Below, in pieces: positions 1 to 64,000 of a stretch of DNA of 64,000 nucleotides (its first letter is position 1; every line of letters starts with the position of its first letter). The DNA comes from Patescibacteria group bacterium (GTDB lineage: Bacteria; Patescibacteriota; Minisyncoccia; Moranbacterales; JAKLHP01): the NCBI GenBank assembly GCA_043803385.1, contig JAZDKA010000041.1:19799-83798 (forward strand), given 5' to 3'. The notes under the pieces were generated by a model. That model had not been told where the DNA came from. It worked only from the letters and a program-made list of their open reading frames with translations, and did no database searches. The position numbers were made by a program, and so were the translations under genes.

Positions 1-1231
1 GCAGCATGAAAAAGAAGCGCTTATTATTGCTAACGCCGGACAAAAAGGTTCAGTAACAATCGCAACCAATATGGCTGGCCGGGGAACCGATATTAAGCTC
101 GGAGAAGGCGTAAAAGGGCTTGAGGGGCTGTATATAATCGGTACAGAGCGCCATGAGGCCAGGCGCATTGATAATCAGCTTCGAGGACGCTCCGGACGAC
201 AGGGAGATCCGGGAGTTTCAGAATTTTATGTTTCTCTGGAAGACGAACTGATGCGAAGATTCGGCGGAGACAAAATGAAAAATATGATGGACAAGCTTGG
301 CCTTCCAGAAGACCAGCCGATTCAAAATGCTATTATTTCAAAAACGATCGAAAATGCCCAGAACAAAATAGAAGGATACAATTTTGATATCCGGAAGCAT
401 GTCTTGGATTATGATGACGTAATGAACAAGCAAAGGGAAGTTGTCTACAAAAAACGGAAAGAAATTTTGGAATCAAAAAATTTGAAAAGCGAAATCAACA
501 ATGATATTTCGGAAGAAATAGAAAGAATAGTTTCTTTTCACACGGCCGGAGATGAGTTTGATTGGAATTTTGATGATTTATTTTCCGAAGTTAATAATAT
601 TTTCCTAATTAGCGGAGATAATAAAAAACAAATCGAGCTGATAAAAAATGACAAATCAAAAAATGATATAGAGAAAAAGGGAATGCTTCATGATTACCTG
701 ATGGATTTGGCAAAAACTGCTTATGGCCAGAAGGAAAAGGAAATTGGCGAAGAAAATATGCGCCAGGTAGAAAAGATGATTACCCTTCAAACGATTGACA
801 CGCTTTGGATGAATCATTTGGAAGAAATCGATTATCTTCGGGAAGGAATCGGGCTTCGCGGATATGGGCAGAGAGACCCGCTAATTGAATACAAGCGCGA
901 AGCTTTCGATTTATTTTCCCACTTAATGGACAATGTCCGCTCAACTATTGTCCGCACGATTTTCCGGATTCAGGCCACTCCATTATCACAGGCTCAAATG
1001 GAAGATAATAAGAACCTGCAGTTCAAAGGCGCAGATGAAGGAGTGGGACAATTCTCCGCCTTCGCCGGAGCTTCGGCGGACAAGGGCGCCGCCAAACAAA
1101 TGCAATCTTCCGGCGGAGAAAAAAGCGAAGAAGTTAAGCAAAAACCGATAATCAATGCCAACAAAATCGGCCGAAATGACCCTTGCCCATGCGGAAGCGG
1201 GAAAAAATATAAAAAATGTTGCGGGAAATAA
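1..1231 (+). CDS. secA: Preprotein translocase SecA, C-terminal part (5' end lies outside the window)
   Basis: Frame-2 translation from nt 2 gives ...[17 protein letters not shown]...[15 protein letters not shown]... ending in the SEC-C zinc motif [15 protein letters not shown]. No start codon is present, so the gene is truncated by the window edge. Confidence 0.9.
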
Positions 1232-1240
1232 GAATATCAA

Positions 1241-1720
1241 ATGGTTAAAATAGTAAAAAATAGTAAGATGAAAGCAAAAAACAATTTTGTTAAAATTAAG
1301 AAAGCCGGTAAAAAGGGTATTGGATTATTTGCGGGAAAAAATTTCAAAAAAGGAGAAGCCGTATATTCTTTTCCAAGAGGCAAGATAATAAAGAAATCAG
1401 AAATAAAGAAATTAATTTCGAAGGAGAAAAAATATCTGGATTACTATAGGAAAGGCGAGTATGAAATCATGGAGCCACCGGCGCGATGTGTTAATCATTC
1501 ATGTGATCCCAATATTATCGAAAGAAATCGAATTGCCTATACTATAAAACCGATAAAAAAAGGAGATGAAATTACAATTGATTATCGTCCAATTGGCTAC
1601 AGGGAAAAACCATTTAAGTGTTATTGCGGGTCAAAAAAATGCGTGAAACTTATCATGGGCAATGATAATTTATGCTATTGTGAAAGCGGGAAAAAATACG
1701 AAAAATGTTGTGGAAAATAA
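1241..1720 (+). CDS. SET-domain protein (putative lysine methyltransferase) with post-SET Cys cluster and C-terminal SEC-C zinc motif
   Basis: Carries NHSCDPN and EITIDY SET motifs, a CYCGSKKC post-SET cluster, and a C-terminus CYCESGKKYEKCCGK nearly identical to the SecA tail. It starts 10 nt after the secA stop. Confidence 0.7.
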   Translation: MVKIVKNSKMKAKNNFVKIKKAGKKGIGLFAGKNFKKGEAVYSFPRGKIIKKSEIKKLISKEKKYLDYYRKGEYEIMEPPARCVNHSCDPNIIERNRIAYTIKPIKKGDEITIDYRPIGYREKPFKCYCGSKKCVKLIMGNDNLCYCESGKKYEKCCGK

Positions 1721-1726
1721 TTGTAA

Positions 1727-1850
1727 ATTAATTGCTACTACACAACTACATATAGTAGTAATAAAAAAATATTATACACATTACTCCGACTGCAGGAATG
1801 TGTATAAAAATTATATAACACTTAACTCCGATCGGACGTAAGTGTTATAT
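1727..1850 (+). repeat. Family H structured intergenic element (three hairpins), copy 1
   Basis: ~120-nt element repeated at 3576-3700. It contains hairpins tactac/gtagta, tatacacatt-N14-aatgtgtata and tataacactta...taagtgttata with an inner ccgatcgg palindrome. Confidence 0.7.
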
Positions 1851-2441
1851 AGCAAAAATATGACGGAAGTTGTTGTTTTAATTGATGGATATTTCAAGAA
1901 TTTATCGAAAACGAGATGTATTGCTGGACCAACCATTACCTTGATAAAGGATGAAGAAAGGAATATCTTAGTTGACACTGGCAATCCCAAAGATAAGGAA
2001 AAAATATTGAAAGCTTTGGCGAAGCATAATTTAGAACCTAAGGATATTGACATTGTAATTAATACCCATTTTCACCCGGATCATACGGGGTGCAATTATC
2101 TATTCAATAAATCTCGTTTTTTGACTCATGGGGTAGCTTTTTGGAATGATATTTTCGATCGGAGCAAAAAACTTCAGGAAATATCAAATAATGTGAAAAT
2201 AATTCCAACACCGGGACATTCTGAAGGCAGCATCACTATTTTAGTGAAAAAGGACAAAAAAATAATTGCAATAGTTGGCGATTTATTTTGGTCAGAGAAA
2301 GATGTTAAGATAGGATTATTGAAAGAAGATTGTACTGATAAAAAACTATTTGGCAAAAATCGTAATAAAATTTTGAAAATAGCAGAGTGGATCATTCCGG
2401 GTCATGGAAAAATGTTTAAAGTGAAAAAATATATAACATAA
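1842..2441 (+). CDS. Metallo-beta-lactamase fold hydrolase
   Basis: Has the HFHPDHTG (HxHxDH) zinc motif and a later TPGHSEGS motif. Length 199 aa. Confidence 0.75.
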   Translation: MLYSKNMTEVVVLIDGYFKNLSKTRCIAGPTITLIKDEERNILVDTGNPKDKEKILKALAKHNLEPKDIDIVINTHFHPDHTGCNYLFNKSRFLTHGVAFWNDIFDRSKKLQEISNNVKIIPTPGHSEGSITILVKKDKKIIAIVGDLFWSEKDVKIGLLKEDCTDKKLFGKNRNKILKIAEWIIPGHGKMFKVKKYIT

Positions 2442-2463
2442 TTCGTCGGTCGACAGAAAAATT

Positions 2464-3552
2464 ATGAAACAATTAAAGAAAATTGAATATAAAAAAATAA
2501 ATAGCCCGTCATTTTTTATTGGTAAGGGAAATAATGATTTGATTTCATTTGGTTCGGGGCAGCCCGATTTGCCGCCACCGCCAGAGATTTTTCACATTCT
2601 GCCAAATTACCGTGATTTCAAATATGGTTTAGTTCAAGGACAGGAAAATTTGCGCCAGGCATTAGCGAAGCAGTATGAAGATGCCAGCGCCGAAAGCTTT
2701 GTAATTACAAATGGTGCATCCGAGGCGCTAGATTTGGTTTTGCGGGCTTTATATGAACCGGGTGCAAAAATTCTTTTGCCTCGGCCTTATTATTATTCCT
2801 ATCCCCACAATGTCCAGCTGGCATTTATGAAACCAGTTTATTATAATTTGGTGCGGGGAAAAATTGATTTTGAAAATTTTTCTAAGCAAATTCAAGGTTG
2901 CCGAGCTGTTTTAATCAATTCTCCGGCCAATCCGACCGGCAGCATCCAGGATCTGGATGTCTTGAAAAAGATTGAAAAATTGGCGCACGACCTCAGCATT
3001 TACATAATTTCTGACGAGGTTTATAAAGACCTTATTTATGAGCGGGAAAATTATCTGTTCAAAGGCAAGAAAATAATCACTCTTAATTCTTTTTCCAAAA
3101 CCTTTGCTATGTGCGGTTTCAGGGTAGGCTATGTATACGCGCGGGAAAAATGGATTATTGAAAAAATTGTGGAGATGAAAACGCATACTTCCATGAACAC
3201 TAATATTTTAGGGCAGGAAATGGCTTTTGAAGCCATAAAAGTGCCGCGAAGTTATGTTGATGCGCAGGTCAAAACTTGGAAGGAGAGGCGAGATTTGATT
3301 TATCACGGCTTGCTGGATTTGGGGCTGGATTTATGGAAACCCGAAGGTGCTTTTTATGTTTTTCCCAGATTCAAAAATCCAAATAAAGTTGTAAATGATT
3401 TATACTATAAGTATAAGATGATTACTTACGACGGGACTTGGTTTGGCGATCCGGCCAGAGTCCGCTTTTCCTATGCACTGGATATTGAAAAAATTCAGGA
3501 GGGATTAAGAAGATTAAAAAAATATCTAAGCAAAGAATACAAAGAAAATTAA
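2464..3552 (+). CDS. PLP-dependent aminotransferase class I/II (aspartate aminotransferase family)
   Basis: Has NSPANPTG and the SFSKTFAMCGFRVGY lysine-region motif typical of fold-type I aminotransferases. Confidence 0.8.
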   Translation: MKQLKKIEYKKINSPSFFIGKGNNDLISFGSGQPDLPPPPEIFHILPNYRDFKYGLVQGQENLRQALAKQYEDASAESFVITNGASEALDLVLRALYEPGAKILLPRPYYYSYPHNVQLAFMKPVYYNLVRGKIDFENFSKQIQGCRAVLINSPANPTGSIQDLDVLKKIEKLAHDLSIYIISDEVYKDLIYERENYLFKGKKIITLNSFSKTFAMCGFRVGYVYAREKWIIEKIVEMKTHTSMNTNILGQEMAFEAIKVPRSYVDAQVKTWKERRDLIYHGLLDLGLDLWKPEGAFYVFPRFKNPNKVVNDLYYKYKMITYDGTWFGDPARVRFSYALDIEKIQEGLRRLKKYLSKEYKEN

Positions 3553-3575
3553 AAAATATTGCAGGAAATACCGGA

Positions 3576-3700
3576 AATTAATTGCTACTACACAATTACA
3601 TATAGTAGTAATAAAAAACATTCTACACATTACTCCGACTGCAGGATTGTGTAGAAAAATTCTACAACACTTAACTCCGGCCGGACGTAAGTGTTATATA
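3576..3700 (+). repeat. Family H structured intergenic element, copy 2
   Basis: Same three-hairpin architecture as 1727-1850. Stem substitutions are compensatory (tata..tata -> tcta..taga; ccgatcgg -> ccggccgg). Confidence 0.7.
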
Positions 3701-3721
3701 AAAATATTTAAAATGTAATTT

Positions 3722-4555
3722 ATGGCAAATAAAGCTAAAAGAAAATATTCGATTGGAGTTTTTGATTCAGGTTTTGGCGGGCTTCAGATTTTGAAACATA
3801 TTGTCAAGGAGCTTCCTGAATATAATTATATTTATCTCGGAGATACAGCCAGAATTCCATATGGAAGCCGATCTCAAGAAAGTATCCTTAATTTTGCCAC
3901 TCAAGCTGTGGATTTTCTTTTCAAAAAAGATTGCAAGCTAATAATTTTCGCCTGTAATACTGTCTCGGCAAAGGCTCTTCGTAAAATTCAGAGGGAATAT
4001 TTACCGAGACATTATCCTGATAGAAAAGTTTTGGGAGTAATTATTCCAGCCGTTGAGGAAGTGACCAGCAAGGGCCACAACGCAATCGGGATTATTGCTA
4101 CGCAAGGCAGCGTTTCTTCCAATGCATTTGTCGAAGAAATAAAGAAAATTAATCCCAATGCTAAAGTTTTTCAACAAGCTTGTCCGCTGCTGGTTCCAAT
4201 TGTGGAAGCAGGCGAGGAAAAATCAAAAGCAACAGGCATAATACTTGAAAAATATCTCAAGTCATTGCTCAAAAATAACATAGATGCTTTGATTTTGGGC
4301 TGCACGCATTACGGTTTTTTAGAGAATAAAATTAAAAAAATAATAGGAAAAAACATTGAAGTTATTAGCGAGGGGAAAATAGCAGCTAAGAAATTAAGAG
4401 AATATTTGTTAAAACATCCTGAAATAGAAAAAGCACTTGGTCAAAGTTCAAAAATAAATTTTTTTACAACTGATTTAACTGAAGAGTTTGAAATTATGGG
4501 AAGCAAATTTTTTGGCAAAAAAATTGTTCCACAGAAAGCAAAAATAGATAAATAA
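3722..4555 (+). CDS. murI: Glutamate racemase
   Basis: Has VFDSGFGGL, FACNTVSA and LGCTHY catalytic-cysteine motifs. Length 277 aa. Confidence 0.85.
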   Translation: MANKAKRKYSIGVFDSGFGGLQILKHIVKELPEYNYIYLGDTARIPYGSRSQESILNFATQAVDFLFKKDCKLIIFACNTVSAKALRKIQREYLPRHYPDRKVLGVIIPAVEEVTSKGHNAIGIIATQGSVSSNAFVEEIKKINPNAKVFQQACPLLVPIVEAGEEKSKATGIILEKYLKSLLKNNIDALILGCTHYGFLENKIKKIIGKNIEVISEGKIAAKKLREYLLKHPEIEKALGQSSKINFFTTDLTEEFEIMGSKFFGKKIVPQKAKIDK

Positions 4556-4629
4556 AAAATTATGTCTTGGAAAAAAATTTCTTCAAAGCAAATTTATAAA
4601 AATAATCAAAATATTTTGAATTTATTAAA

Positions 4630-4836
4630 ATGAAACTAGGAATTTATCAGCATTATAAGGGAAAGTTTTATAAAGTTATTGGTGTAGCAACCCATAGTGA
4701 AACTTTGGAAAAGCTAGTAATTTATCAAGCGATGTATGGAAAGAAAAAACTATGGGTAAGACCGCTAGGTATGTTTATGGAAAAAATAAAAATAAACGGA
4801 AAATTAGAAAAAAGATTTAAATATATTAAAAAATAA
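4630..4836 (+). CDS. DUF1653 family small protein
   Basis: A 68-aa protein with the YQHYKG...LVIYQAMYG...LWVRP pattern typical of DUF1653. Confidence 0.55.
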   Translation: MKLGIYQHYKGKFYKVIGVATHSETLEKLVIYQAMYGKKKLWVRPLGMFMEKIKINGKLEKRFKYIKK

Positions 4837-4841
4837 AAAGG

Positions 4842-4868
4842 ATCAGATTTTAACCTGATCCTGTGGCT
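4842..4868 (-). terminator. Rho-independent terminator for the 4850-5287 gene
   Basis: ggatcag/ctgatcc stem followed, on the minus strand, by a T-run (aaaaataaaaa on the plus strand). Confidence 0.5.
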
Positions 4869-5287
4869 ATAGATCCGAAAAATTTCGTGTAATAATCTCC
4901 ATATAGCCGTATAATGTTTTCGTCTAAGCCCAATCCCTTTCCATATTTCATAAAATCTTCTAATGAAGGAAAGTGGCTGAGATCAAGTTCCGAAAGAACA
5001 ACGGAGAACTCTACAAAACAATTTTGGCAGCTTCTGTATGTTCTCTTGAGTTCTGACTCAAAATTCTCGTGCCGATACTCGTAATCTATCGGCGATCTCT
5101 CCAGCGAATAAATTTCCGCTCCGTTTTTTATGAACCAGACCCTTTTCCAAAAACACATACCAGTTCTCCAGATTTCAATGGAAACTCCATGCCAGTTGCA
5201 ATCGTATAATTTTTGGGGAGTATCAGCTGCAAGCTTATTTGTTTCCTCTAAAGTTTTATGCATTTCTTCTATGACTCTGATATCCAT
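4850..5287 (-). CDS. Hypothetical protein, foreign-looking (strong SD, higher GC)
   Basis: A 145-aa ORF preceded by GAGGAGGTAAAA-ATG, whereas neighbouring genes lack SD. No recognisable domain. Confidence 0.5.
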   Translation of the reverse strand: MDIRVIEEMHKTLEETNKLAADTPQKLYDCNWHGVSIEIWRTGMCFWKRVWFIKNGAEIYSLERSPIDYEYRHENFESELKRTYRSCQNCFVEFSVVLSELDLSHFPSLEDFMKYGKGLGLDENIIRLYGDYYTKFFGSIATGSG

Positions 5288-5561
5288 TTTTACCTCCTCG
5301 AAATATTATATAATGAGTTTAACCTGAATAATTAATTGCTGTCAAGAAAGCTACAAAACTAAAAATAATTATTTTGATAACTTATAGAAATGAAAAAGAT
5401 TCAGACGCTTTGCATTGTTCATTTTGAATGCCATTATTTTTAAAAAATAAAAAGTTTAAAGGAAAATTTATTTTTGAAGGGATGAATAAAATTATTGATT
5501 ATAGTTTAAAAGAAATATAAAAAATACTTAATACAAAATACTTTATACTAGATACTAGTCT

Positions 5562-6017
5562 ATGATCGCATTTGAAAAATCAGTCGGAGCGGTGATTTTT
5601 AGGAGAGAAAATAATAAAATTTATTATCTCCTGCTTAAATATAGGAACGGTCATTGGGATTTTCCAAAAGGGCACGTAGAAAATGATGAAGTAGAGGAAG
5701 AAACAATGGCAAGAGAAGTCAAGGAAGAAACGGGAATTAATGATTTAAAAATAATTCCTGGATTTTCTGAAAAAATTCGTTTTTTTTATAGAGCTAAAGG
5801 TAATGAACGCGAAAGAAGAAAAGCAGAGAATAGAAAAACTATGATAACAAAAAGGGTCATATTTTATTTGGCCGAAACTTTTCAAAAAGAAATAAAATTG
5901 TCTATTGAGCAAACGGATTATATCTGGCTTGAATTCGATAAAGCTCTGGATAAAATTACCTACGAAAAACCCAAAAAAGTCCTTAAAAAAGCCAATAAAT
6001 TTCTTGAAAAATCTTAA
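5562..6017 (+). CDS. Nudix hydrolase
   Basis: Nudix box GHWDFPKGHVENDEVEEETMAREVKEETGI (GX5EX7REUXEEXGU). Confidence 0.8.
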   Translation: MIAFEKSVGAVIFRRENNKIYYLLLKYRNGHWDFPKGHVENDEVEEETMAREVKEETGINDLKIIPGFSEKIRFFYRAKGNERERRKAENRKTMITKRVIFYLAETFQKEIKLSIEQTDYIWLEFDKALDKITYEKPKKVLKKANKFLEKS

Positions 6018-6126
6018 AAATGGCTATTTTGACCTTAAGCTGATTTTAAGGTATTATTAACAGCATACAAATACAAAAATAAAATAGGGGTTTTTATAAA
6101 CCGTAATACGCTAGGTTAGTTTTTTT

Positions 6127-7209
6127 ATGTTTAAAAAATTTGAAAATTTTTCTAAAATGATAGGAGGATTATTCGGTAAAGTTTCCCAGGATATCGGAAT
6201 CGATCTTGGAACAGCCAACACTTTGGTATACGTTAAAGGAAAAGGGATTATGATCAATGAACCTTCTGTTGTAGCCGTTAACAAAAAAACCGGACAAATT
6301 TTAGCTATCGGGAAAGATGCCAAAAGAATGGTTGGAAAAACCCCGAGTCATATTGTGGCAACCAGGCCATTAGTTGACGGGGTAGTGAGCGACTTTGAAA
6401 TTACTGAACAAATGCTCCGCCATTTTATTAATAAAGTCGGAAAGCAATCCTTTTCTCTTATTCCTCGCCCAAGAGTGCTCATTGGAATTCCTTCAGGAAT
6501 AACAGAAGTCGAAAAGAAAGCAGTTGTTGATGCCGCAACCAATGCGGGAGCAAGAGAAGCTTTTCTTATTGATGAACCGATGGCGGCGGCAATTGGAGCG
6601 CGCCTTCCAGTAACGGAAGCAGCGGGGAATATGGTGGTAGATATCGGCGGAGGAACTTCAGAAATCGCGGTAATATCTCTGGGCGGAGTGGTAGTTTCAA
6701 GAAGTTTGCGTGTAGCCGGAGATGAAATGAATGAAGATATCGTGAGATATTGCCGGGACGAATTCAATCTGCTGATTGGAGAGAAAACAGCTGAGGATGT
6801 AAAAATAGCCATCGGAAGCGCTTATCCGATGAAAGAAAGCATGACTCTTCCTGTTCGAGGAAGAGATCTTATCAGCGGGCTTCCAAAAGAAGTTATCGCC
6901 AATGACGAGCAAATCAGGCAGGCATTATCAAGGTCAATCAGGATCATTGTTAATAATATCAAATCGGTAGTAGAAGATACTCCGCCGGAACTTTTGGCCG
7001 ATGTGATGCAAAGGGGGATAATATTGGCCGGGGGTGGAAGTTTGATCCGCGGAATGGATAAATTAGTTGCCAACCAAACTGAGATGCCGGTTAGAATGAT
7101 GGAAGATCCTTTGACAGCCGTAGTTCGCGGAACTGGAATAGTGCTTGAAGATCTTGAAAATCTTAAGGACGTCTTGGTTGAAAGCGAATACGGAAAATCC
7201 CTTATTTAA
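6127..7209 (+). CDS. mreB: Rod shape-determining protein MreB
   Basis: Has GIDLGTANT, EPSVVA and DIGGGTSE actin-fold motifs. Length 360 aa. Confidence 0.9.
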   Translation: MFKKFENFSKMIGGLFGKVSQDIGIDLGTANTLVYVKGKGIMINEPSVVAVNKKTGQILAIGKDAKRMVGKTPSHIVATRPLVDGVVSDFEITEQMLRHFINKVGKQSFSLIPRPRVLIGIPSGITEVEKKAVVDAATNAGAREAFLIDEPMAAAIGARLPVTEAAGNMVVDIGGGTSEIAVISLGGVVVSRSLRVAGDEMNEDIVRYCRDEFNLLIGEKTAEDVKIAIGSAYPMKESMTLPVRGRDLISGLPKEVIANDEQIRQALSRSIRIIVNNIKSVVEDTPPELLADVMQRGIILAGGGSLIRGMDKLVANQTEMPVRMMEDPLTAVVRGTGIVLEDLENLKDVLVESEYGKSLI

Positions 7210-7302
7210 CTACGAATTACGAATTTTATACAAATATACGAATGTACTAATATTTTTTAATTCGTATATTGGTATATTTGTACTTGATTAGTAATTCGTA
7301 GT
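7210..7302 (+). repeat. Family A MITE-like palindromic element (ctacgaattac...gtaattcgtag)
   Basis: Terminal inverted repeats ctacgaattac/gtaattcgtag with a nested inner palindrome tacaaatatacgaat/attcgtatatttgta. A near-identical reverse-complement copy is at 31114-31206. Confidence 0.8.
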
Positions 7303-7308
7303 CTATTT

Positions 7309-8121
7309 ATGTCTTTTAACTTTTTTCAAACAAAACTTTTCAAGGTGATTGCCGTATCTTCAATAGCATTTTTTTTCATAATTATAAATCCCTACAAGAT
7401 TTTTAATCCAGTTCGCTCGGTATTTTTAGTGATTTTTTCTCCAATTCAGAAAGTAGCTTATGGGCTGTCTTTTGAAATTAAACAAGTCAAAAATTTTCTT
7501 TCTTCCATAGGCCAGCTAAAAAACGAAAATGAAAAGCTTATAAAAGAAAACAGGGAACTTTTGTCTTTGAAAATAAGCCTTGAAGAAGCAGGAAGGGAAA
7601 ATGAAATTTTGCGCCGGGAACTAAAACTGCTTCCAATGGATAAATTTAATCTTGAAGGAGCTTCACTGGTAGGGAAAGATCCTCATGGAAAAGGCGATTG
7701 GATTGAGATTGACAAAGGGGGAAAGGATGGAATTGGCGAGGAAATGCCGGTTGTTGTCGGTTCAGGAATTTTAATAGGGAAAGTAAGCGAAGTTTTTCCG
7801 ACGACTTCGAAAATCGTCCTGCTTAGCAATCCAGGGAGCGCCATAAATGCCGTAGATTCGAAAACCGGTTCCAAGGGAGTAGTTCGAGGAGAATATGGCC
7901 TGGGAATAATAATGGATATGGTTCTCCAAAGCGAAGCCTTGAATCAAGGCGATGATGTGATTACTTCCGGAATAGGCAAGGAATTTCCCAGAGGACTCCT
8001 GATAGGAAAAGTGTCCGCGGTAAATCCTTCAGAAGATAGGCTTTTTCAAAAAGCGATAATTTCTTCTCCAGTGGATTTTAATAACTTGCAGTTCGTTTTT
8101 GTCGTTAAAAAAGGCATTTGA
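7309..8121 (+). CDS. mreC: Rod shape-determining protein MreC
   Basis: N-terminal TM segment, a coiled-coil region (ENEKLIKENRELLSLK), and a C-terminal beta domain. It sits between mreB and mreD. Confidence 0.75.
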   Translation: MSFNFFQTKLFKVIAVSSIAFFFIIINPYKIFNPVRSVFLVIFSPIQKVAYGLSFEIKQVKNFLSSIGQLKNENEKLIKENRELLSLKISLEEAGRENEILRRELKLLPMDKFNLEGASLVGKDPHGKGDWIEIDKGGKDGIGEEMPVVVGSGILIGKVSEVFPTTSKIVLLSNPGSAINAVDSKTGSKGVVRGEYGLGIIMDMVLQSEALNQGDDVITSGIGKEFPRGLLIGKVSAVNPSEDRLFQKAIISSPVDFNNLQFVFVVKKGI

Positions 8122-8130
8122 TAAAAAATA

Positions 8131-8682
8131 TTGCGGATGAGAAAAAAATTATTCATTTTTTTGGTTATCTTTTTAGCGGTTATTTTTCAAATAAGCGTTT
8201 TTCCGCTTTTCTTTTCAAGGAACAATATTCCCGATTTAGCACTGATTATCCTTGTTTCTTCTGTTGCCGTTCTCGGGTTTCAGCAGGTTTTGGTCTGGGC
8301 GGTAATTTCCGGATTTATTTTTGATATTTTTTCTTTTAGCAGGATAGGCGTGAACATTTTTTCTTTTGTACTGTTTTCTTACGCCATAAGTTTTTTTTCC
8401 CGAAGGATGATTTTGGGAGAAAAATCAGGGGGAATCCTTATGGGAGCCATCTTTGTTTCTTTCATGACTTTTTTCTACAGGCTATGGGCCATCTTTAATG
8501 AGTTAGGCCTTAATTTCCAAGAAATTTGGAAAATGAAAACAGAATTTTTGGAAGGAATGGGATGGAAAATTATTTTTAATCTCATCTTGTTTTTCCTTTC
8601 AATTTTATTTTTAAAAAGAATAAGGAACAAAATTTCTCCTAAAAATAATATTTACCCCTACACCAAAATTCCACCGTTATGA
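8131..8682 (+). CDS. mreD: Rod shape-determining protein MreD (polytopic membrane protein)
   Basis: A 183-aa multi-TM protein directly downstream of mreC. Its last ~10 codons are supplied by repeat family C. Confidence 0.6.
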   Translation: MRMRKKLFIFLVIFLAVIFQISVFPLFFSRNNIPDLALIILVSSVAVLGFQQVLVWAVISGFIFDIFSFSRIGVNIFSFVLFSYAISFFSRRMILGEKSGGILMGAIFVSFMTFFYRLWAIFNELGLNFQEIWKMKTEFLEGMGWKIIFNLILFFLSILFLKRIRNKISPKNNIYPYTKIPPL

Positions 8683-8757
8683 ATGCGTGGATGAATAAAT
8701 AGATGACACTGAATGTATTAATCCGATATCATGGCATAAGCCATTGGTGTGGGGTTA
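8652..8757 (+). repeat. Family C palindromic element copy C1 (acccctacacc ... ggtgtggggtt)
   Basis: Inverted repeats flank ~80 nt. The element spans the mreD 3' end and the mreD-mrdA spacer. Confidence 0.7.
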
Positions 8758-8771
8758 AACTGGCAAAATAA

Positions 8772-10658
8772 ATGTTCAAGAATAGCAAAACTAAAGCAAG
8801 GGCATCCAGAGGGATAGAGCTTGAAGACTATCTTTTTTCCGTTTCAAAAGAAGAATCGGCCAGGATTGAATTCCCGCTGGAAAAAAAGAAATTAGGAATA
8901 TTCTGGGCTATTATCGTAATATTCCTGGCAATTTTGGGAGGAAGAATTTTTTATCTTAATATTGTTAAAGGAAATTATTACAGGGAACTTGCTAATGGAA
9001 ACAGCATCAGGTCGGTTCCGATAAAAGCGCCCAGAGGGAAGATAATGGATCGCTTCGGGAATGTTCTGGTTAATAACGTTCCCAGCGTTGACGCGGTTGC
9101 CATACCTGCCGACCTCCCCAAAAATCCCGATGATATTAAAAAAATATCAGCTGATGTTTCAAAAATACTTTCGATCAGCGAGGAAGATTTTATTTCCAAA
9201 ATTACTTCAGCAGGCATGTCATCGCTTAATCCTATTCTGATAAAAGAAAATATTTCCCAGGATGAATATCTGTCTCTTGAGGAAAGAAGGCCGGATTTTC
9301 CCGGAGTAATGACTGAAAAAACAGCTATCCGCGAATATCCGGACAGCTCGATCTTTTCTCATATTCTCGGGTATGTCGGAAAAATAGACAAAAAAGAGCT
9401 GGAGGGAAGCGGCGGATATCTGCTTACCGATTATATCGGCAAGCAGGGAGTTGAAAAAACATACGAAAAATATCTGAAAGGAAAAAATGGCGCGGTCAAG
9501 GTCGAAGTTGATTCTATGGGAAAAATGAAACAAGAACGAGGAATTATTTCTCCTGAAGCCGGAAATGATTTAGTTTTGGGAATTGACTACGAACTCCAAA
9601 AAAAGATTTATGACGATTTGACCGACATGCTTTCAAAAACAAATACCAGGACTGCCGCAGCGGTGGCAATTGATCCAAAAAATGGAGAAGTGAGAGCGCT
9701 GATAAGCCTTCCGAGCTTTGACAATAATTTGTTTTCCGGAAAAATTTCTCAAGAGGATTATTCGAGATTGATTACTGATCCTGATAAGCCGTTGTTTAAC
9801 AGGGCTATTTCAGGCGAATATCCTCCCGGTTCGACTATTAAGCCATTGATCGCGTCGGCTGCTCTTTCGGAAGGAACGATTACTTCCGATACAACGGTAA
9901 ACGATAGCTCTGGCGCAATAAATATTGGAAGTTATCGTTTTGGGGATTGGAAAATCCACGGAGTGGTGAATATTAGAAAAGCCATAGCGGAAAGTTGCGA
10001 TGTGTTCTTTTATTCGGTAGGAGGAGGTTACGGAGATATAAAAGGTTTAGGAATGGATAGGATGGCGAAATATGAAAATATGTTTGGTTTGGGAAATATT
10101 ATAGGAATTGACATTCCGAGCGAGTCTAGCGGTTTTATCCCTAATACTGCCTGGAAATTGGATAAACTTGGAGAAAAATGGTATCTGGGAGATGATTATC
10201 ATGCGGCAATCGGCCAGGGTTTTTTAACAGCCACTCCGCTTCAAATAGTCAATTATATTGCGGCTATATCCAATGGAGGAACTTTATACCAGCCGAGAGT
10301 AGTATCTAAAATTGTTGATGAGGAAGGAAAAACTATCAATAATTCATCAGTTGCAATAAGAGATAAATTTATTTCTCCCGATATTTTGAAAATTGTGCAG
10401 GAAGGAATGAGAGAAGCAGTCGTTTCCGGATCAGCAAGGTCGCTAAACGATCTTCTAGTCCACGTGGCCGGAAAAACAGGAACATCCCAGTTTGGCAGTG
10501 AAAATAAAACCCATGCCTGGTTTGTTTCCTACGCGCCTTATGAAAATCCAGAACTCGCCATGATAATCCTGGTTGAAGGTGGGGGAGAGGGAAGCTCCAG
10601 CGCCGTTCCGGTGACAAGAGATGTTTACCAATGGTATTTTGGAGAAAGGAATAAATAA
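8772..10658 (+). CDS. mrdA: Penicillin-binding protein 2 (peptidoglycan D,D-transpeptidase)
   Basis: N-terminal TM segment, then SxxK (GSTIKP), SxN-like SCD and KTG (AGKTGT) motifs. Length 628 aa, following mreBCD. Confidence 0.85.
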   Translation: MFKNSKTKARASRGIELEDYLFSVSKEESARIEFPLEKKKLGIFWAIIVIFLAILGGRIFYLNIVKGNYYRELANGNSIRSVPIKAPRGKIMDRFGNVLVNNVPSVDAVAIPADLPKNPDDIKKISADVSKILSISEEDFISKITSAGMSSLNPILIKENISQDEYLSLEERRPDFPGVMTEKTAIREYPDSSIFSHILGYVGKIDKKELEGSGGYLLTDYIGKQGVEKTYEKYLKGKNGAVKVEVDSMGKMKQERGIISPEAGNDLVLGIDYELQKKIYDDLTDMLSKTNTRTAAAVAIDPKNGEVRALISLPSFDNNLFSGKISQEDYSRLITDPDKPLFNRAISGEYPPGSTIKPLIASAALSEGTITSDTTVNDSSGAINIGSYRFGDWKIHGVVNIRKAIAESCDVFFYSVGGGYGDIKGLGMDRMAKYENMFGLGNIIGIDIPSESSGFIPNTAWKLDKLGEKWYLGDDYHAAIGQGFLTATPLQIVNYIAAISNGGTLYQPRVVSKIVDEEGKTINNSSVAIRDKFISPDILKIVQEGMREAVVSGSARSLNDLLVHVAGKTGTSQFGSENKTHAWFVSYAPYENPELAMIILVEGGGEGSSSAVPVTRDVYQWYFGERNK

Positions 10659-10661
10659 TAA

Positions 10662-10688
10662 TTAGCAATCTTGACATCCGAGTGCTAA
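10662..10688 (+). promoter_or_regulatory. CIRCE (HrcA operator) inverted repeat upstream of groES
   Basis: TTAGCAATC-N9-GAGTGCTAA has one mismatch to the consensus TTAGCACTC-N9-GAGTGCTAA. Confidence 0.8.
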
Positions 10689-10699
10689 TAAGCTAAAAT
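10671..10699 (+). promoter_or_regulatory. Sigma70-type promoter for groES (-35 TTGACA, 17-nt spacer, -10 TAAAAT)
   Basis: TTGACA at 10671-10676 and TAAAAT at 10694-10699. The promoter overlaps CIRCE. Confidence 0.65.
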
Positions 10700-10731
10700 A
10701 AAAAAGCTAATAATTAATTTTTTAGTAGAAT

Positions 10732-11007
10732 ATGAAAAAATTAACAGTAAAACCACTAGGCGAAAACGTTTTGATTAAGCCGGAAAAATCCGATAAGAAA
10801 ACTGATTCCGGAATTTTTCTTCCCGAAAACGCTTCCGAAGAAAAACCCCAGCAAGGGAAAGTAATTGAAGTAGGGGATAGCAAAGAAATTAAAGTCAAAA
10901 AGAACCAAAAAGTCATTTTCAACCGCTACAGCGGAACAGAAGTAAAGATTGAAGGAGAAGAATATTTGATTGTGAAAAATGAAGATGTCCTGGCGGTGAT
11001 TGGTTAA
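10732..11007 (+). CDS. groES: Co-chaperonin GroES
   Basis: A 91-aa protein: MKKLTVKPLGENVLIKP...GKVIEVG...EYLIVKNEDVLAVI. Confidence 0.9.
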   Translation: MKKLTVKPLGENVLIKPEKSDKKTDSGIFLPENASEEKPQQGKVIEVGDSKEIKVKKNQKVIFNRYSGTEVKIEGEEYLIVKNEDVLAVIG

Positions 11008-11025
11008 AATTTTTAAGCGTTTTTA

Positions 11026-11068
11026 AAAGCCGAGCTTTAGGATTTTCCTAAAGCTCGGCTTGGTTTAT
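11026..11068 (+). terminator. Rho-independent terminator after groES
   Basis: 15-bp stem aagccgagctttagg/cctaaagctcggctt, followed by a T-rich tract. Confidence 0.75.
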
Positions 11069-11148
11069 AATTAAAAATAAAAAAACAGGGCAACACATTT
11101 ATGTGCGCCCCTTCGAACTTTCGAAATTTTGGTCAATCTCCTATTGAC

Positions 11149-11691
11149 CTACGTTCTCATTTTTTTGATGGTAATTATCGCTTTCTTGAGATTCTCCAGG
11201 TAGAGAGGGGTATTAATAGCTGCGAGAGCATCCATCGAAATATTCACGGCTACTATGCAAATAACGTTGAGAGCTTCACACTTTGCAGAGCTTTCGCTAC
11301 ACACTTTTAGTATCGAGCAGTTTTCGCATATATCATCGAAAACTGCATCGATGCCTTCCATACCCATCTTTTCCAGAGACGATGAGGTTGCTCGCCTTTT
11401 GTGTGTAGCTGGCTTTTCTTCCGGATTCTCGGCAGCTTCCTCAATCTGCTGATTAAGATTGTCAATGGCCTGTTGCACGGTTGATTTGAGATCGGGCATT
11501 TCAGCTTCGCGGTTGATCTTGCTTATCGCGTTGCTGAAAGTTTTAATGAGTCCGAGGATATCCTCGGGCGGAACTATTCCTCCTGCGGAATACACTTCTG
11601 CCCAATGGCTCAACTTAGACACCAGAGTTAAAGATTCCGAAAGTTCTTCCATACAAATCAAATGAACCGGTCTCCACTTTTTTTCGTCCAT
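11149..11691 (-). CDS. Hypothetical Cys-rich protein, foreign-looking
   Basis: A 180-aa ORF with AAAGGAGGATTCAAA-ATG SD and higher GC and codon bias than its neighbours. C-terminal CENCSILKVCSESSAKCEALNVIC cluster. Confidence 0.5.
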   Translation of the reverse strand: MDEKKWRPVHLICMEELSESLTLVSKLSHWAEVYSAGGIVPPEDILGLIKTFSNAISKINREAEMPDLKSTVQQAIDNLNQQIEEAAENPEEKPATHKRRATSSSLEKMGMEGIDAVFDDICENCSILKVCSESSAKCEALNVICIVAVNISMDALAAINTPLYLENLKKAIITIKKMRT

Positions 11692-11761
11692 TTTGAATCC
11701 TCCTTTTTGGCTTTATTGAACAACATAATAAGATAACACTCCTAGCGCTAGCTGTCAATAT

Positions 11762-12358
11762 TCAAATTTTAATTTCAGATATCGGGACATCAATTTGTTC
11801 CTGGATCTGTTTTTCTATATTTCTGCAGGCATCTAGCAATCTTTCAAAATTCGGACGGCTGGTATATTTTGGCATTCGTTTTCTGATATCATCAAATCTG
11901 TCATTTAATGTTCCCAATCCGGAAGGCAAAACTCTCAAATCAGAATAAAGAAGTATTTTCAAATACCAGTCATTACCGCCGGCAGTTTTAATTGAATTTC
12001 CAAAAGATTTTTTTAAAATTATATCAATTATTTTTTTGTCTATTTTTATTTCAGGAAGTATCTTTTTAGTTGCCTCGTGGTCATCTGATCCATATTTCTC
12101 TATCATTTTTTTCTGCACATTTTTCCAATAGCTGACATTATCTTTTTTGGTTCCCAATAAATCAGAGTATTTATCCAAATCGAATTTAACAATATTGCCA
12201 ATGTCATGAAGAAGAGCTGATTTCTGAATAATTTCCCAATCCAACCACGGTCCCTTCCAATGGATTTTGATAAAATTTGCAACTTCAGCCACTCTCTTCA
12301 TATGCTTCTGAAGATTGGGCGGGACTGAATATTTTTCGTATATTTTCTCAATGTTCAT
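11762..12358 (-). CDS. HD-domain phosphohydrolase family protein
   Basis: Has the H...LLHDIG metal-binding motif. Length 198 aa. Confidence 0.65.
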   Translation of the reverse strand: MNIEKIYEKYSVPPNLQKHMKRVAEVANFIKIHWKGPWLDWEIIQKSALLHDIGNIVKFDLDKYSDLLGTKKDNVSYWKNVQKKMIEKYGSDDHEATKKILPEIKIDKKIIDIILKKSFGNSIKTAGGNDWYLKILLYSDLRVLPSGLGTLNDRFDDIRKRMPKYTSRPNFERLLDACRNIEKQIQEQIDVPISEIKI

Positions 12359-12406
12359 ACTTTAAATATTTGTATATTTGTAATTAATTTGTAATTCGTA
12401 GAAGTT

Positions 12407-13204
12407 TTATTTTTTCACCGGAAATCCTTTTTCTTTCCATCCTGCGAAACCGCCCTGGAGGGATTGAGAAGCGAGGAAGCCGAGGTCGTAGAGGCGGACT
12501 CCGCCCTGAAATCCCTGGGTTTCCGTGTCTCCATAAACGAATATTTCTTTTCCGTAAGGTATTTTATCCTTGGATTTTTCAAGATCGTCGGCAAATATAT
12601 TTATGGCTCCGGGAATGTGGCCGTTATCAAAAGACTGTTTTCCTCTGATGTCAATTATAAATTTTTGGTAGTTGCTATTTTCAACAATTTCCTTGAGCTT
12701 TTCCGGCTCGATATAAGTGACTTTCGACTGATCGAAGAATGAACTCGGATTTCCGATGGATATCGTGTTTCCATTTGAATTTTTCCAAGCAGGAAATCCG
12801 CCAGTCAAGACAAGAACGCTCTTAGTTTGCTTGTTTTTTAAAAGTTTTATAATTCCTGAATATTCATCGCTTTCGCTGGAATTTCCGATGATAATTATCG
12901 TTTTTTCCGGATTTATTTCATTTGCCGATTCTTCCGAATTGATATTAAGGGAATCAACGATGTGTTCTATTTTAAATTCATCCTGGCTTCTGATGTCTAT
13001 GATTTGGATGTTTTCAGAATTCTTTATTTTGCTCTTTAAATCATCAGCTGATACTTGGGCATAGCTGATAACTTCCTTCGAGGCATTACTTTTTCCGGAA
13101 TCTTGCTTTTTAAATCCTGACCTGAAAAAGGTAAAAACAAAAACGAGGGCAATTAAGAGAAGGCCTATCAGCATCACTTTATTATTTTTTTTCTCGTCGT
13201 TCAT
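12407..13204 (-). CDS. Membrane-anchored tandem rhodanese-like domain protein (active-site Cys apparently absent)
   Basis: N-terminal TM segment and two rhodanese-like modules (IIDIRSQDEF..., IIDIRGKQSFDNGHIPGAINI). The loop positions carry S/D instead of Cys. Confidence 0.6.
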   Translation of the reverse strand: MNDEKKNNKVMLIGLLLIALVFVFTFFRSGFKKQDSGKSNASKEVISYAQVSADDLKSKIKNSENIQIIDIRSQDEFKIEHIVDSLNINSEESANEINPEKTIIIIGNSSESDEYSGIIKLLKNKQTKSVLVLTGGFPAWKNSNGNTISIGNPSSFFDQSKVTYIEPEKLKEIVENSNYQKFIIDIRGKQSFDNGHIPGAINIFADDLEKSKDKIPYGKEIFVYGDTETQGFQGGVRLYDLGFLASQSLQGGFAGWKEKGFPVKK

Positions 13205-14157
13205 TTTAATTTGCTTCCAATAAAGTTAGGATATCCATTGATAAAATCTTTTATCAAAACCAGTTTTTTGCCTTCAACTTGAACTTCTTCCATAATAATA
13301 GCTCCTTTGGATGCTTTCACACCAACGCTATCATTTATTTTTATGACTTCTCCGATTTGGCAGTTATTTTCAACATCTTTTTCCCATAGCTTTATTTTAG
13401 TAAGTTTTATTCTTATTATTATTTTTTCATTTCCCCAGACAGAAAAAATTCCCGGCCAAGAATAAAAAGCCCGATATTTATTATATATATCCTGCGCTTC
13501 TGAATCCCAAAAAATATGCCCGTCTTCTCTTTCGATAAGCTGGCAATAAGTGGCTTTTGAATTGTCTTGTTTTTGAGGCTTGATTTTTTTTTCTGTCCAG
13601 AGCGGAATAGTTTCTAAAAGCAGATAAGAACTAAGTTTTGCCAATTTTTCCGAAAGAGTTTCCGTAGTATCGTCCTCACTCATTTTTATGCTTTTTTGTG
13701 CGAGAATATCGCCATGGTCCATTTTTTCATCAACGAGCATTATCGTTGTTCCCGTTTCTTTTTCTCCGGCAAGTATCGCGTTTTGAATAGGCGATGGGCC
13801 ACGGAATTCTGGAAGAAGCGAGGGGTGGACATTTATGCTTTTGAATTTAGGATATTCAATAATTTCCTTCGGGATTATTTTTCCATACGCCGCAACAATT
13901 ATAAGATCCGGATGGGATCCTTTTATTTGAGAAATTACTTTCTCCGTTAATTTTTCCGGCTGAAGAAAAGGAATTTTTTGGGCTCTAGCTATTTCTTTTA
14001 TGGGGCTGGAAATTATCTTTCTTTCTCGTCCTGATTTTTTGTCAGGCTGGGTAACAACTCCCAAAATTTTATATTTATCCTCAATTAAAGAAGCCAGAAT
14101 TTCTTTGGCAAAATAGGAAGTGCCCATAAAGAGTATTTTTATATTTTCTTTTTCCAT
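13201..14157 (-). CDS. fmt: Methionyl-tRNA formyltransferase
   Basis: MGTSYFA... HPSLLPEFRGPSPIQNAIL. Length 318 aa; overlaps def as in the canonical def-fmt operon. Confidence 0.85.
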   Translation of the reverse strand: MEKENIKILFMGTSYFAKEILASLIEDKYKILGVVTQPDKKSGRERKIISSPIKEIARAQKIPFLQPEKLTEKVISQIKGSHPDLIIVAAYGKIIPKEIIEYPKFKSINVHPSLLPEFRGPSPIQNAILAGEKETGTTIMLVDEKMDHGDILAQKSIKMSEDDTTETLSEKLAKLSSYLLLETIPLWTEKKIKPQKQDNSKATYCQLIEREDGHIFWDSEAQDIYNKYRAFYSWPGIFSVWGNEKIIIRIKLTKIKLWEKDVENNCQIGEVIKINDSVGVKASKGAIIMEEVQVEGKKLVLIKDFINGYPNFIGSKLK

Positions 14158-14591
14158 TTTTTTGCTCTTTCAATGAATAAAATCCCGTCGAGATGATCGA
14201 TTTCATGCTGGATTATCCTAGCCAAAAGGCCATCGGTTTTCAATTTTGTCTCGACTCCTTTTTCATTCAAAAATCTCACTTTAACTTTTTTTGAACGTTT
14301 GATAAGCAAAAATTTTCCTGGAAAACTCAAGCAGCCTTCCTCGCCGATTTCTTTTTCTCGTGAATAGGAAGTGATTTTGGGGTTTATCAAAGCGAAAATT
14401 TCTCCGTCGTTTTGAATGACGCAGAGCCTTAATAATTTTCCAACTTGAGGCGCGGCCAGTCCGGCTCCGTCAGCTTCTTTTAAAATAGCCATCATATTTT
14501 TAGCAAGAGCTTGTATTTCCGGATCAAGAGCCTTTTTTATCTTTTTTGCCTTTTTCTCGAGTATTTTGTTGGGGTAAGTTAATATTTTCAT
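14139..14591 (-). CDS. def: Peptide deformylase
   Basis: Has GLAAPQVG, EGCLSFPG and HEIDHLDG motifs. Confidence 0.9.
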   Translation of the reverse strand: MKILTYPNKILEKKAKKIKKALDPEIQALAKNMMAILKEADGAGLAAPQVGKLLRLCVIQNDGEIFALINPKITSYSREKEIGEEGCLSFPGKFLLIKRSKKVKVRFLNEKGVETKLKTDGLLARIIQHEIDHLDGILFIERAKKWKKKI

Positions 14592-14745
14592 TTACCCTGT
14601 TAAATAAGATTTGAGTTTGTCTCAATGAATCTCTTATTTTTATAATTACTTAATTCAATTAATTTCTTTATTCACTCCCTGTGATTAGTTCAAATCTATT
14701 TTTTAAACTTATAGAAGTTTAAAAAATTTATTTAACAGGGTGAAT

Positions 14746-16776
14746 TTATATTAGACTTATCGGATCAACGTCGATTACCCAGTCGCTCGAAAGCATTTTT
14801 AAGTGGCGCTTTAGTTCTTGGGGGACATCATTTACCCCCACACCAATATTTTTATTATTGGCTAGAGGCATTAAATTATCGACATTGGTGTGGGGGTGTA
14901 TCTTTATTATAATCTGTTTTCGGAATTTGTCCCGTACTTTTGAAAGCTGGGGAGTAAACGGTTCAAAAATTGAAATATTTTTGTCTCTCTCGGATAATTT
15001 CCTGATTCTTTCAAAAACTGCTGCACTTTCCTTTTCTATTATTTTTTTATTGGCAGTCCGCAGGATCAATTTGATAATTTTGTAAAACGGCGGATATTTA
15101 AGTGTTTTTCTTTCCTCTATAATTTTTGCGTAAAAACCTTCCAGATCATTTTGAATTACATATTTAATTACGTAATTATCCGGATTATATGCCTGAATCA
15201 CAAGCTTTCCGTTGCTTGCTTTTCCTTTGATTTGCATTAACGCCTGAAAAGCTTTTTCATCTGAATTAAAATCGGAAAAATCCAGCAAATCGTCGGCATT
15301 TATAATACCAATTAAGCCAAGATAAGGCAATTCCCAGCCCTTAAGAACCGCTTGAGTTCCGATTAGGATATCGTGTTTTTTATCCCGGATATTTTCGAAT
15401 ATTTTTTGCTGGCCATCTTTGCTTTTCAGCGATTCGAAATCAACAAGCTTTGTTTTTGCTCCCGGAAAAATTTTCTTTATTTCCCGTTCAACTGTCTGAT
15501 TTCCGGTTCCAATATTTTTAAATTCCACCCCATTGCATTTTGGACAGTAGGGGAAAATATCCGTTTTGTATGAACAGTGGAAGCAGCGATAAATCCCGCT
15601 GCTATCATAGATTAAAGCTCTCTCGCATCGGGGACAGCGGAAAACTTCTTTGCAACTTGCGCAAATCGAAAAGGAGCTCATTCCCCGGCGATTAACGAAA
15701 AGAAATACTTGCTTGCCGTATTTAAGCGTAAATCCAATTTCCGATATTAACTTTTTACTAAATATGATATTATTATTTCTTTTTCTGCTATTATTATTCC
15801 ATCCCTCATTTCTCATGTCTACAATTTCTAAATCAAAATCCTTGATTCGTGATTTATGATTCATAATTCTTTCGTGCTTATAATACGAATCGACATTCGG
15901 TGCAATCGACCATAATACTAGCTTGCTATTATAAATTTTTGCCAATTCCTCAGCTACTTTAACCGCGCTATATCTCGGGTTCATATCCCATTGCTTGTAA
16001 GAAATATCCTGCTCCTCATCAACAATTATTAATCCCAAATTTTTAAATGGCGCGAAAACCGCCTGCCGGGTGCCGATGATAATTTTCGCTTCGCCGGATT
16101 TTATTTTAGTGTAATTTTCGTATAATTCGCTGCCCTTGAGCTGGCTATGGAAAAGAGCGATTGAATTCTCATCGAAATATTCTCTTAAAATTTCCAGAAC
16201 ATGATAGGCGAGTGGAATTTCTGGAACAAGTAGTAATGTTTGTTTTTTAGCTTTTAAATTTTTCTTTATTAACTCCAGACAAATTTGAACTCCTTCACTA
16301 CCGGCAATCAATAGATATTTTGTATCTTGTATTTCGTATTTAGTATTTTTTAATATCGCAGCTACTATTTTTTTCTGTTCTGCAGCTAATACTATTTTTT
16401 TAAATTTCTTGTTCCTTGTCTCTTGCTCCTTGTCTCTTGATTTTGTCTTTTTCACCACAAAAAACTTCAATACTATACCTAGCGGACATAAGTAATATTC
16501 CGACACAAATTTAGCCAGTTCCAACTGTTTTTCGGTCAAAAATTTTTCATCCAGGATTTTATTAATTTTTTTAAGCTTGATATGCCCGAACCGGAAAAAA
16601 TCATCCCGATTATTTATCACGATTCCGTTGATATTCCTTCGAAAGAGGGGAATGGAAACGAGCGAGCCAAAAGATACAGGGCTATCATTTAAATACGAAA
16701 AACTCTGCTGTCTGGTAAGCGGCAGGCGAGTGAGCGGGATAACGTCAATAATGGTGTTTTTTTCTTCTTTTTTCAT
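14746..16776 (-). CDS. priA: Primosomal protein N' (PriA helicase), Walker A apparently degenerate
   Basis: Has the DEEQ box, the 4-Cys zinc ribbons CASCKEVFRCPRCE...CFHCSYK...CPKCNG, and a C-terminal domain. The P-loop region reads IAGSEGVQ (no GKT). The C-terminus contains the in-frame family C insertion (HPHTNVDNLMPLANNKNIGVGV). Confidence 0.8.
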   Translation of the reverse strand: MKKEEKNTIIDVIPLTRLPLTRQQSFSYLNDSPVSFGSLVSIPLFRRNINGIVINNRDDFFRFGHIKLKKINKILDEKFLTEKQLELAKFVSEYYLCPLGIVLKFFVVKKTKSRDKEQETRNKKFKKIVLAAEQKKIVAAILKNTKYEIQDTKYLLIAGSEGVQICLELIKKNLKAKKQTLLLVPEIPLAYHVLEILREYFDENSIALFHSQLKGSELYENYTKIKSGEAKIIIGTRQAVFAPFKNLGLIIVDEEQDISYKQWDMNPRYSAVKVAEELAKIYNSKLVLWSIAPNVDSYYKHERIMNHKSRIKDFDLEIVDMRNEGWNNNSRKRNNNIIFSKKLISEIGFTLKYGKQVFLFVNRRGMSSFSICASCKEVFRCPRCERALIYDSSGIYRCFHCSYKTDIFPYCPKCNGVEFKNIGTGNQTVEREIKKIFPGAKTKLVDFESLKSKDGQQKIFENIRDKKHDILIGTQAVLKGWELPYLGLIGIINADDLLDFSDFNSDEKAFQALMQIKGKASNGKLVIQAYNPDNYVIKYVIQNDLEGFYAKIIEERKTLKYPPFYKIIKLILRTANKKIIEKESAAVFERIRKLSERDKNISIFEPFTPQLSKVRDKFRKQIIIKIHPHTNVDNLMPLANNKNIGVGVNDVPQELKRHLKMLSSDWVIDVDPISLI
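14833..14897 (-). repeat. Family C palindromic element copy C2, in-frame inside priA
   Basis: acccccacaccaat...attggtgtggggg. It is ~85% identical to the copy in ligT and is read in the same frame in both genes. Confidence 0.75.
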
Positions 16777-16849
16777 ATATTTATTCTAGCATTCGTTAGA
16801 ATAAAGGCAAAGTTTGAAAAATTGCTGTATTTAAGCTAGAATTAAATAT

Positions 16850-17458
16850 ATGCAAAGGAGAATTTTTATCGGCATTAGCTTGCCAGAGGATGTTAAAAAA
16901 AGGATAAATCAAAGGATTGAGAAATGGAAGGAGTTGCCAATCTGTCCCCACACCAATAGCGGGGATAATTTATCTTCAGCCAATAGTAAAAATATTGGTG
17001 TGGGGATAACATGGTCGCTTCCGGAGAATTTTCATATCACTTTGTCTTTCTTGGGTTTTGTGGGTGATGAAAGTCTGGCTGATATTTGTTTGGCTATTAA
17101 AAAAACTGCTCAAAATTTTGAGAGTTTTGATATTGATTTTGAAGGAATAAGATTGGGACCGGATCCGGAAGATCCAAGGATGGTCTGGCTTTTTGGCGGC
17201 GCCAGTAAGGAACTTCGAAAACTACAAACTGAAATTGAAAAATCTTTGGATATTTTTGTGAGTGAAAAAAAAGAATTTAAACCGCATGTGACACTGGGGA
17301 AAATAGACAGAGGGAAATGGAAAACTCTACCGGAAAAACCGAAAATAGAAGAGCGATATAAAGTTTCTATTCCGGTTGAAAGTGTGGATATTTTTGAAAG
17401 CAAGATTGAAAAAGGAAGAACAAGATACACGGTCTTGGAATCGTGCAAATTAAAATAA
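16850..17458 (+). CDS. ligT: 2H phosphoesterase (RNA 2',3'-cyclic phosphodiesterase LigT/ThpR-like)
   Basis: Two H-x-T/S-x motifs (FHITLSFLG and PHVTLGK). An inserted peptide CPHTNSGDNLSSANSKNIGVGI near the N-terminus is encoded by the family C element. Confidence 0.7.
   Translation: MQRRIFIGISLPEDVKKRINQRIEKWKELPICPHTNSGDNLSSANSKNIGVGITWSLPENFHITLSFLGFVGDESLADICLAIKKTAQNFESFDIDFEGIRLGPDPEDPRMVWLFGGASKELRKLQTEIEKSLDIFVSEKKEFKPHVTLGKIDRGKWKTLPEKPKIEERYKVSIPVESVDIFESKIEKGRTRYTVLESCKLK
16945..17007 (+). repeat. Family C palindromic element copy C3, in-frame inside ligT
   Basis: tccccacaccaatagc...aatattggtgtgggga. Confidence 0.75.
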
Positions 17459-17530
17459 CCAAATCGCAACAAAACTTAAATTATATGCTATAGCATTAAA
17501 TTTAAGTTTTGTTGCGGAGTTAATGAATAG

Positions 17531-18349
17531 ATGGATATCCTGGGAGTTAAAGTGGATAATTTGGATAGGGGAGAGATATTAGAAAAAATATCTCGTTTTT
17601 TGAGCGAAAATAATTTTAGGCAAATTGCGACAATTAATCAGGAAATTATCTTGAAGGCGCAAGAGGACGAGGAATTTAAAAATATATTAAATAGCTGTGA
17701 TTTAAATGTGGCTGATTCGATTGGAATAAAATTTGCATTTTGGTGGCTAGGAGGAAAATTAAAATGCCGGATGACTGGAATCGATTTGATGCAGGAAATT
17801 TTGAAAATAGCCGATGAAAGGAAATTAAAAGTATTTCTAGCAGCTAATAATAGGGGATTGAGCAGTTGGGAAGAGACAAAAGACGCAATTTTGAAAATTT
17901 ATCCAAGTCTGGAAATTAGTGGGGCGAATATGGATAAAAATAAAGTCGTTGGTCATCAGTTATTGGTCATTGGCGAGAATGATATAGTTTTCTGCAATTT
18001 CGGTGCGCCGTTTCAAGAAAAGTTCCTGAATAGCTTAAAATGTGATTTACCCCCACACCTTTTTAAAGAAAATAATAATATGGTTAAAAATAACTTAGAA
18101 AATAGTAATTTAAATGAAAATTATGGTTTGCATAATAAAAGGTGTGGGGGTAAAATAAAGCTAGCCGTCGGAGTAGGGGGTAGTTTTGATTATCTGACTG
18201 GTAAACTAAAAAGAGCACCAAAATGGATGCAATTTTTTGGCGTTGAATGGTTTTGGCGATTGCTATTGCAGCCGAAAAGAATTAAAAGGATTTTTAACGC
18301 GGTGATAATCTTTCCAATTAAATTAATTTTTTATAAAAAAACATTATGA
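17531..18349 (+). CDS. WecB/TagA/CpsF family glycosyltransferase
   Basis: MDILGVKVDNL..., ...GAPFQE..., ...VGVGGSFD...RAPKW...EW.WRLLLQPKR. A ~35-aa insertion between the QE and GVGG motifs is encoded by family C copy C4. Confidence 0.75.
   Translation: MDILGVKVDNLDRGEILEKISRFLSENNFRQIATINQEIILKAQEDEEFKNILNSCDLNVADSIGIKFAFWWLGGKLKCRMTGIDLMQEILKIADERKLKVFLAANNRGLSSWEETKDAILKIYPSLEISGANMDKNKVVGHQLLVIGENDIVFCNFGAPFQEKFLNSLKCDLPPHLFKENNNMVKNNLENSNLNENYGLHNKRCGGKIKLAVGVGGSFDYLTGKLKRAPKWMQFFGVEWFWRLLLQPKRIKRIFNAVIIFPIKLIFYKKTL
18047..18153 (+). repeat. Family C palindromic element copy C4, in-frame inside the WecB/TagA gene
   Basis: tacccccacacc ... ggtgtgggggta flanks ~80 nt. Confidence 0.7.
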
Positions 18350-18771
18350 CAACAAAATCAAAAATTATCCGGACAATTTATCTGTATGTGGCGGCGCTGG
18401 TGAGTCTGATTTTCGTCGCAGTTGGGACGGGAACAATTTTAAACACGGTTCTTAAAGCATATGTTTTTCCCAAAGCAGAGAAAGGAGGATTTAGCCGCTG
18501 TAATGGCCAGCCGCCAGTTTATGCCCTGGATAAAAACGCTTTGGCTGGAGCAGCAACAACTGATCAAAAGGTCCAGCTTGATAATTTGCTTCGGGATTAT
18601 GAACAGTGGAAAAAAGACAATACGGGAGAAGAATGTTATAGCCAGGAAAGGCAGAGTAATGTCGTGGACGCCATCACTATGATTATGATAGCCCTGCCGA
18701 TCTGCTTGTTTCATTGGAGATTAATCAAAAAAGATAAAGGAGAAAAAGAAGCGGAAAGTTCAGTCGTATAA
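18346..18771 (+). CDS. Hypothetical membrane protein (2 TM)
   Basis: A 141-aa protein with N- and C-terminal hydrophobic helices. ATGA overlap with the upstream gene. Confidence 0.45.
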   Translation: MTTKSKIIRTIYLYVAALVSLIFVAVGTGTILNTVLKAYVFPKAEKGGFSRCNGQPPVYALDKNALAGAATTDQKVQLDNLLRDYEQWKKDNTGEECYSQERQSNVVDAITMIMIALPICLFHWRLIKKDKGEKEAESSVV

Positions 18772-18783
18772 AAATTTACTGGA

Positions 18784-18801
18784 TTCCCGTTTTCACGGGA
18801 A
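18784..18801 (+). terminator. Putative terminator hairpin (ttcccg/cgggaa + T-run)
   Basis: ttcccgttttcacgggaa followed by tgacatatttatttt, just before gltX. Confidence 0.4.
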
Positions 18802-18816
18802 TGACATATTTATTTT

Positions 18817-20265
18817 ATGGAAAAAGTACGCGTCAGATTTGCGCCGTCGCCGACAGGGGAGCTTCATATTGGAGGGTTGAAAACAGCTCTTACTGATTTT
18901 TTGCTGGCCAAGAAAAATAACGGAACTTTTATTTTGCGCATTGAAGACACTGACAGGAAAAGATATGTCGAAGGCGCGGCAGAAAGAATAATAAAATCCT
19001 TAGAGTGGGCGGGAATCACAATCGACGAGGGTCCCTATATTCAATCAGAAAGGCTGGATATTTATAAAAAATATGTCGATCAGCTTATGGCGAAAGGAGA
19101 AGCTTATCTTTGTTTTTGCACGCCAGAGAGGCTAGAGGAAATGAGGAATCGGCAAATGGCTGAAAAAAAAGCGCCAATGTACGACCGATGCTGCCTTAAT
19201 CTTTCCAAAGAAGAAGCAGAAGAAAAAATTAAAAATGGAATTCCATATGCCGTGAGATTAAAAATTCCCGAAGGGAAAACTGAATTCGAGGATTTAGTTT
19301 TCGGGAAAATAACAGTTGAAAATTATGTTTTGGACGACCAGGTGATACTCAAATCTGACGGATTTCCCACTTATCATCTAGCGGTCGTGGTAGATGACGC
19401 GCTGATGGAAATAACGCATGTAGTCAGGGGCGCTGAATGGCTTCCCAGCACGCCAAAACATATTTTATTGTATAAAGCACTTGGATGGGATGACAAAATT
19501 CCGAAATTCTGCCATATGCCAAATATTCTCAATAAAAATCACAAGAAACTTTCCAAGCGGGAAGGGGATGTGAGCGTAGAAGATTTTAGGAAGCAAGGAT
19601 ATTCTCCGGAAGCGATTATTAATTTCATCGCGCTTCTAGGATGGAATCCAAAGACAGAACAAGAAATTTTTACCAAGGAAGAACTCATTGAGCAATTCGA
19701 TATTTCCAAAATGAACAAAGCCGGAGGAGTTTTCGATATGGATCGGCTCAATTGGATCAGCGCCCAGCATATCAAAAAAATGAGCGATAAGGAACTATAC
19801 AAAAAAACCATTGAATTTTTGAAAGAAAAAGAATTTTTCGAAAATGCGAAACCGGAAAGAAAAACGGAAGAATACGTAAAAAAAGTTTTATCCGTTGAAA
19901 AAGAGAGGCTTAGCAAATTTACCGAAGTAGGGGAGAGCAATTGGTTCTTTTTCAAAGATGATTTTGAAATCAAGAAAGATGATTTGAGATGGAAAAAAAT
20001 GTCCGATGAAGAACTTAAAAATTCCCTTGAAGCTTCCCTGTCGGTATTAAATGGAATAGGGGAGAGTGGATGGAAAAAAGAAAATATTGAAAAAGAATTA
20101 CTTGAAGCGGCGAGGGACAAAAGAGGGGATTTACTTTTCCCGCTCCGTTGGGTTTTGACCGGACAAAAATTTTCCCCGACACCATTTGAAGTAGCCTGGG
20201 TCTTAGGGAAGGAAGAGAGCGTAAGGAGAATAAATAATGCCCTAAAATTATTTAATGAAGAATAA
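18817..20265 (+). CDS. gltX: Glutamyl-tRNA synthetase
   Basis: HIGH-type motif PTGELHIGG and the KLSKR (KMSKS) motif. Length 482 aa. Confidence 0.9.
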   Translation: MEKVRVRFAPSPTGELHIGGLKTALTDFLLAKKNNGTFILRIEDTDRKRYVEGAAERIIKSLEWAGITIDEGPYIQSERLDIYKKYVDQLMAKGEAYLCFCTPERLEEMRNRQMAEKKAPMYDRCCLNLSKEEAEEKIKNGIPYAVRLKIPEGKTEFEDLVFGKITVENYVLDDQVILKSDGFPTYHLAVVVDDALMEITHVVRGAEWLPSTPKHILLYKALGWDDKIPKFCHMPNILNKNHKKLSKREGDVSVEDFRKQGYSPEAIINFIALLGWNPKTEQEIFTKEELIEQFDISKMNKAGGVFDMDRLNWISAQHIKKMSDKELYKKTIEFLKEKEFFENAKPERKTEEYVKKVLSVEKERLSKFTEVGESNWFFFKDDFEIKKDDLRWKKMSDEELKNSLEASLSVLNGIGESGWKKENIEKELLEAARDKRGDLLFPLRWVLTGQKFSPTPFEVAWVLGKEESVRRINNALKLFNEE

Positions 20266-21616
20266 AATAAAGACAAAAACAGCTGGAAATTTACCCCCAC
20301 TGGTTTATGTTTATAAAATAAAATATTTTTTTTCCAGAGTTTTTTCCTGCTGGAAATTTTGGTGTGGGGGTAAAAAAATAATCTTTCTCGGATTATCAAT
20401 TTTTATTTTGCTTGGATTTAGTTTTTTTCAAAAGACAAGTGCTGATGATACCGCCCAAAAAATAAAAGACCTTGAAGAAAAAGCCAAGATATACCAGCAA
20501 ATAATAGATATTAAACAGAAACAGCAGGATACTCTGGAAAATCAAACAGCCCTTCTGGAAGCTGAAGCCAGCAAGATCGAAAATGAAATAGAGCTCAAGA
20601 AAAGCGAGATTGACGAGCTGAATAGTAAGATTAATAGCCTGGAACAGCAAATAGAAGATACTGAAGTTTCTATCACGCTCCAAAAAAAGATTTTAGCTGA
20701 TCTTCTGCAGGCTTATTATGAAAACAAAGACCAGAATGTTGTGACTGCTTTTCTTAGCGACAAAAATCTTTCCGCGTTTATGTCCAAAGACGACCGATTT
20801 GTGCAGGTAGAAGACAAAACAAACGAGATCCTTAAAAATATAAAATCACTTAAGGAAGGATTGGAAAGTGAGAAAAAATCAGTCGAAGACAAGAAAAAGG
20901 AAATAACTGATTTGTTTTACCAGCTTCAGGAAAAAAGTTCTGAGCTTCAAGATAAAAAAGACCAAAAAGAAGCTTTGATAACGCAGACACAAGGAGAACA
21001 AAAAAAATATGAGGGACTTCTCGAAAGAGTAGAAGAGCAAAAACAGGAACTTTTGAATATTGATGAATTAGGAGGAAATTTGTCTGCTGATTCTTATCCT
21101 AAGCCTCCTTCATCAGCTTATGCTTCTGCTAGCTGGTATTATTCCCAGAGAGATTCACGTTGGGGAAATCAAACTATCGGAAACACAAAAACTTTAATGA
21201 AGAGTTATGGTTGCGCCGTTACGGCTGTTGCGATGGCTTTCACTTATCATGGCGATTCAATTACTCCCGGGTCAATGGCCAGGAAGAAAATATTCAGCTC
21301 GGATCTTATTGTTTGGCCAGCATCCTCATTTGGTAAAAAAGTTTCTTTGAGCGGAGGATATTCTCATGGAAACATAAATTGGAAAACTGTCGACAATGAG
21401 CTTAAAAATAAAAATCCTGTCATCGTTTACATTAAAAAAACTAAAGGAAGCGGAGGGCACTATGTCGTGATTCACACAAAAATGTCCAATGGAAAATATG
21501 TGGTCCATGATCCGTATTGGGGAGCAAATATTTATTTGGACACAACGCGTGCCCTAATGGGACAAATGGCTCCGCAAAGCGGCACTCAAATCGACCAGAT
21601 GATTATTTATAAGTAG
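20255..21616 (+). CDS. Secreted coiled-coil protein with C-terminal C39-like/CHAP-like cysteine peptidase domain (the true start probably lies after the family C element, near 20375)
   Basis: Signal peptide, a long coiled coil (EnvC-like), and a C-terminal WYYSQRDSRWG...GCAVTAVAMAF...GGHYVV (Cys/His papain-like fold). Confidence 0.6.
   Translation: MKNKIKTKTAGNLPPLVYVYKIKYFFSRVFSCWKFWCGGKKIIFLGLSIFILLGFSFFQKTSADDTAQKIKDLEEKAKIYQQIIDIKQKQQDTLENQTALLEAEASKIENEIELKKSEIDELNSKINSLEQQIEDTEVSITLQKKILADLLQAYYENKDQNVVTAFLSDKNLSAFMSKDDRFVQVEDKTNEILKNIKSLKEGLESEKKSVEDKKKEITDLFYQLQEKSSELQDKKDQKEALITQTQGEQKKYEGLLERVEEQKQELLNIDELGGNLSADSYPKPPSSAYASASWYYSQRDSRWGNQTIGNTKTLMKSYGCAVTAVAMAFTYHGDSITPGSMARKKIFSSDLIVWPASSFGKKVSLSGGYSHGNINWKTVDNELKNKNPVIVYIKKTKGSGGHYVVIHTKMSNGKYVVHDPYWGANIYLDTTRALMGQMAPQSGTQIDQMIIYK
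20290..20373 (+). repeat. Family C palindromic element copy C5 at the 5' end of the peptidase gene
   Basis: tacccccactgg...ggtgtgggggta. Confidence 0.6.
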
Positions 21617-21631
21617 AAATAAAATTCTCCT

Positions 21632-22285
21632 ATGCCCAAGATAAAATGGAATCTTGAAAAAGTAAGAGAAGGATTTAAAAAGTTTCATGAAGAGTATGGC
21701 AGATATCCAACATCAAATGAGATTGATGATTTTAAACATCTTCCGTCAGCAAGACAAATACAAAGAAGTCTCGGTGGATTAGTCTCTTTGCGTAAAGAAA
21801 TCGGATTGTCTGTAGAAAATTATAGTAGTGGAGAGGAAAGATCCAAAATTTCTACAGATTTAGGAAAAAGAGGAAAGAATTGTGAATATTTGGTTTATGA
21901 TTTTCTAAAGGGAATATTTAAAGAATCATTTGTGCATGTTGAAAGGCCTATTAGCATATGTTCTGATATGAATTCTGAAGATTGGGGTCGCAATAGATTT
22001 GATTTTTATGTTTATGCAAAACCGAACAATTTTGCTGTTGATGTTTTTGGTACGCGTGATTTCAGATGTTTTCTCAAGGTAATGAATATCAAAGAGGGTA
22101 AATATAAAATGACGAAAAAGATGAAAAGAGGGGAGTGGCTGTACTTTGTATATTTCAGCGATTTTAATTTAAAGGACAGAATAAATTTATGGCTGTCAAG
22201 AAAGAGGGAATTAATGCCAGCGAATTGGAAGATATTAAATTTTGATGAGTTTAAAGAGGAGATAAGAAGCTACAAAAGTTTTTGA
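21632..22285 (+). CDS. Hypothetical protein with N-terminal HEAR-like (homing-endonuclease-associated repeat) motif and possible nuclease-like C-terminal domain
   Basis: The N-terminus WNLEKVREGFKKFHEEYGRYPTSNEIDD...LPSARQIQRSLGGLVSLRKEIGL resembles the HEAR pattern. This is a free-standing gene with its own terminator. Confidence 0.4.
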   Translation: MPKIKWNLEKVREGFKKFHEEYGRYPTSNEIDDFKHLPSARQIQRSLGGLVSLRKEIGLSVENYSSGEERSKISTDLGKRGKNCEYLVYDFLKGIFKESFVHVERPISICSDMNSEDWGRNRFDFYVYAKPNNFAVDVFGTRDFRCFLKVMNIKEGKYKMTKKMKRGEWLYFVYFSDFNLKDRINLWLSRKRELMPANWKILNFDEFKEEIRSYKSF

Positions 22286-22371
22286 TAGATTTTGCTAAAG
22301 CAAGCTTCACTAGTAGTTAATTAAACTTGTAGGGTCGCAAAATCTATAATGTGCGACGTTCTCGATATAAA

Positions 22372-22400
22372 GACAAAAGCCCTAAATAAGGGCTTTTGTC
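22372..22400. terminator. Bidirectional terminator hairpin between convergent genes
   Basis: gacaaaagccc-taaataa-gggcttttgtc, flanked by T/A runs. Confidence 0.6.
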
Positions 22401-22414
22401 TTTATCCTCTCTCT

Positions 22415-22828
22415 TTACAGCTCTAACCTAAATACGCCTGTATCATAAAGCTCAAATCCCAAAGATTCATATAAACTTCTCGCCTCTACTCTCTTCGGAT
22501 TGCTGGTCAGATTTATTTTTTTGATTTTTTTCTTTTTAGCAATTTTAATCAATTCTTCCATCATTTTTCTTCCATAACCTTTGCCTCTCTGGTTTTGGTC
22601 AATGATGACATCTTCTATCCTTGCAACAAATCCTTCACAAGGAATTTGATGGATTATTAATGACCCGAAACCTATAATTTTCCCATTCTCTTCCAAAACA
22701 AGGCAGTCAGCGCCCTCATCTTTGATTAAAGACTTCATATCAACCTTAACTTTTTTCCCCGTAAGCTGGATTAAAAGTTTTTCAATTTCTTTTTTATCTG
22801 TTAATTTTATTTTTCTAAATTTAAGCAT
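22415..22828 (-). CDS. GNAT family N-acetyltransferase
   Basis: Has Q/RxxGxG/A-like QNQRGKGYGRKMMEEL. The start is taken at MLKFRK (the upstream extension in the ORF track overlaps iscU). Confidence 0.7.
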   Translation of the reverse strand: MLKFRKIKLTDKKEIEKLLIQLTGKKVKVDMKSLIKDEGADCLVLEENGKIIGFGSLIIHQIPCEGFVARIEDVIIDQNQRGKGYGRKMMEELIKIAKKKKIKKINLTSNPKRVEARSLYESLGFELYDTGVFRLEL

Positions 22829-22862
22829 AATTTTAAAACCCAGTGTAATTATATGATAGTAA

Positions 22863-23255
22863 TCATTTTTCTGCGTCAGTCCGCGTCTTGTAATCTTCAA
22901 TCGCTTTTTGGAGCGCTTCGGCAGCAAGGTTTGAACAATGCATTTTGGTTGGCGGGAGGCCTTCAAGCTCGTCGGCGACATTCTGGCGGGTGATTTTTCC
23001 TGCCTCTTCCAATGTTTTTCCCTTAGCTAAATCAGTTATCATTGACGAAGTTGCGATAGCCGCTCCACAGCCTAGAGTTTCAAATTTAACGTCTTTGATG
23101 TATTCCTCGCCTTCTTTATTTTTAGAAACTTTAATGTAAAGTTTCATAATATCTCCACAAACGGGATTGCCGACGGTACCAACACCGCTGGCATTCTTAA
23201 TTATACCCTGGTTATGGGGCTTGGTAAAATACTGGATTACTTTTTTTGAATACAT
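22863..23255 (-). CDS. iscU: Fe-S cluster assembly scaffold IscU/NifU-like
   Basis: Conserved Cys in NPVCGD, LGCGAAIA and KMHCSNLAAEAL. Confidence 0.85.
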   Translation of the reverse strand: MYSKKVIQYFTKPHNQGIIKNASGVGTVGNPVCGDIMKLYIKVSKNKEGEEYIKDVKFETLGCGAAIATSSMITDLAKGKTLEEAGKITRQNVADELEGLPPTKMHCSNLAAEALQKAIEDYKTRTDAEK

Positions 23256-23351
23256 AGTAAACTCGCGAATAGAAAGCTAATATTGGCAAATGAGTGCTAA
23301 TTTTATTTAGCATTCGTGTCCATTAGCTTTTATTCGCTAATAATTAGCGAG

Positions 23352-24572
23352 TTATTTAAATTCTTTTAGTACATTTCCCGATATACTCCTTAATCTATCC
23401 GCTATTTCTTTTAACTTATCAATGGTATAATCTATTTCCTCTTTCGTTGTATCTTTGCCTAGTGTTAATCTTAAGCTTCCGTGGGCTTGTTCCGGCTTGA
23501 GCCCAAGCGCTAGAAGCACATGGGACGGTTTCAGGTCTCCCGAGGAGCAAGCCGAGCCGGTAGAAGCGGCGATTCCTTCCTGATCAAGGGCGATAACTAA
23601 ACTCTCCCCTTCTACATTATCAAATCTAAAGTTGATATTGTTCGGCGATCTTTTTTCTTTTGAACCGTTTAAATATGAATCCGGAATTTCCTTCAAAACC
23701 CTATCGATAAAATAATTTCTTAATTCCAAAATGCTTTTGACTTTTGACTTTTGACTTTTGACTTGTCGGATAGCTTCAGCTAATCCGACTATTCCCGTCA
23801 CATTATGCGTTCCAGCGCGTTTTCCGAATTCCTGGTCTCCCCCATCCTGGATTCTGGAAATCGGCGTTCCTTTTTTAATATACAATGCGCCGATTCCTTT
23901 CGGCCCATAAATTTTGTGTCCGGAAAGTGAGAGCATATCAACACCTAACTTGTCCACATTGCAGTCGAAATAATTCACTGCTTGAGTCGCATCCGAATGA
24001 AAGATAATTTTGTTATGGGTTATGGGTTGTGAGTTATGAGTTGAAGTCAGCTTGCTAATTTCTTGAATCGGCTGGACGGTTCCAATTTCATTATTGACAT
24101 ACATTACGGAAACTAGGATCGTATTCGGCTTGATAGCTTTTTTTACATCTTCAACCCCAACTATGCCGTCTTTATTTACCGGAAGATAAGTTATTTCCGC
24201 TCTTCCGGATTTTTCTATAAATTTGGCCGTGTCTGAAATACAATGGTGCTCAATGGAAGAAGTTATTATGTGGGGAATAATATTTTTGTTGCAAAATCCG
24301 TTGTCGTAGTATTTCTTTACTACTCCTTTAATCGCCAGATTATTGCTCTCGGTGGCTCCGGAAGTGAAAATTATTTCAGTTGTTTCACAATTTAAAAAAT
24401 CAGCCACTTGTTTTCTAGCTTTATCAACTGCTTCCATTGCTTCTTGTCCAAAACTATGAATGGACATCGGATTGCCAAATTTTTCGGAAAAATATGGAAG
24501 CATCGCCTTCAAAACCTCCGGATCAATGGGAGTAGTAGCGGCATTATCTAAATATACTTTTTTCATTTTCAT
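23352..24572 (-). CDS. iscS: Cysteine desulfurase (IscS/NifS)
   Basis: Has SSIEHH and the PLP-lysine region SLSGHKIYGPKGIGALY. Contains two in-frame heptanucleotide tandem-repeat inserts. Confidence 0.9.
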   Translation of the reverse strand: MKMKKVYLDNAATTPIDPEVLKAMLPYFSEKFGNPMSIHSFGQEAMEAVDKARKQVADFLNCETTEIIFTSGATESNNLAIKGVVKKYYDNGFCNKNIIPHIITSSIEHHCISDTAKFIEKSGRAEITYLPVNKDGIVGVEDVKKAIKPNTILVSVMYVNNEIGTVQPIQEISKLTSTHNSQPITHNKIIFHSDATQAVNYFDCNVDKLGVDMLSLSGHKIYGPKGIGALYIKKGTPISRIQDGGDQEFGKRAGTHNVTGIVGLAEAIRQVKSQKSKVKSILELRNYFIDRVLKEIPDSYLNGSKEKRSPNNINFRFDNVEGESLVIALDQEGIAASTGSACSSGDLKPSHVLLALGLKPEQAHGSLRLTLGKDTTKEEIDYTIDKLKEIADRLRSISGNVLKEFK

Positions 24573-24629
24573 ATTTTTAAAATTTTTAAAAACTTAAATT
24601 TTATGCCATAGCAATGAATTTAAGTTTTG

Positions 24630-25019
24630 TTATCTTGTTAAATCTTTTAATTTTATTGAATACAAAGTTTTCTTTATCTGTTCCTGAAGTTTTGTCCAGA
24701 CGATACTGGAGGCGCAAGAACATTTGGCGTCGCATTTTCCGCTGGCGCATTCCATCGGCACGATTGGTCCTTCAAGAATTTCGATAATTTCTCCAACTTT
24801 AATATTTTTCGGATTCTGGGAAAGCGTATATCCGCCCTCTCTCCCCTTCTGGCTGGATACCAGTTTATTTTTTTTCAAAGCTCTGAATAATTGTTCCAAA
24901 TACTTCAAGGATATCCCCTCTTCTTTGGAGATTTCCTGGAGACTTTTTTGATTGGGATAATTTTTCGCCAGATTAACTGTAGCGCGAAGCCCGTATCCAG
25001 CGCGGGTAGAAAAACGCAT
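24630..25019 (-). CDS. iscR: Rrf2 family transcriptional regulator (IscR-like)
   Basis: N-terminal wHTH (MRFSTRAGYGLRA...) and a C-terminal Cys cluster (CASGKCDAKCSC). It sits upstream of iscS-iscU. Confidence 0.75.
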   Translation of the reverse strand: MRFSTRAGYGLRATVNLAKNYPNQKSLQEISKEEGISLKYLEQLFRALKKNKLVSSQKGREGGYTLSQNPKNIKVGEIIEILEGPIVPMECASGKCDAKCSCASSIVWTKLQEQIKKTLYSIKLKDLTR

Positions 25020-25145
25020 AAATTAAGTCCTACCAATTTACTATGCTTTAATGATACAAAATATTTCAAAGGGTGTCAAATTTAAACAAAAAAATAAGAG
25101 GGTTAACTCTTTTCGCTCACGCGTTTTTAGAGTCAACCCTCATTT

Positions 25146-25487
25146 TCATATCCCGAGTGTTTTTTTTACTGCATCCGACAATTCATATTCCGAGCAACTA
25201 TGGGCGTTGTCTCTTACTTTTCTAAATGAGAATCCCCAGCTAGGAATATTGGTTATGCCAAAAATTGGTGTTTCTTCCTCGATTGACCTTATAAATTTCT
25301 CAATCTCAGAAAAATCGTGGGTAAGAAGTATCGCCACGGCATCGACTACTTCATTCTTAAGGATCTTTATTGCTTCCTCAATCGAATTAGACTGAAGCAG
25401 ATTTACCTCTCCAATGAATTCCAGAGCCAGTCTTCTGAGAAAACAGAGGTCCGGATGAATCAAAAGCAAGTTCTTTTCATTAGCCAT
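25146..25487 (-). CDS. Hypothetical protein (degenerate receiver-like fold?), foreign-looking with strong SD
   Basis: A 113-aa ORF preceded by AAGGAGGGACAGCA-ATG. No conserved Asp pocket is recognisable. Confidence 0.4.
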   Translation of the reverse strand: MANEKNLLLIHPDLCFLRRLALEFIGEVNLLQSNSIEEAIKILKNEVVDAVAILLTHDFSEIEKFIRSIEEETPIFGITNIPSWGFSFRKVRDNAHSCSEYELSDAVKKTLGI

Positions 25488-25613
25488 TGCTGTCCCTCCT
25501 TATTTATTTTTCATTTCATACTGCGTTGGTAGATATTATCTGATAAATCGGAAATAGTCAAGCGGCGGCTTGATACTTCATACTTTCTACTTTATACTTA
25601 AAAGTAGATACTA

Positions 25614-25784
25614 TCCCAGCACCAATTCCGAGATAGTCTTTAATAAATTTGATAGTTTATTCTTGGAATCGCCTCGCCTGAGGCAGGCTTGGCTTTAGCT
25701 GGTTATGGTATGAAATTCACATTGCGAATTAGTGCGGGATGCTCAATTTTATAGCTACTCGCTCTGCTCGCAGACAAAATTGGC
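25614..25784 (-). repeat. Family B MITE-like element copy B1, abutting the start codon of the PD-(D/E)XK nuclease gene
   Basis: TIRs atcccagcaccaattcc / gaattagtgcgggatgc and the conserved core aggcgattcc. It ends ...cgcagacaaaattggc-ATG. Confidence 0.75.
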
Positions 25785-26900
25785 ATGCGAATCTCTTATT
25801 CCGCTCTGGAAACTTACAAAACCTGTCCTCTGAAGTACAAATTTCAGGAAATTGACAGGATAAAGACTCCCAAATCCAAGGAGGCAGTTTTTGGTACGAT
25901 TTTGCATTCCACGCTTAATTTTATCCATACTCCGAGCATGCTTTCCCCCACTTTGGAGCAGGCGCTGGATTATTTTTCCCGCAATTGGAATAGTGATGTT
26001 TTTGAGAATGAATTAGAAGAAAGATCAGCATTTTCCCAAGGAGTTTCAATGATTCAGGATTATTACAAAAAAAATGATCCGACAAAAACAAATGTAGTTG
26101 ATTTAGAAAGCAGATTTACAATAGAACTAGGCGACCATATCGTTTCCGGAATTATTGACCGGATCGATAAGACCGAAGATGGCTATGAAATCGTTGACTA
26201 TAAGACGACCAAAAAAATGCCTTCTCAAAATAAGGTTGATAATGATTTGCAATTATCCATTTATCTCCAGGCGTTTCTTAAAAGATATCCTAAGGAAATC
26301 GAAAACATTGATAAAATAAAAGTAAGTTTGTATTATCTCAAGCATGGAGTGAAGCTTACTTCCACTAGAACAGTTGATCAGCTCAAAAAAATCGATGATT
26401 TATTTTTGGATGTTATCAAGCAGATCGAAGAAGGAAAATTTGACGCGCAAATTAATCCCCTTTGCGACTGGTGCGGATACCAGAATGCCTGTCCGATGTG
26501 GAAACACAAGTTCAAGGAAAAGAGAAAAATTGACACGGAAGAGGTGAATAAAATTATTGCCGAGTACATTGCCAGTAAATCCCAAATCACAACTCTCAAA
26601 TCACAACTCTTGAATCTGGAAGATAAAATCTCGGAATATATGGATCAAGAAAGCGTGGAAAGAGTTTTTGGAGAAAACGGAATTATTGCCAGGACATTGC
26701 GAAAAACTTATAAATACGATGAAAAAAAGATTAGGGAAATACTCGAACCACTCGACAAATGGGAAGATGTTTTGAAAGTCGACGGAATCGCGCTCAAAAA
26801 TATATTAGCCGTCTTGCCTTTTAACGCCAAAAAAGAAATTGAAAAAGCGAAAGTGGTGGATAAGGAAAGCAAGAGCTTTAGCGTGAAAAAATCAAGTTAA
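25785..26900 (+). CDS. PD-(D/E)XK nuclease superfamily protein (Cas4/AddB-like, C-terminal 3-4 Cys cluster)
   Basis: N-terminal SYSALETYKTCPLKYKF, ...IDRID...YEIVDYKT (D..E.K motif), and C-terminal CDWCGYQNACPMW. Confidence 0.7.
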   Translation: MRISYSALETYKTCPLKYKFQEIDRIKTPKSKEAVFGTILHSTLNFIHTPSMLSPTLEQALDYFSRNWNSDVFENELEERSAFSQGVSMIQDYYKKNDPTKTNVVDLESRFTIELGDHIVSGIIDRIDKTEDGYEIVDYKTTKKMPSQNKVDNDLQLSIYLQAFLKRYPKEIENIDKIKVSLYYLKHGVKLTSTRTVDQLKKIDDLFLDVIKQIEEGKFDAQINPLCDWCGYQNACPMWKHKFKEKRKIDTEEVNKIIAEYIASKSQITTLKSQLLNLEDKISEYMDQESVERVFGENGIIARTLRKTYKYDEKKIREILEPLDKWEDVLKVDGIALKNILAVLPFNAKKEIEKAKVVDKESKSFSVKKSS

Positions 26901-26905
26901 TGATA

Positions 26906-27016
26906 AATTACCAATTTCCAATGTCAAATCAATATCAAAAACCAAAATCCAAATTTTTTGACATTTAGTCATTTAGGCTTGATTGGAAATTTGACATTTG
27001 ATATTTGGATTTTCAG
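26906..27016 (+). repeat. Family D palindromic element copy D1
   Basis: attaccaatttccaa...ttgacatttagtcatttaggcttgattggaaatttgacatttg. A reverse-complement copy lies at 29708-29790. Confidence 0.7.
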
Positions 27017-27042
27017 GCTATTTTTTAAATAAGATATTTCTA

Positions 27043-27528
27043 ATGAAAAACAAATTTAAGAATTTAATTAAACAGTTTTTTCTCATTAACGATACTCCTC
27101 AAAAGATTTCCGGTGGCGCGGCTCTCGGAATTTTTTTGGGTATTTTTCCCGGAGAAGGAGTATTCTCTACTTTATTTTTTGCGGCTGTTTTCAGATTAAA
27201 CAAATTAGCAGCTACTGCCGGAGTGCTGGCGACCAATATGTGGATGACAGCGGTAGCGCTTCCCGCAGCTGCTTTTGTCGGCGGATTTTTATTCAATGAA
27301 AAATATTCTGACCTGATCCGTCAATTTCAGAATTACCGGCATACGGATACGATAAAAGAGGTCTTTCTTTTCAGCCTCTCTATTTTTTCCCAAACTTTTC
27401 TTCCGCTTCTGGTCGGTTTTTTTGTCGTCGCCGGAGCAATTTCACTAGGCTTTTATTTTCTTTTACTTTTTATTTTAAAGCGAAAGCATATCGAACATCT
27501 GAAAGACGCGATACGGATTAGAAAATAA
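27043..27528 (+). CDS. DUF2062 family membrane protein
   Basis: The start is taken at MKNKFKNL, because the ORF-track start lies inside repeat D1. Has the ...ISGGAALGIFLGIFPGEGVFSTLFFAAVFRLNKLAA... signature. Confidence 0.55.
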   Translation: MKNKFKNLIKQFFLINDTPQKISGGAALGIFLGIFPGEGVFSTLFFAAVFRLNKLAATAGVLATNMWMTAVALPAAAFVGGFLFNEKYSDLIRQFQNYRHTDTIKEVFLFSLSIFSQTFLPLLVGFFVVAGAISLGFYFLLLFILKRKHIEHLKDAIRIRK

Positions 27529-27624
27529 GCATTACCATAATGCTTGAAATTCCGTCACTCGTCTTAAATAAAAGCAAGCTTTTATTTATAAACTCGCTAG
27601 GAATTATAAAAAATCCGGATAGCT

Positions 27625-27652
27625 CTCTCAAGAACTATCCGGTTTATTTCTC
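27625..27652 (+). terminator. Rho-independent terminator
   Basis: ccggatag-ctctctcaagaa-ctatccgg followed by tttatttct. Confidence 0.6.
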
Positions 27653-27669
27653 GTTGTCCCCCCTTCCCG

Positions 27670-28779
27670 TTAGGTGTTGAATTCCAGGAGTATTTTCTCC
27701 CACCTCTCTGGAAATAAATCGGGACCCGTGCATGAGGTAACTGTATCAGCTCCCATATCGAGGGATTCCGTGACATCATCCTTATCCATTATCCCACCAC
27801 CTTTGATTAGCCAAAGGTTTACTTTTTTTCTCAACCCAGAAAAATAATCGTTACCCAACTTCTTAATTATCTTTCCAGAAACCGCTCCACCTCCGACTTT
27901 TTGCAATGGCGATCTTTGGCTATCTCCATATACAATCGAGAATGGGACAGCATTAATAGCATGAATAGCTTTCACGCCAATAAGCTCCGCTTCCTGGCAA
28001 AAATCATAAGTGTGCAGAAAACCGACTTTTGCTATAATATCCACGCCCTTTCGTTTGGCATTGGGGGCTATTAACCGTAAAAACATCAGAGATTTTTCCA
28101 TGGCCTTGTCTATGTCCTTATTCGTGTCTTCCTGCCTATTCGGGCAATACATAGCCAGTTCTATTTTACTGAATTTTCCCCCCATCGTCAGCTTTAGCTG
28201 ATTGATGACATCGGTGAATTGCAGAACAAGAACGTAAATGTTTTTAGAAAGATCGGGAAAAAAGTTGGGAATAGCCCAAATACCTTTTTTTGAGGATTTT
28301 CCGATTCTTTCGATGCTCTTTTTTGCTCCAGGACCAGTGTGATTATAGGAGTTTAATAATCCCATTTTGTTTCTTGTTCCAAAAAACTTCCAGAATTCAT
28401 ACGGGCTTATTATTTCTCCATTTTTGTGGATTCTCTGGATATACTTCCATGTCCACGGCCACCATATGTGAAAGTTTCCGTTCCATTTCGGGTAAGTAAA
28501 TGACTTTCCCTCAATGGGAGTCCGCGTGTCAATCGCAGTTTTGAGAAGCCCATTATACGAAGATTTCAAAATGCTGGGGAAAATTCCGTCACAATAAATC
28601 CCGAAAAGCGAATTTAAAGATATTTTTGGCATCCAATCCATTTTTTCACCTCTTTGAGTTATTTTTGAAACTTTATTCAATTCTCTTTGGAAACAATAGT
28701 TTCTCACCGTTCCAGGGATTTTTGACGATGCCATTGTTGTAGATAATATCGTCAATCTTTTCCTCCAGTTCATATCCAA
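27670..28779 (-). CDS. Dihydroorotate dehydrogenase family (FMN TIM-barrel) protein, divergent (TTG start)
   Basis: Has a YCPN active-site motif, GGGAVSGK (GGLSG-like), and LIKGGGIMDKDDVTESLDMGADTV (GGI..G.DA...GA). An unusual N-terminal insert (W-rich). Confidence 0.5.
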   Translation of the reverse strand: MDMNWRKRLTILSTTMASSKIPGTVRNYCFQRELNKVSKITQRGEKMDWMPKISLNSLFGIYCDGIFPSILKSSYNGLLKTAIDTRTPIEGKSFTYPKWNGNFHIWWPWTWKYIQRIHKNGEIISPYEFWKFFGTRNKMGLLNSYNHTGPGAKKSIERIGKSSKKGIWAIPNFFPDLSKNIYVLVLQFTDVINQLKLTMGGKFSKIELAMYCPNRQEDTNKDIDKAMEKSLMFLRLIAPNAKRKGVDIIAKVGFLHTYDFCQEAELIGVKAIHAINAVPFSIVYGDSQRSPLQKVGGGAVSGKIIKKLGNDYFSGLRKKVNLWLIKGGGIMDKDDVTESLDMGADTVTSCTGPDLFPERWEKILLEFNT

Positions 28780-28901
28780 CTGTTTTTCTGGAAATATTTA
28801 AGCCGAAGAAATCGGCTACGTTCCATGAGATAAGCTGGCAAACTTGTTCGTCCGAAATTTCAAGCTTTTTGGCAAAGTTAATTGTTAATGAACTGCCTCC
28901 A
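28676..28901 (-). pseudogene. Possible remnant of an amidohydrolase (dihydroorotase-like) C-terminus: ~75 codons, no start, +1 frame relative to the downstream gene
   Basis: Manual translation gives ...GGSSLTINFAKKLEISDEQVCQLISWNVADFFGLNISRKTVGYELEEKIDDIIYNNG..., which resembles the amidohydrolase C-terminal consensus (..ea....T.NPA...GL). There is no ATG and it overlaps the DHOD-like start. Confidence 0.3.
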
Positions 28902-28988
28902 AATTTAACTCATATTACCAATTTACAATAAATAAATCAAGTCAAAGCAAGGCTTTTGACCTTGCTTTTAAGACTGTACTAATATTGA

Positions 28989-29696
28989 TTAAAACCTCAA
29001 ATAATCTCTCCAATATCTATATAATTCTCTCGTCGCTTTGATATCACCAACATTATATTTGGCAATTTCCAGATATTTTTTTTCTTTAAATAACTTTCCA
29101 ACATCATCTCCGGTTATGCCTTCCGCTTTGGGGCTTTTGATCCCAAATGCCCGGCACCAGAGATGCAAATTTCCACGCCTTCGCATGGCGCCGTAAAAGC
29201 TTAATTGATCTAGCAAATCTATATGCTTTGAATCATATTTTTGACTGCCTATATATTTATGGGACATCAAATTCTTTGAAGGCCGAATATTGTGGATAGC
29301 CGAACGAACCATCAAGAACGGCACATCAAATCCCATTCCATTGAAACTTACAAATTCCTGATATTTTTCGCACAGCTTCCAAAATTGCTCCAGCATTTCT
29401 TTTTCTGACATCGGCTTGAGTTTTATTCCCCCTTCATCCGATTCTTCCTTTTTTTCTCCCGGTGATTGATAATAAACTCCGCCTTTGTCTTCCTCGCTGT
29501 CTAAAACTCCAATAGCAACAATTTCACCAGTTAAAGGAGAAAATCCTAATCCATTTTTCAAATCTTCCAGGGCAGTTTCATATTCTTTCTCATTCTGGGT
29601 TTCTCTTTTTATCCAGCGTGTCAAAGAATCCTTCGTTGTGCTATCTAATTTATCGTAATTTTCTCCCACTGTTTCTATATCAAAGATAAGTGCCAT
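28989..29696 (-). CDS. RNase H-fold 3'-5' exonuclease (DnaQ/PolB-exo-like)
   Basis: Exo I motif FDIET near the N-terminus, further acidic motifs (GFDVPFL), and YxxxD near the C-terminus. Confidence 0.65.
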   Translation of the reverse strand: MALIFDIETVGENYDKLDSTTKDSLTRWIKRETQNEKEYETALEDLKNGLGFSPLTGEIVAIGVLDSEEDKGGVYYQSPGEKKEESDEGGIKLKPMSEKEMLEQFWKLCEKYQEFVSFNGMGFDVPFLMVRSAIHNIRPSKNLMSHKYIGSQKYDSKHIDLLDQLSFYGAMRRRGNLHLWCRAFGIKSPKAEGITGDDVGKLFKEKKYLEIAKYNVGDIKATRELYRYWRDYLRF

Positions 29697-29707
29697 ATAG
29701 TTAGTCT

Positions 29708-29790
29708 TTAATTTCAAAATCCAAATGACAAATTTCCAATCAAGCCCAAATGACTAAATGTCAACTATTTGGAAATTGGTAATTTGAAAT
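29708..29790 (-). repeat. Family D palindromic element copy D2
   Basis: Reverse complement of D1 but lacking D1's ~35-nt internal segment. Confidence 0.7.
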
Positions 29791-30488
29791 TATTTAATGA
29801 TCGTTCCTTTAAACTTCTTCCCATCCATATAATTTCCCAGATTCATTAAATCTCGGCCGTTCATAATTGCCACCTCGATATTTTCTTCCTGGGCGATTTT
29901 GGAAGCAATTGGGTCGAAGGGCGCGTTCATCCCGGGATCCCACTTATCCCCCACTATTTTTCGGAAATCTTTCCAGGAAATTTTTTCTATTTTCTTAGCA
30001 TCGGGAAATTTTCGGGGATCCTTAGTGTAAACGTAATCAATATTGGATAGATTAACCACTCGCTTGATATCCATATATTTTGCCAGAATTACCGCGTCGT
30101 AATCAGAAGAAAAGCCCGGTCTCCAGCCAGCTCCAATTAAAATAGATTCTTTGAAGTTATAGAAATCTTCCAGATCGTGAGGATTGGTATTTATTCTTGG
30201 ATGGGCATAATTTCTGAAAATTGTTCTTAGAAAATGTCCATTCATTCTGGTCGCGTGAATTCCCAACCAATCTTTGTCATCATTGGTGACAGAGCTATCG
30301 CCTACCTTGACTGAAGCCTCGATATATTTTCTGGCTGTTTTTCCTCCTCCGGTAATTAAGATAAATTTATAACCTTTTTTGATGTAGCCAACAATTAATT
30401 TCTTGAAGTTTTTTACAAATTGAGCATCGATTTCATCGGGAACGATGAGCGATCCTCCAAGAGAGATTACGATGGTTTTTTTTGCCAT
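29790..30488 (-). CDS. pyrH: UMP kinase (amino-acid kinase family)
   Basis: Start taken at MAKKTIVISLGGSL. Has ITGGGKTARKYI and ILIGAGWRPGFSSDYDA...YTKDPRKFPDAKK. Confidence 0.75.
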   Translation of the reverse strand: MAKKTIVISLGGSLIVPDEIDAQFVKNFKKLIVGYIKKGYKFILITGGGKTARKYIEASVKVGDSSVTNDDKDWLGIHATRMNGHFLRTIFRNYAHPRINTNPHDLEDFYNFKESILIGAGWRPGFSSDYDAVILAKYMDIKRVVNLSNIDYVYTKDPRKFPDAKKIEKISWKDFRKIVGDKWDPGMNAPFDPIASKIAQEENIEVAIMNGRDLMNLGNYMDGKKFKGTIIK

Positions 30489-30655
30489 TTTTGTCTGCGA
30501 GGTACGAGCAGCTACAAAAATGAGCATCCCGCACCAATTCTATTAGTTAACTTTTTATTATTTAAAATTAAGCCGCACTTGCCTAAAGTAAGGCGATTCC
30601 GTGAATAAAACTATAAATTTACTCAAGGATATATTCGGAATTGGTGCGGGAAGGC
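30489..30655 (-). repeat. Family B MITE-like element copy B2, filling the whole HIT-pyrH spacer
   Basis: TIRs gagcatcccgcaccaattc / gaattggtgcgggaag and the core aggcgattccgtgaataaaa. It ends ...cgcagacaaaa-ATG. Confidence 0.8.
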
Positions 30656-31105
30656 TTACTTGTTTAATTTAATTATTCTAGCGATTTTTTGGAGTTCTTT
30701 TATATCGGCTTGCTGACCTAATTGAGTTGTCAAATAGCCTTGATATTTTTTCAAAAATACTTTTTCTTTTGCCCAAACTGCTTTAAATTCCGGTCCGACG
30801 CCATGAAGTGGATATAATTTTATATGCGCGTGATTAACTCCCATTCCTTCCATTACTATTGCTACCCTGTTCACTTTTAATCCTTTCTTGAGGAGCTTAG
30901 CCACTTTCTTGGCGGCCAGAAAAAAATCTTTGTAAATTTTGTCATCCATCTCAATCGCATCAGAATCGTAATGCTTTTTCAGCATCACCAGCGCCATTCC
31001 CTTGGTATTGGGAAACGCATCTAAAATGGCGAGAAAATTTTTGTCTTCCCAGATTTTTACTGATGGAATTTCTCCTTTGATAATTTTACAAAAAATACAA
31101 GACAT
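30656..31105 (-). CDS. HIT family (histidine triad) protein
   Basis: CIFCKII...; the histidine motif is GVNHAHIKLYP. Confidence 0.85.
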   Translation of the reverse strand: MSCIFCKIIKGEIPSVKIWEDKNFLAILDAFPNTKGMALVMLKKHYDSDAIEMDDKIYKDFFLAAKKVAKLLKKGLKVNRVAIVMEGMGVNHAHIKLYPLHGVGPEFKAVWAKEKVFLKKYQGYLTTQLGQQADIKELQKIARIIKLNK

Positions 31106-31113
31106 AAATACTG

Positions 31114-31206
31114 ACTACGAATTACTAATCAAGTACAAATATACCAATATACGAATTAAAAAATATTAGTACATTCGTATATTTGTATTAAATTCGTAGT
31201 TCGTAG
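31114..31206 (-). repeat. Family A MITE-like palindromic element, reverse-complement copy
   Basis: >90% identical to the reverse complement of 7210-7302. Confidence 0.8.
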
Positions 31207-31212
31207 AGAAAA

Positions 31213-31656
31213 TCATTTAAAACAACTCGCCGCTCTCTGGTATCCTTTCTTTTGCGCTTCTGCTTCGCTTCCGAAGCAAACCTTATTTTCCGGCTTTATG
31301 CGCTTGGCATATGAACAGCTGGGAGGATAATATTTGTCGGAATTTTTACTACCTACGAAAGAGCAGCTTGTTGAGGTTTTCGGGGCTTCCTCCCCTATCT
31401 TAGTAGAAACCTCGCCTAACGTCAAATTTTGCGTTTTTTGGCTGTCTTGGGGGCTACTTGGAGTATTTGCATATTGGGCTGGTTTTTCAATAATTAGGGC
31501 TGGTTTTTGCCATTTTTCACCTTTCAGGATCCCAAATTGAAAGGAAATGGCAGCTACCAAAATTAGACCGAAAAGCAGCACTATTTTTTGCTCATATTTA
31601 AGCCAAACTTGCTTGATTTTCAGAAAATGCTTATTCTTGGGTTTTTCAGTTGACAT
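31213..31656 (-). CDS. Membrane-anchored protein with C-terminal Cys-rich putative metal-binding domain
   Basis: N-terminal TM segment and C-terminal CSFVGSKNSDKYYPPSCSYAKRIKPENKVCFGSEAEAQKKGYQRAASC. Confidence 0.45.
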   Translation of the reverse strand: MSTEKPKNKHFLKIKQVWLKYEQKIVLLFGLILVAAISFQFGILKGEKWQKPALIIEKPAQYANTPSSPQDSQKTQNLTLGEVSTKIGEEAPKTSTSCSFVGSKNSDKYYPPSCSYAKRIKPENKVCFGSEAEAQKKGYQRAASCFK

Positions 31657-31687
31657 AATTGATTTTTCTCGCTATATTTATGAAGTT

Positions 31688-31734
31688 AAATCACTAATCA
31701 ACGCGAATTAACTCTCGAATGCTCACGAATAGTC
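31688..31734 (+). repeat. Family G short repeat (aaatcactaatcNacgcNaattaactNtcgaat..tcacgaata)
   Basis: A second copy is at 38688-38735. Confidence 0.55.
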
Positions 31735-31794
31735 TAAAAATTATTAGTGATAATTTGTGATTAAAATTAGAGTAGATTCGCGATTTATATCATT

Positions 31795-32067
31795 ATGGCT
31801 CACAGAAAGGCTGGTGGCTCTACAACATTAGGACGAGATTCGATTTCCAAAAGGCTGGGCGTTAAAGTTTTTGGCGATCAAAAAGTTAAAAAAGGAAATA
31901 TTATTATCCGCCAAAGAGGAACCAAATGGCATCCGGGAAAAAATGTGAAACGCGGTGAAGACGATACTTTATTCTCTCTCAAAGACGGAATCGTGAAATT
32001 CAAGACAAAAAAAGTCAAAAACTTTACCGGCAAACTGGTGCAGAGAAGATTTGTGAGCGTAGTATAG
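31795..32067 (+). CDS. rpmA: 50S ribosomal protein L27
   Basis: [23 protein letters not shown]...[16 protein letters not shown]. Confidence 0.9.
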
Positions 32068-32089
32068 ATTATCAAAAAAACTTTTATAA

Positions 32090-32114
32090 AAGAGCGACAC
32101 ACTGGCGCTCTTTT
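32090..32114. terminator. Terminator hairpin between rpmA and convergent pyrG
   Basis: aagagcg-acacactg-gcgctctt followed by a T-run. Confidence 0.6.
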
Positions 32115-32145
32115 ATTTTATCATAAATATTCTTAATTCGTAATT

Positions 32146-33780
32146 CTATTTCTCAAGCCCTGCTTTTACGAATTCCAAAAACAGCGGATGGGATTTGATT
32201 GGAGAAGATGTAAATTCCGGATGGAATTGGGTTCCCAGAAAGAATGGATGGATATTTCTCGGAAGCTCGGCGATTTCCATTAATTTTCGATTAGGAGACT
32301 TTCCGGAAAATACTAACCCGCCTTTTTCCAATTTTTCAATATATTCCGGATTCACTTCCCATCGGTGCCTGTGCCTTTCGGAAATTTTGGTTTTTCCGTA
32401 AGCGTCAAACGCGATAGTGCCTCTTTTGAGATTGGCGGGATAAGTACCAAGCCTCATCGTGGCTCCATAATTTTTGTCTTCCAGATTTTTCTTTTGTTCC
32501 GGCATAATATCGATTACCGGATTTTTTGTATCGCGGTCAACCTCGGTTGTATTAGCATCTTTTAAATCTAAAACATTTCTGGCAAATTCGATAACCGCCA
32601 ATTGCATTCCGTAGCAAAGCCCGAAATACGGAATTTTATTAACCCGGCAATATTCGATTACTTTAATTTTTCCTTCAATGCCTCTTGAACCGAATCCTCC
32701 CGGAACTAGGATACCGTTATAATCCTTGAGTATTTCTATTTTATGAGGCTCTTTTTCGAACAGCTCGCTGTTTATCCAATCGACTTCCGGTTTGGCTCCA
32801 AGCTGGTAGCAAGCGTGCTTGATGGCCTCGATAACGCTGATATAGGAATCACTTAAAATAAAATCTCCCGTTCCGAAATATTTTCCCACAATTCCAATTT
32901 TAACTTTTTCCTTGGCTGATTTTATTTTTTCAACTAGCTCGTACCATTTTTGCAGATCTGTCTTTTGGGGTTTGAGCCCTAATTTTTTAAGGATTAGCCG
33001 GCTCAAGTCATCTCTTTCAAAATTAAGCGGAACCTCGTAAATGCTATCAATGTCCGGAGCTGAAATAACATAGCGTTCGGGAATATTGCAAAACATTCCC
33101 AGTTTCTCTTTTCTTTTAGCATCAAGGAAGGTTTCACTTCTGGCGATTATAAAATCAGGCTGAATTCCAGTACCATTTAAAGTTCTTACCGCATATTGAG
33201 TCGGCTTGGTTTTCATTTCTCCTATTTTAGAAGGTACGGGCAAGTAGCTTACCATCACAAAAATAACGTCTTCAGGATTTTTTATTTTCATCATTCTGGC
33301 TGCCTCCAGGAAAAGAATATTTTGATATTCCCCGATCGTTCCGCCTATTTCAACAATAGTAATATCAGATTTAGTTTTGTTGGATGCTTTTTCTATCCTG
33401 GAGATAACTTCCAGTGGAATATGAGGAACGACTTCAACGCATTTTCCGTTATATTCAAGATTTCTTTCCTTGTGGATTACAGTTTCATAAACTCTTCCGG
33501 TGGTCATATAGTTAGTTCGGGAAAGGGTAATATCCATAAATCTTTCGTAATTTCCCATATCCTGGTCGGTTTCGTCGCCGTCATCCAAAACAAAGACTTC
33601 TCCGTGTTCAGTCGGATTCATTGTTCCAGCATCCATATTGATGTATGGATCTATTTTTAGCGCAGTAACATTGAATCCCCTGGCTTTTAGAATCGTGCCG
33701 ATTGACGAAGTAGTTATTCCTTTTCCCACTCCGCTCATTACTCCCCCTACGACGAAAATGTATTTTCTGGTCTTTTTCAT
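32146..33780 (-). CDS. pyrG: CTP synthase
   Basis: N-terminal synthetase domain (VVGGVMSGVGKG) and C-terminal glutamine amidotransferase domain (GLCYGMQ). Length 544 aa. Confidence 0.95.
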   Translation of the reverse strand: MKKTRKYIFVVGGVMSGVGKGITTSSIGTILKARGFNVTALKIDPYINMDAGTMNPTEHGEVFVLDDGDETDQDMGNYERFMDITLSRTNYMTTGRVYETVIHKERNLEYNGKCVEVVPHIPLEVISRIEKASNKTKSDITIVEIGGTIGEYQNILFLEAARMMKIKNPEDVIFVMVSYLPVPSKIGEMKTKPTQYAVRTLNGTGIQPDFIIARSETFLDAKRKEKLGMFCNIPERYVISAPDIDSIYEVPLNFERDDLSRLILKKLGLKPQKTDLQKWYELVEKIKSAKEKVKIGIVGKYFGTGDFILSDSYISVIEAIKHACYQLGAKPEVDWINSELFEKEPHKIEILKDYNGILVPGGFGSRGIEGKIKVIEYCRVNKIPYFGLCYGMQLAVIEFARNVLDLKDANTTEVDRDTKNPVIDIMPEQKKNLEDKNYGATMRLGTYPANLKRGTIAFDAYGKTKISERHRHRWEVNPEYIEKLEKGGLVFSGKSPNRKLMEIAELPRNIHPFFLGTQFHPEFTSSPIKSHPLFLEFVKAGLEK

Positions 33781-33840
33781 AAATATGATTAAAAGCCGCG
33801 CCCCCCCGCGACTTAATTAATTCCTGTGTATATTATAAAT

Positions 33841-34302
33841 TTATTTTTCCTGAATGTCCAGAGCGACCTCCGTTTTGATGTTTTTTCCAAAGTCGATGGT
33901 TATTTTTCTTTCTCCGATGCTTTTTATTGGCTCTTTTAGGATGATGTTCTTCTCGCTTATCTCAAAATCTTGATTTTTGATCTCGTTGGCAATATCTTTA
34001 GTGGTTATCGAGCCGAATAATTTTCCTTTTTCGGCTTTTGCTTTGATTATTATCTTTTTATTTTGGATGTTAAAAGCAGCTTTCATGAGTCTTTCTTCCT
34101 CGTTCTTGTTTTTCTGCTGAATTGTTTCCTGCTCTTTTTTTAGCCTCTGAATTGCTTCCGGAGTAGCGATTTCCGCCAGTTTTTTGGGAAGCAAGAAATT
34201 CATTGCATAACCTTCGGCTACGTCTTTAAGCTCCCCTTTTCTTCCCAAGTTTTTTGCGTCGCTTAACAAAATAATTTTCATAGATAATTTTTTCTTGAGC
34301 AA
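33841..34302 (-). CDS. rplI: 50S ribosomal protein L9
   Basis: MKIILLSDAKNLGRKGELKDVAEGYAMNFLLP... Confidence 0.9.
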   Translation of the reverse strand: MLKKKLSMKIILLSDAKNLGRKGELKDVAEGYAMNFLLPKKLAEIATPEAIQRLKKEQETIQQKNKNEEERLMKAAFNIQNKKIIIKAKAEKGKLFGSITTKDIANEIKNQDFEISEKNIILKEPIKSIGERKITIDFGKNIKTEVALDIQEK

Positions 34303-34976
34303 TTATACAAAAACAATGAATGGGATGCCAAAGCTTTTAGCATTTCCGGATCGTCGATTTTTTGCTGGCGGTTATTTTTTGCTATTATTATGGCTGAAAT
34401 TATTCCATCTATTTCTTTTGGAGAAGTTATAATGAAATGATAGTCGTCTTCGAAAAAACTTCTGTTGCTTTCGAAGAGATTTCTTATTATTTCTTCATTG
34501 CTTACTTTCAAAAAAACTCTTTTTTTACTTTTTACCTCGCGTCCCGTTTCTCCATTTTTTATATTTATGAACCGCACCGAGAATTTTTTTGACTTTGCCA
34601 GAATATAGATTGATTCCATTAAAATATCAAAAAATTTTCTTTCTTCCCCAGCGTTCATCTTCGGAATTTCCAGAAGATTCATTGAAACGCTTTTCATTAT
34701 GTCCAATTTCCTGTTGGTTTCTCCGATATATGAATAAGTATCAGTAAGGCTTTTCGATATTACGCTGGTTTCTTTTTGCATTTTTATCTTGTCAGCCAGA
34801 TACCTATTTGACTGCTTTTCTTCCCATCTGAAAATAATAAAGCCGGTGAGTCCCAAAAGGAAAATCAAAACTTCCTCAATCTGCTCTTCCTGTAGAAAGA
34901 AGAATTTCCGATCGTGAGTAATTATATCTGGCACCAATACTGCCAGAACGAATAACGCCAGGTATATCCAATACAT
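34278..34976 (-). CDS. Hypothetical membrane protein (2 N-terminal TM)
   Basis: A 232-aa ORF upstream of rplI. No recognisable catalytic motifs. Confidence 0.45.
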   Translation of the reverse strand: MYWIYLALFVLAVLVPDIITHDRKFFFLQEEQIEEVLIFLLGLTGFIIFRWEEKQSNRYLADKIKMQKETSVISKSLTDTYSYIGETNRKLDIMKSVSMNLLEIPKMNAGEERKFFDILMESIYILAKSKKFSVRFINIKNGETGREVKSKKRVFLKVSNEEIIRNLFESNRSFFEDDYHFIITSPKEIDGIISAIIIAKNNRQQKIDDPEMLKALASHSLFLYNCSRKNYL

Positions 34977-35846
34977 CTATTCTTTTTTACAAAGCAGCTC
35001 GTTTATATATTTCTTTAAATCTTCTCCGATATCCTTTCTTTCAAATGCGTAGGACAGCATAGCTTTCATATAGTTAAGGGGATCTCCTGTTGTGAGCCAT
35101 TCTCCGTCTTCAATTTTTTTCGCTATAAATTTTCCGCCATTTTTAACATATGTCCTAATGGCATCGACAATCCAGAGCTCGTTGCCTTTTCCCAGGGCGG
35201 TATCCTTTAAAATATTGATGAATTCCTGATCCAAAATCATTCTTCCAAAGTCAGCCAAATTAGAAGGGGCTTTTTCAATAGGGGGTTTTTCGATAATATC
35301 CTCAATTTCCATCGTTCCTTCTTTTAGCTTCACTATTCCGTATCGATTTAAGACTTCTTTTGGCATTTCCTGGACTCCAATCATAAGATTGCCATTTTTT
35401 TCATATTCATCAACCATTTGCTTAGTGAAAGAAACTTTTGATTTAACTAAATCATCGCCGAAGGCGAAAACAAAAGGCTCATCATCAACCAGGCTAGCGG
35501 CAGATAAAACCGGAGTCCCATTTCCGTAGGGTCCTTTTTGGCGAACATAAATAAAATTTGCCATATCTGCTATATTTTTTACCATGTTTGCCAACTCGGT
35601 TTTTCCGTTTTTTTCAAGATCGTCCTCCAGCGCGATACTGTGGTCAAAATGATCCTCCAATGGTTTTTTGTCCCATTTTGTAACCATTATTATATCTTCT
35701 ATCCCGGCTTCTACCATTTCTTCAACGAGTAATTGTATTATCGGTTTATCGACAATCGGAATCATTTCCTTAGGCATTGATTTGGTGGCTGGAAGAAGTC
35801 TTGTTCCTGAACCGGCGACTGCAATTACCGCTTTTTTGATCTTCAT
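34977..35846 (-). CDS. galU: UTP--glucose-1-phosphate uridylyltransferase
   Basis: AVIAVAGSGTRLLPATKSMPKEMIPIVDKPIIQ... Confidence 0.85.
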   Translation of the reverse strand: MKIKKAVIAVAGSGTRLLPATKSMPKEMIPIVDKPIIQLLVEEMVEAGIEDIIMVTKWDKKPLEDHFDHSIALEDDLEKNGKTELANMVKNIADMANFIYVRQKGPYGNGTPVLSAASLVDDEPFVFAFGDDLVKSKVSFTKQMVDEYEKNGNLMIGVQEMPKEVLNRYGIVKLKEGTMEIEDIIEKPPIEKAPSNLADFGRMILDQEFINILKDTALGKGNELWIVDAIRTYVKNGGKFIAKKIEDGEWLTTGDPLNYMKAMLSYAFERKDIGEDLKKYINELLCKKE

Positions 35847-35849
35847 AAA

Positions 35850-35941
35850 TTCTAACCGATTCGAAATTACGAAAAATTATGCGAATCTGCAAAATTTTTG
35901 TTCGTAGATTCGCATTCAATTCGTAGTTTCGCATCGGGTCT
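35850..35941. repeat. Degenerate family A-related repeat (tacgaa/ttcgtag motifs)
   Basis: cgaaattacgaa...ttcgtagattcgcat...aattcgtag. Confidence 0.45.
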
Positions 35942-36739
35942 TTATAATAATTTCTTCTTGGCTATATTTTTTAATTCCTCATTGAATTCAGCGATTGCTT
36001 TTTCAATGAGCGGATCGAATTTTTTGTAAATTTCTTTTTTCTTGACAATATTCCCCGCTTCAAGAAGCGAATCGAATGTTCCGGCATCCAGCCATTCGCC
36101 TTTCACAATGCCTACTTCCAGCTCGCCTTTTTCCAAATAATAATTATGGAGAGAGGTAATTTCTATTTCTCCCCTATCGGAAGGCTTTACTTCTTTAGCT
36201 ACTTTCAAAACCTGATTGTCATAAATATAAAGTCCGGGAATGGCATAATCACTTATCCATTCTTTTGGTTTTTCTACTATTTTAATGGCTTTATTATTTT
36301 CATCGAATTTCACAACGCCGGATCTTTCCGGATCATTCACCTTTTTGGCGAATATTTTTCCTCCAGACTTAAAATTCTTAATATCCTCGGAAAAATCATC
36401 TTCAAAAATATTATCTCCCAGGATCATTGTTACGTTGTCATTGTCAATAAAATTTTCTCCGACAATAAAAGCGTCAGCCAAACCTCTCGGAGTTTTTTGC
36501 ACTTCAAAAAACAAATCGATGCCGTAATTTTTAAAAATTGATCCCAGAAGATTAAGGAATTGCCCGCTGTGTTCCGGCGCGACAATGACTAAAATTTCTT
36601 TAATCCCGGCTTTAATTAAGGTATTCAACGGATAGAAAATCATCTGCCGATCATAAACCGGTAAAAGCTGCTTGGATGTCGTAGCGGTGAGAGGGAGTAA
36701 ACGCGTGGCTGTCCCTCCGGCGAGAATAATGCCTTTCAT
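35942..36739 (-). CDS. rmlA: Glucose-1-phosphate thymidylyltransferase-like nucleotidyltransferase
   Basis: MKGIILAGGTATRLLPLT..SKQLLPVYD..MIFYPL. Confidence 0.75.
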   Translation of the reverse strand: MKGIILAGGTATRLLPLTATTSKQLLPVYDRQMIFYPLNTLIKAGIKEILVIVAPEHSGQFLNLLGSIFKNYGIDLFFEVQKTPRGLADAFIVGENFIDNDNVTMILGDNIFEDDFSEDIKNFKSGGKIFAKKVNDPERSGVVKFDENNKAIKIVEKPKEWISDYAIPGLYIYDNQVLKVAKEVKPSDRGEIEITSLHNYYLEKGELEVGIVKGEWLDAGTFDSLLEAGNIVKKKEIYKKFDPLIEKAIAEFNEELKNIAKKKLL

Positions 36740-36912
36740 GCAATTTTTATCTGCGAGCGTAGCGAGCAGCTATAAAAATTAGCATCCCGCACCAATTCGC
36801 AGTTTATATTTTAATTTTTTTGAAATTTGAGCCGCAGCCTGCCTCAGGCGAGGCGATTCCGTGAATAAAATTATAAATTACCCGTAGCTTTATTCGGAAT
36901 TGGTGCTGGACA
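36740..36912 (-). repeat. Family B MITE-like element copy B3 (its right TIR supplies the last codons and stop of rmlD)
   Basis: ttagcatcccgcaccaattc ... gcctgcctcaggcgaggcgattccgtgaataaaa ... cggaattggtgctgg. Confidence 0.8.
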
Positions 36913-37825
36913 AGTATTCCTTTAATGCTTCTTTCCAGCTTCGAAGTGGGTTTAGTTTGGTATTTATCAAAACTGAAATTTCCGGTCTTTTGGCTGGCCT
37001 TTTGAGGTCTTTCGAAGCTATCGGAATAACTTTAGTTTTGACTTTCTTTAACTTATATAATTCTAACGCGGCTTGGTGCCATGTGCAAGCGCCGGAATTG
37101 GTAACGTGATAAATTCCAAAAGGTTTTTTGGCTTCAACTATTTCTTTAGTTTTTCGCGCCAAATCCGGCGCGTAAGTATAGCAGCTTATTTCATCGTTAA
37201 CTATTTTTACAGATTTATTTTTTCCCCCTAATTCTAGCATTACATCAAAAAAACTTTTTTTTGCTCCTTCGGCTTTGGCAGGTTTTCCGAATAATTTTGA
37301 AGTTCGGATAATATAATACTTCTTAGTGTTCTTTTGAACTTCTATTTCTCCCAAAAGTTTTGTTTTTCCGTATTTATTTATTGGTTTCGGCTTGTCGCTT
37401 TCCTTAAATCCTATTTCCGGCTGAAAATTAGCGTGAAGCATGCAGGAATGACAAGAATGAGCGCATCCCTCCGGCTCTTCTATTTTTGGCTTTCCGTCAA
37501 AAACATAATCAGTTGAATAATGAATGAACATTGCTCCGATTTTTTTGGCGATTTTAGCGAGATATCCTAGAGCCAATCCGTTTATTTTTTTGGCAATTTC
37601 AAACTCTTTTTTTTCTTCGCATTTATCCACAGCATTGTAAGCGGCGGAATTGATAATAATTTTAGGATTTATCACTTTAATTTTTTTGTGAACGGCCACT
37701 TCATTGGCAATATCCAAATCATCTTTGTCCCAAGCGATAACTTTGTAATCCTTATCAGACTTAAAGACAGAAACCAATTCCTGTCCCAGCATTCCTTTCG
37801 CGCCGATTATTAGTATCTTTGCCAT
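36890..37825 (-). CDS. rmlD: dTDP-4-dehydrorhamnose reductase
   Basis: Start taken at MAKILIIGAKGMLGQEL (Rossmann fold). Has YGKTKLLGE (YxxxK). The ORF-track N-terminal extension MVRDAH... is read-through into repeat B4. Confidence 0.75.
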   Translation of the reverse strand: MAKILIIGAKGMLGQELVSVFKSDKDYKVIAWDKDDLDIANEVAVHKKIKVINPKIIINSAAYNAVDKCEEKKEFEIAKKINGLALGYLAKIAKKIGAMFIHYSTDYVFDGKPKIEEPEGCAHSCHSCMLHANFQPEIGFKESDKPKPINKYGKTKLLGEIEVQKNTKKYYIIRTSKLFGKPAKAEGAKKSFFDVMLELGGKNKSVKIVNDEISCYTYAPDLARKTKEIVEAKKPFGIYHVTNSGACTWHQAALELYKLKKVKTKVIPIASKDLKRPAKRPEISVLINTKLNPLRSWKEALKEYLSSTNSE

Positions 37826-37984
37826 TTTTATCTTCGAGTGAAACGAGAAGCTATAAAAATGAGCATCCCGCACCAATTCTTTAAATTAAACTTTTTTATT
37901 ATTTGAGATTAAGCTGCAGGCGATTCCGCGGATATAGATTTTTAATATTGCATATATCTATATTCGGAATTTGGTGCGGGATTT
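37826..37984 (-). repeat. Family B MITE-like element copy B4
   Basis: gagcatcccgcaccaattc ... aggcgattccgcggata ... cggaatttggtgcggga. Confidence 0.8.
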
Positions 37985-37986
37985 CA

Positions 37987-38694
37987 TTATTCATTTATTA
38001 TTTTTTCTAAATATTCTTTAATTTTCAATTGCTCTTCGAATGAATTTTCCAGTTCAATGCTGATAATATCAGGCATATATTTCAGGTATTTTTTGATGTA
38101 GTTTAATTCTTTTAAATCATTCAGAGTGTGGATATCATATGATGGCTCACAATAAGTATATGGAAATAATTCTTTTGATACTCCAGATATATGGCAACAG
38201 CCAATCGGATATTTTTGTATTAGTTTCTCAAAATCAGCGTATTTTTTATTGTTCTTTTTAATTCCATTTTCCCAATGCGAGAAATCAATGCATAATCCAT
38301 TTCCCAGTGATGATATTTCATCTGAAATTGGCACAAAATCCGTATTTTCTAAATAAATTATATTTTTGTATTTAGAATAATCATAATTTACAGGAAATTC
38401 TTTGGGGGAATGAATATTGAAAACCGCTGTCTTAAATTTACTTACGAAATAATTTAATTCATCAACCGGCATATCATCTGGTCTTAAGTGCACATGCGGG
38501 ATTGATTCAATGCCGGTTTTTTCGAGTAAATTATATAGTTCTTTTCTTTCCTCGTTTTTTAAAAAAGTTGGAAAAAGAGCAAGTTCTTTAATATTAAATT
38601 TATCTATTTCTTTGATTTTTTCTCTCCAGTCCGATCCGGGAGTGGTCGTTAGCCCTAATAAAATTTTCTTTTGAGGCATAATAATATAAATCAC
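37987..38694 (-). CDS. Hypothetical protein inside the rml cluster
   Basis: A 235-aa ORF with no recognisable motif. Confidence 0.45.
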   Translation of the reverse strand: MIYIIMPQKKILLGLTTTPGSDWREKIKEIDKFNIKELALFPTFLKNEERKELYNLLEKTGIESIPHVHLRPDDMPVDELNYFVSKFKTAVFNIHSPKEFPVNYDYSKYKNIIYLENTDFVPISDEISSLGNGLCIDFSHWENGIKKNNKKYADFEKLIQKYPIGCCHISGVSKELFPYTYCEPSYDIHTLNDLKELNYIKKYLKYMPDIISIELENSFEEQLKIKEYLEKIINE

Positions 38695-38735
38695 TAATCT
38701 ACGCTAATTAACTTTCGAATTATCACGAATAATTT
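38688..38735 (+). repeat. Family G short repeat copy 2, followed by a perfect 14-bp palindrome ttattcagtatact/agtatactgaataa
   Basis: aaatcactaatctacgctaattaactttcgaattatcacgaataat. Confidence 0.55.
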
Positions 38736-38764
38736 ATTCAGTATACTAGTATACTGAATAAACA

Positions 38765-39775
38765 TTATCTGCTTACTTTTTCGTAATTCTCGACAAATCC
38801 TTTTCCGAGAAGTGGCCGCCACCAAAATTCATTATTTTTATACCATTCAACTATTTCGTCCATTCCTTTTTCAAAATCAATTTCCGGTTTCCATCCCAGT
38901 TCCTCTTGCATTTTTGTCGTATCAAGAAGATATCTCCTGTCGTGTCCCGGACGGTCTTCAATGTAAGTCTTTAGGCTTTCCGGCTTATTAAGTCTTTTCA
39001 ATACTGCTTCGGAAATTTCTTCTATGCTTTTTTCAATTCCGCTTCCAATATTATATGCCTCGCCTGCTTTTCCTTTGTGAATAATCAAATCTATCGCCCG
39101 GCAATGATCTTCCGTGTGAAGCCATTCCCTTCTGTTTAAACTGCTCTTGAATAATGGCAATTCCTTATTATCTATCGCGTTAGTAATGAAACGAGGGATT
39201 ATTTTTTCCGGAAATTGGTATGGCCCGTAATTATTTGAACAATGGCTGATAGTAACCGGAAGTTTAAATGTGTGAAAATACGCCATTACTTCGTGATTAG
39301 CTCCGGCTTTCGAAGAATTATAGGGAGTTTTTGGCATATATGGATCTGTTTCTTTAAATGCTCTGTTTTCATCCAGCGCTAAATCGCCAAAAACTTCGCA
39401 AGTGGAAATGTGATGAAATTTTTTGACTCCAACTTCTTTTGCGGCTTCAAGCAGCATTTGGGTTCCCAGCACATTTGTTTTAACAAAAATATCCGGCTCA
39501 ACCATCGCGCGGCCATTATGTGATTCAGCGGCAAAATTAACAATCACATCAATTTTTTCTTCCTTCAGTAAATTTTTATTATTTTCCAAATCTCCAATAT
39601 CCCCTTTCACGAATTTATAGTTCGGATTATTCTCGATATCTCTCAAATTTTCCAAATTTCCGGCGTAGGTCAAAATGTCAAGATTAACAACTTGGTAATC
39701 AGGGTATTTCTTGAGAATGTAATGGATAAAATTACTTCCAATAAAACCTGCGCCTCCGGTTATTAATAATTTCAT
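38765..39775 (-). CDS. rmlB: dTDP-glucose 4,6-dehydratase
   Basis: MKLLITGGAGFIGSNF and the YNSSKAGANHEV (YxxxK) motif. Confidence 0.85.
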   Translation of the reverse strand: MKLLITGGAGFIGSNFIHYILKKYPDYQVVNLDILTYAGNLENLRDIENNPNYKFVKGDIGDLENNKNLLKEEKIDVIVNFAAESHNGRAMVEPDIFVKTNVLGTQMLLEAAKEVGVKKFHHISTCEVFGDLALDENRAFKETDPYMPKTPYNSSKAGANHEVMAYFHTFKLPVTISHCSNNYGPYQFPEKIIPRFITNAIDNKELPLFKSSLNRREWLHTEDHCRAIDLIIHKGKAGEAYNIGSGIEKSIEEISEAVLKRLNKPESLKTYIEDRPGHDRRYLLDTTKMQEELGWKPEIDFEKGMDEIVEWYKNNEFWWRPLLGKGFVENYEKVSR

Positions 39776-39834
39776 GAAGCATGGAACATAGAGCATGGAA
39801 CATTTTTATTTTGTTTCATGTTTTATGCTATGTG

Positions 39835-40284
39835 TTATATAATTTTGAATGGCGAATTAGGATCTTTTTCCCATCTGATTTCATCCACTTCTTCTTTTTT
39901 GCTCCTGCCTTTGTATAATTTGTCAGGAAAATTGACGCAATAGCCGGGAGTTTCGGAAACGCATTTGTAGCCGTGGACAACTCCGGGCGGAACAATAGCC
40001 AGAGTAGGATTATTTTCTCCCACTTCTATTTTCACATATTCTCCTTTAGTCGGGCTATTTTCGCGGTTATCCCAAAGATGAAGTTCGAAATTTCCCGGTC
40101 CGGCAAAAGCGAAACAATCGGATTGCTTTTTGTGTTCGTGCGGCCCGCGATACATTCCCGGATTAGTCATGCTCACATAACTCATTACGGGTGCATATTC
40201 CGCTTCATCGCTTCGAAAAATTTCCGAAAGCCAGCCTCTCTTATCTTCGAATTTTGTTAATTTTTTTATTATTAGTCCTTTCAT
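39835..40284 (-). CDS. rmlC: dTDP-4-dehydrorhamnose 3,5-epimerase-like cupin
   Basis: FEDKRGWLSEIFR... and a conserved His/Tyr region HGYKCVSETP. Length 149 aa. Confidence 0.65.
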   Translation of the reverse strand: MKGLIIKKLTKFEDKRGWLSEIFRSDEAEYAPVMSYVSMTNPGMYRGPHEHKKQSDCFAFAGPGNFELHLWDNRENSPTKGEYVKIEVGENNPTLAIVPPGVVHGYKCVSETPGYCVNFPDKLYKGRSKKEEVDEIRWEKDPNSPFKII

Positions 40285-40499
40285 ATTGGCATGGTTAGCA
40301 TAATTATACAGTAATGTTAATATAATTTAGCCAAAAAGGCAAAATTTAAGAAAATTAAACAAAAAATTAATAGTGAACATTTATTGCGTACGCAATAAAA
40401 ATACGGTATCTTATAAAATATGTGTAGGATAAAAAAAGTGGGCAGGTTCGAGTTAGTTTTCGAAACTGTCCGCATTTTCTCCCTTTTTCGAGTATCTTA

Positions 40500-40862
40500 T
40501 CACGGAATATGGACAAACTGAATGTGATAAGCGTATTCTTTGTCTCCTTTTCGGATGATGGTCAGATCTTTTTGCCTGGATAGTAACTCGATATTATAAC
40601 GAGGATCACTATGCCCCACGAGAAAAATGTACTCCTCATCTACAAAATCAACCATCATGAACAGCCTTTTGGGATGAAGCTTTATTAAATCTCCTCTCGA
40701 GAGCTGTTTTAGCGTATTTGCCAGTTGAGTTGCTTGAGTTTTTTCTTCTGCAGTCGCCTTTTCTTTCCAATTTGGAATAGTGAACTGTAAGACTACAATA
40801 CCAACCAAAAGAATACCAAGAATTACTAAAAGAACAGTAGACATTACTTTCTTTGTGTTCAT
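40500..40862 (-). CDS. Hypothetical membrane-anchored small protein
   Basis: A 120-aa protein with a single N-terminal TM segment. Confidence 0.45.
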   Translation of the reverse strand: MNTKKVMSTVLLVILGILLVGIVVLQFTIPNWKEKATAEEKTQATQLANTLKQLSRGDLIKLHPKRLFMMVDFVDEEYIFLVGHSDPRYNIELLSRQKDLTIIRKGDKEYAYHIQFVHIP

Positions 40863-40930
40863 ACTAAACCTCCTCGCATTGTATTTTTTATTTTATTTCA
40901 CCTGAAACTATATCTAAAATCATTATAAAT

Positions 40931-41926
40931 CTATAATTCACCTTTTAAAAGCTGATTTAATCTTTTCTTTAATTCCTCCTGTGTCGGTTCACGGTGAAAA
41001 TTAACAGATTCTTTCTTGCTTGCCGCAGTTTGTTTTTCGGGCTTTATTTCTTCTTTAATTTCTCGTTGTTCAGCAATACTTTCCTTAACAGGCTTTGCGT
41101 TTTTAATTATGTTATTTCTAAAATATTCTTCATCAATAAAGGGCAAGTTTCCCGGAACATTGGAAACTCCCGGAAGATTTTCTGGCGCGGAAGAAATTTT
41201 GGCCGGAATTTTAGGTTTTGTTTCTTCCGGCTTTTTTTCTTGAGTTTCAGGAAGTTTTTCAAGCTCTTTGAAATAGTTTTCTTCCACCGGAATTTCTATT
41301 TTCGGCTTTTTCCCAAAATCAAATTTAGGAAAACTAATTTTTATTTCCCGGCTTTTTTGCAGGAAATAGCTTGAGATAAAACCTAAAATAAAAGAAATCC
41401 CGGTTCCGATGGCAAGGCTTATTAAAATTGCCAAAACCCAGTTATCAAATGCCGGCCGGACAGCCGGCTCTTCAATTATTCGAAGGTCAACATCATTTTT
41501 AATGTCATAATAAAAACTCACAACGCTGAAAAGCGTAGAAACAGTTGCGTTGGAAATTAATTTAGCCTCGCCGGGACTCTGGGAAACGGCGGTTATTTTT
41601 ACTATCGAACTTTTCTTTTCCTTTTTGGCTTTAATCATTTCGTCCCATAACTTTTTTCTTTTATTATCAGAAAGGCCGGAAAATTTGTCCTCCAGTTTGT
41701 TATCCTTTATCAGTTTTTCATAGAAAGACAGCTTTGTCGGGAAAACTTCCAAATTTCCAATTATATTTCCCGAATCTGAAGCAGCCTTTTCGCTTTTAGG
41801 AATGAAAATAATTGAAATTTCCGATTCATAATTCCGGTAATTTCCCAGAATAAAAAGAAAGGCAACCGCTGAAAGTATCAAGGATATCAGTATTAATGAT
41901 AATTTATTTCTAAACATAAGATTCAA
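40931..41926 (-). CDS. Wzz-like polysaccharide co-polymerase (chain-length determinant) with Lys/Pro/Glu-rich C-terminal tail
   Basis: Two TM segments flank a soluble domain. Has the EPAVRPAFDNW...AILISLAIGTGISF proline/glycine motif before TM2. Confidence 0.5.
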   Translation of the reverse strand: MNLMFRNKLSLILISLILSAVAFLFILGNYRNYESEISIIFIPKSEKAASDSGNIIGNLEVFPTKLSFYEKLIKDNKLEDKFSGLSDNKRKKLWDEMIKAKKEKKSSIVKITAVSQSPGEAKLISNATVSTLFSVVSFYYDIKNDVDLRIIEEPAVRPAFDNWVLAILISLAIGTGISFILGFISSYFLQKSREIKISFPKFDFGKKPKIEIPVEENYFKELEKLPETQEKKPEETKPKIPAKISSAPENLPGVSNVPGNLPFIDEEYFRNNIIKNAKPVKESIAEQREIKEEIKPEKQTAASKKESVNFHREPTQEELKKRLNQLLKGEL

Positions 41927-43088
41927 CTTTTTTACTTAATGCATTTAATTTTTTCTTTTCTTTGCTTTCCGCTGCCAGTTCGTATATCCGGAGAGTTTTT
42001 CTGGTAATTGAATCCCAGCTGAATTGCTTTTGGATTCTTTCCCTGGCCATTCTTCCCATTTTTTGGGTCTCAAGAGGCTTGTTTAAAATATATGACATTA
42101 CTTCTTTGGTATTTTCGAGGCTGCTGGAATTAAAAACGAATCCGCATTTTCCAACAGTTTCCAGATTGCTATGGCTTCCGCAAACCAATGGCGCCGTTTT
42201 CGAGTTCATTGCTTCGATAAGCCTCATAGGAATTTCCTCGCTGCTGGAAGGCTGGATGAAAAGATAGGCATGGGACAGAAGCTGTTCTGCTGAAGAGCGG
42301 TTTTGTTTTTCGGTAAAAATAATGCTATTTCTTCCCTTGATTATTTTTTTGATAAAAGTTTTTTGTTTGCTGTTTAGAAGCGCGTCCCCCAAAAGCAAAA
42401 GCTTGAATCCGTTGGCAATTTTACTGGTGTCTTCTATTTTCTTGAAAGCGCTGATTATCTTTTCTACTGCTTCGCTGACTTCCGGCTTTATTTCCATCAC
42501 TATATATTTTTTCTCCTTGAGTTCCCAGCGTTCCAGCGACTTTGTTCCGGCGTCATATTTCAAAGATGGTCCGGTTGGGATATGGATGATGTTTCTTCTG
42601 TATTGGCTAAGCGCGTATCTTTTCAAAACTTTACTAGTAGTGATGATCCTTTCTGAAATGTCAAAAAATATTTTTTCCGATAACTTGATAATTTTTTTCT
42701 CAAGCCGCCCCCTATTTTCCTGGAGATAATTCCGGCTGTGAAAAGTCGAAATGAAAGCTGTTTTTCTTTTTAGCAGTTTTAGGATAATTCCAAAAAAAGA
42801 AGATTCAATTCCCTGAAAATGGATAACATCGTATTTTTTGAAAATAATTTTGAAAGTAGTGAACAGAAAATGGCTGGCTCTTTTCATTTTTCTTGATCCA
42901 AATCCGGAAACGCGGACGAACTTTACTCCTTCTGATTCAAAAAAATCTTTGCCATTGTGGCATTTTTCGACATAGGAAAAAACGTCGTGTCCCCTTTCGG
43001 CGAGGCGAATCGCCAGTTCTTCAATATATCTGTCGATTTCCCGGCTAGTGGCGGGAAATTCCTTTTGTCCGATAAAGGCAATGCGCAT
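41910..43088 (-). CDS. Glycosyltransferase family 4 (GT1 fold)
   Basis: MRIAFIGQKEFPATSREIDRYIEELAIRLAERGHDV (GT4 N-terminus) and a C-terminal E..E motif region. Confidence 0.75.
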   Translation of the reverse strand: MRIAFIGQKEFPATSREIDRYIEELAIRLAERGHDVFSYVEKCHNGKDFFESEGVKFVRVSGFGSRKMKRASHFLFTTFKIIFKKYDVIHFQGIESSFFGIILKLLKRKTAFISTFHSRNYLQENRGRLEKKIIKLSEKIFFDISERIITTSKVLKRYALSQYRRNIIHIPTGPSLKYDAGTKSLERWELKEKKYIVMEIKPEVSEAVEKIISAFKKIEDTSKIANGFKLLLLGDALLNSKQKTFIKKIIKGRNSIIFTEKQNRSSAEQLLSHAYLFIQPSSSEEIPMRLIEAMNSKTAPLVCGSHSNLETVGKCGFVFNSSSLENTKEVMSYILNKPLETQKMGRMARERIQKQFSWDSITRKTLRIYELAAESKEKKKLNALSKKVESYV

Positions 43089-43239
43089 AAAACCGATGCG
43101 AATCTACGAATTAAATGCGAATCTACGAAATGTATGAATCGCGAAGTTGACTTAGTAATCTAGCAAAGATGAGTTATATTGTCAATGTTTTTAGGCTTCA
43201 ATAATATTCGGATAGTTTTAATTTATAAATTTCATAAAT

Positions 43240-43284
43240 CAGACAATTACTTTGATACTTTCGAGTATCAAAGTAATTGTCTGA
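43240..43284. repeat. Perfect 20-bp-stem hairpin (cagacaattactttgatact-ttcg-agtatcaaagtaattgtctg)
   Basis: Seen directly in sequence. Tetraloop ttcg. Confidence 0.8.
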
Positions 43285-43625
43285 TAGTGATAAAATAGAT
43301 TTGAAAGGTTAGCTTAGGATAAATTAAAATTTCGTGGAGTATGCATAAATTAAAAGCGGGTAGTGCTCGATGGCTCTACCCGCGGTATTTCTATGACTTT
43401 CACCTCTCGTTTGAAAGGATTTTTTTCGAGTTTAAGTTTTGAATCTTTGAATTTTGATAAAAATCTAAACTAACTGCAATACTTTCTGCCCACGGATGTG
43501 GAATAGATTGTATATCAGACCTCCTAAGGGAGAATCTAGTGCATGCTTGAAAACTCCAAGGAGTATTTCAAGATATCACCTACCAAGGTAGAGTGATATT
43601 AAGCTAGAAGAACTTAAGATATTGG

Positions 43626-43660
43626 GGAATCCAGACTGTTTTCAATCTGGACTCCCCCTT
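43626..43660. terminator. Hairpin ggggaatccagact...atctggactcccc + T-run, at the junction with the foreign-like island
   Basis: On the plus strand it is followed by tttctgttt. It lies immediately 3' of the minus-strand gene 43666-44664. Confidence 0.5.
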
Positions 43661-43665
43661 TCTGT

Positions 43666-44664
43666 TTAACCGATGATCTGAACTTCCGCATCATGACCGC
43701 CTGCCAGATGTGAGAAAAGTGCCTGTTGCTGACGGGAATGCAGGTCTGCCTTGCCCTCATATTCACCCATGAGGAACTTCATGGCAGTGGTTCTGCAATC
43801 GTTGTACGCCTTTGTGAAATTGTCCGTATGCTTCCGTTCTATTTCCGACGGAAACGGAACTTCGGCAATACCTTCACTGGGCACATAGGTTGTGATGTAA
43901 TATCCGTCTATAATGCGTGGCCGTACAATTGCTGTGCGACCATTGTAGCTTACCCTTACCGTAAGCGGTTTGAGTCTTTTTACTTCCTCTGCCGTTTTTG
44001 ACGGCAGCGTATTCACGGTATAAATTGTTTCGGCATGATTCTGAGCGATTTGTTCGCCCAGTCCGGTAATCGCGGTCTGGATTTCTCCCAAATTACGATT
44101 AGTCGCTTGCTGTCGTCTTTCCCCGTCCTGCCTGCGTCTTTCGTCCTGGCGCCGGTTATAAAGAATATATGCGCCGAGACCAAGGAAGCCGAAGATCAAA
44201 ATTGCTGCCATTATCCGGAAGTTTTTGACAATCATGTCGGATACGTTTCCGAGTCTTTCGTAGAGCCAATCAATGTTGCTCGCATTGACTCTATTGGCTT
44301 CCGTATTTTTGATAACAGCGTCTGCGAGCTTATCCACTGATTTCATCGCAGACTTGTGTACCTCCAGGGCAGCTGCATTCGCTCCTTCGACGGCAACTTT
44401 TATTTTTTTGTCGAGAGCATTAAACGCTCCCTCAACCTTGCCGTCCTTGCTTCCGAGGAGTTTCTTCTCGAGACCGTAGACGCTCCCGACTTTCTTCTGG
44501 ACCGCTTTCGCAATCCCCTCCTCGGTAATCTGAGCCGGCTGAGCCGACTGTCCGGCAACGGACGTGTTGCTGTCAACCTGCGGTACTTTAATTTCCGCTT
44601 GTGCCGTGAAAGACACAAGCACCAATGTCAAGATGGCCATAATGGCCAGAATTTTTGTTCTCAT
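43666..44664 (-). CDS. Hypothetical secreted/membrane protein, foreign-looking (GC ~50%, strong SD)
   Basis: Signal peptide, a central TM segment, and an RRQDERRRQDGERRQ stretch. Preceded by AAGGAGGCATCG-ATG. Confidence 0.55.
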   Translation of the reverse strand: MRTKILAIMAILTLVLVSFTAQAEIKVPQVDSNTSVAGQSAQPAQITEEGIAKAVQKKVGSVYGLEKKLLGSKDGKVEGAFNALDKKIKVAVEGANAAALEVHKSAMKSVDKLADAVIKNTEANRVNASNIDWLYERLGNVSDMIVKNFRIMAAILIFGFLGLGAYILYNRRQDERRRQDGERRQQATNRNLGEIQTAITGLGEQIAQNHAETIYTVNTLPSKTAEEVKRLKPLTVRVSYNGRTAIVRPRIIDGYYITTYVPSEGIAEVPFPSEIERKHTDNFTKAYNDCRTTAMKFLMGEYEGKADLHSRQQQALFSHLAGGHDAEVQIIG

Positions 44665-44674
44665 CGATGCCTCC

Positions 44675-46087
44675 TTATCGTTTGAGTTCTTCGTATTTAT
44701 CAGGAATAGAATCTAGCTTCTTCTCCTGCCCGTGCCTTATCGCTATCTCTTTCCCTTTGAGTTCGAGAATGGCCAAAGCCCAGTTGTAGCGGACCTTGTA
44801 AATGACATTCTGCGCCCCACTCAGGGTTGAGGTTTTGATGTGCTTCTTGGTTTTGGGGTCTTTCTTTGACTCATGGCCATTATTGAAATCCCGTTCGGCA
44901 ATCTCATACTGTTTGATTGCTTTTTCAAGAAGCTCCTTGTTGGTTCTGCCAGTGCAGAAATACCAATCAAGGTAAGCATCTCCGTATTCCTTCCGGAGCC
45001 GTTCGTTGTTATAGGAAGGTGTATCGCAGAATAGCGTACCTTCCTCCATTTCCTTGATCTTTTCGATATAAATTGATGGATTGCAGACTGGCTTCGGTGG
45101 CTCGACTTTCGGTGGCGGACATGGTTCCGGCTTTTTTTCCACAATCACTACTTTAGTTTTTGGTGGAGGAGGCGGACTGCAAATATCCACACCGTTTGGC
45201 GGCGTAGTCGGTCCATCATTAAGAGCTAGAACCATCCAGTCATATGCCGTATCGACATATGCTTCGGTCGTTCCGATTAATCCGCCGAGTGACATAGCTA
45301 CTGCCGTGTCGTCCGGCGAACCAAACAGTTTTGCTCCGGCTGCTCCAGATCCAATTGAGAACCCGGAATTTTTCGGGTCTCTGCGCATCCTGTAGAATGC
45401 AAAGACCCGGCTGGTATTGGTCGTCGCCTTAGCTTCCGCCAAGCAACGTCCCAATGCCGCTCCTTTCGGCCACCCATAGTAACCCTCGCATTCGAACTCA
45501 CCTAAGAGTTGGTCACTCGGATAAATCATAGATGAATCCCAATTCAGGATCACCACAGGTTTGTTATCCGAGTTTCCATTGAATGGCACATGAATAACTT
45601 TTTTCACTTCACCTGAAAAGAGCTTGTGAAAAAATCCGCCTTTCCGGTCCGAGAACGAACCGGAACTTCCTGTGTTGCTAAGTCGCTCTTTGGTATAAAT
45701 CCGATAGAGCGGCTGGCATAAGAAAGGTTTCCAACCGTCAACAGTCGGAAAGAGTGGAGCTCCGACGAAACTTCCTACGGGACCAGGTAACGCAGTGATA
45801 TGTTCCCGCTTATCTTCACTGACATATGTGTTAGTCAGCGAATTATCTGCGGAAGAATTTCCGCTGGTGGCATTTGCGTTGCCACCCTTTCCACCAATAC
45901 CAATAGCAGTCTGTTTCTGCTGTTGGTCTTGATTTTGCTTTTGATTCTGATCCTGCGTGGCGTTTCCGCCGGTTGATGTCGCAGTATTCGAGTTTGAATT
46001 ATCAACATTCGTGCTGACGTCTGCCAACACTGGTCCTGTAAAAATCAGGACCGCCAATGCCATAAATACTACAAAAACTGTCTTCAT
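44675..46087 (-). CDS. Hypothetical secreted protein, foreign-looking. Its N-terminal module matches that of the LPXTG protein at 47450-47995.
   Basis: Signal peptide. ADVSTNVDNSNSNTATSTGGNATQ matches ADVNVSVKNTNKNTATATGGTATQ. A proline-rich PPPPKTKVV...PEPCPPPKVEPPKP segment. Preceded by GGAGGTGCAAT-ATG. Confidence 0.55.
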   Translation of the reverse strand: MKTVFVVFMALAVLIFTGPVLADVSTNVDNSNSNTATSTGGNATQDQNQKQNQDQQQKQTAIGIGGKGGNANATSGNSSADNSLTNTYVSEDKREHITALPGPVGSFVGAPLFPTVDGWKPFLCQPLYRIYTKERLSNTGSSGSFSDRKGGFFHKLFSGEVKKVIHVPFNGNSDNKPVVILNWDSSMIYPSDQLLGEFECEGYYGWPKGAALGRCLAEAKATTNTSRVFAFYRMRRDPKNSGFSIGSGAAGAKLFGSPDDTAVAMSLGGLIGTTEAYVDTAYDWMVLALNDGPTTPPNGVDICSPPPPPKTKVVIVEKKPEPCPPPKVEPPKPVCNPSIYIEKIKEMEEGTLFCDTPSYNNERLRKEYGDAYLDWYFCTGRTNKELLEKAIKQYEIAERDFNNGHESKKDPKTKKHIKTSTLSGAQNVIYKVRYNWALAILELKGKEIAIRHGQEKKLDSIPDKYEELKR

Positions 46088-46283
46088 ATTGCACCTCCGT
46101 GCTGTATTTTTTGATTCTTTTTCCCTATATGAAACCGACTAGGTCGGTTATCTAAATTGTTAAAAAACATTCTTATCTATATTTTTATCCTCCTCCCATT
46201 TTAAGCAAAGTGTTAAGTAAACTATTACTTAAAACGGCAGAGGGACAATGGAATCAATCAGCGCCAGGCGCTGAACATGATTT

Positions 46284-46433
46284 TTATTGAGCCTCTAAAC
46301 TTAGAATATTTTCCTCTAATCTTTTTATCTCATTTTCAGCTAAATCAGCCTCTTTCCAATCCCCATTAAGGAACTGATTGGCTTGAAAAGCTATAAGATA
46401 TTCCAGTTTTTTCAGTAATTCAAATTTAGACAT
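46284..46433 (-). CDS. Possible small protein (49 aa) MSKFELLKKLEYLIAFQANQFLNGDWKEADLAENEIKRLEENILSLEAQ
   Basis: An ATG-initiated ORF below the ORF-track size cutoff, with host-like composition. Confidence 0.25.
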   Translation of the reverse strand: MSKFELLKKLEYLIAFQANQFLNGDWKEADLAENEIKRLEENILSLEAQ

Positions 46434-46492
46434 ATATTTAGGGTTAATTTTTATGGTATTTTCAGAACCTCGTATTCTAGCAGATAACTACA

Positions 46493-46575
46493 GTTCTGTC
46501 AACCCCGCACTAACTTTTTGCTGGCGTAGCCGATTTAGCGCTTTGCGCTTGCAAAAAGTTAGTGCGGGGCAAGTC
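46493..46575. repeat. Family E long-stem hairpin repeat (tgtcaaCCCCGCACTAACTTT...AAAGTTAGTGCGGGGcaag), copy 1; likely bidirectional terminator
   Basis: A 19-bp stem, T-rich on both sides. It is 3' of the sortase gene. Copy 2 is at 55381-55466. Confidence 0.75.
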
Positions 46576-46578
46576 TTT

Positions 46579-47433
46579 TTATTTCACCATTTCTGCTTTG
46601 ACGACAATCCTCCGAAGAGCTGTTCCTAGCGGCCAGCAAGTGGATAATGTTAGCGTCGGTTCGGATGTTTCGGCAAATATTCTTTCATCATCCGGAGCAT
46701 CAATATATTTTCCGGAAACTTTGTACTGGTAAATGACAACTGCTCCATTGTATTGGATAGTTTTTACGGAAATCAGATCTCCGGCTTCAAGATTATTCAA
46801 ATCTTTGAAGATATAATTATAATCTCCCTTCACCCAAACGTAATTGCTTGAATGTCCGGAAATTACCATATTTCCATTCTGTCCGGGCGAAGCAGTTTTT
46901 GGATAATGGGCAATCCCGCTTTTCAAATCTTCCAGCATATTTTTTTCATCTTCGCTCACTGACCAAATCATTGGAGCATTCACCGATATTTTTTCTATAG
47001 ACAGTTCCACTTTCATTTTTCTGTCTCCCGGAAAACTTGGGTCGTAGCCGTTAGCTATTTCATTCTTGTCAGAATATCCGTCTCCGTCCGTGTCGGCTTT
47101 TCGCGGATCAGTCCCGTGGACATATTCCAAAAAATTAGGAAGCCCGTCTCCATCCGGATCGCCGTCATATTTTTCGCTTCCTGCGCCCAAATTATGCTGT
47201 TCCGCCCATCCGTCATAATCCAGGGAAGCAATAGAACTCGAACCCATTCTTTTTTTGAGTTCCTGGTTGCTATTGTCGCTGGAAACGTTTAAAGAAGCGG
47301 GTAATTTTTGGTTGCTCGGTTTGATGTCCAAATTGGACAGATAAAAAAGAATAAAAAATATGGCCAATAAAAAACAGCTGAAAAGAATAGAATTAATCCA
47401 ACTGCCTCTTATTTTTCGCCAAAAATTGTTCAT
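46579..47433 (-). CDS. Sortase family transpeptidase with thrombospondin-type-3-like Ca-binding repeats
   Basis: Has the TLSTCWP catalytic motif (TLxTC) and DPDGDGLPN / DTDGDGYSD repeats. N-terminal TM segment. Confidence 0.75.
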   Translation of the reverse strand: MNNFWRKIRGSWINSILFSCFLLAIFFILFYLSNLDIKPSNQKLPASLNVSSDNSNQELKKRMGSSSIASLDYDGWAEQHNLGAGSEKYDGDPDGDGLPNFLEYVHGTDPRKADTDGDGYSDKNEIANGYDPSFPGDRKMKVELSIEKISVNAPMIWSVSEDEKNMLEDLKSGIAHYPKTASPGQNGNMVISGHSSNYVWVKGDYNYIFKDLNNLEAGDLISVKTIQYNGAVVIYQYKVSGKYIDAPDDERIFAETSEPTLTLSTCWPLGTALRRIVVKAEMVK

Positions 47434-47449
47434 GATTTTAATTCAAAAA

Positions 47450-47995
47450 CTATTTTGCGTATCTTTTGTAAGTTTTTACAGAACCTGCAGCTACTAATCC
47501 TGAAGCGGCTAAAATTCCAAGCAGTCCCGGAATTCCTGCTCCCGTAGCTGGCAATACTTTCTTGGTTATATAAACTTTTTTTCCGTCTTTATTATGAGTG
47601 TAATAAACCTTCTTTCCGTTTTTGTATTCGTAATGATCATTATTATGATCCTTATTTCCGTTATCTTTATCAACGTCTACCTCCACCTTTGTTTTTGAAG
47701 TTTGGCTAACAGAAGCGCTACCGCCAGTAGTTGACCGCGACTGGCTTTGAGATTGCGACTGTGATTGCGATTGTGATGATTGCGCAAGCTGTGAAGACGA
47801 AGATTGTTTCTGGCCTTGAGATTGCGACTGTGATTGTGATTGCGTTGCAGTTCCTCCTGTCGCAGTTGCCGTGTTTTTGTTAGTATTTTTCACGCTAACG
47901 TTTACGTCAGCGAATGCCAAATTTACAGCCAAAAAACACAAGGCTACGGCTGAAATAGCAAGCATTGACGCATAGATTATTCCCCTTTTTGCCAT
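47450..47995 (-). CDS. LPXTG-motif cell-surface protein (sortase substrate) with Ser-Gln repeats
   Basis: Signal peptide, (SQ)n low complexity, and a C-terminal LPATGAG + hydrophobic stretch + KTYKRYAK sorting signal. Confidence 0.65.
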   Translation of the reverse strand: MAKRGIIYASMLAISAVALCFLAVNLAFADVNVSVKNTNKNTATATGGTATQSQSQSQSQGQKQSSSSQLAQSSQSQSQSQSQSQSRSTTGGSASVSQTSKTKVEVDVDKDNGNKDHNNDHYEYKNGKKVYYTHNKDGKKVYITKKVLPATGAGIPGLLGILAASGLVAAGSVKTYKRYAK

Positions 47996-48122
47996 ATTGA
48001 TTAAGTATATTAATAATTATTACCCGATAAGGGATTTTGTAGGCTAACAGATATCCGGTTTTTTGTCAAGTAAAAATGCCGACAGTTAGCCGGCAAGTAT
48101 AAATCTTTTTAAATATGATTTT

Positions 48123-49298
48123 TTATAACTGCACTTTCACTTTCATCTCTTGCCCGTCTCTAATTACGGTAAGTTCAATGGAATCCCCCTTTTTATATTG
48201 GCTCAAAAGATTAGATAATGGATTATCGAGATTAACTTCCTTATCGCCCACTGAAATTATAATGTCGTTTATTTTTAGCCCTGCTTTTTCCGCCGGAGAT
48301 CCGGAAAGTATAGCCAGTCCTTGCTTTCCAGATGAGGAATAAATTAGCGCGCCCTTATCGCGATTCAAATTATTAGCAATCGCATAAGCTTTGCTTATGG
48401 GCAAATAATAAATTCCAAGATACGGCCTTTTGCTGAATTCATTTCCAGTTGCCAAATTCATTGAGTTCTTGACTATATTGGAAGGAATTTCGAAAAATTT
48501 TTCTTGGTTATCGGTAGTGAGCGATCCGATAATTCCAACTAGCTCGCCGTTATAATTAATAATTGGTCCGCCTAAGTAATCTTTTTTGTCCAAAAAATCC
48601 GTTTCAAAAACTCCTTCCATTTTTTCCGAAGAAGAAAGAGTTTTTCCGGAAATATTGAAAGTTTTGTCGATATTACTCAAAAGTCCCGAAGAATATCTGT
48701 TTTGATAATCCTCAAATGAATTTCCGATAGCGATAAGTTTTTTTCCCGGATAGAAATCATCTGAATTTGAAAACGGGATAGGAGAAAAGTTTCCCGCCTC
48801 GATTTTTAAAAATGCAAGATTGGTAAATTCATCTATTCCGACCAATTTCGCTTCATGCGAAGAACCGTTGAAGGGCAAAATTTGGTATCTGGCATCGCTT
48901 TCGGTTATAGCGGTTCGATATGTTGCAATAAGCCCGTCTGAAGTTATGATCACTCCAGTCCCATTTCTGATTCCTCCTAGCGGATTTAAAGCAGTTTTAT
49001 CTTTGTCTGAAATTGAAATTATGTTTACTACGGAAGCTCCGGCCTGTGAGGCAATCTTATTCACTGAATCTTCTTCTTTGATGGTTACTTGCTCGGTTTT
49101 GCTTATGATGGTCGTGTTTTCGATAGCTTTTTTAAATAATTTTAATTTTGATAATGTCGGAGAACTGCTGGCTTTTGGCAAAATATACGCATTGAAAACG
49201 ACGGATCCGAATCCACCGACTATGAACATAAACAATGCTAACAATAATATCCTGGTAAACTTCCTCATCTTATTTTTTATTATACCGCCAATTGCCAC
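48123..49298 (-). CDS. HtrA/DegP-like trypsin-fold + PDZ protein with all three catalytic residues substituted (pseudo-protease)
   Basis: Alignment to the neighbouring htrA shows His->Thr (LIATYRTAI vs LVATNKHVV), Asp->Asn (NLAFLKIE vs DIAIIKVE) and Ser->Leu (DYLGGP vs GNSGGP). The PDZ region is retained. Confidence 0.7.
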   Translation of the reverse strand: MAIGGIIKNKMRKFTRILLLALFMFIVGGFGSVVFNAYILPKASSSPTLSKLKLFKKAIENTTIISKTEQVTIKEEDSVNKIASQAGASVVNIISISDKDKTALNPLGGIRNGTGVIITSDGLIATYRTAITESDARYQILPFNGSSHEAKLVGIDEFTNLAFLKIEAGNFSPIPFSNSDDFYPGKKLIAIGNSFEDYQNRYSSGLLSNIDKTFNISGKTLSSSEKMEGVFETDFLDKKDYLGGPIINYNGELVGIIGSLTTDNQEKFFEIPSNIVKNSMNLATGNEFSKRPYLGIYYLPISKAYAIANNLNRDKGALIYSSSGKQGLAILSGSPAEKAGLKINDIIISVGDKEVNLDNPLSNLLSQYKKGDSIELTVIRDGQEMKVKVQL

Positions 49299-50017
49299 CT
49301 TGAGCTGGTTAATATCAGCCCGATTATTATGCTGAATACGATTAAATTTACAATTATCCTTTTTTTGGAAAGCTTTCTTGAAAAGTAGCTGTTAGCCATA
49401 TCCCAAAACACATAATAGAAAATAAGGGCTATTACTCCGGTTGTCAAGTATCCGAACGGCCAGAAATTTATTACCCATGAAAGTTCCGCCATAGCCATGG
49501 AGAGTATCAAACTATAATTCAGGATTTTCTTTTTGTCTTTGGAAATAACGCTGAAATAATGATAGCTTAAAATAAAAGTAATAGCCAGAAAAGCAAACAT
49601 CAGTATAGTTAGCGGAATGGAAAAATTTATGTAAATTCCGTAAAATCCGGCATAGAAAAAGAAAGCCGATGCCATTATCGCTCCCGCGTAAACTCCGGCA
49701 GCTGTCTGATCTTTGGAATAATTTTTGAGCCGATATATTCCAAGAAGAATAAAATAGAATACAGTAGAAGAAAAAATAATAAATATCTGTTTTTCTAATG
49801 GAAAGTCTATAAGATAAAATAGAACTATCGATGACAGGGAAAATAGCATCGGAATAACGGAAAAAGAATATTTTTCCCCCAGCCTTTTTCCCGCAAAGAA
49901 TGAAAAAAACAAAAAAAATGCCGCCAAAAACCAAACGAGATTTTCATTGAGATAAATAAGTTCAAAAGCAGATAAAAACAATACGGAATAAAATAGAGAT
50001 TTAAGGTGAAAAAACAT
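49280..50017 (-). CDS. Hypothetical polytopic membrane protein
   Basis: A 245-aa protein with ~7 predicted TM helices. Confidence 0.45.
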   Translation of the reverse strand: MFFHLKSLFYSVLFLSAFELIYLNENLVWFLAAFFLFFSFFAGKRLGEKYSFSVIPMLFSLSSIVLFYLIDFPLEKQIFIIFSSTVFYFILLGIYRLKNYSKDQTAAGVYAGAIMASAFFFYAGFYGIYINFSIPLTILMFAFLAITFILSYHYFSVISKDKKKILNYSLILSMAMAELSWVINFWPFGYLTTGVIALIFYYVFWDMANSYFSRKLSKKRIIVNLIVFSIIIGLILTSSRWQLAV

Positions 50018-50137
50018 ATACCGGAAATTACTAATTTCTAATTATTCTAATTTCTAATCAAATCCCAATTACTAAATTTTCTAATTTAAAAAATTAGAAA
50101 TTAGGTTAATTAGGTCAATTAGAAATTTTATTTTATT

Positions 50138-51364
50138 TTATTTTATTTCCTCCAACGTGGCTTTTACGTCATTCGTACTTCCTTTATGCCAGACTTTTAA
50201 CGTTATTGTGTCTCCGACATTGTAATTAGCAATAAGATCGCTAAGCTGGTTGCTGTCATTTACTTTGGTTCCATTTACTTCCAGTATTATATCATTTTCA
50301 ACTATTCCGGCTTTGTCAGCTGGAGAATTGGGCATTACTGCCAGATCTGTCGGCTTTGATCCCCTCAAGACAAGTGCGCCGTAGCCAAAAGGAAGATTAT
50401 TGTCGGACTGAATCTGCTTGTCTATAATAACGCTTCTTACTCCCAGATAAGGAGTTGATATTTTTCCCGTAGCATTCACTTGGTCCACTATTTTTTTTAT
50501 CTGGTTGGAAGGAATCGCGAATCCTATATTTTGAGCGCCTTGAGCTATGGCTACGTTTATGCCTATAACATTACCGCTGATGTCCAAAAGCGGACCGCCT
50601 GAATTTCCGGGATTTATGGCGGCATCCGTCTGAATTATATTGGAAAGCTGCTCGGTTTGTCCAAGGCCTGATCCGGCAGTCAGATTCCGGCTTAGGCCGG
50701 AGATAATGCCCTTGCTCACTGTATTATAAAACTCTCCTAAAGAATTTCCAATGGCGATAACAGTTTGTCCCACTTTCAAATTGTTCGAATCCCCAAAACT
50801 CAAAGTGGGAAAATTATTTCCTTCGACTTTGATTATTGCGATATCCTTAACTGGATCTCTGGCTAGAACTTTGGCTGGATATTCTTTTCCGTCATTTGCT
50901 ATAACGGTGTAATCAGCGTTTGCGTCGCTTACCACATGCTTATTGGTTGCTACTAATCCATTTTGATTTACCAGAAATCCTGATCCGGCGCCCACTGTTT
51001 GCTTCTCGGTGCCGCTACTTTGATTTTCTTCGAGGTCATTGAAAAACCCGAAAGGATCTTGGAAAAAGCTCCTGTATTTTGGCACATCCTTTGAAATAAC
51101 GATGCTAACAACTGCCGGAGTAGATTTGTTTACTGTTTCTATCACAGTCGATTCTTCCTCGGTGATATTTTGATTTACTGCTTGATTCGATTGGTCCGTT
51201 TTCTTTCCTATGGAAATTTTTCCACCCATAAATCCAAATACTGCTCCAAAAAAAGATGAAAGCAGGATCGAAAGTATGATTGCTGTTGTGAATATTGATT
51301 TTGAAGCACTCTTGACGCTATCTTGTTTTGGAATTTCTTGTTCTCGATTAGTTATATTTTCCAT
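50138..51364 (-). CDS. htrA: Serine protease HtrA/DegP (active triad) with PDZ domain
   Basis: Has TNKHVV (His), DIAIIKV (Asp) and GNSGGPLLD (Ser), plus a C-terminal PDZ domain. ATG start chosen at MENITNREQ; the ORF track used an upstream TTG. Confidence 0.85.
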   Translation of the reverse strand: MENITNREQEIPKQDSVKSASKSIFTTAIILSILLSSFFGAVFGFMGGKISIGKKTDQSNQAVNQNITEEESTVIETVNKSTPAVVSIVISKDVPKYRSFFQDPFGFFNDLEENQSSGTEKQTVGAGSGFLVNQNGLVATNKHVVSDANADYTVIANDGKEYPAKVLARDPVKDIAIIKVEGNNFPTLSFGDSNNLKVGQTVIAIGNSLGEFYNTVSKGIISGLSRNLTAGSGLGQTEQLSNIIQTDAAINPGNSGGPLLDISGNVIGINVAIAQGAQNIGFAIPSNQIKKIVDQVNATGKISTPYLGVRSVIIDKQIQSDNNLPFGYGALVLRGSKPTDLAVMPNSPADKAGIVENDIILEVNGTKVNDSNQLSDLIANYNVGDTITLKVWHKGSTNDVKATLEEIK

Positions 51365-51574
51365 ATTGGGAATAGATTTTAATTTTGGTTTTATATTTAA
51401 GACTTGCGCATTTGCCTCTGTCAAAGCCGTAGCTCCGGCGCGATGACGGACAATTTTGTAATCGCGCCTCCGAAAACGGCTTGTCATAGTCAAATACGCA
51501 AGCTTCGCTTTTTTTATCAAATTATTGCTTAAATGTCCGCATTAGTCTGCGTTAAGTCCGCGTAGGTCGGCGGA

Positions 51575-51757
51575 CTATTCTTCCATTGAAACAGCACTTA
51601 CTGGACAGCTGTTAATAACTTCTTCGCAGTTGCATTCCCCGCATTCGTCTGCGATCACTTTTGATTTCCCATTTTCAACTTTAAAAACATCGGGGCATGT
51701 TGACTCGCATGTTCCGCATCCAATGCAAGTATCCTCATCTACTTTTGGTTTTGGCAT
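51575..51757 (-). CDS. 4Fe-4S ferredoxin
   Basis: CIGCGTCESTCP and CGECNCEEVINSCP cysteine motifs. Length 60 aa. Confidence 0.8.
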   Translation of the reverse strand: MPKPKVDEDTCIGCGTCESTCPDVFKVENGKSKVIADECGECNCEEVINSCPVSAVSMEE

Positions 51758-51765
51758 AAAAAATT

Positions 51766-52810
51766 TTAAAATAATACTGATGCATCTCCCTGGGAGTTGT
51801 TTATTATTTCCTTTTCGAAATTTTTCATTGGTTCATCTTTGAAATCAACGGTTTCTTCTTCTTTGTTCCAGGAATAATCTTTGGAAAATACCATGATTTT
51901 CATTTTTTTCATTTCTTCGTAAAGAAATTCTCCGAAAGTTTTTTTGGGCAGAAAAATCTGCCTTATTCTTATAAGTTCGGAATCATTTTCTGTTTTTTTG
52001 TCTTCCACTTCAATAATATGGAATCCAAGGGAGCTTTCAATAATGTCGCTTATTTTCCCCTTGTCTGAAGCAAAGACTGCCTTCGATACTTCTTCAATGA
52101 GCTGGTCTTTTTTGAACCACCCAAGCTCTCCCCCATCTTGGGCAGTTGATCCTTTTGAATATTCCATGGCGACATCGGCAAAAACTTTCTTCTTATTGAG
52201 TTCGGCTTTTGCTTTTTCTATTTGTTCTTTTCCTTTCTTGACCGAACTATCTCTGGATGCAAATATTTTTTCAAGCTCCTGGCGGTATAGATCCGGTTTC
52301 ACGACTTTTTCCTTAAAATCATCAATTGACCAGCCGTATAGTTTTTCCAGGTTATTATTCAAATTATCTCCCGTTCCGTATTCTTCCATTTTTCTGCTTA
52401 AATTTTGGCTGACCATCGCATCCGTTATCTTCATACCTTCTTTTCGGGCTAAAATTTCAATCGCTTTGTCTTCGATCATTCTTTCGAGTACTTCTTTCTC
52501 TTTCATCTTCAGCCTTTTTTTTCCATTTTCAGTGGAAAAATCCACCCGCAAATCAACTTTCGAAAAATCCTGGTTTTCATAAAATTTCTTCACTGATTCA
52601 AGATTGTTATTGAGATTTTTAAATGTGATAAAATTATAATTATTCAAAACCGCAACCGGATATGGGATTATTTTTTCCATTTTTTTAACAGCCTTATAAT
52701 CTTTTCCAAATCCGTAAATAAGAATGCCAAAAACAACGATAATAGCTACAGCTACTATCAAACTAGAGTAAACAATAGTTGATATTTTTACTTCATTATC
52801 TTTTGCCATA
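51766..52810 (-). CDS. PpiC-type (parvulin) peptidyl-prolyl cis-trans isomerase, SurA/PrsA-like
   Basis: Start taken at MAKDNEV. N-terminal TM segment. The parvulin domain carries GGELGWFKKDQL...GFHIIEV. Confidence 0.75.
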
Positions 52811-52952
52811 ATTGTCTTTGAGCGTAGCGAGAAGCTACAATTATGAGCATCCCGCATCAATTTTTTAACTGATATTTATATTTATCCAGGTAAGCCGTAG
52901 GCGATTCCGTGGATAAAACTAGCTTTTGTTTTAAATTTTATTCGAAATTGAT
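52811..52952 (-). repeat. Family B MITE-like element copy B5
   Basis: gagcatcccgcatcaattt ... aggcgattccgtggataaaa ... gaaattgattgcggga. The TIRs show co-varying substitutions. Confidence 0.75.
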
Positions 52953-52971
52953 TGCGGGATTATACATATTT

Positions 52972-53361
52972 TTAATATCTAAAGAAATAATCCCACCATC
53001 TCACATAATTGGGCCGGCTGTCAGTTTCCGCGACAACATTTTTTGTTTCCTGGCTTTCGGCATTTCCTCCCCTCAAGACCGGGCTGGGTTTTATTACTGC
53101 CACATTTTCATTTTCTTTCTGGAGATTGAGTTTTTCTTTGGCAATCCGTTCTTGGAATTCCGGAGTTTCAAAATAGGTTATTTTTTCCTTCATATCGCCG
53201 TTGTTCTGGCGAAGCTTATCTGCTTCCTGGCGCAGAGAACTTATCTCATTTTCAATTTGCTTGTTTCTTCGGTTTTCTTTAAAAGCAAAATAGGAAATCC
53301 ATCCGGCAATAATAATTCCGAAAATTATGAAAATTATTGAAAAAAATGATCTTTTCCCCAT
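52972..53361 (-). CDS. ftsB: Septum formation initiator family protein (FtsB/DivIC-like)
   Basis: N-terminal TM segment and a coiled coil (EISSLRQEADKLRQNNGDMKEKI). Length 129 aa. Confidence 0.6.
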   Translation of the reverse strand: MGKRSFFSIIFIIFGIIIAGWISYFAFKENRRNKQIENEISSLRQEADKLRQNNGDMKEKITYFETPEFQERIAKEKLNLQKENENVAVIKPSPVLRGGNAESQETKNVVAETDSRPNYVRWWDYFFRY

Positions 53362-53363
53362 TT

Positions 53364-53477
53364 TTATTGGGTTCTGATTAGAGGAGCCAATTCAAAAGCA
53401 ATCATAGAAATTACTCCCAAAAGAGTAATTACTATCCAAATAACGCGCAACTTCTTTTTTCTTCGATTATTATGCAT
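53364..53477 (-). CDS. Possible 37-aa small membrane protein MHNNRRKKKLRVIWIVITLLGVISMIAFELAPLIRTQ
   Basis: An ATG-initiated ORF whose stop lies 2 nt before the ftsB start. Basic N-terminus plus one TM segment (FtsL-like layout). Confidence 0.3.
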   Translation of the reverse strand: MHNNRRKKKLRVIWIVITLLGVISMIAFELAPLIRTQ

Positions 53478-53687
53478 GATAATAAAATCAAAAATCAAAA
53501 TTATTTAATTTTATCCTTATTATATCCTATTTTTTTAGACCTGACAAATGCAATAAAAAAAACCGCCATTGGGCCATGAATTAAAGAAAAATGGCAATAA
53601 TATCAATGAGAGAGCAAAGATACTTCTTGCCAATTATATTTTCTTTAAATTCACAGCCCGCTAGCGGCTTAGATTTGCGATTTACCC

Positions 53688-53765
53688 CATTTAAATCCAC
53701 AAACAATTTCTGAATTTGAATCGGAAGGGAAATAAAATTGGTGTTGCAACTACTTCCCTGAAAAA
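53688..53765. repeat. Family F element copy 1 (cccatttaaatccacaaacaatttctgaatttgaatcggaagggaa...gttgcaac...ttccc)
   Basis: ~85% identical over ~50 nt to 54305-54392. It lies 3' of the gene 53886-54248. Confidence 0.65.
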
Positions 53766-53885
53766 GAACTTGGGTTCGGATTTGTAGTCATCATATCCGC
53801 AACTTCGCATATTCACTTTAGGACAATATGCTATCCCATGTATCTAGTTTAGGATGATACGTTATCCTTTATCATAAATATAAAT

Positions 53886-54248
53886 CTATAAAATTTTTTC
53901 GATTGTTTCATCAAGGAAATGATCCCAATCCGGCGCATGTCCGTTTGATTTTGCAGATTGCAAAACCTCAATCGATTTGTCTTTTTCAAGCCTCGTGGCT
54001 TTATCCATTGCGAACTCATCGTTAGTTCTGAATGGAATCTGCCAGATCGTAAAATCTTCTTTCATCCAGTACTCGCCAGCTACTCTCCCATATCTGCCAG
54101 TATACTGGTAAAGAGAAACGAATTTCTCTTTAGTGTGATACGTAGTTGTTCTTTTTGACCAGACATAATCTTTAGGTTGTCCACCTTCGATTATGCCTCC
54201 TTCAAAAATTGTAGACCTACTCCAAGGCATTTCTTTAAAAAATTTCAT
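53886..54248 (-). CDS. Hypothetical protein, foreign-looking (strong SD), cassette-like
   Basis: A 120-aa ORF preceded by AAAGGAGGATGT-ATG and followed by the family F element. Confidence 0.5.
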   Translation of the reverse strand: MKFFKEMPWSRSTIFEGGIIEGGQPKDYVWSKRTTTYHTKEKFVSLYQYTGRYGRVAGEYWMKEDFTIWQIPFRTNDEFAMDKATRLEKDKSIEVLQSAKSNGHAPDWDHFLDETIEKIL

Positions 54249-54304
54249 ACATCCTCCTTTGCGTTTTAAGCCCGCATGGCTTTAAGTTTTTTGAAACGAA
54301 CTAT

Positions 54305-54392
54305 GGGATTTTTCCCATTCAAACCCACAAAATAATTTATGAATTTGAATGGAGAGGGAATACTTGCGATGTTGCGTTGCAAGCATTCCCCG
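54305..54392. repeat. Family F element copy 2, contains hairpin gggaatacttgc/gcaagcattccc
   Basis: It lies 3' of the gene 54399-54941. Confidence 0.65.
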
Positions 54393-54398
54393 AAATTT

Positions 54399-54941
54399 CT
54401 ACTCCTCATGGATAAATTTCAGTAGCTTAATAACTGCTGGAATATCCTTGGGATGCTTGCGCAGGTTGTCTTCAACTCTCCTGCGGGCCTTCGCCAGTTC
54501 TTCTTCTGTCGGAAGAGCCTTGGCAAGTTCCCAATCTCTGACCAGCTCTAACTCAGCTTCTTCAAGTTTTTTCAGAAGCTCATTCCGAAGAGCCATGACA
54601 ACCTCCTTGGCCGTTGCTGGCCTAGAAAAAGAGTCTTTTTCTATTTCGCAATCCGAATCGCACTCCTCAGTATGCTCATGAGGCATCAACCAGCATACTT
54701 CAATGTCAAACCAACCCCCCGTGTGCTTATTTTTTCCCTCAAAGTAATAGCTCTGTATACTTACCCTGAGGATCTCCCCTTCTCTTAGGGGGAAATGATC
54801 AACTTTCATAAGGCTTTCATGGGTGAGTCCTAGAGATGCCAGTCTCTGGGCAAACTCATTTCTTGCTTCAACTTGACCCGCAAGCGAAGCGTCAAGAAGC
54901 GCCTTAATTTCCGCTAAATCTTTTTCTAATAAATCTTTCAT
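54399..54941 (-). CDS. Hypothetical protein, foreign-looking (strong SD, GC ~48%), cassette-like
   Basis: A 180-aa ORF preceded by AAAGGAGAAAAG-ATG. Acidic Cys/His patch HEHTEECDSDCE. Confidence 0.5.
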   Translation of the reverse strand: MKDLLEKDLAEIKALLDASLAGQVEARNEFAQRLASLGLTHESLMKVDHFPLREGEILRVSIQSYYFEGKNKHTGGWFDIEVCWLMPHEHTEECDSDCEIEKDSFSRPATAKEVVMALRNELLKKLEEAELELVRDWELAKALPTEEELAKARRRVEDNLRKHPKDIPAVIKLLKFIHEE

Positions 54942-55380
54942 CTTTTCTCCTTTGCTTCCAGGACTGAGCCCTAGAGCCTTGGATCACTTATATCTGTTTC
55001 TCTGCCATTACTGGTTCAGAGTGCCTAAAGCGAGGGATCTCGGTTTTCGCCGCCCGATTTCGATTTCAAATCGGGAAATATTTATTTTTTAAAACGAAAT
55101 TTCTCTTCTTTGCGAAGAGAGTGATGAAAAAGAATTTTTTTGATGGAAGTTTTGAAGGTTATATAATTGTTTAAAGCCTTAAACTATCCACCCCTCCTTT
55201 TCATCACTTTTTCCACAAAAATAAAAGCGACTAAGAAATTTTTCCGAAAAATTATTCGAGGAAGATTTCTCAATCGCTTTGGTAAATTTTTGAGTCTCTC
55301 TCCTCAATAATTTTTTTGAATTTTGATGAACTGTCATCTGATTTCAGCGTAACGGTCAAGCATATCATACAAAAAAGAAC

Positions 55381-55466
55381 CTGTCAACCCCGCACTAACT
55401 TTATACTGATTATTACAGGCTTTTAGCACCAAAGGTGCTGGTATAAAGTTAGTGCGGGGTCAAGCA
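55381..55466. repeat. Family E long-stem hairpin repeat copy 2 (3' of lepA)
   Basis: ctgtcaaccccgcactaacttt...aaagttagtgcggggtcaag, with a nested inner hairpin agcacc-aaa-ggtgct. Confidence 0.75.
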
Positions 55467-55504
55467 CAGATTCCTATTTTAGGCTTAGATAAAGGATAAT
55501 ATTT

Positions 55505-57304
55505 CTATTTCTTGAGAACCGCCAAGAAGGCTTCGGAAGGGATTTCTACTTTTCCGATGTTTCGCATTTTTTTCTTGCCTTTTTTCTGTTTTTCCAGCAG
55601 TTTTTTCTTGCGGGAAACGTCCCCGCCGTATAATTTTGCAATAACATCTTTACGGAAAGCTTTGATAGTTTCCCTGGCAATCACTTTAGCTCCGATTGCC
55701 GCTTGAAGCGCTACGGAAAAATTTTGCCGGGGAATAGATTCTTTTAATTTTTCAACAGTAGCCTTTCCTTCGCTGAAAGCTTTTTCTTTGGGAACGATCC
55801 GGGAAAAAGCTTCCACTTTTTCTCCAGCGACCAAAATATCAAGCCTTATTAAATCATAAGGCCGGTATCCGATCAGTTCATAACTCATCGAGGCAAAACC
55901 GGAAGTGGCGCTTTTAAGATTGTCATGGAAATTTATAATAACGTCGGCTAGCGGAGCTTCAAAGGCCAGAAGTACTCGTTCTTCGTCAAGGTATTCCGTA
56001 TTTTTATAAATTGAGCGGATAGTTCCCACGAGTTCCATTATTTGCCCGAGATAAGCCGATGGAGTGATAATATCCAGTTTTACGAATGGTTCAGAAATTT
56101 CTTCAATTACGGAAGGATCGGGCATGTCGGATGCCGAGTAAATATTTTCTATCTTGCCGGTATTTTGTATCTTTACTTCATAAACAACGCTCGGAGTAGT
56201 GATGGTCGGAAAAATATTGAATTCTCTTTTTAATCTTTCATGGATAATTTCCAGATGAAGCAATCCCAAAAATCCGCAGCGGAATCCTCTTCCCAGCGCT
56301 TTATTGCTTTCCGGCTCAAAAACAAAAGCGGCGTCATTAAGTTTAAGCTTATCCAAAGCGTCCCGCATAAAATTATAATTATCTCCTTCAATCGGATAGA
56401 AGCTGGCATAAACCATAGGTTTCACTTCTTTGTATCCGGGAAGGCTTGAGACTTGCCCTTTGAATTTCGTCAAAGTTATGGTATCTCCCACTCTTGAGTG
56501 CTCTACACTTTTGAATCCGGTGGCAATATATCCGATATCGCCAGCCTTTAAAATTTCAGAAGTTTCAAATTGCGGCTTGAAATATCCGACTTCAATTACC
56601 GTGCTTTCGTTTTTATTTTCAGTCATAAATATCTCGTTGTCTCTTTTGACTTTTCCGTCGACAATTCGAACATAAGCCACAACGCCTTTATAGGAATCAT
56701 ATTTGGAATCAAAAATAAGCGCCCGGAGCGGTTTTTCTTCATCGCCTGCCGGAGCTGGTATTTTTTCTATTATAGCTTCCAGTATTTTTTCCACGCCTTC
56801 ACCGGTTTTTCCGGAAGCCAGAAGGATTTCCTCTTCCTTGCATCCCAGAATATGAATTATTTCTTTTTTAGTTTTGGAAACATCGGCATTGGCAAGATCA
56901 ATCTTATTCACCACCGGAATTATTTCCAGCCCTTGCTCGATGGCAAGATATAAATTAGATAAAGTTTGCGCTTGGACGCCTTTGGTGGCGTCAACCAGAA
57001 GAATTGCGCCTTCAACCGCTGCCAGCGACCGCGAAACTTCATAATTAAAATCAACATGGCCGGGAGTGTCAATTAGATTCAGAATGTACTCCGCGTTAGT
57101 CCGCGATCGGTAGATGATTCTGACCGGCTGCAATTTAATGGTGATTCCTCTTTCTCTCTCTAAGTCCATCTGATCCAAAATCTGGTCTTTCATTTTCCTC
57201 TTTTCAATAGTATTGGTAAATTCCAAAAGCCGGTCGGCCAAAGTCGACTTCCCGTGATCAATATGGGCGATTATTACGAAATTTCGAACATTATTTTGAG
57301 CCAT
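55505..57304 (-). CDS. lepA: Elongation factor 4 (LepA)
   Basis: G-domain motifs AHIDHGKST, DTPGHVDF and NKID, plus the LepA C-terminal domain. Length 599 aa. Confidence 0.95.
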   Translation of the reverse strand: MAQNNVRNFVIIAHIDHGKSTLADRLLEFTNTIEKRKMKDQILDQMDLERERGITIKLQPVRIIYRSRTNAEYILNLIDTPGHVDFNYEVSRSLAAVEGAILLVDATKGVQAQTLSNLYLAIEQGLEIIPVVNKIDLANADVSKTKKEIIHILGCKEEEILLASGKTGEGVEKILEAIIEKIPAPAGDEEKPLRALIFDSKYDSYKGVVAYVRIVDGKVKRDNEIFMTENKNESTVIEVGYFKPQFETSEILKAGDIGYIATGFKSVEHSRVGDTITLTKFKGQVSSLPGYKEVKPMVYASFYPIEGDNYNFMRDALDKLKLNDAAFVFEPESNKALGRGFRCGFLGLLHLEIIHERLKREFNIFPTITTPSVVYEVKIQNTGKIENIYSASDMPDPSVIEEISEPFVKLDIITPSAYLGQIMELVGTIRSIYKNTEYLDEERVLLAFEAPLADVIINFHDNLKSATSGFASMSYELIGYRPYDLIRLDILVAGEKVEAFSRIVPKEKAFSEGKATVEKLKESIPRQNFSVALQAAIGAKVIARETIKAFRKDVIAKLYGGDVSRKKKLLEKQKKGKKKMRNIGKVEIPSEAFLAVLKK

Positions 57305-57366
57305 ATGTTCCTTATTCTATATTAAAAAAAGCCTTTTTTCAATAGGCATGGAATTTTATAAAAAAA

Positions 57367-57398
57367 TCGCCGTGGGTTCCAGTATGGGTCCCACGGCG
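57367..57398 (-). terminator. Rho-independent terminator after the purE-purC gene
   Basis: gccgtggg-ttccagtatgggt-cccacggc followed, on the minus strand, by a T-run. Confidence 0.65.
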
Positions 57399-57425
57399 GT
57401 GGTGTAAACTTATGCTTTTGTAGTG

Positions 57426-58988
57426 CTACTTTATGCTGTTACCGGTGAGTATCGTGAATATCTTCCGGTATCTATACGCCGTTTGTTCTGACACAAATGT
57501 GGGCAACTCCGGTCCTGGATAGGTTTTATCCCAGCTTAGAGTTTCGAGGTAGTCGCGGACAGGTTGCTTGTCAAGGCTATCCTGTCCTCTTCCCACTTCG
57601 TATTTTTCCATAGACCAGAACCGGGATGAATCGGGCGTAAGCATTTCATCTATGACTATGATCTCATTATTGAGCATTCCGAACTCAAGCTTTGTGTCGG
57701 CGACGATAATTCCCCTTTCCTCGGCAAACTTCGAAGCCTCGATGTATATCTTTAAGCTCAATTCCCTTATCCTTCGCGATGTCTCGGGACATATAAGCTC
57801 GCAGAGTTCAGAAAAGGTTTTGCTTTCATCATGACCTTCTTCTACTTTCGTCGTAGGAGTAAAAATCGGCTTCGAAAGCTTTTGGGATTCTTGCAATCCT
57901 GCGGGTAATTGTATTCCGCATATCATTCCAGTCTCCTGGTAGTCCTTCCATCCGGAGCCCGCCAAATATCCACGCACGACACATTCGGCGAGAATAGGCT
58001 TTGCTTTCCATACCAGCATACTACGACCTCTTAATATATCTCGATATGAATCGCAAATCTCAGGATATTTAAAAACATCCATGGAGATAAGGTGACTGCG
58101 GATGAGATCCCTGAAAAACCAGAACCAGAAGCCCGACAACTGATTCAGGACTTTCCCTTTACTCACAATTCCTGTCGGCAATACGACATCAAATGCCGAC
58201 AGGCGATCGGTGACAACTATAAGTAACTTGTCACCGAGGTCGTAAACATCCCGCACCTTTCCTCTTTTGGGAATCCCGATATCTGTGAAATTCGTTTCTC
58301 TTAATATCTCTTCTTGTATCATATCACGCCTCCTCGCGTTTTGTTGTACATATCTGTTTTCGAGAAAGTTCGTTAGTCCTTTCTTCCTGGCTATTTCAAT
58401 GGCCATTGCCAGTGCGTCCGGAAACTTCAAGCGCATTTGGGGCTTGATTGGTTTAAGTTCAATTACCGGAAGATCTTCTTCTCTATCGTTTACAGCGTGT
58501 ATGCATGCCCGAAGAAAACCCTCAGCACCAACGTAATCCCTGAAAATAACTCTGGTTCCGGGAACGTGAATTATGCTACTGATTGCCGCTTTCGTCTTTT
58601 CAGGATCCTCATCCTCAAAAGCCACTGCATAAACTCTGATATGTGAATCTTGCAGGACGTTCCGAAGAAATGCATCATCACAGCCCGAAAGATGATTCGC
58701 CCAACCTGCGCCGACGATGAGTCTGTCAACATTAGGCACAGAAGGACGATTCTGATTTCCATTGCCGCGACCAAAAATCCTGCCACAATAGCTTCTTAGG
58801 CGATGCTGCACAGCAAGTGTATGTCTATGCTGGCTGTTTATATCGAACCACCTAAGGGATATGGAGCCTTCCATTTCTTTACTGGTTAGATAATCCAGAC
58901 CCCAAATGCATTGCGGCAAATCAGAGTCCGAACCTGTCGCCGCACCGATCCGTAATTTTTGAGGTGCTAATTGCAAGTTTGTCGCCAT
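57426..58988 (-). CDS. purEC: Fusion protein: N5-CAIR mutase (PurE-like) N-terminal domain + SAICAR synthetase (PurC) C-terminal domain
   Basis: N-terminus has GAATGSDSDLP, SQHRH and LIVGAGWANHLSG (PurE signatures). C-terminal half has GKVRDVYDLGDKLLIVVTDRLSAFD (PurC signature). GC ~50%; preceded by GGAAGAGGAGAGATC-ATG. Confidence 0.7.
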   Translation of the reverse strand: MATNLQLAPQKLRIGAATGSDSDLPQCIWGLDYLTSKEMEGSISLRWFDINSQHRHTLAVQHRLRSYCGRIFGRGNGNQNRPSVPNVDRLIVGAGWANHLSGCDDAFLRNVLQDSHIRVYAVAFEDEDPEKTKAAISSIIHVPGTRVIFRDYVGAEGFLRACIHAVNDREEDLPVIELKPIKPQMRLKFPDALAMAIEIARKKGLTNFLENRYVQQNARRRDMIQEEILRETNFTDIGIPKRGKVRDVYDLGDKLLIVVTDRLSAFDVVLPTGIVSKGKVLNQLSGFWFWFFRDLIRSHLISMDVFKYPEICDSYRDILRGRSMLVWKAKPILAECVVRGYLAGSGWKDYQETGMICGIQLPAGLQESQKLSKPIFTPTTKVEEGHDESKTFSELCELICPETSRRIRELSLKIYIEASKFAEERGIIVADTKLEFGMLNNEIIVIDEMLTPDSSRFWSMEKYEVGRGQDSLDKQPVRDYLETLSWDKTYPGPELPTFVSEQTAYRYRKIFTILTGNSIK

Positions 58989-59036
58989 GATCTCTCCTCT
59001 TCCTTTTATAGTTTATTTTCGGCTTCGCGCCGAGTT

Positions 59037-60368
59037 TTATGCGACCTTGTTAAATCTTTCGAATATTTCGTCCACATACTTCAGATTCATCTCCGGATTA
59101 AAACATTCTTCGATTTCTGTGGTTGACAGCAGATTGGAGATTTCAGGGTGACTTTTGACCAGATCGCGGAAACTTTCGTCCTTAGCATTAACAAAGATTC
59201 CGCGCTGGACTGATTTTGCCAGTCCCTCCAGCAGATCATAAGCTATATCCCTGGGCATTGCCTTTTTGGTAAGAGCGATCATAAGTTGCTGGGCAAAAAC
59301 AATGCCGCCGGTTTTCCAAAGATTTCTATTCATTTGTTCAGGAAAGACCTCTAGTTTTTCCATAACAGTTGAAAAACGATCAAGCATGAAATCCAGCAGA
59401 GTTGTAGAATCCGGAATAAAGATTCTTTCCAGAGCGGAATTATCCAAAGATCTTTCGCACCAGAGATTTTCATCCTCGTTTGCCATAACGAGATAACCTC
59501 TCATTGCTTTAGCTAGTCCGCAAGTATTCTCGCTCTTAATGGGATTACGGAGAAAACTTTTTCCAGGCATGGCTGAAGAACCCTTAGCTGTATCCTTTTT
59601 ATATTCGGCAACTTCGCTTAAATCCGTTCCAGCCAAATGTCTTATTTCTGTGGCGAATCTATCCAACGAATTGGAAACACCGACCAGGCAGCTTATATAT
59701 CTGACCAGTAGATCGCGGCTTATAACTTGGTTGGAAATTTTGGCTGGTTTCAATCCGAGGAGTTTGCAAGCAATCCTTTCAATCTCGGGATTTAATGAAT
59801 ATTTTCCTACGGCTCCGGAAATCTTGCCAACTCTGATTTCTTCTCTGGCTGATCGCATTCTAGCCAGATGACGGTCCAATACATCAACCCAGTTGATTAG
59901 CTTTAAACCGAAGGTGATTGGCTCGGCATGGATAAAATGTGTCCGGCCTATCATAATTGTGTGCTTGTGCTCAAGTGCTCGGTGAAATACGACGGTCCGG
60001 AGTCTTTTGACTTGTTCGATCAGTATATCCATAGCCTCGACTAGAAGCATGGCCAATGCCGTGTCTTCAATGTCAAAAGAAGTAACTCCAGTGTGGTAAT
60101 AGATTTTGGTCGATTCATCCAGCAGTTCGGAAACTGCAAGTATAAAGGCGATCATGTCGTGGTCGCCCAATGCCTCGAGTTCATCTGCTCGCTGTAAGAT
60201 TTCCGAAGTGATGACTATTCTTTGTGCGTTTTTATAAACTATCGCGGGTATATTTTCACGCCGTGTCCTAGCCATGAGAATAGCAACCTCAACATTATGC
60301 CAGTAAGTTTTCTTTTTTAACTCTTCCCAAAGTTCCCCCATCGGTTTTCTAGTGTATCTTTCAATCAT
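59037..60368 (-). CDS. purB: Adenylosuccinate lyase
   Basis: A 443-aa fumarase/aspartase-fold protein; the conserved region includes ...GSSAMPGK... Strong SD (AAGGAGGTTATT-ATG). Confidence 0.85.
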   Translation of the reverse strand: MIERYTRKPMGELWEELKKKTYWHNVEVAILMARTRRENIPAIVYKNAQRIVITSEILQRADELEALGDHDMIAFILAVSELLDESTKIYYHTGVTSFDIEDTALAMLLVEAMDILIEQVKRLRTVVFHRALEHKHTIMIGRTHFIHAEPITFGLKLINWVDVLDRHLARMRSAREEIRVGKISGAVGKYSLNPEIERIACKLLGLKPAKISNQVISRDLLVRYISCLVGVSNSLDRFATEIRHLAGTDLSEVAEYKKDTAKGSSAMPGKSFLRNPIKSENTCGLAKAMRGYLVMANEDENLWCERSLDNSALERIFIPDSTTLLDFMLDRFSTVMEKLEVFPEQMNRNLWKTGGIVFAQQLMIALTKKAMPRDIAYDLLEGLAKSVQRGIFVNAKDESFRDLVKSHPEISNLLSTTEIEECFNPEMNLKYVDEIFERFNKVA

Positions 60369-60530
60369 AATAACCTCCTTATGTCCTTAAGATTAAAGGC
60401 CGAAAAGCCTTTTTGAAACAAATCTATATTGTCAAAGGACCAAAAAACCAAGCAAAAACTTGGTCCTCCTCGATAATTTAAAGATAGCAAATGTTGATAA
60501 AAAAGCAAGGAATTTTTATAGCTGTATCGT

Positions 60531-60564
60531 ATAACATATTCCGTCGGTTGACGGAATATGTTAT
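60531..60564. promoter_or_regulatory. 15-bp-stem perfect palindrome ataacatattccgtc-ggtt-gacggaatatgttat upstream of purB (candidate operator)
   Basis: Seen in sequence. No adjacent T-run, so it is not a canonical terminator. Confidence 0.35.
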
Positions 60565-60650
60565 AAAAAAATCTTTACTTATTGCTAATCGGCATTAAAT
60601 GAAGAATAAAATATTTAGATAATTTTGATTTTTGCACTTTGCATTTTCTA

Positions 60651-62294
60651 TTACATTCCGTCCGTTTCCTCGGTGATTTCAGAGATCGGCTCCTTAACTC
60701 TGAAAAGTTTTCTGGAAATTGAGTTTTTGAAGTGGAAAAATTCTTCGACTTTAAAAACCCAGCTCATAAAAAGAAATACGATAATTCCCATTCCTCCGGA
60801 AATGACAAGTTGTGAAAAAATTCCGATAAAGGTGTCGATGTTGGCAACTCTATTTATCGCGTATTTTAGCATCTGGGTAATAAATCCGGCAATAATCGCA
60901 GCCAAAAGTATTCTCGAGATTGAATTCAAGATATGTTTTTCATCCAAATTACCTATCTTTTTTCGAAGTATCGCAAAAAGGAGCGCCATATTAATTATGC
61001 TGGCTGCTGAAAAAGCAATTGCCAGTCCTGATACGGCGTAATTCTTTATTAAGATTATCACTAAAATAATATTTACCGCTTCGCTGGCGAGCGCTACATA
61101 AAAAGGAGTTTTGGTATTATGAATAGCATAAAAAGCTCTGGCCAGAAGCGGGATGAGGCACTGGGCAAACAAGCTCGCGGTGAGGAATCCCAAAGTTTCA
61201 AAAGTAAGTACTGTATCTTCCCAATTAAATTGTCCTGCTCCCAAAATAACACGCACAAGCTGGGCTCTTAGCAACAGCATCAGGATGCTTAATGGAATAA
61301 TAAAAAACAATATCCTTCGAAAAACTTTGGAAAAATTTTGTATGAATTCATCATTCATTCCTTTTGCATAAGCGGCGCTTAGGGTCGGAAAAACCGCTAC
61401 GGCAAAAGAAACTCCAAAAAGGCCCAGCGGGAAGCTCTGGATATTATTGGCAAAATTAAAAATCGCCAGGCTTCCTGAAGCCAAAGTGGAAGCAAAAATA
61501 GTTATCACCAGAAAATTTACCTGGCTTACCGCGATTCCCATCGTCCTGGGAATCATTAATCGCGCTATTCTTCTGATATTTTCATTTCTGAAAACTCCGA
61601 AGAGAACGGGCTTGAATTTAAAACCGGAGAATTTGACTGCCGGATACTGGATAAGCATATGCATAAAAGCTCCGAGAACTACTCCGACAGCCAGTCCTGC
61701 GGGTCCCATAAGCTTTACAAAAAACAGAGCCCCGATAATTATTCCGACATTATACATTATCGGCGCGATGGAATAGATGAGAAAATTTTTGAGTGAAACT
61801 AAAACCCCGCCAAAAATAGCGCTGATTCCCAAAAATACGGGACTTAGAAACATTATCCGCGTAAGCGTTATTGCCAAATCTATTTTTTCCCCTGAAAATC
61901 CGGGAGTAATAAGGTGCATAATAAAAGGAGCAAATATCGCCAAGATTCCCGCTACGATAATCAAAGCAAGAATGATAATATTCATCATTCCGGAAACTAG
62001 CTCCCATGCCTCATCTTTTTTTTCATTAGAAACAAGACTAGTAAAAACAGGAATAAAAGCGGCGCTTAAAGCCCCGAGGATTAATAAGTTATATAATAGA
62101 TCCGGAATTCTGAATGCGGCATAATAAGCATCAAGAGTATCTCCGGCTCCAAACTGGGAAGCTAAAATTCTGTCTCGGAATAATCCCAAGAATCGGCTGG
62201 CAAAACCAGAAACGGCAATAATAAAAGCCGCAGCGGTAATTGACTCCGTGGGTTTGCCGTTGAATATTTTGTTATTAGTTAGTTTTTGTATCAT
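60651..62294 (-). CDS. murJ: Lipid II flippase MurJ/MviN
   Basis: A 547-aa protein with ~14 TM helices. N-terminus ...GFASRFLGLFRDRILASQFGAGDTLDAYYAAFRIPD is typical of MurJ. Confidence 0.85.
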   Translation of the reverse strand: MIQKLTNNKIFNGKPTESITAAAFIIAVSGFASRFLGLFRDRILASQFGAGDTLDAYYAAFRIPDLLYNLLILGALSAAFIPVFTSLVSNEKKDEAWELVSGMMNIIILALIIVAGILAIFAPFIMHLITPGFSGEKIDLAITLTRIMFLSPVFLGISAIFGGVLVSLKNFLIYSIAPIMYNVGIIIGALFFVKLMGPAGLAVGVVLGAFMHMLIQYPAVKFSGFKFKPVLFGVFRNENIRRIARLMIPRTMGIAVSQVNFLVITIFASTLASGSLAIFNFANNIQSFPLGLFGVSFAVAVFPTLSAAYAKGMNDEFIQNFSKVFRRILFFIIPLSILMLLLRAQLVRVILGAGQFNWEDTVLTFETLGFLTASLFAQCLIPLLARAFYAIHNTKTPFYVALASEAVNIILVIILIKNYAVSGLAIAFSAASIINMALLFAILRKKIGNLDEKHILNSISRILLAAIIAGFITQMLKYAINRVANIDTFIGIFSQLVISGGMGIIVFLFMSWVFKVEEFFHFKNSISRKLFRVKEPISEITEETDGM

Positions 62295-62338
62295 CTCTAC
62301 GAATTACGAATCTGTACAAATATACGAATGTACGAATT
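62295..62338. repeat. Partial family A repeat (tctacgaattacgaatctgtacaaatatacgaatgtacgaatt)
   Basis: Matches the left half of 7210-7302. Confidence 0.6.
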
Positions 62339-64000
62339 TTAGTTGTTTATTATCACATTACTTTTCGTAAAAACCAATCCAATAAATCTGTCTACATCTA
62401 ACTTTGTCTCTAGTCTCAAACTGCTATCTCCTTTCTCAATATTATTTTCCGGATAATTCCAGATATCTTTATAATTTTTTGGAAATTTTATGTCCGAGAT
62501 AAAATTGCTTCCAATACTTCCTGACTGTTTTTGAACAAGCAAAGAATAAGAATCAGCTTCAGTTTTTTCGCTGTTCAAATTTATTTTGAAAGGAAGGAGA
62601 TATTTATACCTTAAAACCATTGTTTCTTTAGGACTCACATAGGTCCAGTTGGCAAAAACTGTTTTTCCCGAATCTTCATAAATTCTTGTTCCTGAATTTT
62701 CATCAATTAGCACATTTCCTTCTTCTTTTTGCACCAGGGGATCTTTTTTGAATCCCAGGCTATCATAATCAAGCGGAGGATTGACTGTCTCTCTGGTTTG
62801 CCCTTCTGCTTCAAGGAGTTTTGCGCCAAGCGGCACATAAACTCTCATATAATCAGCGTTCACCTTATTCCACCATTCATAATCAGTGTCGCCTCCATTA
62901 TGATGCCGTGTAATCGTTACTGTGTCAATGATTGTTCCGTCGTTTTGAATCTCCGCTATGTGTTCTATTTTTTCATCTATCACCCCGTCAGTTTTAAAAC
63001 CGTTAATGTTAGTATTTATTACGCTCAAATAATCTTTTTGCGTGTCTAAAATTTCTCCCGACCATCCTTTTTCTGAAATTATTTTTTGGAGATCTTCGTT
63101 TTGGGAATAAAAAAGGACGTGCTTTTGTGCTAGCCCTTCAGAAAAAGCCTCAAAAATGCCTGCTATGCTTTTTGCATCGCGGGCGTTGAAAATTCTGTCC
63201 AAAATAATTGGAGCAAGGTCTGATAATATTTTTTTCGGCTTATTCTCTTCTTTGTCATAATCAACTTCTACTTCGTACTGCGTTTTTTCAATGAAATTTT
63301 CGGAATCGATGGTAACATCATAATCTTTCATTTCGATTGGTCCGGTTATTTTTAGAAGTTCCTGCATTATTGTCGGAGTGAGGGTTATTACTCCGTCTGC
63401 TGTTGGTCCGCCTGTTTTTTCGTAAAAATCCATTGCCTTTTTAGCTGAAGTTGGGAAGTCGGGAAACCAGTTGCTGTCATGAAGGCTCCAAGCCGCGCTG
63501 ATTTTTTGGATTGGTTTTGGAGGAACTATTTTTTCCTGGAGCTGCCCATCGGGATTAAAAATTCCGTCAATGAAAAAATTACGGATTCTTCCTTCCGAAA
63601 TATCCATAATCCCGTAGCTTCCGATAAATCCTCCGGTAGCTCTCATTTCCTGATTGTTCTGAAAGAGAAAAAGATATTTTCTCGGCCCGTTTCCTCCCAG
63701 AAGATCGGAAAATATTTCGCTATTGCCCAGAAAATTTTTGACAAACTGCCTGATCGAGGGCAGTTTTTCTTTTATAGCTGAAAATTGTTCGCGCTTGTCT
63801 TCAGGAAGGTCGTCAACATTTATTTTATCGATATTTTCTTGGATCTGGTCTAATTCCGCACTCACTATTTTAATGTCTTTTTCCGAGGACTTGAAAATTT
63901 CAAGGAAAGAAATATTATTGTTGCCTTTTTCGCCGAGCGGATTTTGAAGATAACTCACTTTTTTTATTATTTCATTCAGCGATTGTCCAGCAATAGCAAT
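62339..64000 (-). CDS. DUF4012 domain protein (5' end outside the window)
   Basis: YLFLFQNNQEMRATGGFIGSYG signature. The reading frame stays open upstream of the GTG chosen by the ORF track, all the way to the window edge. Confidence 0.6.
   Translation of the reverse strand: MAIAGQSLNEIIKKVSYLQNPLGEKGNNNISFLEIFKSSEKDIKIVSAELDQIQENIDKINVDDLPEDKREQFSAIKEKLPSIRQFVKNFLGNSEIFSDLLGGNGPRKYLFLFQNNQEMRATGGFIGSYGIMDISEGRIRNFFIDGIFNPDGQLQEKIVPPKPIQKISAAWSLHDSNWFPDFPTSAKKAMDFYEKTGGPTADGVITLTPTIMQELLKITGPIEMKDYDVTIDSENFIEKTQYEVEVDYDKEENKPKKILSDLAPIILDRIFNARDAKSIAGIFEAFSEGLAQKHVLFYSQNEDLQKIISEKGWSGEILDTQKDYLSVINTNINGFKTDGVIDEKIEHIAEIQNDGTIIDTVTITRHHNGGDTDYEWWNKVNADYMRVYVPLGAKLLEAEGQTRETVNPPLDYDSLGFKKDPLVQKEEGNVLIDENSGTRIYEDSGKTVFANWTYVSPKETMVLRYKYLLPFKINLNSEKTEADSYSLLVQKQSGSIGSNFISDIKFPKNYKDIWNYPENNIEKGDSSLRLETKLDVDRFIGLVFTKSNVIINN

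Follow-up and report, generated by a model that had tools for sequence, protein, structure and literature searches.

A probable dihydroorotase-like gene remnant upstream of an intact, divergent DHOD-like gene in a Patescibacteria genome

What is the open but start-less frame that lies directly 5' of a DHOD-like gene in this Patescibacteria genome? An earlier note on the window (the whole 64-kb stretch of DNA that was analyzed) had read it as part of a decayed pyrC-pyrD pair and had remarked that pyrG and pyrH are kept, a reading that proves largely right. Both of the latter genes do lie nearby (pyrG, CTP synthase, 354.8 bits; the pyrH-type kinase, AA_kinase, 110 bits). For the frame itself, our answer is that 28909..28679 is a pseudogene remnant, the last ~70-78 codons of a PyrC-like gene once paired co-directionally with the DHOD-like gene; we put the probability of this reading at roughly 0.8. 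The features on which the argument turns, from the remnant to the end of the upstream gene, are as follows.

28679..28909, minus strand: PyrC-like remnant, the 3' end (~20%) of the gene, 78 sense codons, no start codon
28676..28678, minus strand: TAA stop of the remnant, the original PyrC-like stop, read from the sequence
28911..28913, minus strand: ATG one base out of the remnant frame, by direct reading (ATG AGT TAA, then A TTT GGA GGC)
28912..28940, minus strand: possible sigma-70-type promoter for the DHOD-like gene (TTGATT, 17-nt spacer with TGn, TAATAT)
28944..28968, minus strand: intrinsic terminator-like hairpin of the upstream 3'-5' exonuclease gene (10-bp stem, then a T-rich tail)

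The start-less frame and its family

The remnant translates as VKFGGSSLTINFAKKLEISDEQVCQLISWNVADFFGLNISRKTVGYELEEKIDDIIYNNGIVKNPWNGEKLLFPKRIE (minus strand, frame of 28909). A TGA at 28912-28910 stands directly 5' of it, and ATG, GTG, and TTG are absent before codon ~72. The start-less frame of ~75 codons that had been claimed at 28676-28901 is therefore real; it counts 78 codons, and those coordinates were right to within 8 nt. Stop-free stretches of at least 78 codons are common in the 64-kb window (n=167, 68 of these being 78-99 codons long). The codon usage of this one is gene-like, at 0.27-0.29 bits/codon against 0.32±0.12 in real genes, and its codon score ranks fifth among the 211 non-gene open stretches of the window.

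A scan of the translation against HMMs and databases, which the earlier note had proposed, gave a divided result. Searched alone, the 78-aa peptide has no amidohydrolase match in Pfam, a best NCBIfam match (dihydroorotase PRK02382, E 0.22) that is not significant, no match among PDB sequences, and no candidate in a word-indexed search of 5.8 billion proteins. Its family was detected only by an exhaustive HMMER scan of 1.84 billion proteins, where phmmer matched it to the C-termini of proteins of 354-371 aa, the best being P0015 (71% identity, E 9e-24), and this family proved DHOase-like. The remnant corresponds to about residues 275-350 of the 354-aa P0015, its closest homolog, and tblastn aligns residues 281-350 of that protein to 28891..28682 (67% identity, E 4e-27). 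A chance ORF as the origin of the 78-codon stretch is ruled out by this homology. One further match, P0016 (1163 aa, 12 stretches), was discarded as a spurious translation of tandem repeats.

The claimed resemblance to a PyrC C-terminus finds its support in these full-length homologs. In a profile built from them, DHOases rank first (3gri at 2e-29, the CAD DHOase domain, and E. coli 1j79 at 4e-21), with allantoinase and hydantoinase below; their top NCBIfam models are all dihydroorotase, and an AF2 model of P0015 (pLDDT 87) superimposes on DHOase and allantoinase structures with TM 0.78-0.85. The metal and substrate motifs HxHGR, MPNT, K, H, H, and D..H are conserved in the full-length relatives. 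By profile and predicted fold, the PyrC-like family of the remnant is best matched by dihydroorotases. It should be remembered that the intact relatives score only 84-134 bits on TIGR00857, the broadest PyrC model (cutoff 279), and so the curated NCBIfam cutoffs leave them outside PyrC. On Pfam Amidohydro_1, P0017 reaches 31.2 bits (cutoff 25), and the other nine scanned homologs fall below the cutoff or give no match. Their motifs and their adjacency to DHOD genes, including canonical PyrK-PyrD, suggest that the intact relatives would be active dihydroorotases, and the pairing with DHOD genes points to dihydroorotate, not allantoin or dihydrouracil, as the probable substrate.

Little of such an enzyme is left in the window. 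The catalytic residues are all N-terminal of the surviving 78 codons, so that the remnant carries neither metal ligands nor substrate residues, and it does not form a complete ORF with a start. What it has kept is well preserved: all nine family-conserved C-terminal positions are in place, including the N of SWN, the D, and YNNG.V.NPW, and ~7 residues of the conserved GG(L/I)PSNQEMV motif are gone at the 5' edge. In the P0015 model, the corresponding part amounts to two barrel helices and a beta-hairpin.

Could the rest of the gene be hidden by an error in the contig? The source is a metagenome-assembled genome and the remnant looks undecayed, and a chimeric join or a collapse of the contig at 28909-28943, or indels in it, would allow the real genome to hold a full-length pyrC-like gene. 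The junction, however, has the normal terminator of the upstream gene and ordinary intergenic sequence, and truncations of a similar kind are present in four genomes that were assembled independently. A simple frameshift that would restore a long gene, named in the earlier note as a possible refutation, is rejected because pyrC-like sequence is absent upstream in every frame and only 80 nt, terminator included, are available before the next gene; tblastn found no other pyrC-like fragment in any frame of the 64 kb. We regard an assembly artefact as very unlikely.

The upstream neighbor, at 28989..29717, is an exonuclease gene (Pfam DNA_pol_B_exo2, 79 bits), and its hairpin at 28944..28968 would mark the upstream limit of the region that once held the deleted pyrC-like part. 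The element at 28912..28940 fits 8/12 consensus positions, a match under the threshold of the promoter scan, which for this reason did not list it; it may promote the DHOD-like gene, whose transcription is predicted to begin near 28905. An Rfam scan of 28500-29100 returned nothing near the gathering score, and hence no riboswitch or leader RNA family.

The DHOD-like gene: true start and predicted enzyme

The earlier note let the remnant end inside a TTG-initiated DHOD-like ORF. This ORF exists (27670..28779, 369 aa) and contains the motifs YCPN, GGGAVSGK, and GGGIMDKDD, but it is over-long. The features of the corrected gene model are:

27670..28641, minus strand: DHOD-like gene, intact, 323 aa (MDWMPKISL...), start ATG 28641, stop 27672-27670
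28647..28652, minus strand: Shine-Dalgarno GAGGTG, 5 nt 5' of ATG 28641, in the context AAAGAGGTGAAAAA followed by ATG
28642..28779, minus strand: spurious N-terminal extension of the DHOD-like ORF, from TTG 28779 or the NCBI ATG 28773
28369..28419, minus strand: lineage-specific insertion of ~17 aa (residues ~75-91, GEIISPYEFWKFFGTRN), a gap in all homologs
27615..27642, minus strand: terminator-like hairpin 3' of the DHOD-like gene (12-bp stem, 6 GC pairs, T-run)

If the region were a true N-terminal extension of a DHOD-like protein of 367-369 aa, the open stretch in the other frame would be its chance shadow. The extension frame is indeed open from 28797, with possible starts at TTG 28779 and ATG 28773, and NCBI annotates a protein of 367 aa ("hypothetical protein"). 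Against this, the extension is missing from all 13 DHOD-like homologs, which begin ~46 residues later, the family alignment starting at Met 28641. Its codon score of 0.015 lies within the non-coding range, compared with 0.27 for the remnant frame (the DHOD-like gene itself scores 0.23), and it is the other frame that has homologs at E 9e-24. Moreover, the same out-of-frame peptide, TTMESSKIPGTAKNYC, is found 5' of the DHOD-like start at locus L019, inside a pyrC-like gene that is intact there. A Shine-Dalgarno site precedes ATG 28641 only; TTG 28779, ATG 28773, and ATG 28734 have none. A genuine extension is thus hardly credible. The DHOD-like start is ATG 28641, the TTG and NCBI extensions are out-of-frame readings of the PyrC-like 3' end, and the protein should be recorded as 323 aa, not 367.

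It follows that the overlap of the remnant with the DHOD-like gene was an artefact, because the true start is past the remnant stop: homologs, codon usage, and the GAGGTG site all place it there, 34 nt downstream. In relatives (L019, L003, L006, and L017), the PyrC-like stop and the DHOD-like start overlap by 8 nt at one extreme and lie 14 nt apart at the other.

The 323-aa protein passes Pfam DHO_dh (31 bits, threshold 27, E 1.9e-7) and fails the NCBIfam PyrD equivalog models (30.6 bits against cutoffs of 269-270), on which its relatives reach 60-77 bits. Its AF2 model (pLDDT 83.5, pTM 0.86) has as its top 50 Foldseek matches DHODs or the DPD FMN domain, at TM ~0.6-0.65, with L. lactis DHODB PyrD among the top. 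K46, N97, C166, N168, K205, and N230, which are invariant across the DHOD-like family, are present, and a check of the FMN-binding residues found the GGxSG and GGI motifs kept. At the same time, this is the most divergent member of the family, with 12/43 conserved positions changed, the orotate-binding loop included. The "odd W-rich N-terminal insert" remarked on earlier is partly a family-conserved motif (GNF...P.TWKYIQ) and partly a real insertion, the ~17 aa at residues ~75-91; residues 79-92 are modeled at pLDDT below 50. Taken as a whole, the protein is intact and is modeled as an FMN-type TIM barrel, presumably still an enzyme. The phrase "decayed pyrC-pyrD pair" accordingly holds for its first half: the pyrC-like gene has decayed, and the DHOD-like ORF is intact and is predicted to fold as a DHOD barrel.

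The gene pair in related genomes

Comparison with related genomes, as had been suggested, recovers the expected arrangement. Ten loci (L003-L008, L010, L011, L014, and L017) have a pyrC-like gene as the immediate 5' neighbor of the DHOD-like gene, and L019 has an intact one in that position as well. Over 28878..28689, the remnant has 74% DNA identity to L019; as protein it is 73% identical to its L019 counterpart, which equals the similarity among intact orthologs. A dN/dS value for this pair is not computable because dS is saturated. The arrangement is not universal, since in L001, L002, and the P0003 contig RNase HII or YceG occupies the upstream position and no pyrC-like remnant was found beside the DHOD-like gene. 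Around the relatives' cassettes, ±6 kb of flanking sequence yielded no pyrB, pyrE, or pyrF. With the gene intact at the same syntenic position in relatives, a homologous fragment here, and the coding capacity lost, the remnant has the hallmarks of a pseudogene. The divergence from canonical PyrC and PyrD, on the other hand, is a trait of the whole Patescibacteria gene pair and not of decay in this genome.

Truncated pyrC-like copies occur in three other loci: L014 encodes 245 aa, L018 retains 121 codons, and L017 has an internal deletion, which against the syntenic L006 is a clean, in-frame loss of 762 nt. The resulting mini-ORF of L017 (111 aa) is in frame and has its own SD and ATG, and its C-terminal part shows dN/dS of 0.13-0.19, similar to neighboring genes, with dS between L006 and L017 near saturation.

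These copies raise the question of whether the remnant is still made as a protein of ~70-80 aa, either from a non-canonical start or, should the assembly contain a 1-nt error, from ATG 28913. Such a product would keep the most conserved PyrC-like module for a role of its own, for example in binding or stabilizing the DHOD-like enzyme or in translation coupling. Here, 78 codons without a stop, gene-like codon usage, and intact conserved C-terminal residues speak for it, as do the L017 mini-ORF and the C-terminal ends retained in L014 and L018. So does the ATG one base out of frame at the 5' edge: dropping one T near 28911..28913 gives an 80-codon ORF (MSKFGG...), and an assembly indel could therefore hide a real one. 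That ATG may be a relic of the original start, or chance. Yet the sequence as given has no ATG, GTG, or TTG start, the edge of the GG(L/I)PSNQEMV motif is missing, and two helices with a beta-hairpin are unlikely to fold alone. The near-saturated dS of L006-L017 also tempers the dN/dS value, and the deletion may be recent. It is important to note how the truncated loci were found: C-terminal peptide or motif queries located them, which biases any pattern in which the C-terminus is always kept, and for this reason we discount that pattern as evidence of function.

We consider translation of the remnant as a small protein improbable, and a retained role for its product no less so. The broader proposition, that the C-terminal ~75-residue module works alone and that the DHOD-like enzyme depends on the mini-protein, or on its being translated, for assembly, stability, or translational coupling, is improbable. 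It would give the truncations in the window, L014, L017, and L018 a common sense, each destroying the hydrolase while keeping the module in frame 5' of the DHOD-like gene, a view to which we attach little weight. Were it true, the DHOD-like enzyme would itself have acquired a function that does not depend on dihydroorotase.

Probable gene decay and its comparison with known systems

The reading we prefer remains decay of the PyrC-like gene. One or more deletions would have removed its first ~275 codons, start codon included, and with them every catalytic element (HxHxR, the PN motif, Lys, two His, and Asp..His). Having lost all of these, the remnant cannot be a hydrolase; it is classed as a pseudogene because only the last ~70-78 residues remain and none of the metal-binding core. 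We infer that it is untranslated, and likewise when the deletion took place. The relic's sole remaining function may be that of a 5' leader or promoter region for the DHOD-like gene. Translation of that gene starts at 28641, from a GAGGTG-ATG site of its own; the gene is intact but has drifted furthest from the family consensus, orotate-binding loop included. What counts against decay is the absence of degeneration already described (stops, codon usage, and the nine conserved positions); a recent deletion would account for it, and so would selection still acting on the piece.

Taken alone, the remnant is a routine instance of a reduced, host-dependent bacterium losing a gene, and its novelty is modest: ordinary gene decay that brings to light a two-gene pyrimidine cassette, poorly annotated in Patescibacteria. 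The divergent dihydroorotase-like/DHOD-like cassette was recovered in Moranbacteria, Falkowbacteria, and Parcubacteria MAGs, and our literature search for such a pair in Patescibacteria/CPR found nothing specific. Because both genes score far short of the curated cutoffs for PyrC and PyrD, metabolic reconstructions of de novo pyrimidine synthesis in Patescibacteria that use standard models could miss them. The loci also offer a small natural series on the shedding of one pathway step while the neighbor is kept, with the pyrC-like gene intact, N-terminally truncated, internally deleted, reduced to a 78-codon stub, or absent next to the DHOD-like gene.

Compared with class 1 DHODs (L. lactis DHODB 1ep3 and DHODA 1dor), the window protein shares the barrel fold and the FMN-phosphate motifs GGxSG and GGI, and it has counterparts of Lys43, Asn67, Asn132, Lys164, and Asn193 (DHODA numbering) and of the catalytic base, Cys130. 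It differs in the orotate-binding loop Met69-Gly70-Leu71, replaced by Y99-N100-H101 (family consensus Y-G-L), and at Asn127, where it has A163 (family consensus N); the roles of these residues are as given in PMC12060061. Two insertions also set it apart. No gene for PyrK, the electron-transfer partner of class 1B enzymes, adjoins the divergent DHOD-like gene in the window or in relatives that carry it.

Full-length homologs of the remnant have the TIM-barrel fold in common with dihydroorotases (3gri of S. aureus, 7uof of M. jannaschii, the human CAD domain, and E. coli 1j79), at TM 0.74-0.85, and retain HxHxR, PN, Lys, His, His, and Asp..His; a DHOD gene adjoins them, and in L009 and L016 this neighbor is a canonical PyrK-PyrD fusion. 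Missing from them are the N-terminal adjacent-domain strands seen in long DHOases, and they add a family-specific C-terminal tail, Y.LE..D..YNNG.V.NPW.G..L.FP. Only this tail and the last two helices, with no catalytic residue, are kept in the window. Allantoinase and dihydropyrimidinase (hydantoinase) have superfamily and fold in common with the relatives, allantoinases being among the top structural matches, but in sequence-profile comparisons they score below DHOases.

Like the truncated pseudogenes of reduced or symbiotic genomes, the remnant is a fragment without a start or catalytic core in a compact genome, and relatives show the intact state together with other stages of loss. In contrast to them, it is free of stops and retains every conserved residue, which makes it unusually clean, and its position is exactly that from which it can serve the surviving partner gene as a leader.

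Identity of the remnant

The remnant comprises 78 sense codons on the minus strand, from 28909 down to 28679, with TGA before it and TAA (28678-28676) after it. The earlier note's observation that it lacks a start codon holds: no ATG, GTG, or TTG occurs in its frame ahead of codon ~72. Its length by itself says little, since 167 open stretches in the window reach 78 codons or more. Codon usage in this frame is 0.27-0.29 bits per codon, inside the range of real genes (0.32 ± 0.12), and ranks 5 of 211 among 60-110-codon open stretches other than long genes. At 28905-28913 the sequence reads ATG AGT TAA A TTT GGA GGC, with the ATG one base off the remnant frame; deleting one T there yields an 80-codon ORF beginning MSKFGG. 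This ATG may be left over from the original start, reflect an indel in the assembly, or have arisen by chance. That the remnant as a whole is an assembly artefact is very improbable.

Direct scans of the peptide returned no relevant Pfam match and, from NCBIfam, just the dihydroorotase PRK02382 (E 0.22); PDB sequences and a word-indexed protein search gave no match. Exhaustive phmmer against 1.84 billion representatives returned 19 matches. The best, P0015, the closest full-length PyrC-like homologue (E 9e-24, 71% identity), aligns query residues 11-76 with its residues 285-350 of 354. One match, P0016, is a spurious tandem-repeat translation, and the remainder are either short fragments or the C-terminal ends of proteins of 354-386 aa. 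In the reverse direction, tblastn placed P0015 residues 281-350 on 28891..28682 (E 4e-27). At these E values a chance open stretch is rejected as an account of the remnant. DNA identity to the P0015 locus (L019) is 74% over 28878..28689, and tblastn of PyrC-like family members against the whole 64 kb found no second matching part.

Full-length family members retain HxHGR, MPNT, the Lys in G.K.YP, two His, and SD.A.H. Searched against the PDB, the family profile places dihydroorotases (DHOases) at the top (3gri, 2e-29; CAD DHOase domain, ~1e-26; E. coli 1j79, 4e-21), with allantoinase (2e-22) and hydantoinase (9e-17) interleaved among the weaker dihydroorotase matches. The best NCBIfam models for full-length relatives are all dihydroorotase, at 84-134 bits against a 279-bit cutoff, and the AF2 model of P0015 (pLDDT 87.4) has TM 0.78-0.85 to M. 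jannaschii DHOase and allantoinases. Together with the family homology, these profile, NCBIfam, and fold results bear out the proposed PyrC-like C-terminus, here of a divergent, uncurated DHOase-like family.

Locus layout and start of the DHOD-like gene

Features around the remnant
28989..29717, minus strand: 3'-5' exonuclease gene, PolB-exonuclease-like (DNA_pol_B_exo2)
28968..28944, minus strand: terminator-like hairpin after the exonuclease gene
28909..28679, minus strand: remnant
27670..28641, minus strand: DHOD-like gene, 323 aa, stop end at 27670
27642..27615, minus strand: terminator-like hairpin after the DHOD-like ORF
29790..30527: UMP-kinase-type gene (AA_kinase, 110 bits)
32146..33780: CTP synthase gene

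The minus-strand features follow one another in the order exonuclease gene, its hairpin, remnant, DHOD-like ORF, and its hairpin; window G+C is 37.7%. The CTP synthase and UMP-kinase-type genes agree with the claim that pyrG and pyrH are kept. A PD-(D/E)XK/Cas4-like nuclease (25785-26900) is another neighbour; neither it nor the exonuclease (28989-29717) is tied to pyrimidine metabolism.

From ATG 28773 on, the TTG-initiated ORF (27670..28779, 369 aa) is identical to NCBI V1804_03805, a 367-aa "hypothetical protein" encoded on an 87-kb contig of a Patescibacteria group MAG. Alignment of 13 DHOD-like homologues (29-38% identity, ~305 aa) begins only at about residue 47 of the 369-aa ORF. GAGGTG and a 5-nt spacer precede ATG 28641, and no SD-like site stands before the other candidate starts. 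The intact PyrC-like 3' end of L019, read out of frame, gives TTMESSKIPGTAKNYC, the counterpart of STTMASSKIPGTVRNYC in the window extension. From these three observations we place the gene at 27670..28641. The NCBI model (ATG 28773) thus appears over-extended by 44 codons (28642-28773), which are the PyrC-like remnant read out of frame. With an extension codon score of 0.015, the long ORF was rejected as the true gene and is scarcely credible. Nor does the remnant overlap the DHOD-like start, as had been thought; it ends 34 nt upstream of ATG 28641. SD use seems low in this genome, and the strong GAGGTG stands out: an SD-like 4-mer at -20..-4 precedes 11 of 50 long ATG-started ORFs in the window, some of whose starts may be mis-set.

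Loss of the PyrC-like partner

Truncated PyrC-like genes in related genomes
L014:5920-7616: DHOD-like gene and N-terminally truncated PyrC-like partner (245 aa, without the HxH region)
L017:5962-6297: 111-aa mini-ORF with its own SD and ATG; intact in L006:5980-7074
L018:4951-6318: reversed order, with a degenerate PyrC-like remnant following a DHOD-like gene that is only distantly related (330 aa; 27% identical to the family)

Compared with syntenic L006, L017 has a clean 762-nt in-frame deletion joining ...IIDSHCH to TTQEK..., which fuses the HxH motif to the region beyond the Asp..His motif. The L018 remnant has 121 open codons, part of which matches a 74-aa protein-library sequence, P0032. 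The 78-codon stub is a further stage in this series. Both searches (phmmer with the peptide and the family motif) used C-terminal queries, so remnants preserving other gene parts would go undetected.

The most likely reading, at roughly 80%, is that a deletion in the PyrC-like gene left a C-terminal remnant whose translation has ceased and which would now provide the surviving DHOD-like gene with its leader or promoter region; a weak candidate promoter, TTGATT-17-TAATAT, may lie at 28940..28912. The main rival, that a C-terminal module is still produced and useful, draws on the undecayed stub, the nearly in-frame ATG, and a dN/dS of 0.13-0.19 in the C-terminal part of the L017 mini-ORF. It is nevertheless unlikely: the remnant has no start codon, ~7 residues of conserved motif are absent at its 5' edge, the surviving piece is predicted to amount to two helices plus a hairpin from a barrel fold, and the C-terminus-kept pattern is biased by search design.

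The DHOD-like protein narrowly passes Pfam DHO_dh (31 bits vs 27) and scores far under PyrD equivalog cutoffs. Its AF2 model (pLDDT 83.5, pTM 0.86) is structurally closest to DHODB PyrD of L. lactis and to further DHODs, and equivalents of Lys43, Asn67, Cys130, Asn132, Lys164, and Asn193 are all found. The "W-rich insert" of the earlier note is partly a family motif, GNF...P.TWKYIQ, and partly a true insertion of ~17 aa (residues ~75-91, low pLDDT). This is the most deviant family member, changed at 12 of 43 positions conserved in at least 90% of the others, including two in the orotate-binding loop, G100N and L101H (residue roles: PMC12060061), and S165Y adjoining the catalytic Cys. Ala163 replaces the equivalent of Asn127 (residue role: PMC12060061), at a position just mostly conserved in the family. 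Second is L014 (10/42), where the PyrC-like gene is truncated too, which suggests that DHOD-like divergence may follow partner loss; L017, where the deletion is apparently recent, deviates at 2 positions. This order hints that constraint on the DHOD-like gene relaxed or changed once the partner was lost. Of the proposed decayed pyrC-pyrD pair, the reduction of the PyrC-like gene to a stub stands, but decay of the second gene is not demonstrated: its reading frame is unbroken, it has a normal codon score (0.23), and L019 shares some of the deviation.

The gene pair in relatives

Scanning GTDB species representatives for the family motif gave 15 loci. Most bear the label Moranbacteria, Falkowbacteria, Parcubacteria, or Patescibacteria; for three the label is different or unassigned. 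Comparison with related genomes revealed adjacent pairs: the PyrC-like gene lies directly upstream of, and co-directional with, a gene of the window's DHOD-like family in L003-L008, L010, L011, L014, L017, and L019. Between its stop and the DHOD-like start there is an overlap of 8 nt at one extreme and a distance of 14 nt at the other. The DHOD-like gene stands without a PyrC-like neighbour in L001, L002, and the P0003 contig. The original observation is confirmed and its interpretation essentially right; the remnant is ordinary reductive evolution. The gains are modest: the DHOD-like gene model is corrected, and Patescibacteria are seen to carry a divergent, under-annotated DHOase-like/DHOD-like cassette that they are losing piecemeal.

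In two Patescibacteria MAGs, L009 and L016, the PyrC-like gene instead borders a canonical PyrK-PyrD fusion (DHO_dh 169-196 bits, with Fe-S and NAD domains). There (L009:5983-8856, L016:5983-9017) the PyrC-like gene is convergent to a fusion of 577-629 aa with DHODB Fe-S and DHO_dh domains, the NAD-binding-domain match being noted for L009. The rest of the L009 locus is in synteny with L004 (RecQ ... FolD-DUF559-SHMT), where a divergent 313-aa DHOD-like gene occupies the place of the fusion; this looks as though one DHOD type had replaced another at the same position. The canonical PyrK-PyrD beside PyrC-like genes, together with this synteny, supports a real functional link between DHOase and DHOD.

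Follow-up and report, generated by a model that had tools for sequence, protein, structure and literature searches.

Which molecule, and on which strand, is encoded by a long stretch of gene-free, hairpin-dense DNA in a genome of the Patescibacteria? The genomes of these bacteria are very small and tightly packed, so that 300 nt of conserved non-coding DNA can hardly be expected to be idle. The locus that raises the question is part of a Patescibacteria (CPR) metagenome-assembled genome; the DNA analysed, hereafter referred to as the window, is a stretch of 64,000 nt (Patescibacteria group bacterium, GCA_043803385.1 JAZDKA010000041.1:19799-83798). It has a non-coding gap of 577 nt (43089-43665) between two genes, and a first-pass annotation made from the sequence alone had proposed for this gap a candidate independent ncRNA on the plus strand, possibly 6S-like or another regulatory RNA, that ends in a stem-loop followed by a T-run.

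Structure and coding potential of the gap

All hairpins listed in the first-pass annotation were found. Read on the plus strand, they comprise a nested hairpin with the outer arms cttgaaa/tttcaag around actc-caag-gagt (43546-43572), a second one with the arms atatcac/gtgatat around ctac-caag-gtag (43573-43599), the stems gcgggtag...ctacccgc (43356-43383) and ccac-ggat-gtgg (~43490-43502), and a terminal hairpin, ggggaatccagac...gtctggactccccc (43624-43658), with tttctgttt behind it (43659-43667). The description of the region as gene-free was also correct. Open reading frames overlapping the gap 43089-43665 encode just 20-68 aa and none of them is conserved; two (68 and 50 aa) extend into the flanking genes. 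A micro-ORF of 17 aa on the plus strand (43543-43596) was considered as well and dismissed, there being neither a downstream gene nor conservation. In three loci, gene callers put spurious ORFs of 71-82 aa on this RNA.

The gap together with 5 nt of the gene adjoining it at 43666 (43089-43670, 582 nt) has a minimum free energy z-score of -9.2 on the plus and -10.4 on the minus strand, and none of 100 dinucleotide shuffles folded as well. Per nucleotide, it ranks among the most structured gaps of the window. Other long gaps of the window, for example 46088-46578 and 54942-55504, are also well structured.

ARAGORN detected neither a tRNA nor a tmRNA, as had been stated before. An Infernal/Rfam scan, named in the first-pass annotation as a way to check the candidate, was carried out with Rfam 15 (6S, RNase P, tmRNA, riboswitches, EAR, CsrB and others): no family matched at the gathering thresholds in the whole 64-kb window, and the same was true for 12 homologous loci. 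This agrees with the earlier statement that RNase P P4 motifs were not found; the suggestion of a 6S-like RNA found no counterpart. Permissive scans returned only hairpin-to-miRNA noise, and no family recurred between loci; in the window, with E up to 10, there was only miRNA-precursor noise on a 22-bp palindrome at 43238-43285. What stands is the reading of the stretch as non-coding, highly structured, RNA-like sequence.

Genetic context and transcription unit

The genes on both sides of the gap (41910-43088 and 43666-44664) are encoded on the minus strand, the gap being downstream of one and upstream of the next. Gene 2, which ends at the gap (43666-44664; stop codon TAA at 43666-43668), codes for a protein of 332 aa with a signal peptide and one central transmembrane helix. 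It is preceded by gene 1 (44675-46087, minus strand), which codes for a secreted protein of 470 aa with a signal peptide, a Q/N-rich region, an alpha/beta domain and a TPR-like C-terminal domain. The gene behind the gap (41910-43088) encodes a family-4 glycosyltransferase.

Gene 1 has no meaningful match in Pfam (a single sub-threshold match to Androgen_recep had 18.1 bits, the cut-off being 25.3) and neither a sequence nor a fold match in the PDB. A word-based protein search returned 15 homologues with identities of 29-50%, and according to a full HMMER scan the family has 230 clusters. In the word-based search gene 2 matched only itself ('MAG: hypothetical protein V1804_03895 [Patescibacteria group bacterium]'), and an exact look-up and scans of genome contigs and metagenome contigs found no relatives of it. 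The second genes of the different loci have a weak but detectable homology to each other.

The order of genes in the neighbourhood is conserved. DivIC, a PrsA-like rotamase, DUF5656, an HtrA protease, a small protein, a sortase, gene 1 and gene 2 follow each other, and after gene 2 the relatives have a gene-free gap of ~300-600 nt and then variable polysaccharide/glycosyltransferase genes. The window has the same gene order, and here the gene 1/gene 2 cassette has a GC content of 0.48, compared to ~0.36 around it. The two genes are part of a cell-envelope gene cluster, and their products are surface proteins that are secreted or reside in the membrane. These proteins diverge extremely fast between otherwise identical strains and are candidates for the cell-surface layer or the host-contact machinery of these episymbionts. 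A search with the glycosyltransferase led to one Patescibacteria locus (36% identical) that is without the element described below.

Upstream of gene 1, a near-consensus promoter, TTGACA-N17-TGCTAnAAT, is present in the same place in 10 loci. In the window it is located at 46474-46502 on the minus strand, with the -35 box TTGACA at 46497-46502 and an extended -10 box, TGCTAGAAT, at 46474-46482. The 5' UTR behind it has ~380 nt in the window and 150-400 nt across the loci. The last 200 nt of gene 2, on the other hand, have no promoter-like site in eight of the nine sequences scanned (seven of the eight distinct loci); the exception is L011, with one weak match (9/12). The first hairpin past the stop codon, H1, is too near to it for a promoter to fit in between.

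On the minus strand, the hairpin-dense region ends in a predicted intrinsic terminator (43345-43383). It has an 8-bp stem with six GC pairs, GCGGGUAG/CUACCCGC (43356-43383), followed by UUUUAAUUUAU (43345-43355), and a stability of -16.1 kcal/mol. A consensus scanner missed it because the loop has 12 nt; all homologous loci have an equivalent GC hairpin and U-run. Further downstream is a feature (43225-43285, minus strand) made up of a perfect 22-bp inverted repeat (43238-43285) and a U-rich tail, UUAUGAAAUUUAU, which may be a second, back-up terminator. The palindrome is not conserved in the other loci; L004 and L016 carry a second terminator-like hairpin. The promoter of the glycosyltransferase gene (43157-43185, minus strand; TTGACA-N17-TGCTAGATT, i.e. 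(TGC)TAGATT) marks the next transcription unit, and in other loci, too, the TTGACA promoter box of the next gene comes after the terminator. Two copies of TTCGTAGATTCGCAT are found at 43096-43133. The simplest reading of this arrangement is one mRNA that would consist of the promoter-proximal 5' UTR, gene 1, gene 2, a structured 3' UTR of ~320 nt and the terminator.

A family with a common plan

Relatives of the gap were sought in loci from other Patescibacteria metagenomes, which were reached via the contigs of the gene-1 homologues, and all gaps were read in gene direction, that is on the minus strand of the window. Nine sequences share one plan (the window, L002, L004, L006, L011, L020, L014, L016 and L018); they represent eight distinct loci, L011 and L020 having an identical backbone. 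In the family, the second gene of the sortase-linked pair has the element right behind its stop codon and on the same strand, and the window conforms to this.

The element begins with H1, a long hairpin with the consensus GGGAGYCYGGA... that starts 7-13 nt past the stop codon and has no U-tract behind it. In the window, H1 (43624-43658) is a 15-bp hairpin with an AAAA loop that starts 8 nt past the stop codon, and on the minus strand it is likewise not followed by a U-tract. Two to five hairpins of ~25 nt follow in the family. These modules share one design, in which an outer stem is followed by a single unpaired 5'-side base (or by UU facing one base), an inner stem of 3-5 bp, often CUC(C)/(G)GAG, and a loop of 3-6 nt. 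In the window, M1 (43573-43599; AUAUCAC-U-CUAC-CUUG-GUAG-GUGAUAU), with a bulged U on the 5' side, and M2 (43546-43572; CUUGAAA-U-ACUC-CUUG-GAGU-UUUCAAG) are two-tiered. M2 is found in all nine family members and has an invariant C-G pair at its top. M3 (43517-43537; AGA-UU-CUCC-CUUA-GGAG-G-UCU) is a small hairpin and an instance of a recurring RRAUUCUC...GAG module; M3-like modules are also present in L002, L004 and L014. Some members have a three-tier hairpin around CCAC-N3-4-GUGG. In the window this is M4 (43479-43513; AUAC..UCU..UCCAC-AUCC-GUGGG..AGA..GUAU), which is common to the window, L004 and L006 (domains WIN 155-199, L004 156-189 and L006 154-194) and has compensatory changes in its middle helix in L004 and L006.

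After the modules, the family has an AU-rich spacer, GAAAAAAA, a UCCUUUC...GRRAGG hairpin and GUAA-N-AUAUA, and it ends in a GC-rich hairpin with a U-run 290-350 nt past the stop codon, a place that also fits the terminator of the window (43345-43383). The AU-rich spacer 5' of the A-run is weakly structured (domain WIN 202-244, just -3.8 kcal/mol). The A-run (43420-43427) and the hairpin P behind it (43403-43418; CCUUUC-AAAC-GAGAGG) together span 43403-43427 in the window and have the highest sequence conservation of any block in the family. The stem of P occurs in the compensating variants CCUUUCC/GGAAAGG, CCUCUC/GAGGGG and ACUUCU/AGAAGU.

This architecture is kept across proteins of low identity (30-50%). 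The UTRs of L002 and L014 are 75% identical over 104 nt, and the gene-2 proteins of these two loci are 38% identical. One copy of the element is present in the 64 kb of the window. L007 has an analogous arrangement only, with no match to the covariance model, and in L005, L008 and L021 the operon is present with a plain short terminator and a different arrangement of the second gene. Since the latter three use an ordinary terminator and L007 has only an analogous version, the element is dispensable for the operon, and because some relatives do without it, it should modulate the operon rather than be essential to it. A profile scan for further relatives led to just three loci. A blastn search of the gap against phage genomes gave no match, and a 15-mer scan of viral contigs gave chance matches only; these contigs were reused as a negative control.

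Strand of the conserved structure

Conservation in related genomes, which the first-pass annotation had named as a further check, was indeed found, but on the strand opposite to the one proposed. From the window sequence alone the strands fold about equally (-96.5 vs. -92.5 kcal/mol), and the assignment of the strand is for this reason a result at the level of the family. Watson-Crick covariation is blind to strand; G.U pairs are informative. At two irregular positions of H1, the plus strand has A.C and C.A mismatches; on the minus strand both are G.U pairs, and the 15 bp are unbroken. The stability of H1 is -26.2 kcal/mol on the minus and -18.9 kcal/mol on the plus strand, so that the plus-strand version is weaker by 7.3 kcal/mol. 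The stem-loop with T-run that had been taken for a plus-strand terminator exists in the window only: the A-run that corresponds to the T-run, between stop codon and H1, is absent in six of the eight other loci (L002, L004, L011, L014, L016 and L018). In the window, the T-run extends into the stop codon of gene 2 (TAA, 43666-43668).

The same asymmetry is seen in the local hairpins of the family. When domains were taken from the sense fold, 73 local hairpins of nine UTRs contained 73 G.U pairs in sense, as opposed to 13 in antisense; sense was the stabler strand for 52 hairpins and antisense for 13. When domains were taken from the antisense fold, sense was still favoured with respect to both G.U pairs (45 vs. 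25) and stabler hairpins (38 vs. 18; Wilcoxon 3e-4). The energy of local folds was lower in sense for 10 of 10 UTRs, at a G+T content of ~0.5 on both strands. The unpaired base of the two-tier hairpins is on the 5' side in 18 cases and on the 3' side in three, and two-tier hairpins with a 5' bulge, at 6.0 per kb, are enriched 12-fold over the surrounding DNA, where there are 0.5 per kb. These per-hairpin comparisons, defined on either strand, replaced two strand-neutral finders of G.U vs. A.C. The first had given 33 vs. 20 and was contaminated by spurious stems; the second had given 25 vs. 17, which is not significant, and was weak because it picked up long-range chance stems.

Covariation and covariance models

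For the 5' block of the element, a MAFFT alignment analysed with RNAalifold recovered H1 and M2, and 15 of the 23 pairs had compensatory changes. Pairs were also counted for the full structure of H1, M1 and M2 on the covariance-model alignment, which holds nine related sequences and is partly fitted to the model. For the 37 pairs of this structure, 84% of the cells were paired, compared to 72% in shuffles; 28 pairs changed on both sides, compared to 12.8 +/- 2.3 in shuffles, and 28 was reached in none of 500 shuffles. In a control in which the 3' partners were slid by 1-3 columns, 5-11 pairs changed on both sides. Changes on both sides were seen in 14 of the 15 pairs of H1 (nine sequences) and in 7 of the 11 pairs of M2, and the near-identical L011 and L020 differ in H1 by a double change from C-G to U-A. 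The figures for M1 are conservative, since realignment with the covariance model left its register unrepaired in L002, L004 and L006. MAFFT could not register the stems of the terminators, and covariation of P and of the terminator is therefore described from the sequences and unscored.

A leave-one-out model built without the window, R2, found 43545-43670 on the minus strand with 58.7 bits (E 8.8e-15). The next match, to the reverse of H1 on the plus strand, had 10.1 bits. The covariance model found nothing beyond the family members in 215 kb of related loci and had no match at E up to 1 in 684 kb of unrelated DNA. A weak match of the model R1 at 54288-54404 on the minus strand was dismissed as merely a post-stop hairpin. 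The structure is real, it is conserved via compensatory changes, it resides on the minus strand, and it is a member of a family of at least nine sequences from loci with the same gene order.

Discussion

The claim that the gap holds an independent plus-strand ncRNA ending at the hairpin 43624-43658 and its T-run is not supported, since the homologues conserve the structure on the minus strand of the window. The first-pass annotation had itself named the opposite outcome, that the region is simply 3' UTR plus terminator, belonging to the convergent gene. This is essentially borne out, but 'simply' undersells a covarying RNA family of ~320 nt. We consider it probable (roughly 0.6) that the hairpin stretch is a structured 3' UTR of ~320 nt (43665 to ~43346, minus strand) that belongs to a two-gene surface-protein operon beside a sortase gene and acts in cis.

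According to this model, transcription would start from the promoter at 46474-46502 and proceed through gene 1 and gene 2. Eight nt past the stop codon the mRNA would enter H1, followed by four hairpins, of which three have two or three tiers and two carry one bulged U in their 5' arm, then by the AU-rich spacer and the A-run with its UCCUUUC/GAGAGG hairpin, and the transcript would end at the GC hairpin and U-run (43383-43345). The 3' UTR would then act in cis on the fate of its own mRNA. Stacked hairpins that end in a terminator are a classic obstacle to 3'-to-5' exonucleases, and those described here could block such enzymes in the same way. Hairpins and terminator together could also halt read-through into the independently promoted glycosyltransferase genes. 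By analogy, the likeliest roles would be protection of the 3' end, transcriptional insulation or a platform for protein binding. With its near-consensus promoter and long UTRs at both ends, the operon looks geared to high and stable expression.

The geometry of the modules, the side of the bulge and the motifs exceed what plain stability would need. The two-tier geometry, the constant side of the bulge, the RRAUUCUC..GAG motif, the invariant C-G pair of M2 and the conserved single strands formed by the A-run and GUAA-N-AUAUA suggest recognition by a protein or an RNase. Such a factor would recognise the bulged modules and thereby adjust how stable a strongly expressed, fast-evolving message for surface proteins is or how it is processed; among the conserved neighbours no RNA-binding protein is evident. 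A more specific version of this idea is that the tandem hairpins with a bulged U on the 5' side and an RRAUUCUC..GAG core are a dedicated protein-binding array that would set the half-life or processing of the mRNA. We regard this as a tentative proposal with the odds clearly against it. If true, the array would be a bacterial counterpart of the decay switch in the 3' UTR of the transferrin receptor, with a recognition module that has not been described before.

The same transcript could also give rise to a processed sRNA. Cleavage in the AU-rich spacer would free ~80 nt with A-run, P and terminator (~43427-43346, minus strand) that would act in trans, its anti-Shine-Dalgarno-like UCCUUUC pairing with the ribosome-binding sites of other mRNAs. 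It would fit that this block is the most sequence-conserved part of the family, that an AU-rich, weakly structured spacer precedes it, and that UCCUUUC is complementary to GAAAGGA-type ribosome-binding sites upstream of gene 1 in several loci. We nevertheless consider such an sRNA unlikely: UCCUUUC is locked in the stem of P in every member, complementarity to the 5' UTR of the operon itself is not significant (z ~0; eight loci), the scan of the neighbours revealed nothing Hfq- or ProQ-like, and the conserved upstream modules would be left unexplained. The independent ncRNA on the plus strand would have ~330 or ~175 nt, start from a promoter near 43301-43330 or 43454-43483, end at the hairpin 43624-43658 with TTTCTGTTT and be antisense to the end of the message of the 332-aa gene. 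Promoter-like hexamers are indeed present at 43301-43330 (10/12) and 43454-43483, a hairpin followed by a T-rich run exists in the window, and the window folds as well on the plus as on the minus strand. However, AT-rich DNA can be expected to contain promoter-like matches, the terminal stem is interrupted by A.C and C.A and is weaker by 7.3 kcal/mol, and the A-run that would be needed for the U-tract is missing in the six loci named above. Together with the family-wide asymmetry in G.U pairs and energy, which favours the other strand, and with model scores of ~10 bits on the plus and ~59 bits on the minus strand, this makes a plus-strand RNA highly improbable.

Selection could instead act on the DNA itself, the region being a homology anchor or recombination site by which the hypervariable gene 1/gene 2 cassette is swapped and the hairpins being structures of single-stranded DNA. 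L011 and L020 are 100% identical from 46 nt past the stop codon onward, while H1 is 82% and the end of gene 2 68% identical and sequences further upstream are unalignable; gene 2 and the UTR are where L002 and L004 differ, their flanks being 81-96% identical; and the GC content of the cassette (0.48, with ~0.36 in the surroundings) would be in line with an exchange. A homology arm, however, has no need of compensatory changes, a fixed bulge side and a strand bias of G.U pairs, which argue for selection on a folded single strand in gene direction. Moreover, the region has a stop codon at one end and a terminator at the other, the boundaries of recombination differ between the two pairs compared, no recombinase is found among 16 neighbouring proteins scanned, and there is a single copy in 64 kb. 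We therefore consider a DNA-level element very unlikely. Hardly credible, finally, is the view that there is nothing special about the gap, i.e. that it is an AT-rich spacer with ordinary terminators and chance palindromes. Other long gaps of the window (46088-46578, 54942-55504) are well structured too, and some relatives manage with a simple terminator, but fold z-scores of -9 to -10, the 12-fold enrichment of two-tier hairpins with a 5' bulge, and an architecture with covariation that is kept across proteins only 30-50% identical speak against chance.

Taken as a structured 3' UTR, the element is a well-supported candidate RNA family for the phylum, with covariation, a defined strand and a fixed genomic context; in the literature searched there was no description of it and no comparable structured RNA for Patescibacteria. 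If the UTR controls the survival of the message, it would provide a handle on the expression of surface proteins in organisms that are nearly impossible to study genetically.

How does the element compare with known systems? Long 3' UTRs of the icaR type, known from Staphylococcus aureus, pair with their own ribosome-binding site. Like icaR, the UTR described here is a long bacterial 3' UTR rich in anti-Shine-Dalgarno-like CUCC and UCCUUUC sequences, but here these are paired within local hairpins, and pairing of 5' and 3' UTR was rejected, since duplex predictions were no better than those for shuffles in eight loci (z ~0). With sponges of the CsrB/RsmZ type it has in common that many small hairpins are found in one RNA; a CsrA sponge was rejected as well, since the loops are CUUG, CUUG, CUUA, AUCC and AAAC, GGA is in stems and not in loops, and there is no Rfam match. 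An integron attC site was also considered and rejected. TIGR arrays of TIGR-Tas systems occur in CPR bacteria and phages (PMC12045711). They resemble the element in that a run of small hairpin-like RNA units ends in a Rho-independent terminator, in Patescibacteria. However, alternating edge and loop repeats of 8-12 nt are absent, and the arms of a unit are complementary to each other, which the spacers A and B are not. A TIGR array was thus dismissed: TRF found no 36-nt period, the unit length that edge and loop repeats alternating with 9-nt spacers would give, the box C motif (RUGAUGA) is absent on both strands of 43290-43665, and a Pfam scan of 16 neighbouring proteins revealed no Nop domain (Tas protein).

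In the eukaryotic transferrin-receptor 3' UTR, tandem iron-responsive elements are protein-binding sites that control mRNA decay. Both have a row of hairpins in a 3' UTR, and in each hairpin one base of the 5' arm is left unpaired, a few pairs down from a small loop. The likeness is one of architecture only: the loops of 3-6 nt are without the CAGUGN consensus, the bulge is mostly U and not C, the host is a bacterium, and no binding protein is evident nearby. Closer at hand are the stabilisers at 3' ends and between cistrons of bacterial messages, such as the REP/BIME sequences downstream of malE in E. coli and the hairpins of the puf operon in Rhodobacter. Like these, the element has stable stem-loops right after the coding region; for the known examples, a role in blocking 3'-to-5' exonucleases is assumed, together with one as partial terminators or insulators where neighbouring genes differ in expression. 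REP elements are sequence repeats that are short, dispersed and present in many copies. The element described here, in contrast, is present once in 64 kb, has ~320 nt with distinct parts in a fixed order, is tied to one operon and is conserved by covariation and not by repetition of sequence. This would place it, as a new family, in the class of structured bacterial 3' UTRs and mRNA-end elements.

Variability of the gene 1/gene 2 cassette

The gene 1/gene 2 pair (43666-46087, minus strand), which encodes the surface proteins of the operon, acts like a cassette that is hypervariable. The pair has a GC content of 0.48; in the surroundings the value is about 0.36. Among the homologous loci from other Patescibacteria metagenomes, L011 and L020 are 100% identical downstream, but their versions of gene 1 and gene 2 are 68% identical or cannot be aligned at all. 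Between L002 and L004, the differences are confined to gene 2 and the structured 3' UTR that follows it.

Open reading frames have been called on this structured UTR in three of the relatives. Two of them are public gene calls, of 82 amino acids in L018 (4053-4301) and of 76 amino acids in L004 (6455-6685); the third, of 71 amino acids in L016 (4002-4217), comes from a mechanical ORF list. None of the three is conserved from one locus to another, and they are probably spurious. Across the whole window (1-64000), neither tRNA genes nor Rfam families at gathering score were found. Several other gaps of 490-765 nt in the window, for example 25020-25784 and 54942-55504, are likewise strongly structured.

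Promoter and 5' UTR of gene 1

Gene 1 is preceded by a near-consensus promoter, TTGACA-N17-TGCTAnAAT (46474-46502), that is kept in 10 loci; a long 5' UTR (46088-46473) comes after it. The corresponding region lies at 1479-1778 in L002 and at 3805-4095 in L004, with equivalents in L007, L008, L014, L016 and L018. In seven loci the 5' UTR has a second conserved structured element in common, CUAUAU..UCGGCGCU-hairpin-AGCNCCG..AAAAUAUAG, which is absent from Rfam. The 5' UTR in the window seems to be devoid of this element and instead holds a 49-aa ORF (46284-46433, minus strand) without an obvious ribosome-binding site.

Repeats around the operon and elsewhere

Immediately past the sortase gene, and touching the -35 box of the gene 1 promoter, is an inverted repeat with 24-nt arms (46503-46569), presumably the sortase terminator. 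On the other side of the operon, between the terminator of the structured UTR and the following promoter, a perfect inverted repeat of 22 bp with a 4-nt spacer (43238-43285) occurs only once in the window, and no counterpart was seen in the homologous loci. This repeat may have been inserted recently, or it may serve as a back-up terminator. In some relatives, the non-coding flanks of the operon contain insertions of MITE-like inverted repeats that start with TGTCATTC(C/T)G... and finish with ...GGA(A)TGACA (L016, about 4300-4520 and 1440-1640; L011, about 2000-2070). Far from the operon, near-identical 38-nt hairpins (TTAATTGCTACTACACAAYTACATATAGTAGTAATAAA) are present at 1728-1765 and 3578-3615, in two separate plus-strand intergenic gaps.

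The next transcription unit after the UTR is a glycosyltransferase gene (41910-43088, minus strand), and immediately upstream of its start codon the 15-mer ATGCGAATCTACGAA (other strand: TTCGTAGATTCGCAT) is found in two tandem copies (43096-43133). Three further copies, in both orientations, are located at 35879-35934, upstream of a minus-strand gene starting at 35846. A regulator of the polysaccharide genes probably uses the 15-mer as its operator.

Follow-up and report, generated by a model that had tools for sequence, protein, structure and literature searches.

Co-varying N-terminal tags of a putative sortase substrate and a secreted protein in a four-gene sortase cassette of Patescibacteria

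In the present study, we found that a small sortase substrate (A) and a secreted protein (C), encoded on either side of a sortase gene (B), start with a common N-terminal tag, and that the tags of A and C co-vary genome by genome without sharing codons. This co-variation is the new result of the analysis; as it occurs without shared codons, it points to selection for matching and not to a single shuffling event. Judged from the sequences, A, B, C, and a fourth gene (D) are a conserved cell-surface cassette of Parcubacteria/Moranbacteria-type Patescibacteria. They occupy positions 43666-47995 of the window, that is, of the whole 64-kb stretch of DNA that was analysed, and lie where the sequence-only reading had placed its features; all coordinates below are on the minus strand. 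We consider this structural and evolutionary description very likely to be correct. That C docks onto A through the tags is a tentative proposal, possible rather than probable, and description and docking combined, as a compromise between the two, stand a little short of an even chance of being the best explanation.

Gene A (47450-47995) encodes a protein of 181 aa with a signal peptide (47909-47995), the N-terminal tag DVNVSVKNTNKNTATATGGTATQSQSQSQSQGQKQ (about 47801-47908), a low-complexity Ser-Gln spacer carrying a second motif (TTGGSASVSQ), a stalk rich in Asp, Lys, and His, and a sorting signal (47453-47554), in which LPATG is followed by the hydrophobic stretch AGIPGLLGILAASGLVAAGSV and by KTYKRYAK. 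The features of an LPXTG sorting-signal protein (the LPxTG motif, a hydrophobic segment, a positive tail, and an N-terminal signal peptide) were all present in A, and [LVM]P[AV][TS]G with a hydrophobic stretch and a basic tail was found in 12 of 12 A proteins, which range in size from 116 to 212 aa. Profile searches of Pfam, NCBIfam, and PHROG/PADLOC gave no curated family match for A, the sole PADLOC match being weak and of low complexity.

Gene B (46579-47433; 284 aa) encodes a sortase that, by its profile matches, resembles classes D and E; it is anchored in the membrane and carries TSP3 Ca-binding repeats. It matched Pfam Sortase PF04203 (E 8.7e-24; 84.1 bits, cut-off 26.6) and TIGR01076 (46.4, cut-off 39.35). 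Between the N-terminal membrane anchor and the catalytic domain are two TSP3-type Ca-binding repeats (about 47035-47160), DGDPDGDGLPN and DTDGDGYSD, which matched TSP3_bac PF18884 (E 1.5e-8; 34.7 bits, cut-off 25). The catalytic Cys266 (46636-46638) lies in TLSTC, and in the alignment with the nearest solved structure, the sortase 4D70 (E 1.4e-11), the His, Cys, and Arg of 4D70 fall on SGHSS, TLSTC, and LRRIVVKA. TL[ST]TCWP was kept in all 12 sortase orthologues. Class D was the best-matching class, by family as well as by structure, with scores below the cut-offs (NF033746, 68.6 vs 165; NF058671, 71.3 vs 140). Class E was rejected (NF033747, 51.2 vs 160; the substrate motif is LPATG, not LAxTG), as was a pilus island of a class C sortase (43.2 vs 160), A being the only protein of the 64-kb window with both LPxTG and a membrane segment. 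The sequence-only reading had proposed a surface locus in which a sortase with TSP3-like repeats (DxDGDG) adjoins an LPATG substrate. Both parts held, and the sortase and A were neighbours in 12 of the 12 loci holding both.

Gene C (44675-46087) encodes a protein of 470 aa with a signal peptide (46022-46087), the tag DVSTNVDNSNSNTATSTGGNATQDQNQKQNQDQQQKQ (about 45908-46021), a small alpha/beta domain of the envelope type (residues 116-295; 45203-45742) that has a conserved Gly-rich insert, a proline-rich linker (PPPPPK...PEPCPPPKVEPPKP; 45083-45202), and a putative TPR-like helical domain (residues 336-470; 44678-45082), a type of fold that binds peptides. As had been read from the sequence, C combines this proline-rich segment with the lack of a sorting signal: it has neither LPxTG nor a C-terminal membrane segment, and none of the 122 full-length representatives of its family has a sorting signal. 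No curated family matched C. Its own family comprises about 230 clusters, with the tag DVxVxVxNxNxN-ATGGNA-QxQxQ as the hallmark; QxQxQ or NxNxN was found in 79 of the 122 full-length representatives, and ATGGNA in 45 of the 156 representatives scanned.

Gene D (43666-44664), which the sequence-only reading did not describe, starts 10 nt after the stop codon of C. It encodes a single-pass membrane protein of 332 aa with a signal peptide (as also predicted for A and C), a helical extracytoplasmic region, a membrane segment (residues 151-169), and, after an Arg-rich stretch, some 115 aa of cytoplasmic domain. This domain has homologues in the D proteins of two other loci, L008 (E 3e-13) and L013 (E 3e-11); Pfam, NCBIfam, PHROG, PADLOC, and PDB gave no match for D.

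The A-B and C-D transcription units meet at 46474-46569. An inverted repeat with 24-nt arms (46503-46569) follows the sortase stop codon, and next to it C-D has a promoter-like site of its own (46502-46474; TTGACA-17-TAGAAT with a TG extension, 11 of 12 matches), the best in the region. The stretch 46464-46505 is 84% identical to the intergenic region between the sortase and C in L001/L005. Immediately 3' of the D stop codon, three strong hairpins (43520-43665; MFE -55.8 kcal/mol, z -5.4) probably mark the end of the C-D unit; a 50-nt stretch of this region is 78% identical to the region 3' of D in L013, and no Rfam family matched it.

The order A-B-C-D was kept in 12 Parcubacteria/Moranbacteria-type loci, whose genomes span 36-48% GC. 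The longer order DUF5656 - HtrA - A - sortase - C - D was seen in the window and in L001, L004, L005, L011, L013, L015, and L016, and the core A - sortase - C - D also on the shorter contigs L008, L014, L018, and L021. Fifteen distinct loci were recovered, and in 12 of them C came directly after the sortase; in L012, the upstream sortase and A are absent and C is without the tag. HtrA/PDZ proteases (two HtrA-type proteases upstream), DUF5656, and the sortase are conserved neighbours, and glycosyltransferase and sugar-nucleotide genes flank the locus. All the loci compared are metagenomic, none being from a cultured organism. The bearers of the cassette are presumed episymbionts.

Right after signal-peptide cleavage, both A and C start with [DV-x-V-x-V][N-x-N-x-N][ATGG-x-A][Q-x-Q-x-Q...]. 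For the pair in the window, composition-adjusted BLASTP gave 18 identities in 44 positions (E 3e-6), and local alignment of the mature ends gave 22 in 40, with a score 13 sd above same-composition shuffles; within the 64 kb, TGGxA and QxQxQxQ occur together only in these two proteins. The GC-rich gene 44675-46087 does share the mature N-terminus of A, as had been claimed, and the similarity is alignable beyond low-complexity composition. Summed over the 12 loci, the tag score of same-genome A-C pairs was 1099, against a mean of 638 (sd 63, maximum 1024) for random pairings, and 0 of 2,000,000 permutations reached it. The own partner gave the best score in 9 of the 12 loci in each direction, and composition-corrected z-scores, for the first 8 loci only, agreed. 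In L015 and L016, which have the most divergent C, the own partner matched no better than partners from other genomes.

Individual loci illustrate the matching. Both tags of L018 have a doubled ATGGNA followed by V.V..C, and both tags of L014 have GDITNTN followed by N-x-N. In L021, the sister of L014 (sortase genes 96% identical at the nucleotide level), both tags are of the Q-x-Q type; these sister genomes switched both tags together. At identical tag residues, the same codon was used in 42% of cases in same-genome pairs and 40% in cross-genome pairs, and the nucleotide identity of aligned A-C tags was 48-62%. Conservation along the tag recurs at every second residue, a pattern like that of two extended strands joined by a Gly-Gly turn: we counted 97 lag-2 pairs of tag identities against 72 +/- 4 expected (0 of 20,000 shuffles reached this number), a pattern that low-complexity dipeptide repeats alone can yield. 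Across the C family, the information content of the tag alternates and ATGGNA is nearly invariant. AlphaFold gave the tag as disordered (pLDDT about 25-30).

The sequence-only reading had also called C foreign-type. The GC content is 47.2% in C and 49.0% in D against 37.7% in the window, and these two genes have the highest GC3 among 52 ORFs; the excess is partly due to amino-acid composition, and the rest to codon usage, which adds +3.8 points in C (z 2.2) and +6.2 points in D (z 3.5). C and D exceeded the flanking genes in GC in every locus examined. Between L014 and L021, dS was 0.16 for the sortase, 1.28 for C (dN/dS 0.15), and 1.53 for D, and pS in A was 0.71 at codons 41-136 vs 0.14 at codons 1-40. 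The allele-exchange comparison of L001 with L005 gave 0.55-0.91 for flanking genes and 1.5-1.9 for A, C, and D. C, D, and the middle part of A are alleles that can be exchanged, have diverged deeply, and have a higher GC of their own, whereas the sortase and the flanks were inherited conservatively; C, with D, has an evolutionary history separate from that of the sortase. The foreign character of C stands to this extent, but it has to be set against the same gene order in 12 loci: C, with its conserved position after the sortase, is not a foreign gene that came in recently and took over a host module. The C-D pair was rejected as a mobile element, prophage, or defence island: we found no mobility genes, no convincing flanking repeats, no tRNA in the search of the locus for an integration target, and no PHROG or other phage/defence families, and the position is conserved across syntenic loci.

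We propose the following mechanism. The sortase would attach A to the cell wall, and the tags would pair like with like as an in-register beta or Asn-Gln ladder. Such pairing favours identical sequences; C, which is unanchored, would dock on the anchored stalk of A and be displayed at the surface. D may connect the assembled proteins with the membrane or the cytoplasm. Points against this mechanism are the disordered tag in the AlphaFold prediction, the lack of a match to any curated amyloid family, and the pairs of L015 and L016.

The proposed docking resembles the assembly of secreted chaplins or CsgA on an anchored partner that shares a module. In Streptomyces, long sortase-anchored and short secreted chaplins have been proposed to co-assemble and thereby to hold the secreted ones at the wall (PMC5618241). 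As with A and C, one assembly module is shared by anchored (ChpA-C) and unanchored (ChpD-H) proteins. In the cassette, however, a short, hydrophilic N-terminal tag of Asn/Gln/Thr takes the place of a chaplin domain, the hypervariable tags match within each genome, and the secreted partner is a multidomain protein of 470 aa and not a hydrophobic peptide of 55 aa. In curli, the surface nucleator CsgB templates the secreted CsgA through homologous Gln/Asn-Gly repeats with the consensus GxGNxA...Q. Here too a cell-associated and a secreted protein share strand-turn-strand motifs containing Gln/Asn and Gly, and ATGGNA...Q has a similar flavour to the curlin consensus. The cassette differs in having a single tag rather than five repeats, no CsgG/E/F-type secretion genes, and a Gram-positive-like envelope with a sortase. 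Neither Curlin_rpt PF07012 nor Chaplin PF03777 matched A or C at E <= 0.1.

In amyloid signalling gene pairs, similarity of the motifs within a pair is the diagnostic feature (bioRxiv 10.1101/2020.01.06.895854), and by this criterion, too, the A-C tags are more similar within pairs than between them. Like the fungal HET-s/NWD2 and the bacterial BASS Bell/NLR pairs, A and C are products of neighbouring collinear genes, otherwise unrelated, with a short shared terminal motif. Those proteins, in contrast, are cytoplasmic, act in cell death, and have the motif at the effector C-terminus and the NLR N-terminus, whereas the cassette proteins carry signal peptides, the motif is at the N-terminus in A as well as in C, and the sortase gene lies between the pair; Pfam and NCBIfam profiles found neither an NLR (NACHT/NB-ARC) partner nor a Bell/HeLo-type effector in the cassette. 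That these bacteria commonly have sortases is known from a study (PMC6744442) in which the cassette is not described. As in class D/E systems, a single sortase gene adjoins a single LPxTG substrate and the His/Cys/Arg residues and TLxTC are conserved; B differs in scoring far below the class cut-offs and in carrying TSP3 repeats. The serine-rich-repeat LPXTG glycoproteins of Gram-positive bacteria have alternating-Ser dipeptide repeats and a glycosyltransferase-rich neighbourhood, as A does. A is tiny by comparison, and it is Gln or Asn rather than Ser that A and C have in common; we saw neither accessory Sec nor GtfA/B genes in the window.

Among the other explanations, the tag could serve A and C as an address label that a third component recognises; the two would then be co-processed or co-localised. 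The candidate readers are the TSP3 region of the sortase, an HtrA-type protease, the D ectodomain, and a glycosylation or export factor. The position of the tag at the extreme mature N-terminus, the conserved protease, DUF5656, and sortase neighbours with the flanking sugar genes, and the putative peptide-binding fold type of the C-terminal domain of C are all in keeping with a label. The tag changed strongly, however, between sister genomes with 95% identical sortase proteins, and the neighbouring HtrA and DUF5656 genes are conservative, too, only D varying comparably. As these genes are conservative and the tags change, a fixed reader would have to tolerate very different tags, and we regard an address label as unlikely.

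The tag could also be an exposed adhesive or antigenic tip for a variable external ligand, such as a host-cell surface or a phage receptor-binding protein, with both copies tracking one target from two scaffolds. Hypervariability with allele exchange, as in C, D, and the middle of A, is typical of exposed surface determinants, and tags of one type recur in distant lineages: compared crosswise, the window and L021 score 113 both times, although the sortase of L014, close to that of L021, is only 67% identical to that of the window. A strand-turn-strand Asn/Gln ladder with a near-invariant ATGGNA across about 230 clusters is unexpected for a ligand tip, and this explanation seems to us distinctly unlikely.

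Non-functional concerted evolution, by occasional gene conversion between the 5' portions of A and C or by parallel slippage in their low-complexity repeats, has in its favour that dipeptide-repeat regions of low complexity are prone to slippage and that the two portions, in direct orientation, are separated by only about 1.9 kb. The codon and nucleotide identities given above argue against it, as do the concentration of the similarity on one strand face and the non-repetitive parts (DVxVxV...ATGGNA, GDITNTN, V.V..C), which match as well as the repeats; we hold it to be very improbable. Old gene conversion followed by synonymous saturation may have occurred and was counted against the main explanation.

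The module shuffling between host and acquired proteins envisaged earlier, in which C was horizontally acquired and its N-terminal module taken from or given to the resident LPXTG protein in one event, draws on the high GC of C and D, also at the codon level, and on their roughly 8-fold higher dS than the sortase between sister genomes, but it is largely refuted by synteny across genomes of different GC and by co-variation of a module ancestral to the C family, which needs repeated matching; the lack of mobility features also speaks against it, and we give it hardly any credence.

We return to the proposed display of C on A. The turnover of alleles would reflect diversifying selection, for instance by phage or through host-cell specificity, on a structure that lies exposed. 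As the tags change in step between genomes, the locus looks like a swappable surface-display system of these bacteria and not like a chance insertion of foreign DNA.

Four genes, all on the minus strand of this Patescibacteria genome assembled from a metagenome, occupy 43666-47995. The first encodes A (47450-47995), a small protein of 181 aa that begins with a signal peptide, contains Ser-Gln repeats, and ends in LPATG, a hydrophobic stretch, and a basic tail; A is the sole LPxTG protein of the 64-kb window. Adjacent to it is the gene for the sortase B (46579-47433, 284 aa; Pfam Sortase, E 8.7e-24), which carries two bacterial TSP3 calcium-binding repeats (E 1.5e-8). B retains TLSTC, and its His, Cys, and Arg match those of the solved sortase 4D70 in the alignment (E 1.4e-11); it falls far under the NCBIfam cut-offs of every defined sortase class, the best being class D (68.6 against 165). 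C (44675-46087, 470 aa) is a secreted protein with a signal peptide and a proline-rich segment, has no sorting signal, and is identical in sequence to 'hypothetical protein V1804_03900 [Patescibacteria group bacterium]'. The fourth gene, absent from the sequence-only reading, encodes D (43666-44664, 332 aa), which has a signal peptide and a single membrane segment as well as a cytoplasmic tail. What that reading had observed, namely the A-B adjacency, the TSP3 repeats, and a GC-rich, proline-rich, anchorless C resembling A at the N-terminus, was confirmed; its interpretation is partly supported and substantially revised. Searches of A, C, and D against Pfam, NCBIfam, PHROGs, PADLOC, and PDB sequences gave nothing meaningful, only low-complexity noise.

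An inverted repeat with 24-nt arms lies 3' of the B stop codon and is followed by TTGACA-17-TAGAAT, the region's best promoter-like site; this arrangement suggests separate transcription units for A-B and C-D. The promoter stretch between B and C is 84% identical to the matching spacer in the related loci L001/L005. This spacer is unusually long (491 bp) and contains a 49-aa ORF (MSKFELLKKLEYLIAFQANQFLNGDWKEADLAENEIKRLEENILSLEAQ; 46284-46433, minus strand) about 40 nt downstream of this strong promoter-like site. As no related locus has a counterpart, the ORF is probably no real gene, or else a lineage-specific one. Behind D is a 577-bp non-coding gap (43089-43665) with three strong hairpins directly after the stop codon (z -5.4), a 48-nt palindrome (43238-43285), a 37-nt stretch with 95% identity to window positions 35901-35937, and a 50-nt piece similar to the post-D region of L013. 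Rfam and tRNA scans gave no match at gathering thresholds, and downstream of D only sub-threshold hairpin-type noise. A 14-nt direct repeat (TGGACTCCCCCTTT / TGGAATCCCCCTTT, at 43648-43661 and 48179-48192) flanks the entire block, most likely by chance, because the upstream copy falls within conserved HtrA coding sequence.

The mature N-terminus, here called the tag, is common to A (ADVNVSVKNTNKNTATATGGTATQSQSQSQSQGQKQ) and C (ADVSTNVDNSNSNTATSTGGNATQDQNQKQNQDQQQKQ). The two are alignable beyond composition: BLASTP with composition adjustment gave E 3e-6, the local alignment contains 22 identities in 40 positions, and its score is 13 sd over composition-keeping shuffles. No other ORF in the 64-kb window joins TGGxA to QxQxQxQ. 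Among 45 representatives of the C family, ATGGNA is nearly invariant, preceded by [V/I]-x-[V/I]-x and N-x-N-x-N and followed by Gln at alternate positions; information content along the tag alternates with period 2, and some lineages have tandem ATGGNA copies. The tag is a specific motif, more than low complexity, and it looks like two strands joined by a Gly-Gly turn, with conservation on one face. The A and C tags of one genome also share identities with period 2 (97 lag-2 pairs against 72 +/- 4 expected, with 0 of 20,000 shuffles reaching 97), although dipeptide repeats add to lag-2 identities by construction. N-glycosylation of the tag was considered and set aside, as the sequence has just one N-x-S sequon in A and none in C. 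A second, weaker GG-x-A motif lies behind the Gln-rich stretch of both A (TTGGSASVSQTSKTKVEVDVD, 47720-47735) and C (GGKGGNANATSGNSSADNSLTNTYVSED, 45845-45900); hence the first ~90 residues of C may mirror the whole A ectodomain, beyond its tip. Several tags contain paired cysteines (GQCFGDCG, DWDCDGCGG, and GCGNCGDVCDGCG, at L015:2816-3166, L016:5197-5763, and L018:106-738), as does that of the L017 C protein (TCSGSSCGG, L017:778-2088); these may be disulfide- or metal-binding variants.

A word-indexed search yielded 16 C homologues, all unnamed and none with a Pfam domain. Their genes lie in a recurrent order: DUF5656, HtrA/PDZ protease, small LPxTG protein, sortase with TSP3, C homologue, a protein with a signal peptide and a membrane segment, and Wzz-like or glycosyltransferase genes. 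The window, L001, L004, L005, L011, L013, L015, and L016 have this order in full, and the A-sortase-C-D core is found on the shorter contigs L008, L014, L018, and L021; an LPxTG protein is immediately 5' of C in L017, and a sortase in L020. The named records are one Candidatus Moraniibacteriota genome and one Parcubacteria-group genome. All 12 A C-termini have [LVM]P[AV][TS]G, a hydrophobic stretch, and a basic tail, and none of 122 full-length C-family representatives has a sorting signal. Profile searching through the word index gained only two proteins among mostly low-complexity candidates, and with D recovered D itself only; scans of species-representative genomes and of metagenomes found only two and four loci. 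A profile search reading every sequence placed 230 clusters (50% identity) in the C family at E <= 1e-3, and 93 at E <= 1e-30. The L020 sortase (L020:2-1135) has a far longer TSP3-type array, with at least five DxDxDG motifs before the catalytic domain, and the putative calcium-binding stalk therefore differs in length among lineages. Immediately 5' of the cassette (window 48123-51520), every longer locus keeps a DUF5656 multi-pass membrane protein and two HtrA-type (Trypsin_2 + PDZ) proteases, in some loci with a ClpB gene between them; these could be part of one envelope-maintenance unit with the cassette.

In an AlphaFold model of C built on a 16-sequence alignment, residues 16-115 (the tag region) are disordered, residues 116-295 form an alpha/beta domain, residues 296-335 are a proline-rich linker, and residues 336-470 form a confidently modelled helical domain. 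The most conserved stretch of the alpha/beta domain is a poorly modelled Gly-rich insert (DPKNSGFSIGSGAAGA...SLGGLIGTT). In 17 distant representatives (P0107, P0110, P0114, P0120, and 13 others), an OmpA-like NRRV...GPASGK C-terminus replaces the helical, putatively TPR-like domain while the alpha/beta domain is kept, and one cluster bears the label 'OmpA-like domain-containing protein, Candidatus Portnoybacteria'. This pairing with an OmpA-like end suggests that the core domain of C is a general cell-envelope module. Common to all D proteins are a signal peptide, a helical ectodomain, a single membrane segment, and E-E-x-V at the mature end; 8 of the 14 examined also have a cytoplasmic domain of ~110 aa, which in the window D is related to those of L008 (E 3e-13) and L013 (E 3e-11).

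C and D have GC contents of 47.2% and 49.0%, against 37.7% for the window. Their amino acids and the window codon usage predict 43.5% and 43.1%; the codon-level deviations (+3.8 and +6.2 points) are the largest two of 52 ORFs, and the two genes have the highest GC3 values. An origin of the excess in amino-acid composition only is ruled out, as codon usage is shifted too. At every locus examined, C and D exceed their neighbours in GC (in L008, 57% and 53% against 38-39%).

We compared the histories of the sortase and C by dN/dS on two sister pairs (L014/L021 and L001/L005). Between L014 and L021, whose sortases share 96% nucleotide identity, DNA identity is 91-97% in the flanks and sortase but only 72% in C, and the D body and the middle of A are unalignable. 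By Nei-Gojobori estimates, dS is 0.16 for the sortase, 1.28 for C (dN/dS 0.15, which indicates purifying selection), and 1.53 for D overall, with a pS of 0.10 in the first 40 codons of D; in A, pS is 0.14, 0.71, and 0.32 for codons 1-40, 41-136, and 137-176. The trend is the same in L001 and L005 (dS 0.55-0.91 for flanking genes and 1.5-1.9 for A, C, and D). The identity matrices of the sortase and C gave a Spearman coefficient of 0.07, which is uninformative given the star-like phylogeny. As saturated synonymous sites adjoin a nearly unchanged sortase, C, D, and the middle of A are deeply diverged alleles introduced by recombination rather than products of local positive selection. In the window cassette there is no mobility gene or tRNA, no convincing flanking repeat, and no match to phage or defence families. 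The foreign character proposed for C thus holds as regards its GC and codon shift and its deep divergence, but not as a one-off acquisition, since the gene order recurs across loci. The locus is best described as a conserved one whose exposed parts swap as alleles, a hypervariable cassette around a conserved sortase being its signature.

The main new result is that the tags of A and C co-vary within genomes. Each A was scored against each C over the first 45 residues of the mature protein. In a set of 8 loci, the true pairing ranked first among all 40,320 permutations, also after composition correction of each score; with 12 loci, its sum was 1099 against a random mean of 638 (sd 63, maximum 1024), and 0 of 2,000,000 permutations reached 1099. 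Mere composition as the source of the A-C likeness is ruled out by the shuffles and the composition-corrected permutation. In each direction, 9 of the 12 loci had the own partner as top match; L015 and L016, with the most divergent C proteins, showed no such own-partner advantage. Lineage variants are common to both genes of L018 (A ...SSATATGGNATATGGNANVQVGC; C ...SAATATGGNAIATGGNADVRVSTC) and of L014 (A ATGGSAIAKIGDITNTNSNSN...; C STGGSGVATVGDITNTNRNKN...). In L021, the sister genome of L014, both tags are of the Q-x-Q type, and the window tag type recurs there (cross scores 113 both ways), although the sortase of L014, a close relative of the L021 one, has only 67% identity with that of the window. 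The same-genome excess requires concerted change, because one-time divergence from a common module would give equal same- and cross-genome similarity. The C-D pair at L012:1034-3935 has no upstream sortase or LPxTG protein and a 265-aa secreted protein instead, and its C (P0005) lacks the NxNxN/ATGGNA/QxQ tag; this single case would fit a tag tied to A.

Of the possible causes of this concerted change, we favour, tentatively and at clearly less than even chances, docking of C on A through tag pairing. B would fix A to the cell wall, the tags of A and C would pair like with like, and the secreted C would thereby be held on display at the anchored stalk A, with D perhaps linking the assembly to the membrane. 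Selection would act for similarity, not complementarity, because in-register Asn/Gln ladders favour identical sequences. Co-varying tags could also serve both proteins as an address label that a third component reads, or be a common adhesive tip on both proteins following one external ligand. Non-functional gene conversion would likewise keep the tags alike, but aligned A and C tags have just 48-62% nucleotide identity, and identical residues use the same codon about as often within genomes (72/173, 42%) as between them (351/876, 40%); recent conversion is ruled out by the absence of a codon-identity excess. The module shuffling between host and acquired proteins put forward in the sequence-only reading, taken as a single event, is contradicted by the recurrent synteny, by the tag being a hallmark of the C family, and by the co-variation. 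Unlike this docking, the cognate sortase-substrate adjacency, the tag shape, the co-variation without shared codons, the allele exchange, and the anchorless state of C are shown.

The nucleator/subunit pair of curli is one of the three nearest precedents. The other two are sortase-anchored long chaplins, which tether secreted short chaplins by a shared domain (PMC5618241), and matched amyloid motifs in neighbouring genes, exemplified by BASS pairs (bioRxiv 10.1101/2020.01.06.895854). The cassette belongs to none of these systems, being without chaplin, curlin, NLR, or Bell domains, and unlike BASS pairs, A and C are both extracellular. Sortases are frequent in Patescibacteria (PMC6744442); no description of the cassette was found there or in a recent paper on a pilus system of Patescibacteria that is distinct from it. 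We place good confidence in the structural and evolutionary description. A broader proposal is rather unlikely as it stands: that the tags are extracellular amyloid-type like-with-like docking modules setting which secreted protein sits on which stalk, and that tag, C cargo, and D membrane partner circulate in Parcubacteria as exchangeable alleles.

How Patescibacteria build and vary their surface and recognise hosts is largely unknown, and most of their surface proteins are unannotated. The cassette, a sortase-linked surface display with an unexpected matched-tag rule, is a testable unit of one sortase, an anchored stalk, a secreted multidomain protein, and a membrane protein. It adds a rule at the sequence level, that the N-terminal tags match, and a signature at the population-genetic level, namely alleles exchanged on both sides of a sortase that stays conserved. 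Even without pairing, three uncharacterised families are defined, the C family with ~230 clusters at 50% identity, and the hypervariable locus is useful for strain typing and for studies of host or phage interaction. If the tags pair, the matched-motif logic of cytoplasmic amyloid signalling would have an extracellular counterpart, and chaplins would be joined by a second case in which a sortase-anchored protein tethers a partner that has no anchor. The broader proposal, if true, would make the cassette a swappable system of surface display not recognised before, and a candidate for what sets the host or phage specificity of uncultured episymbionts.
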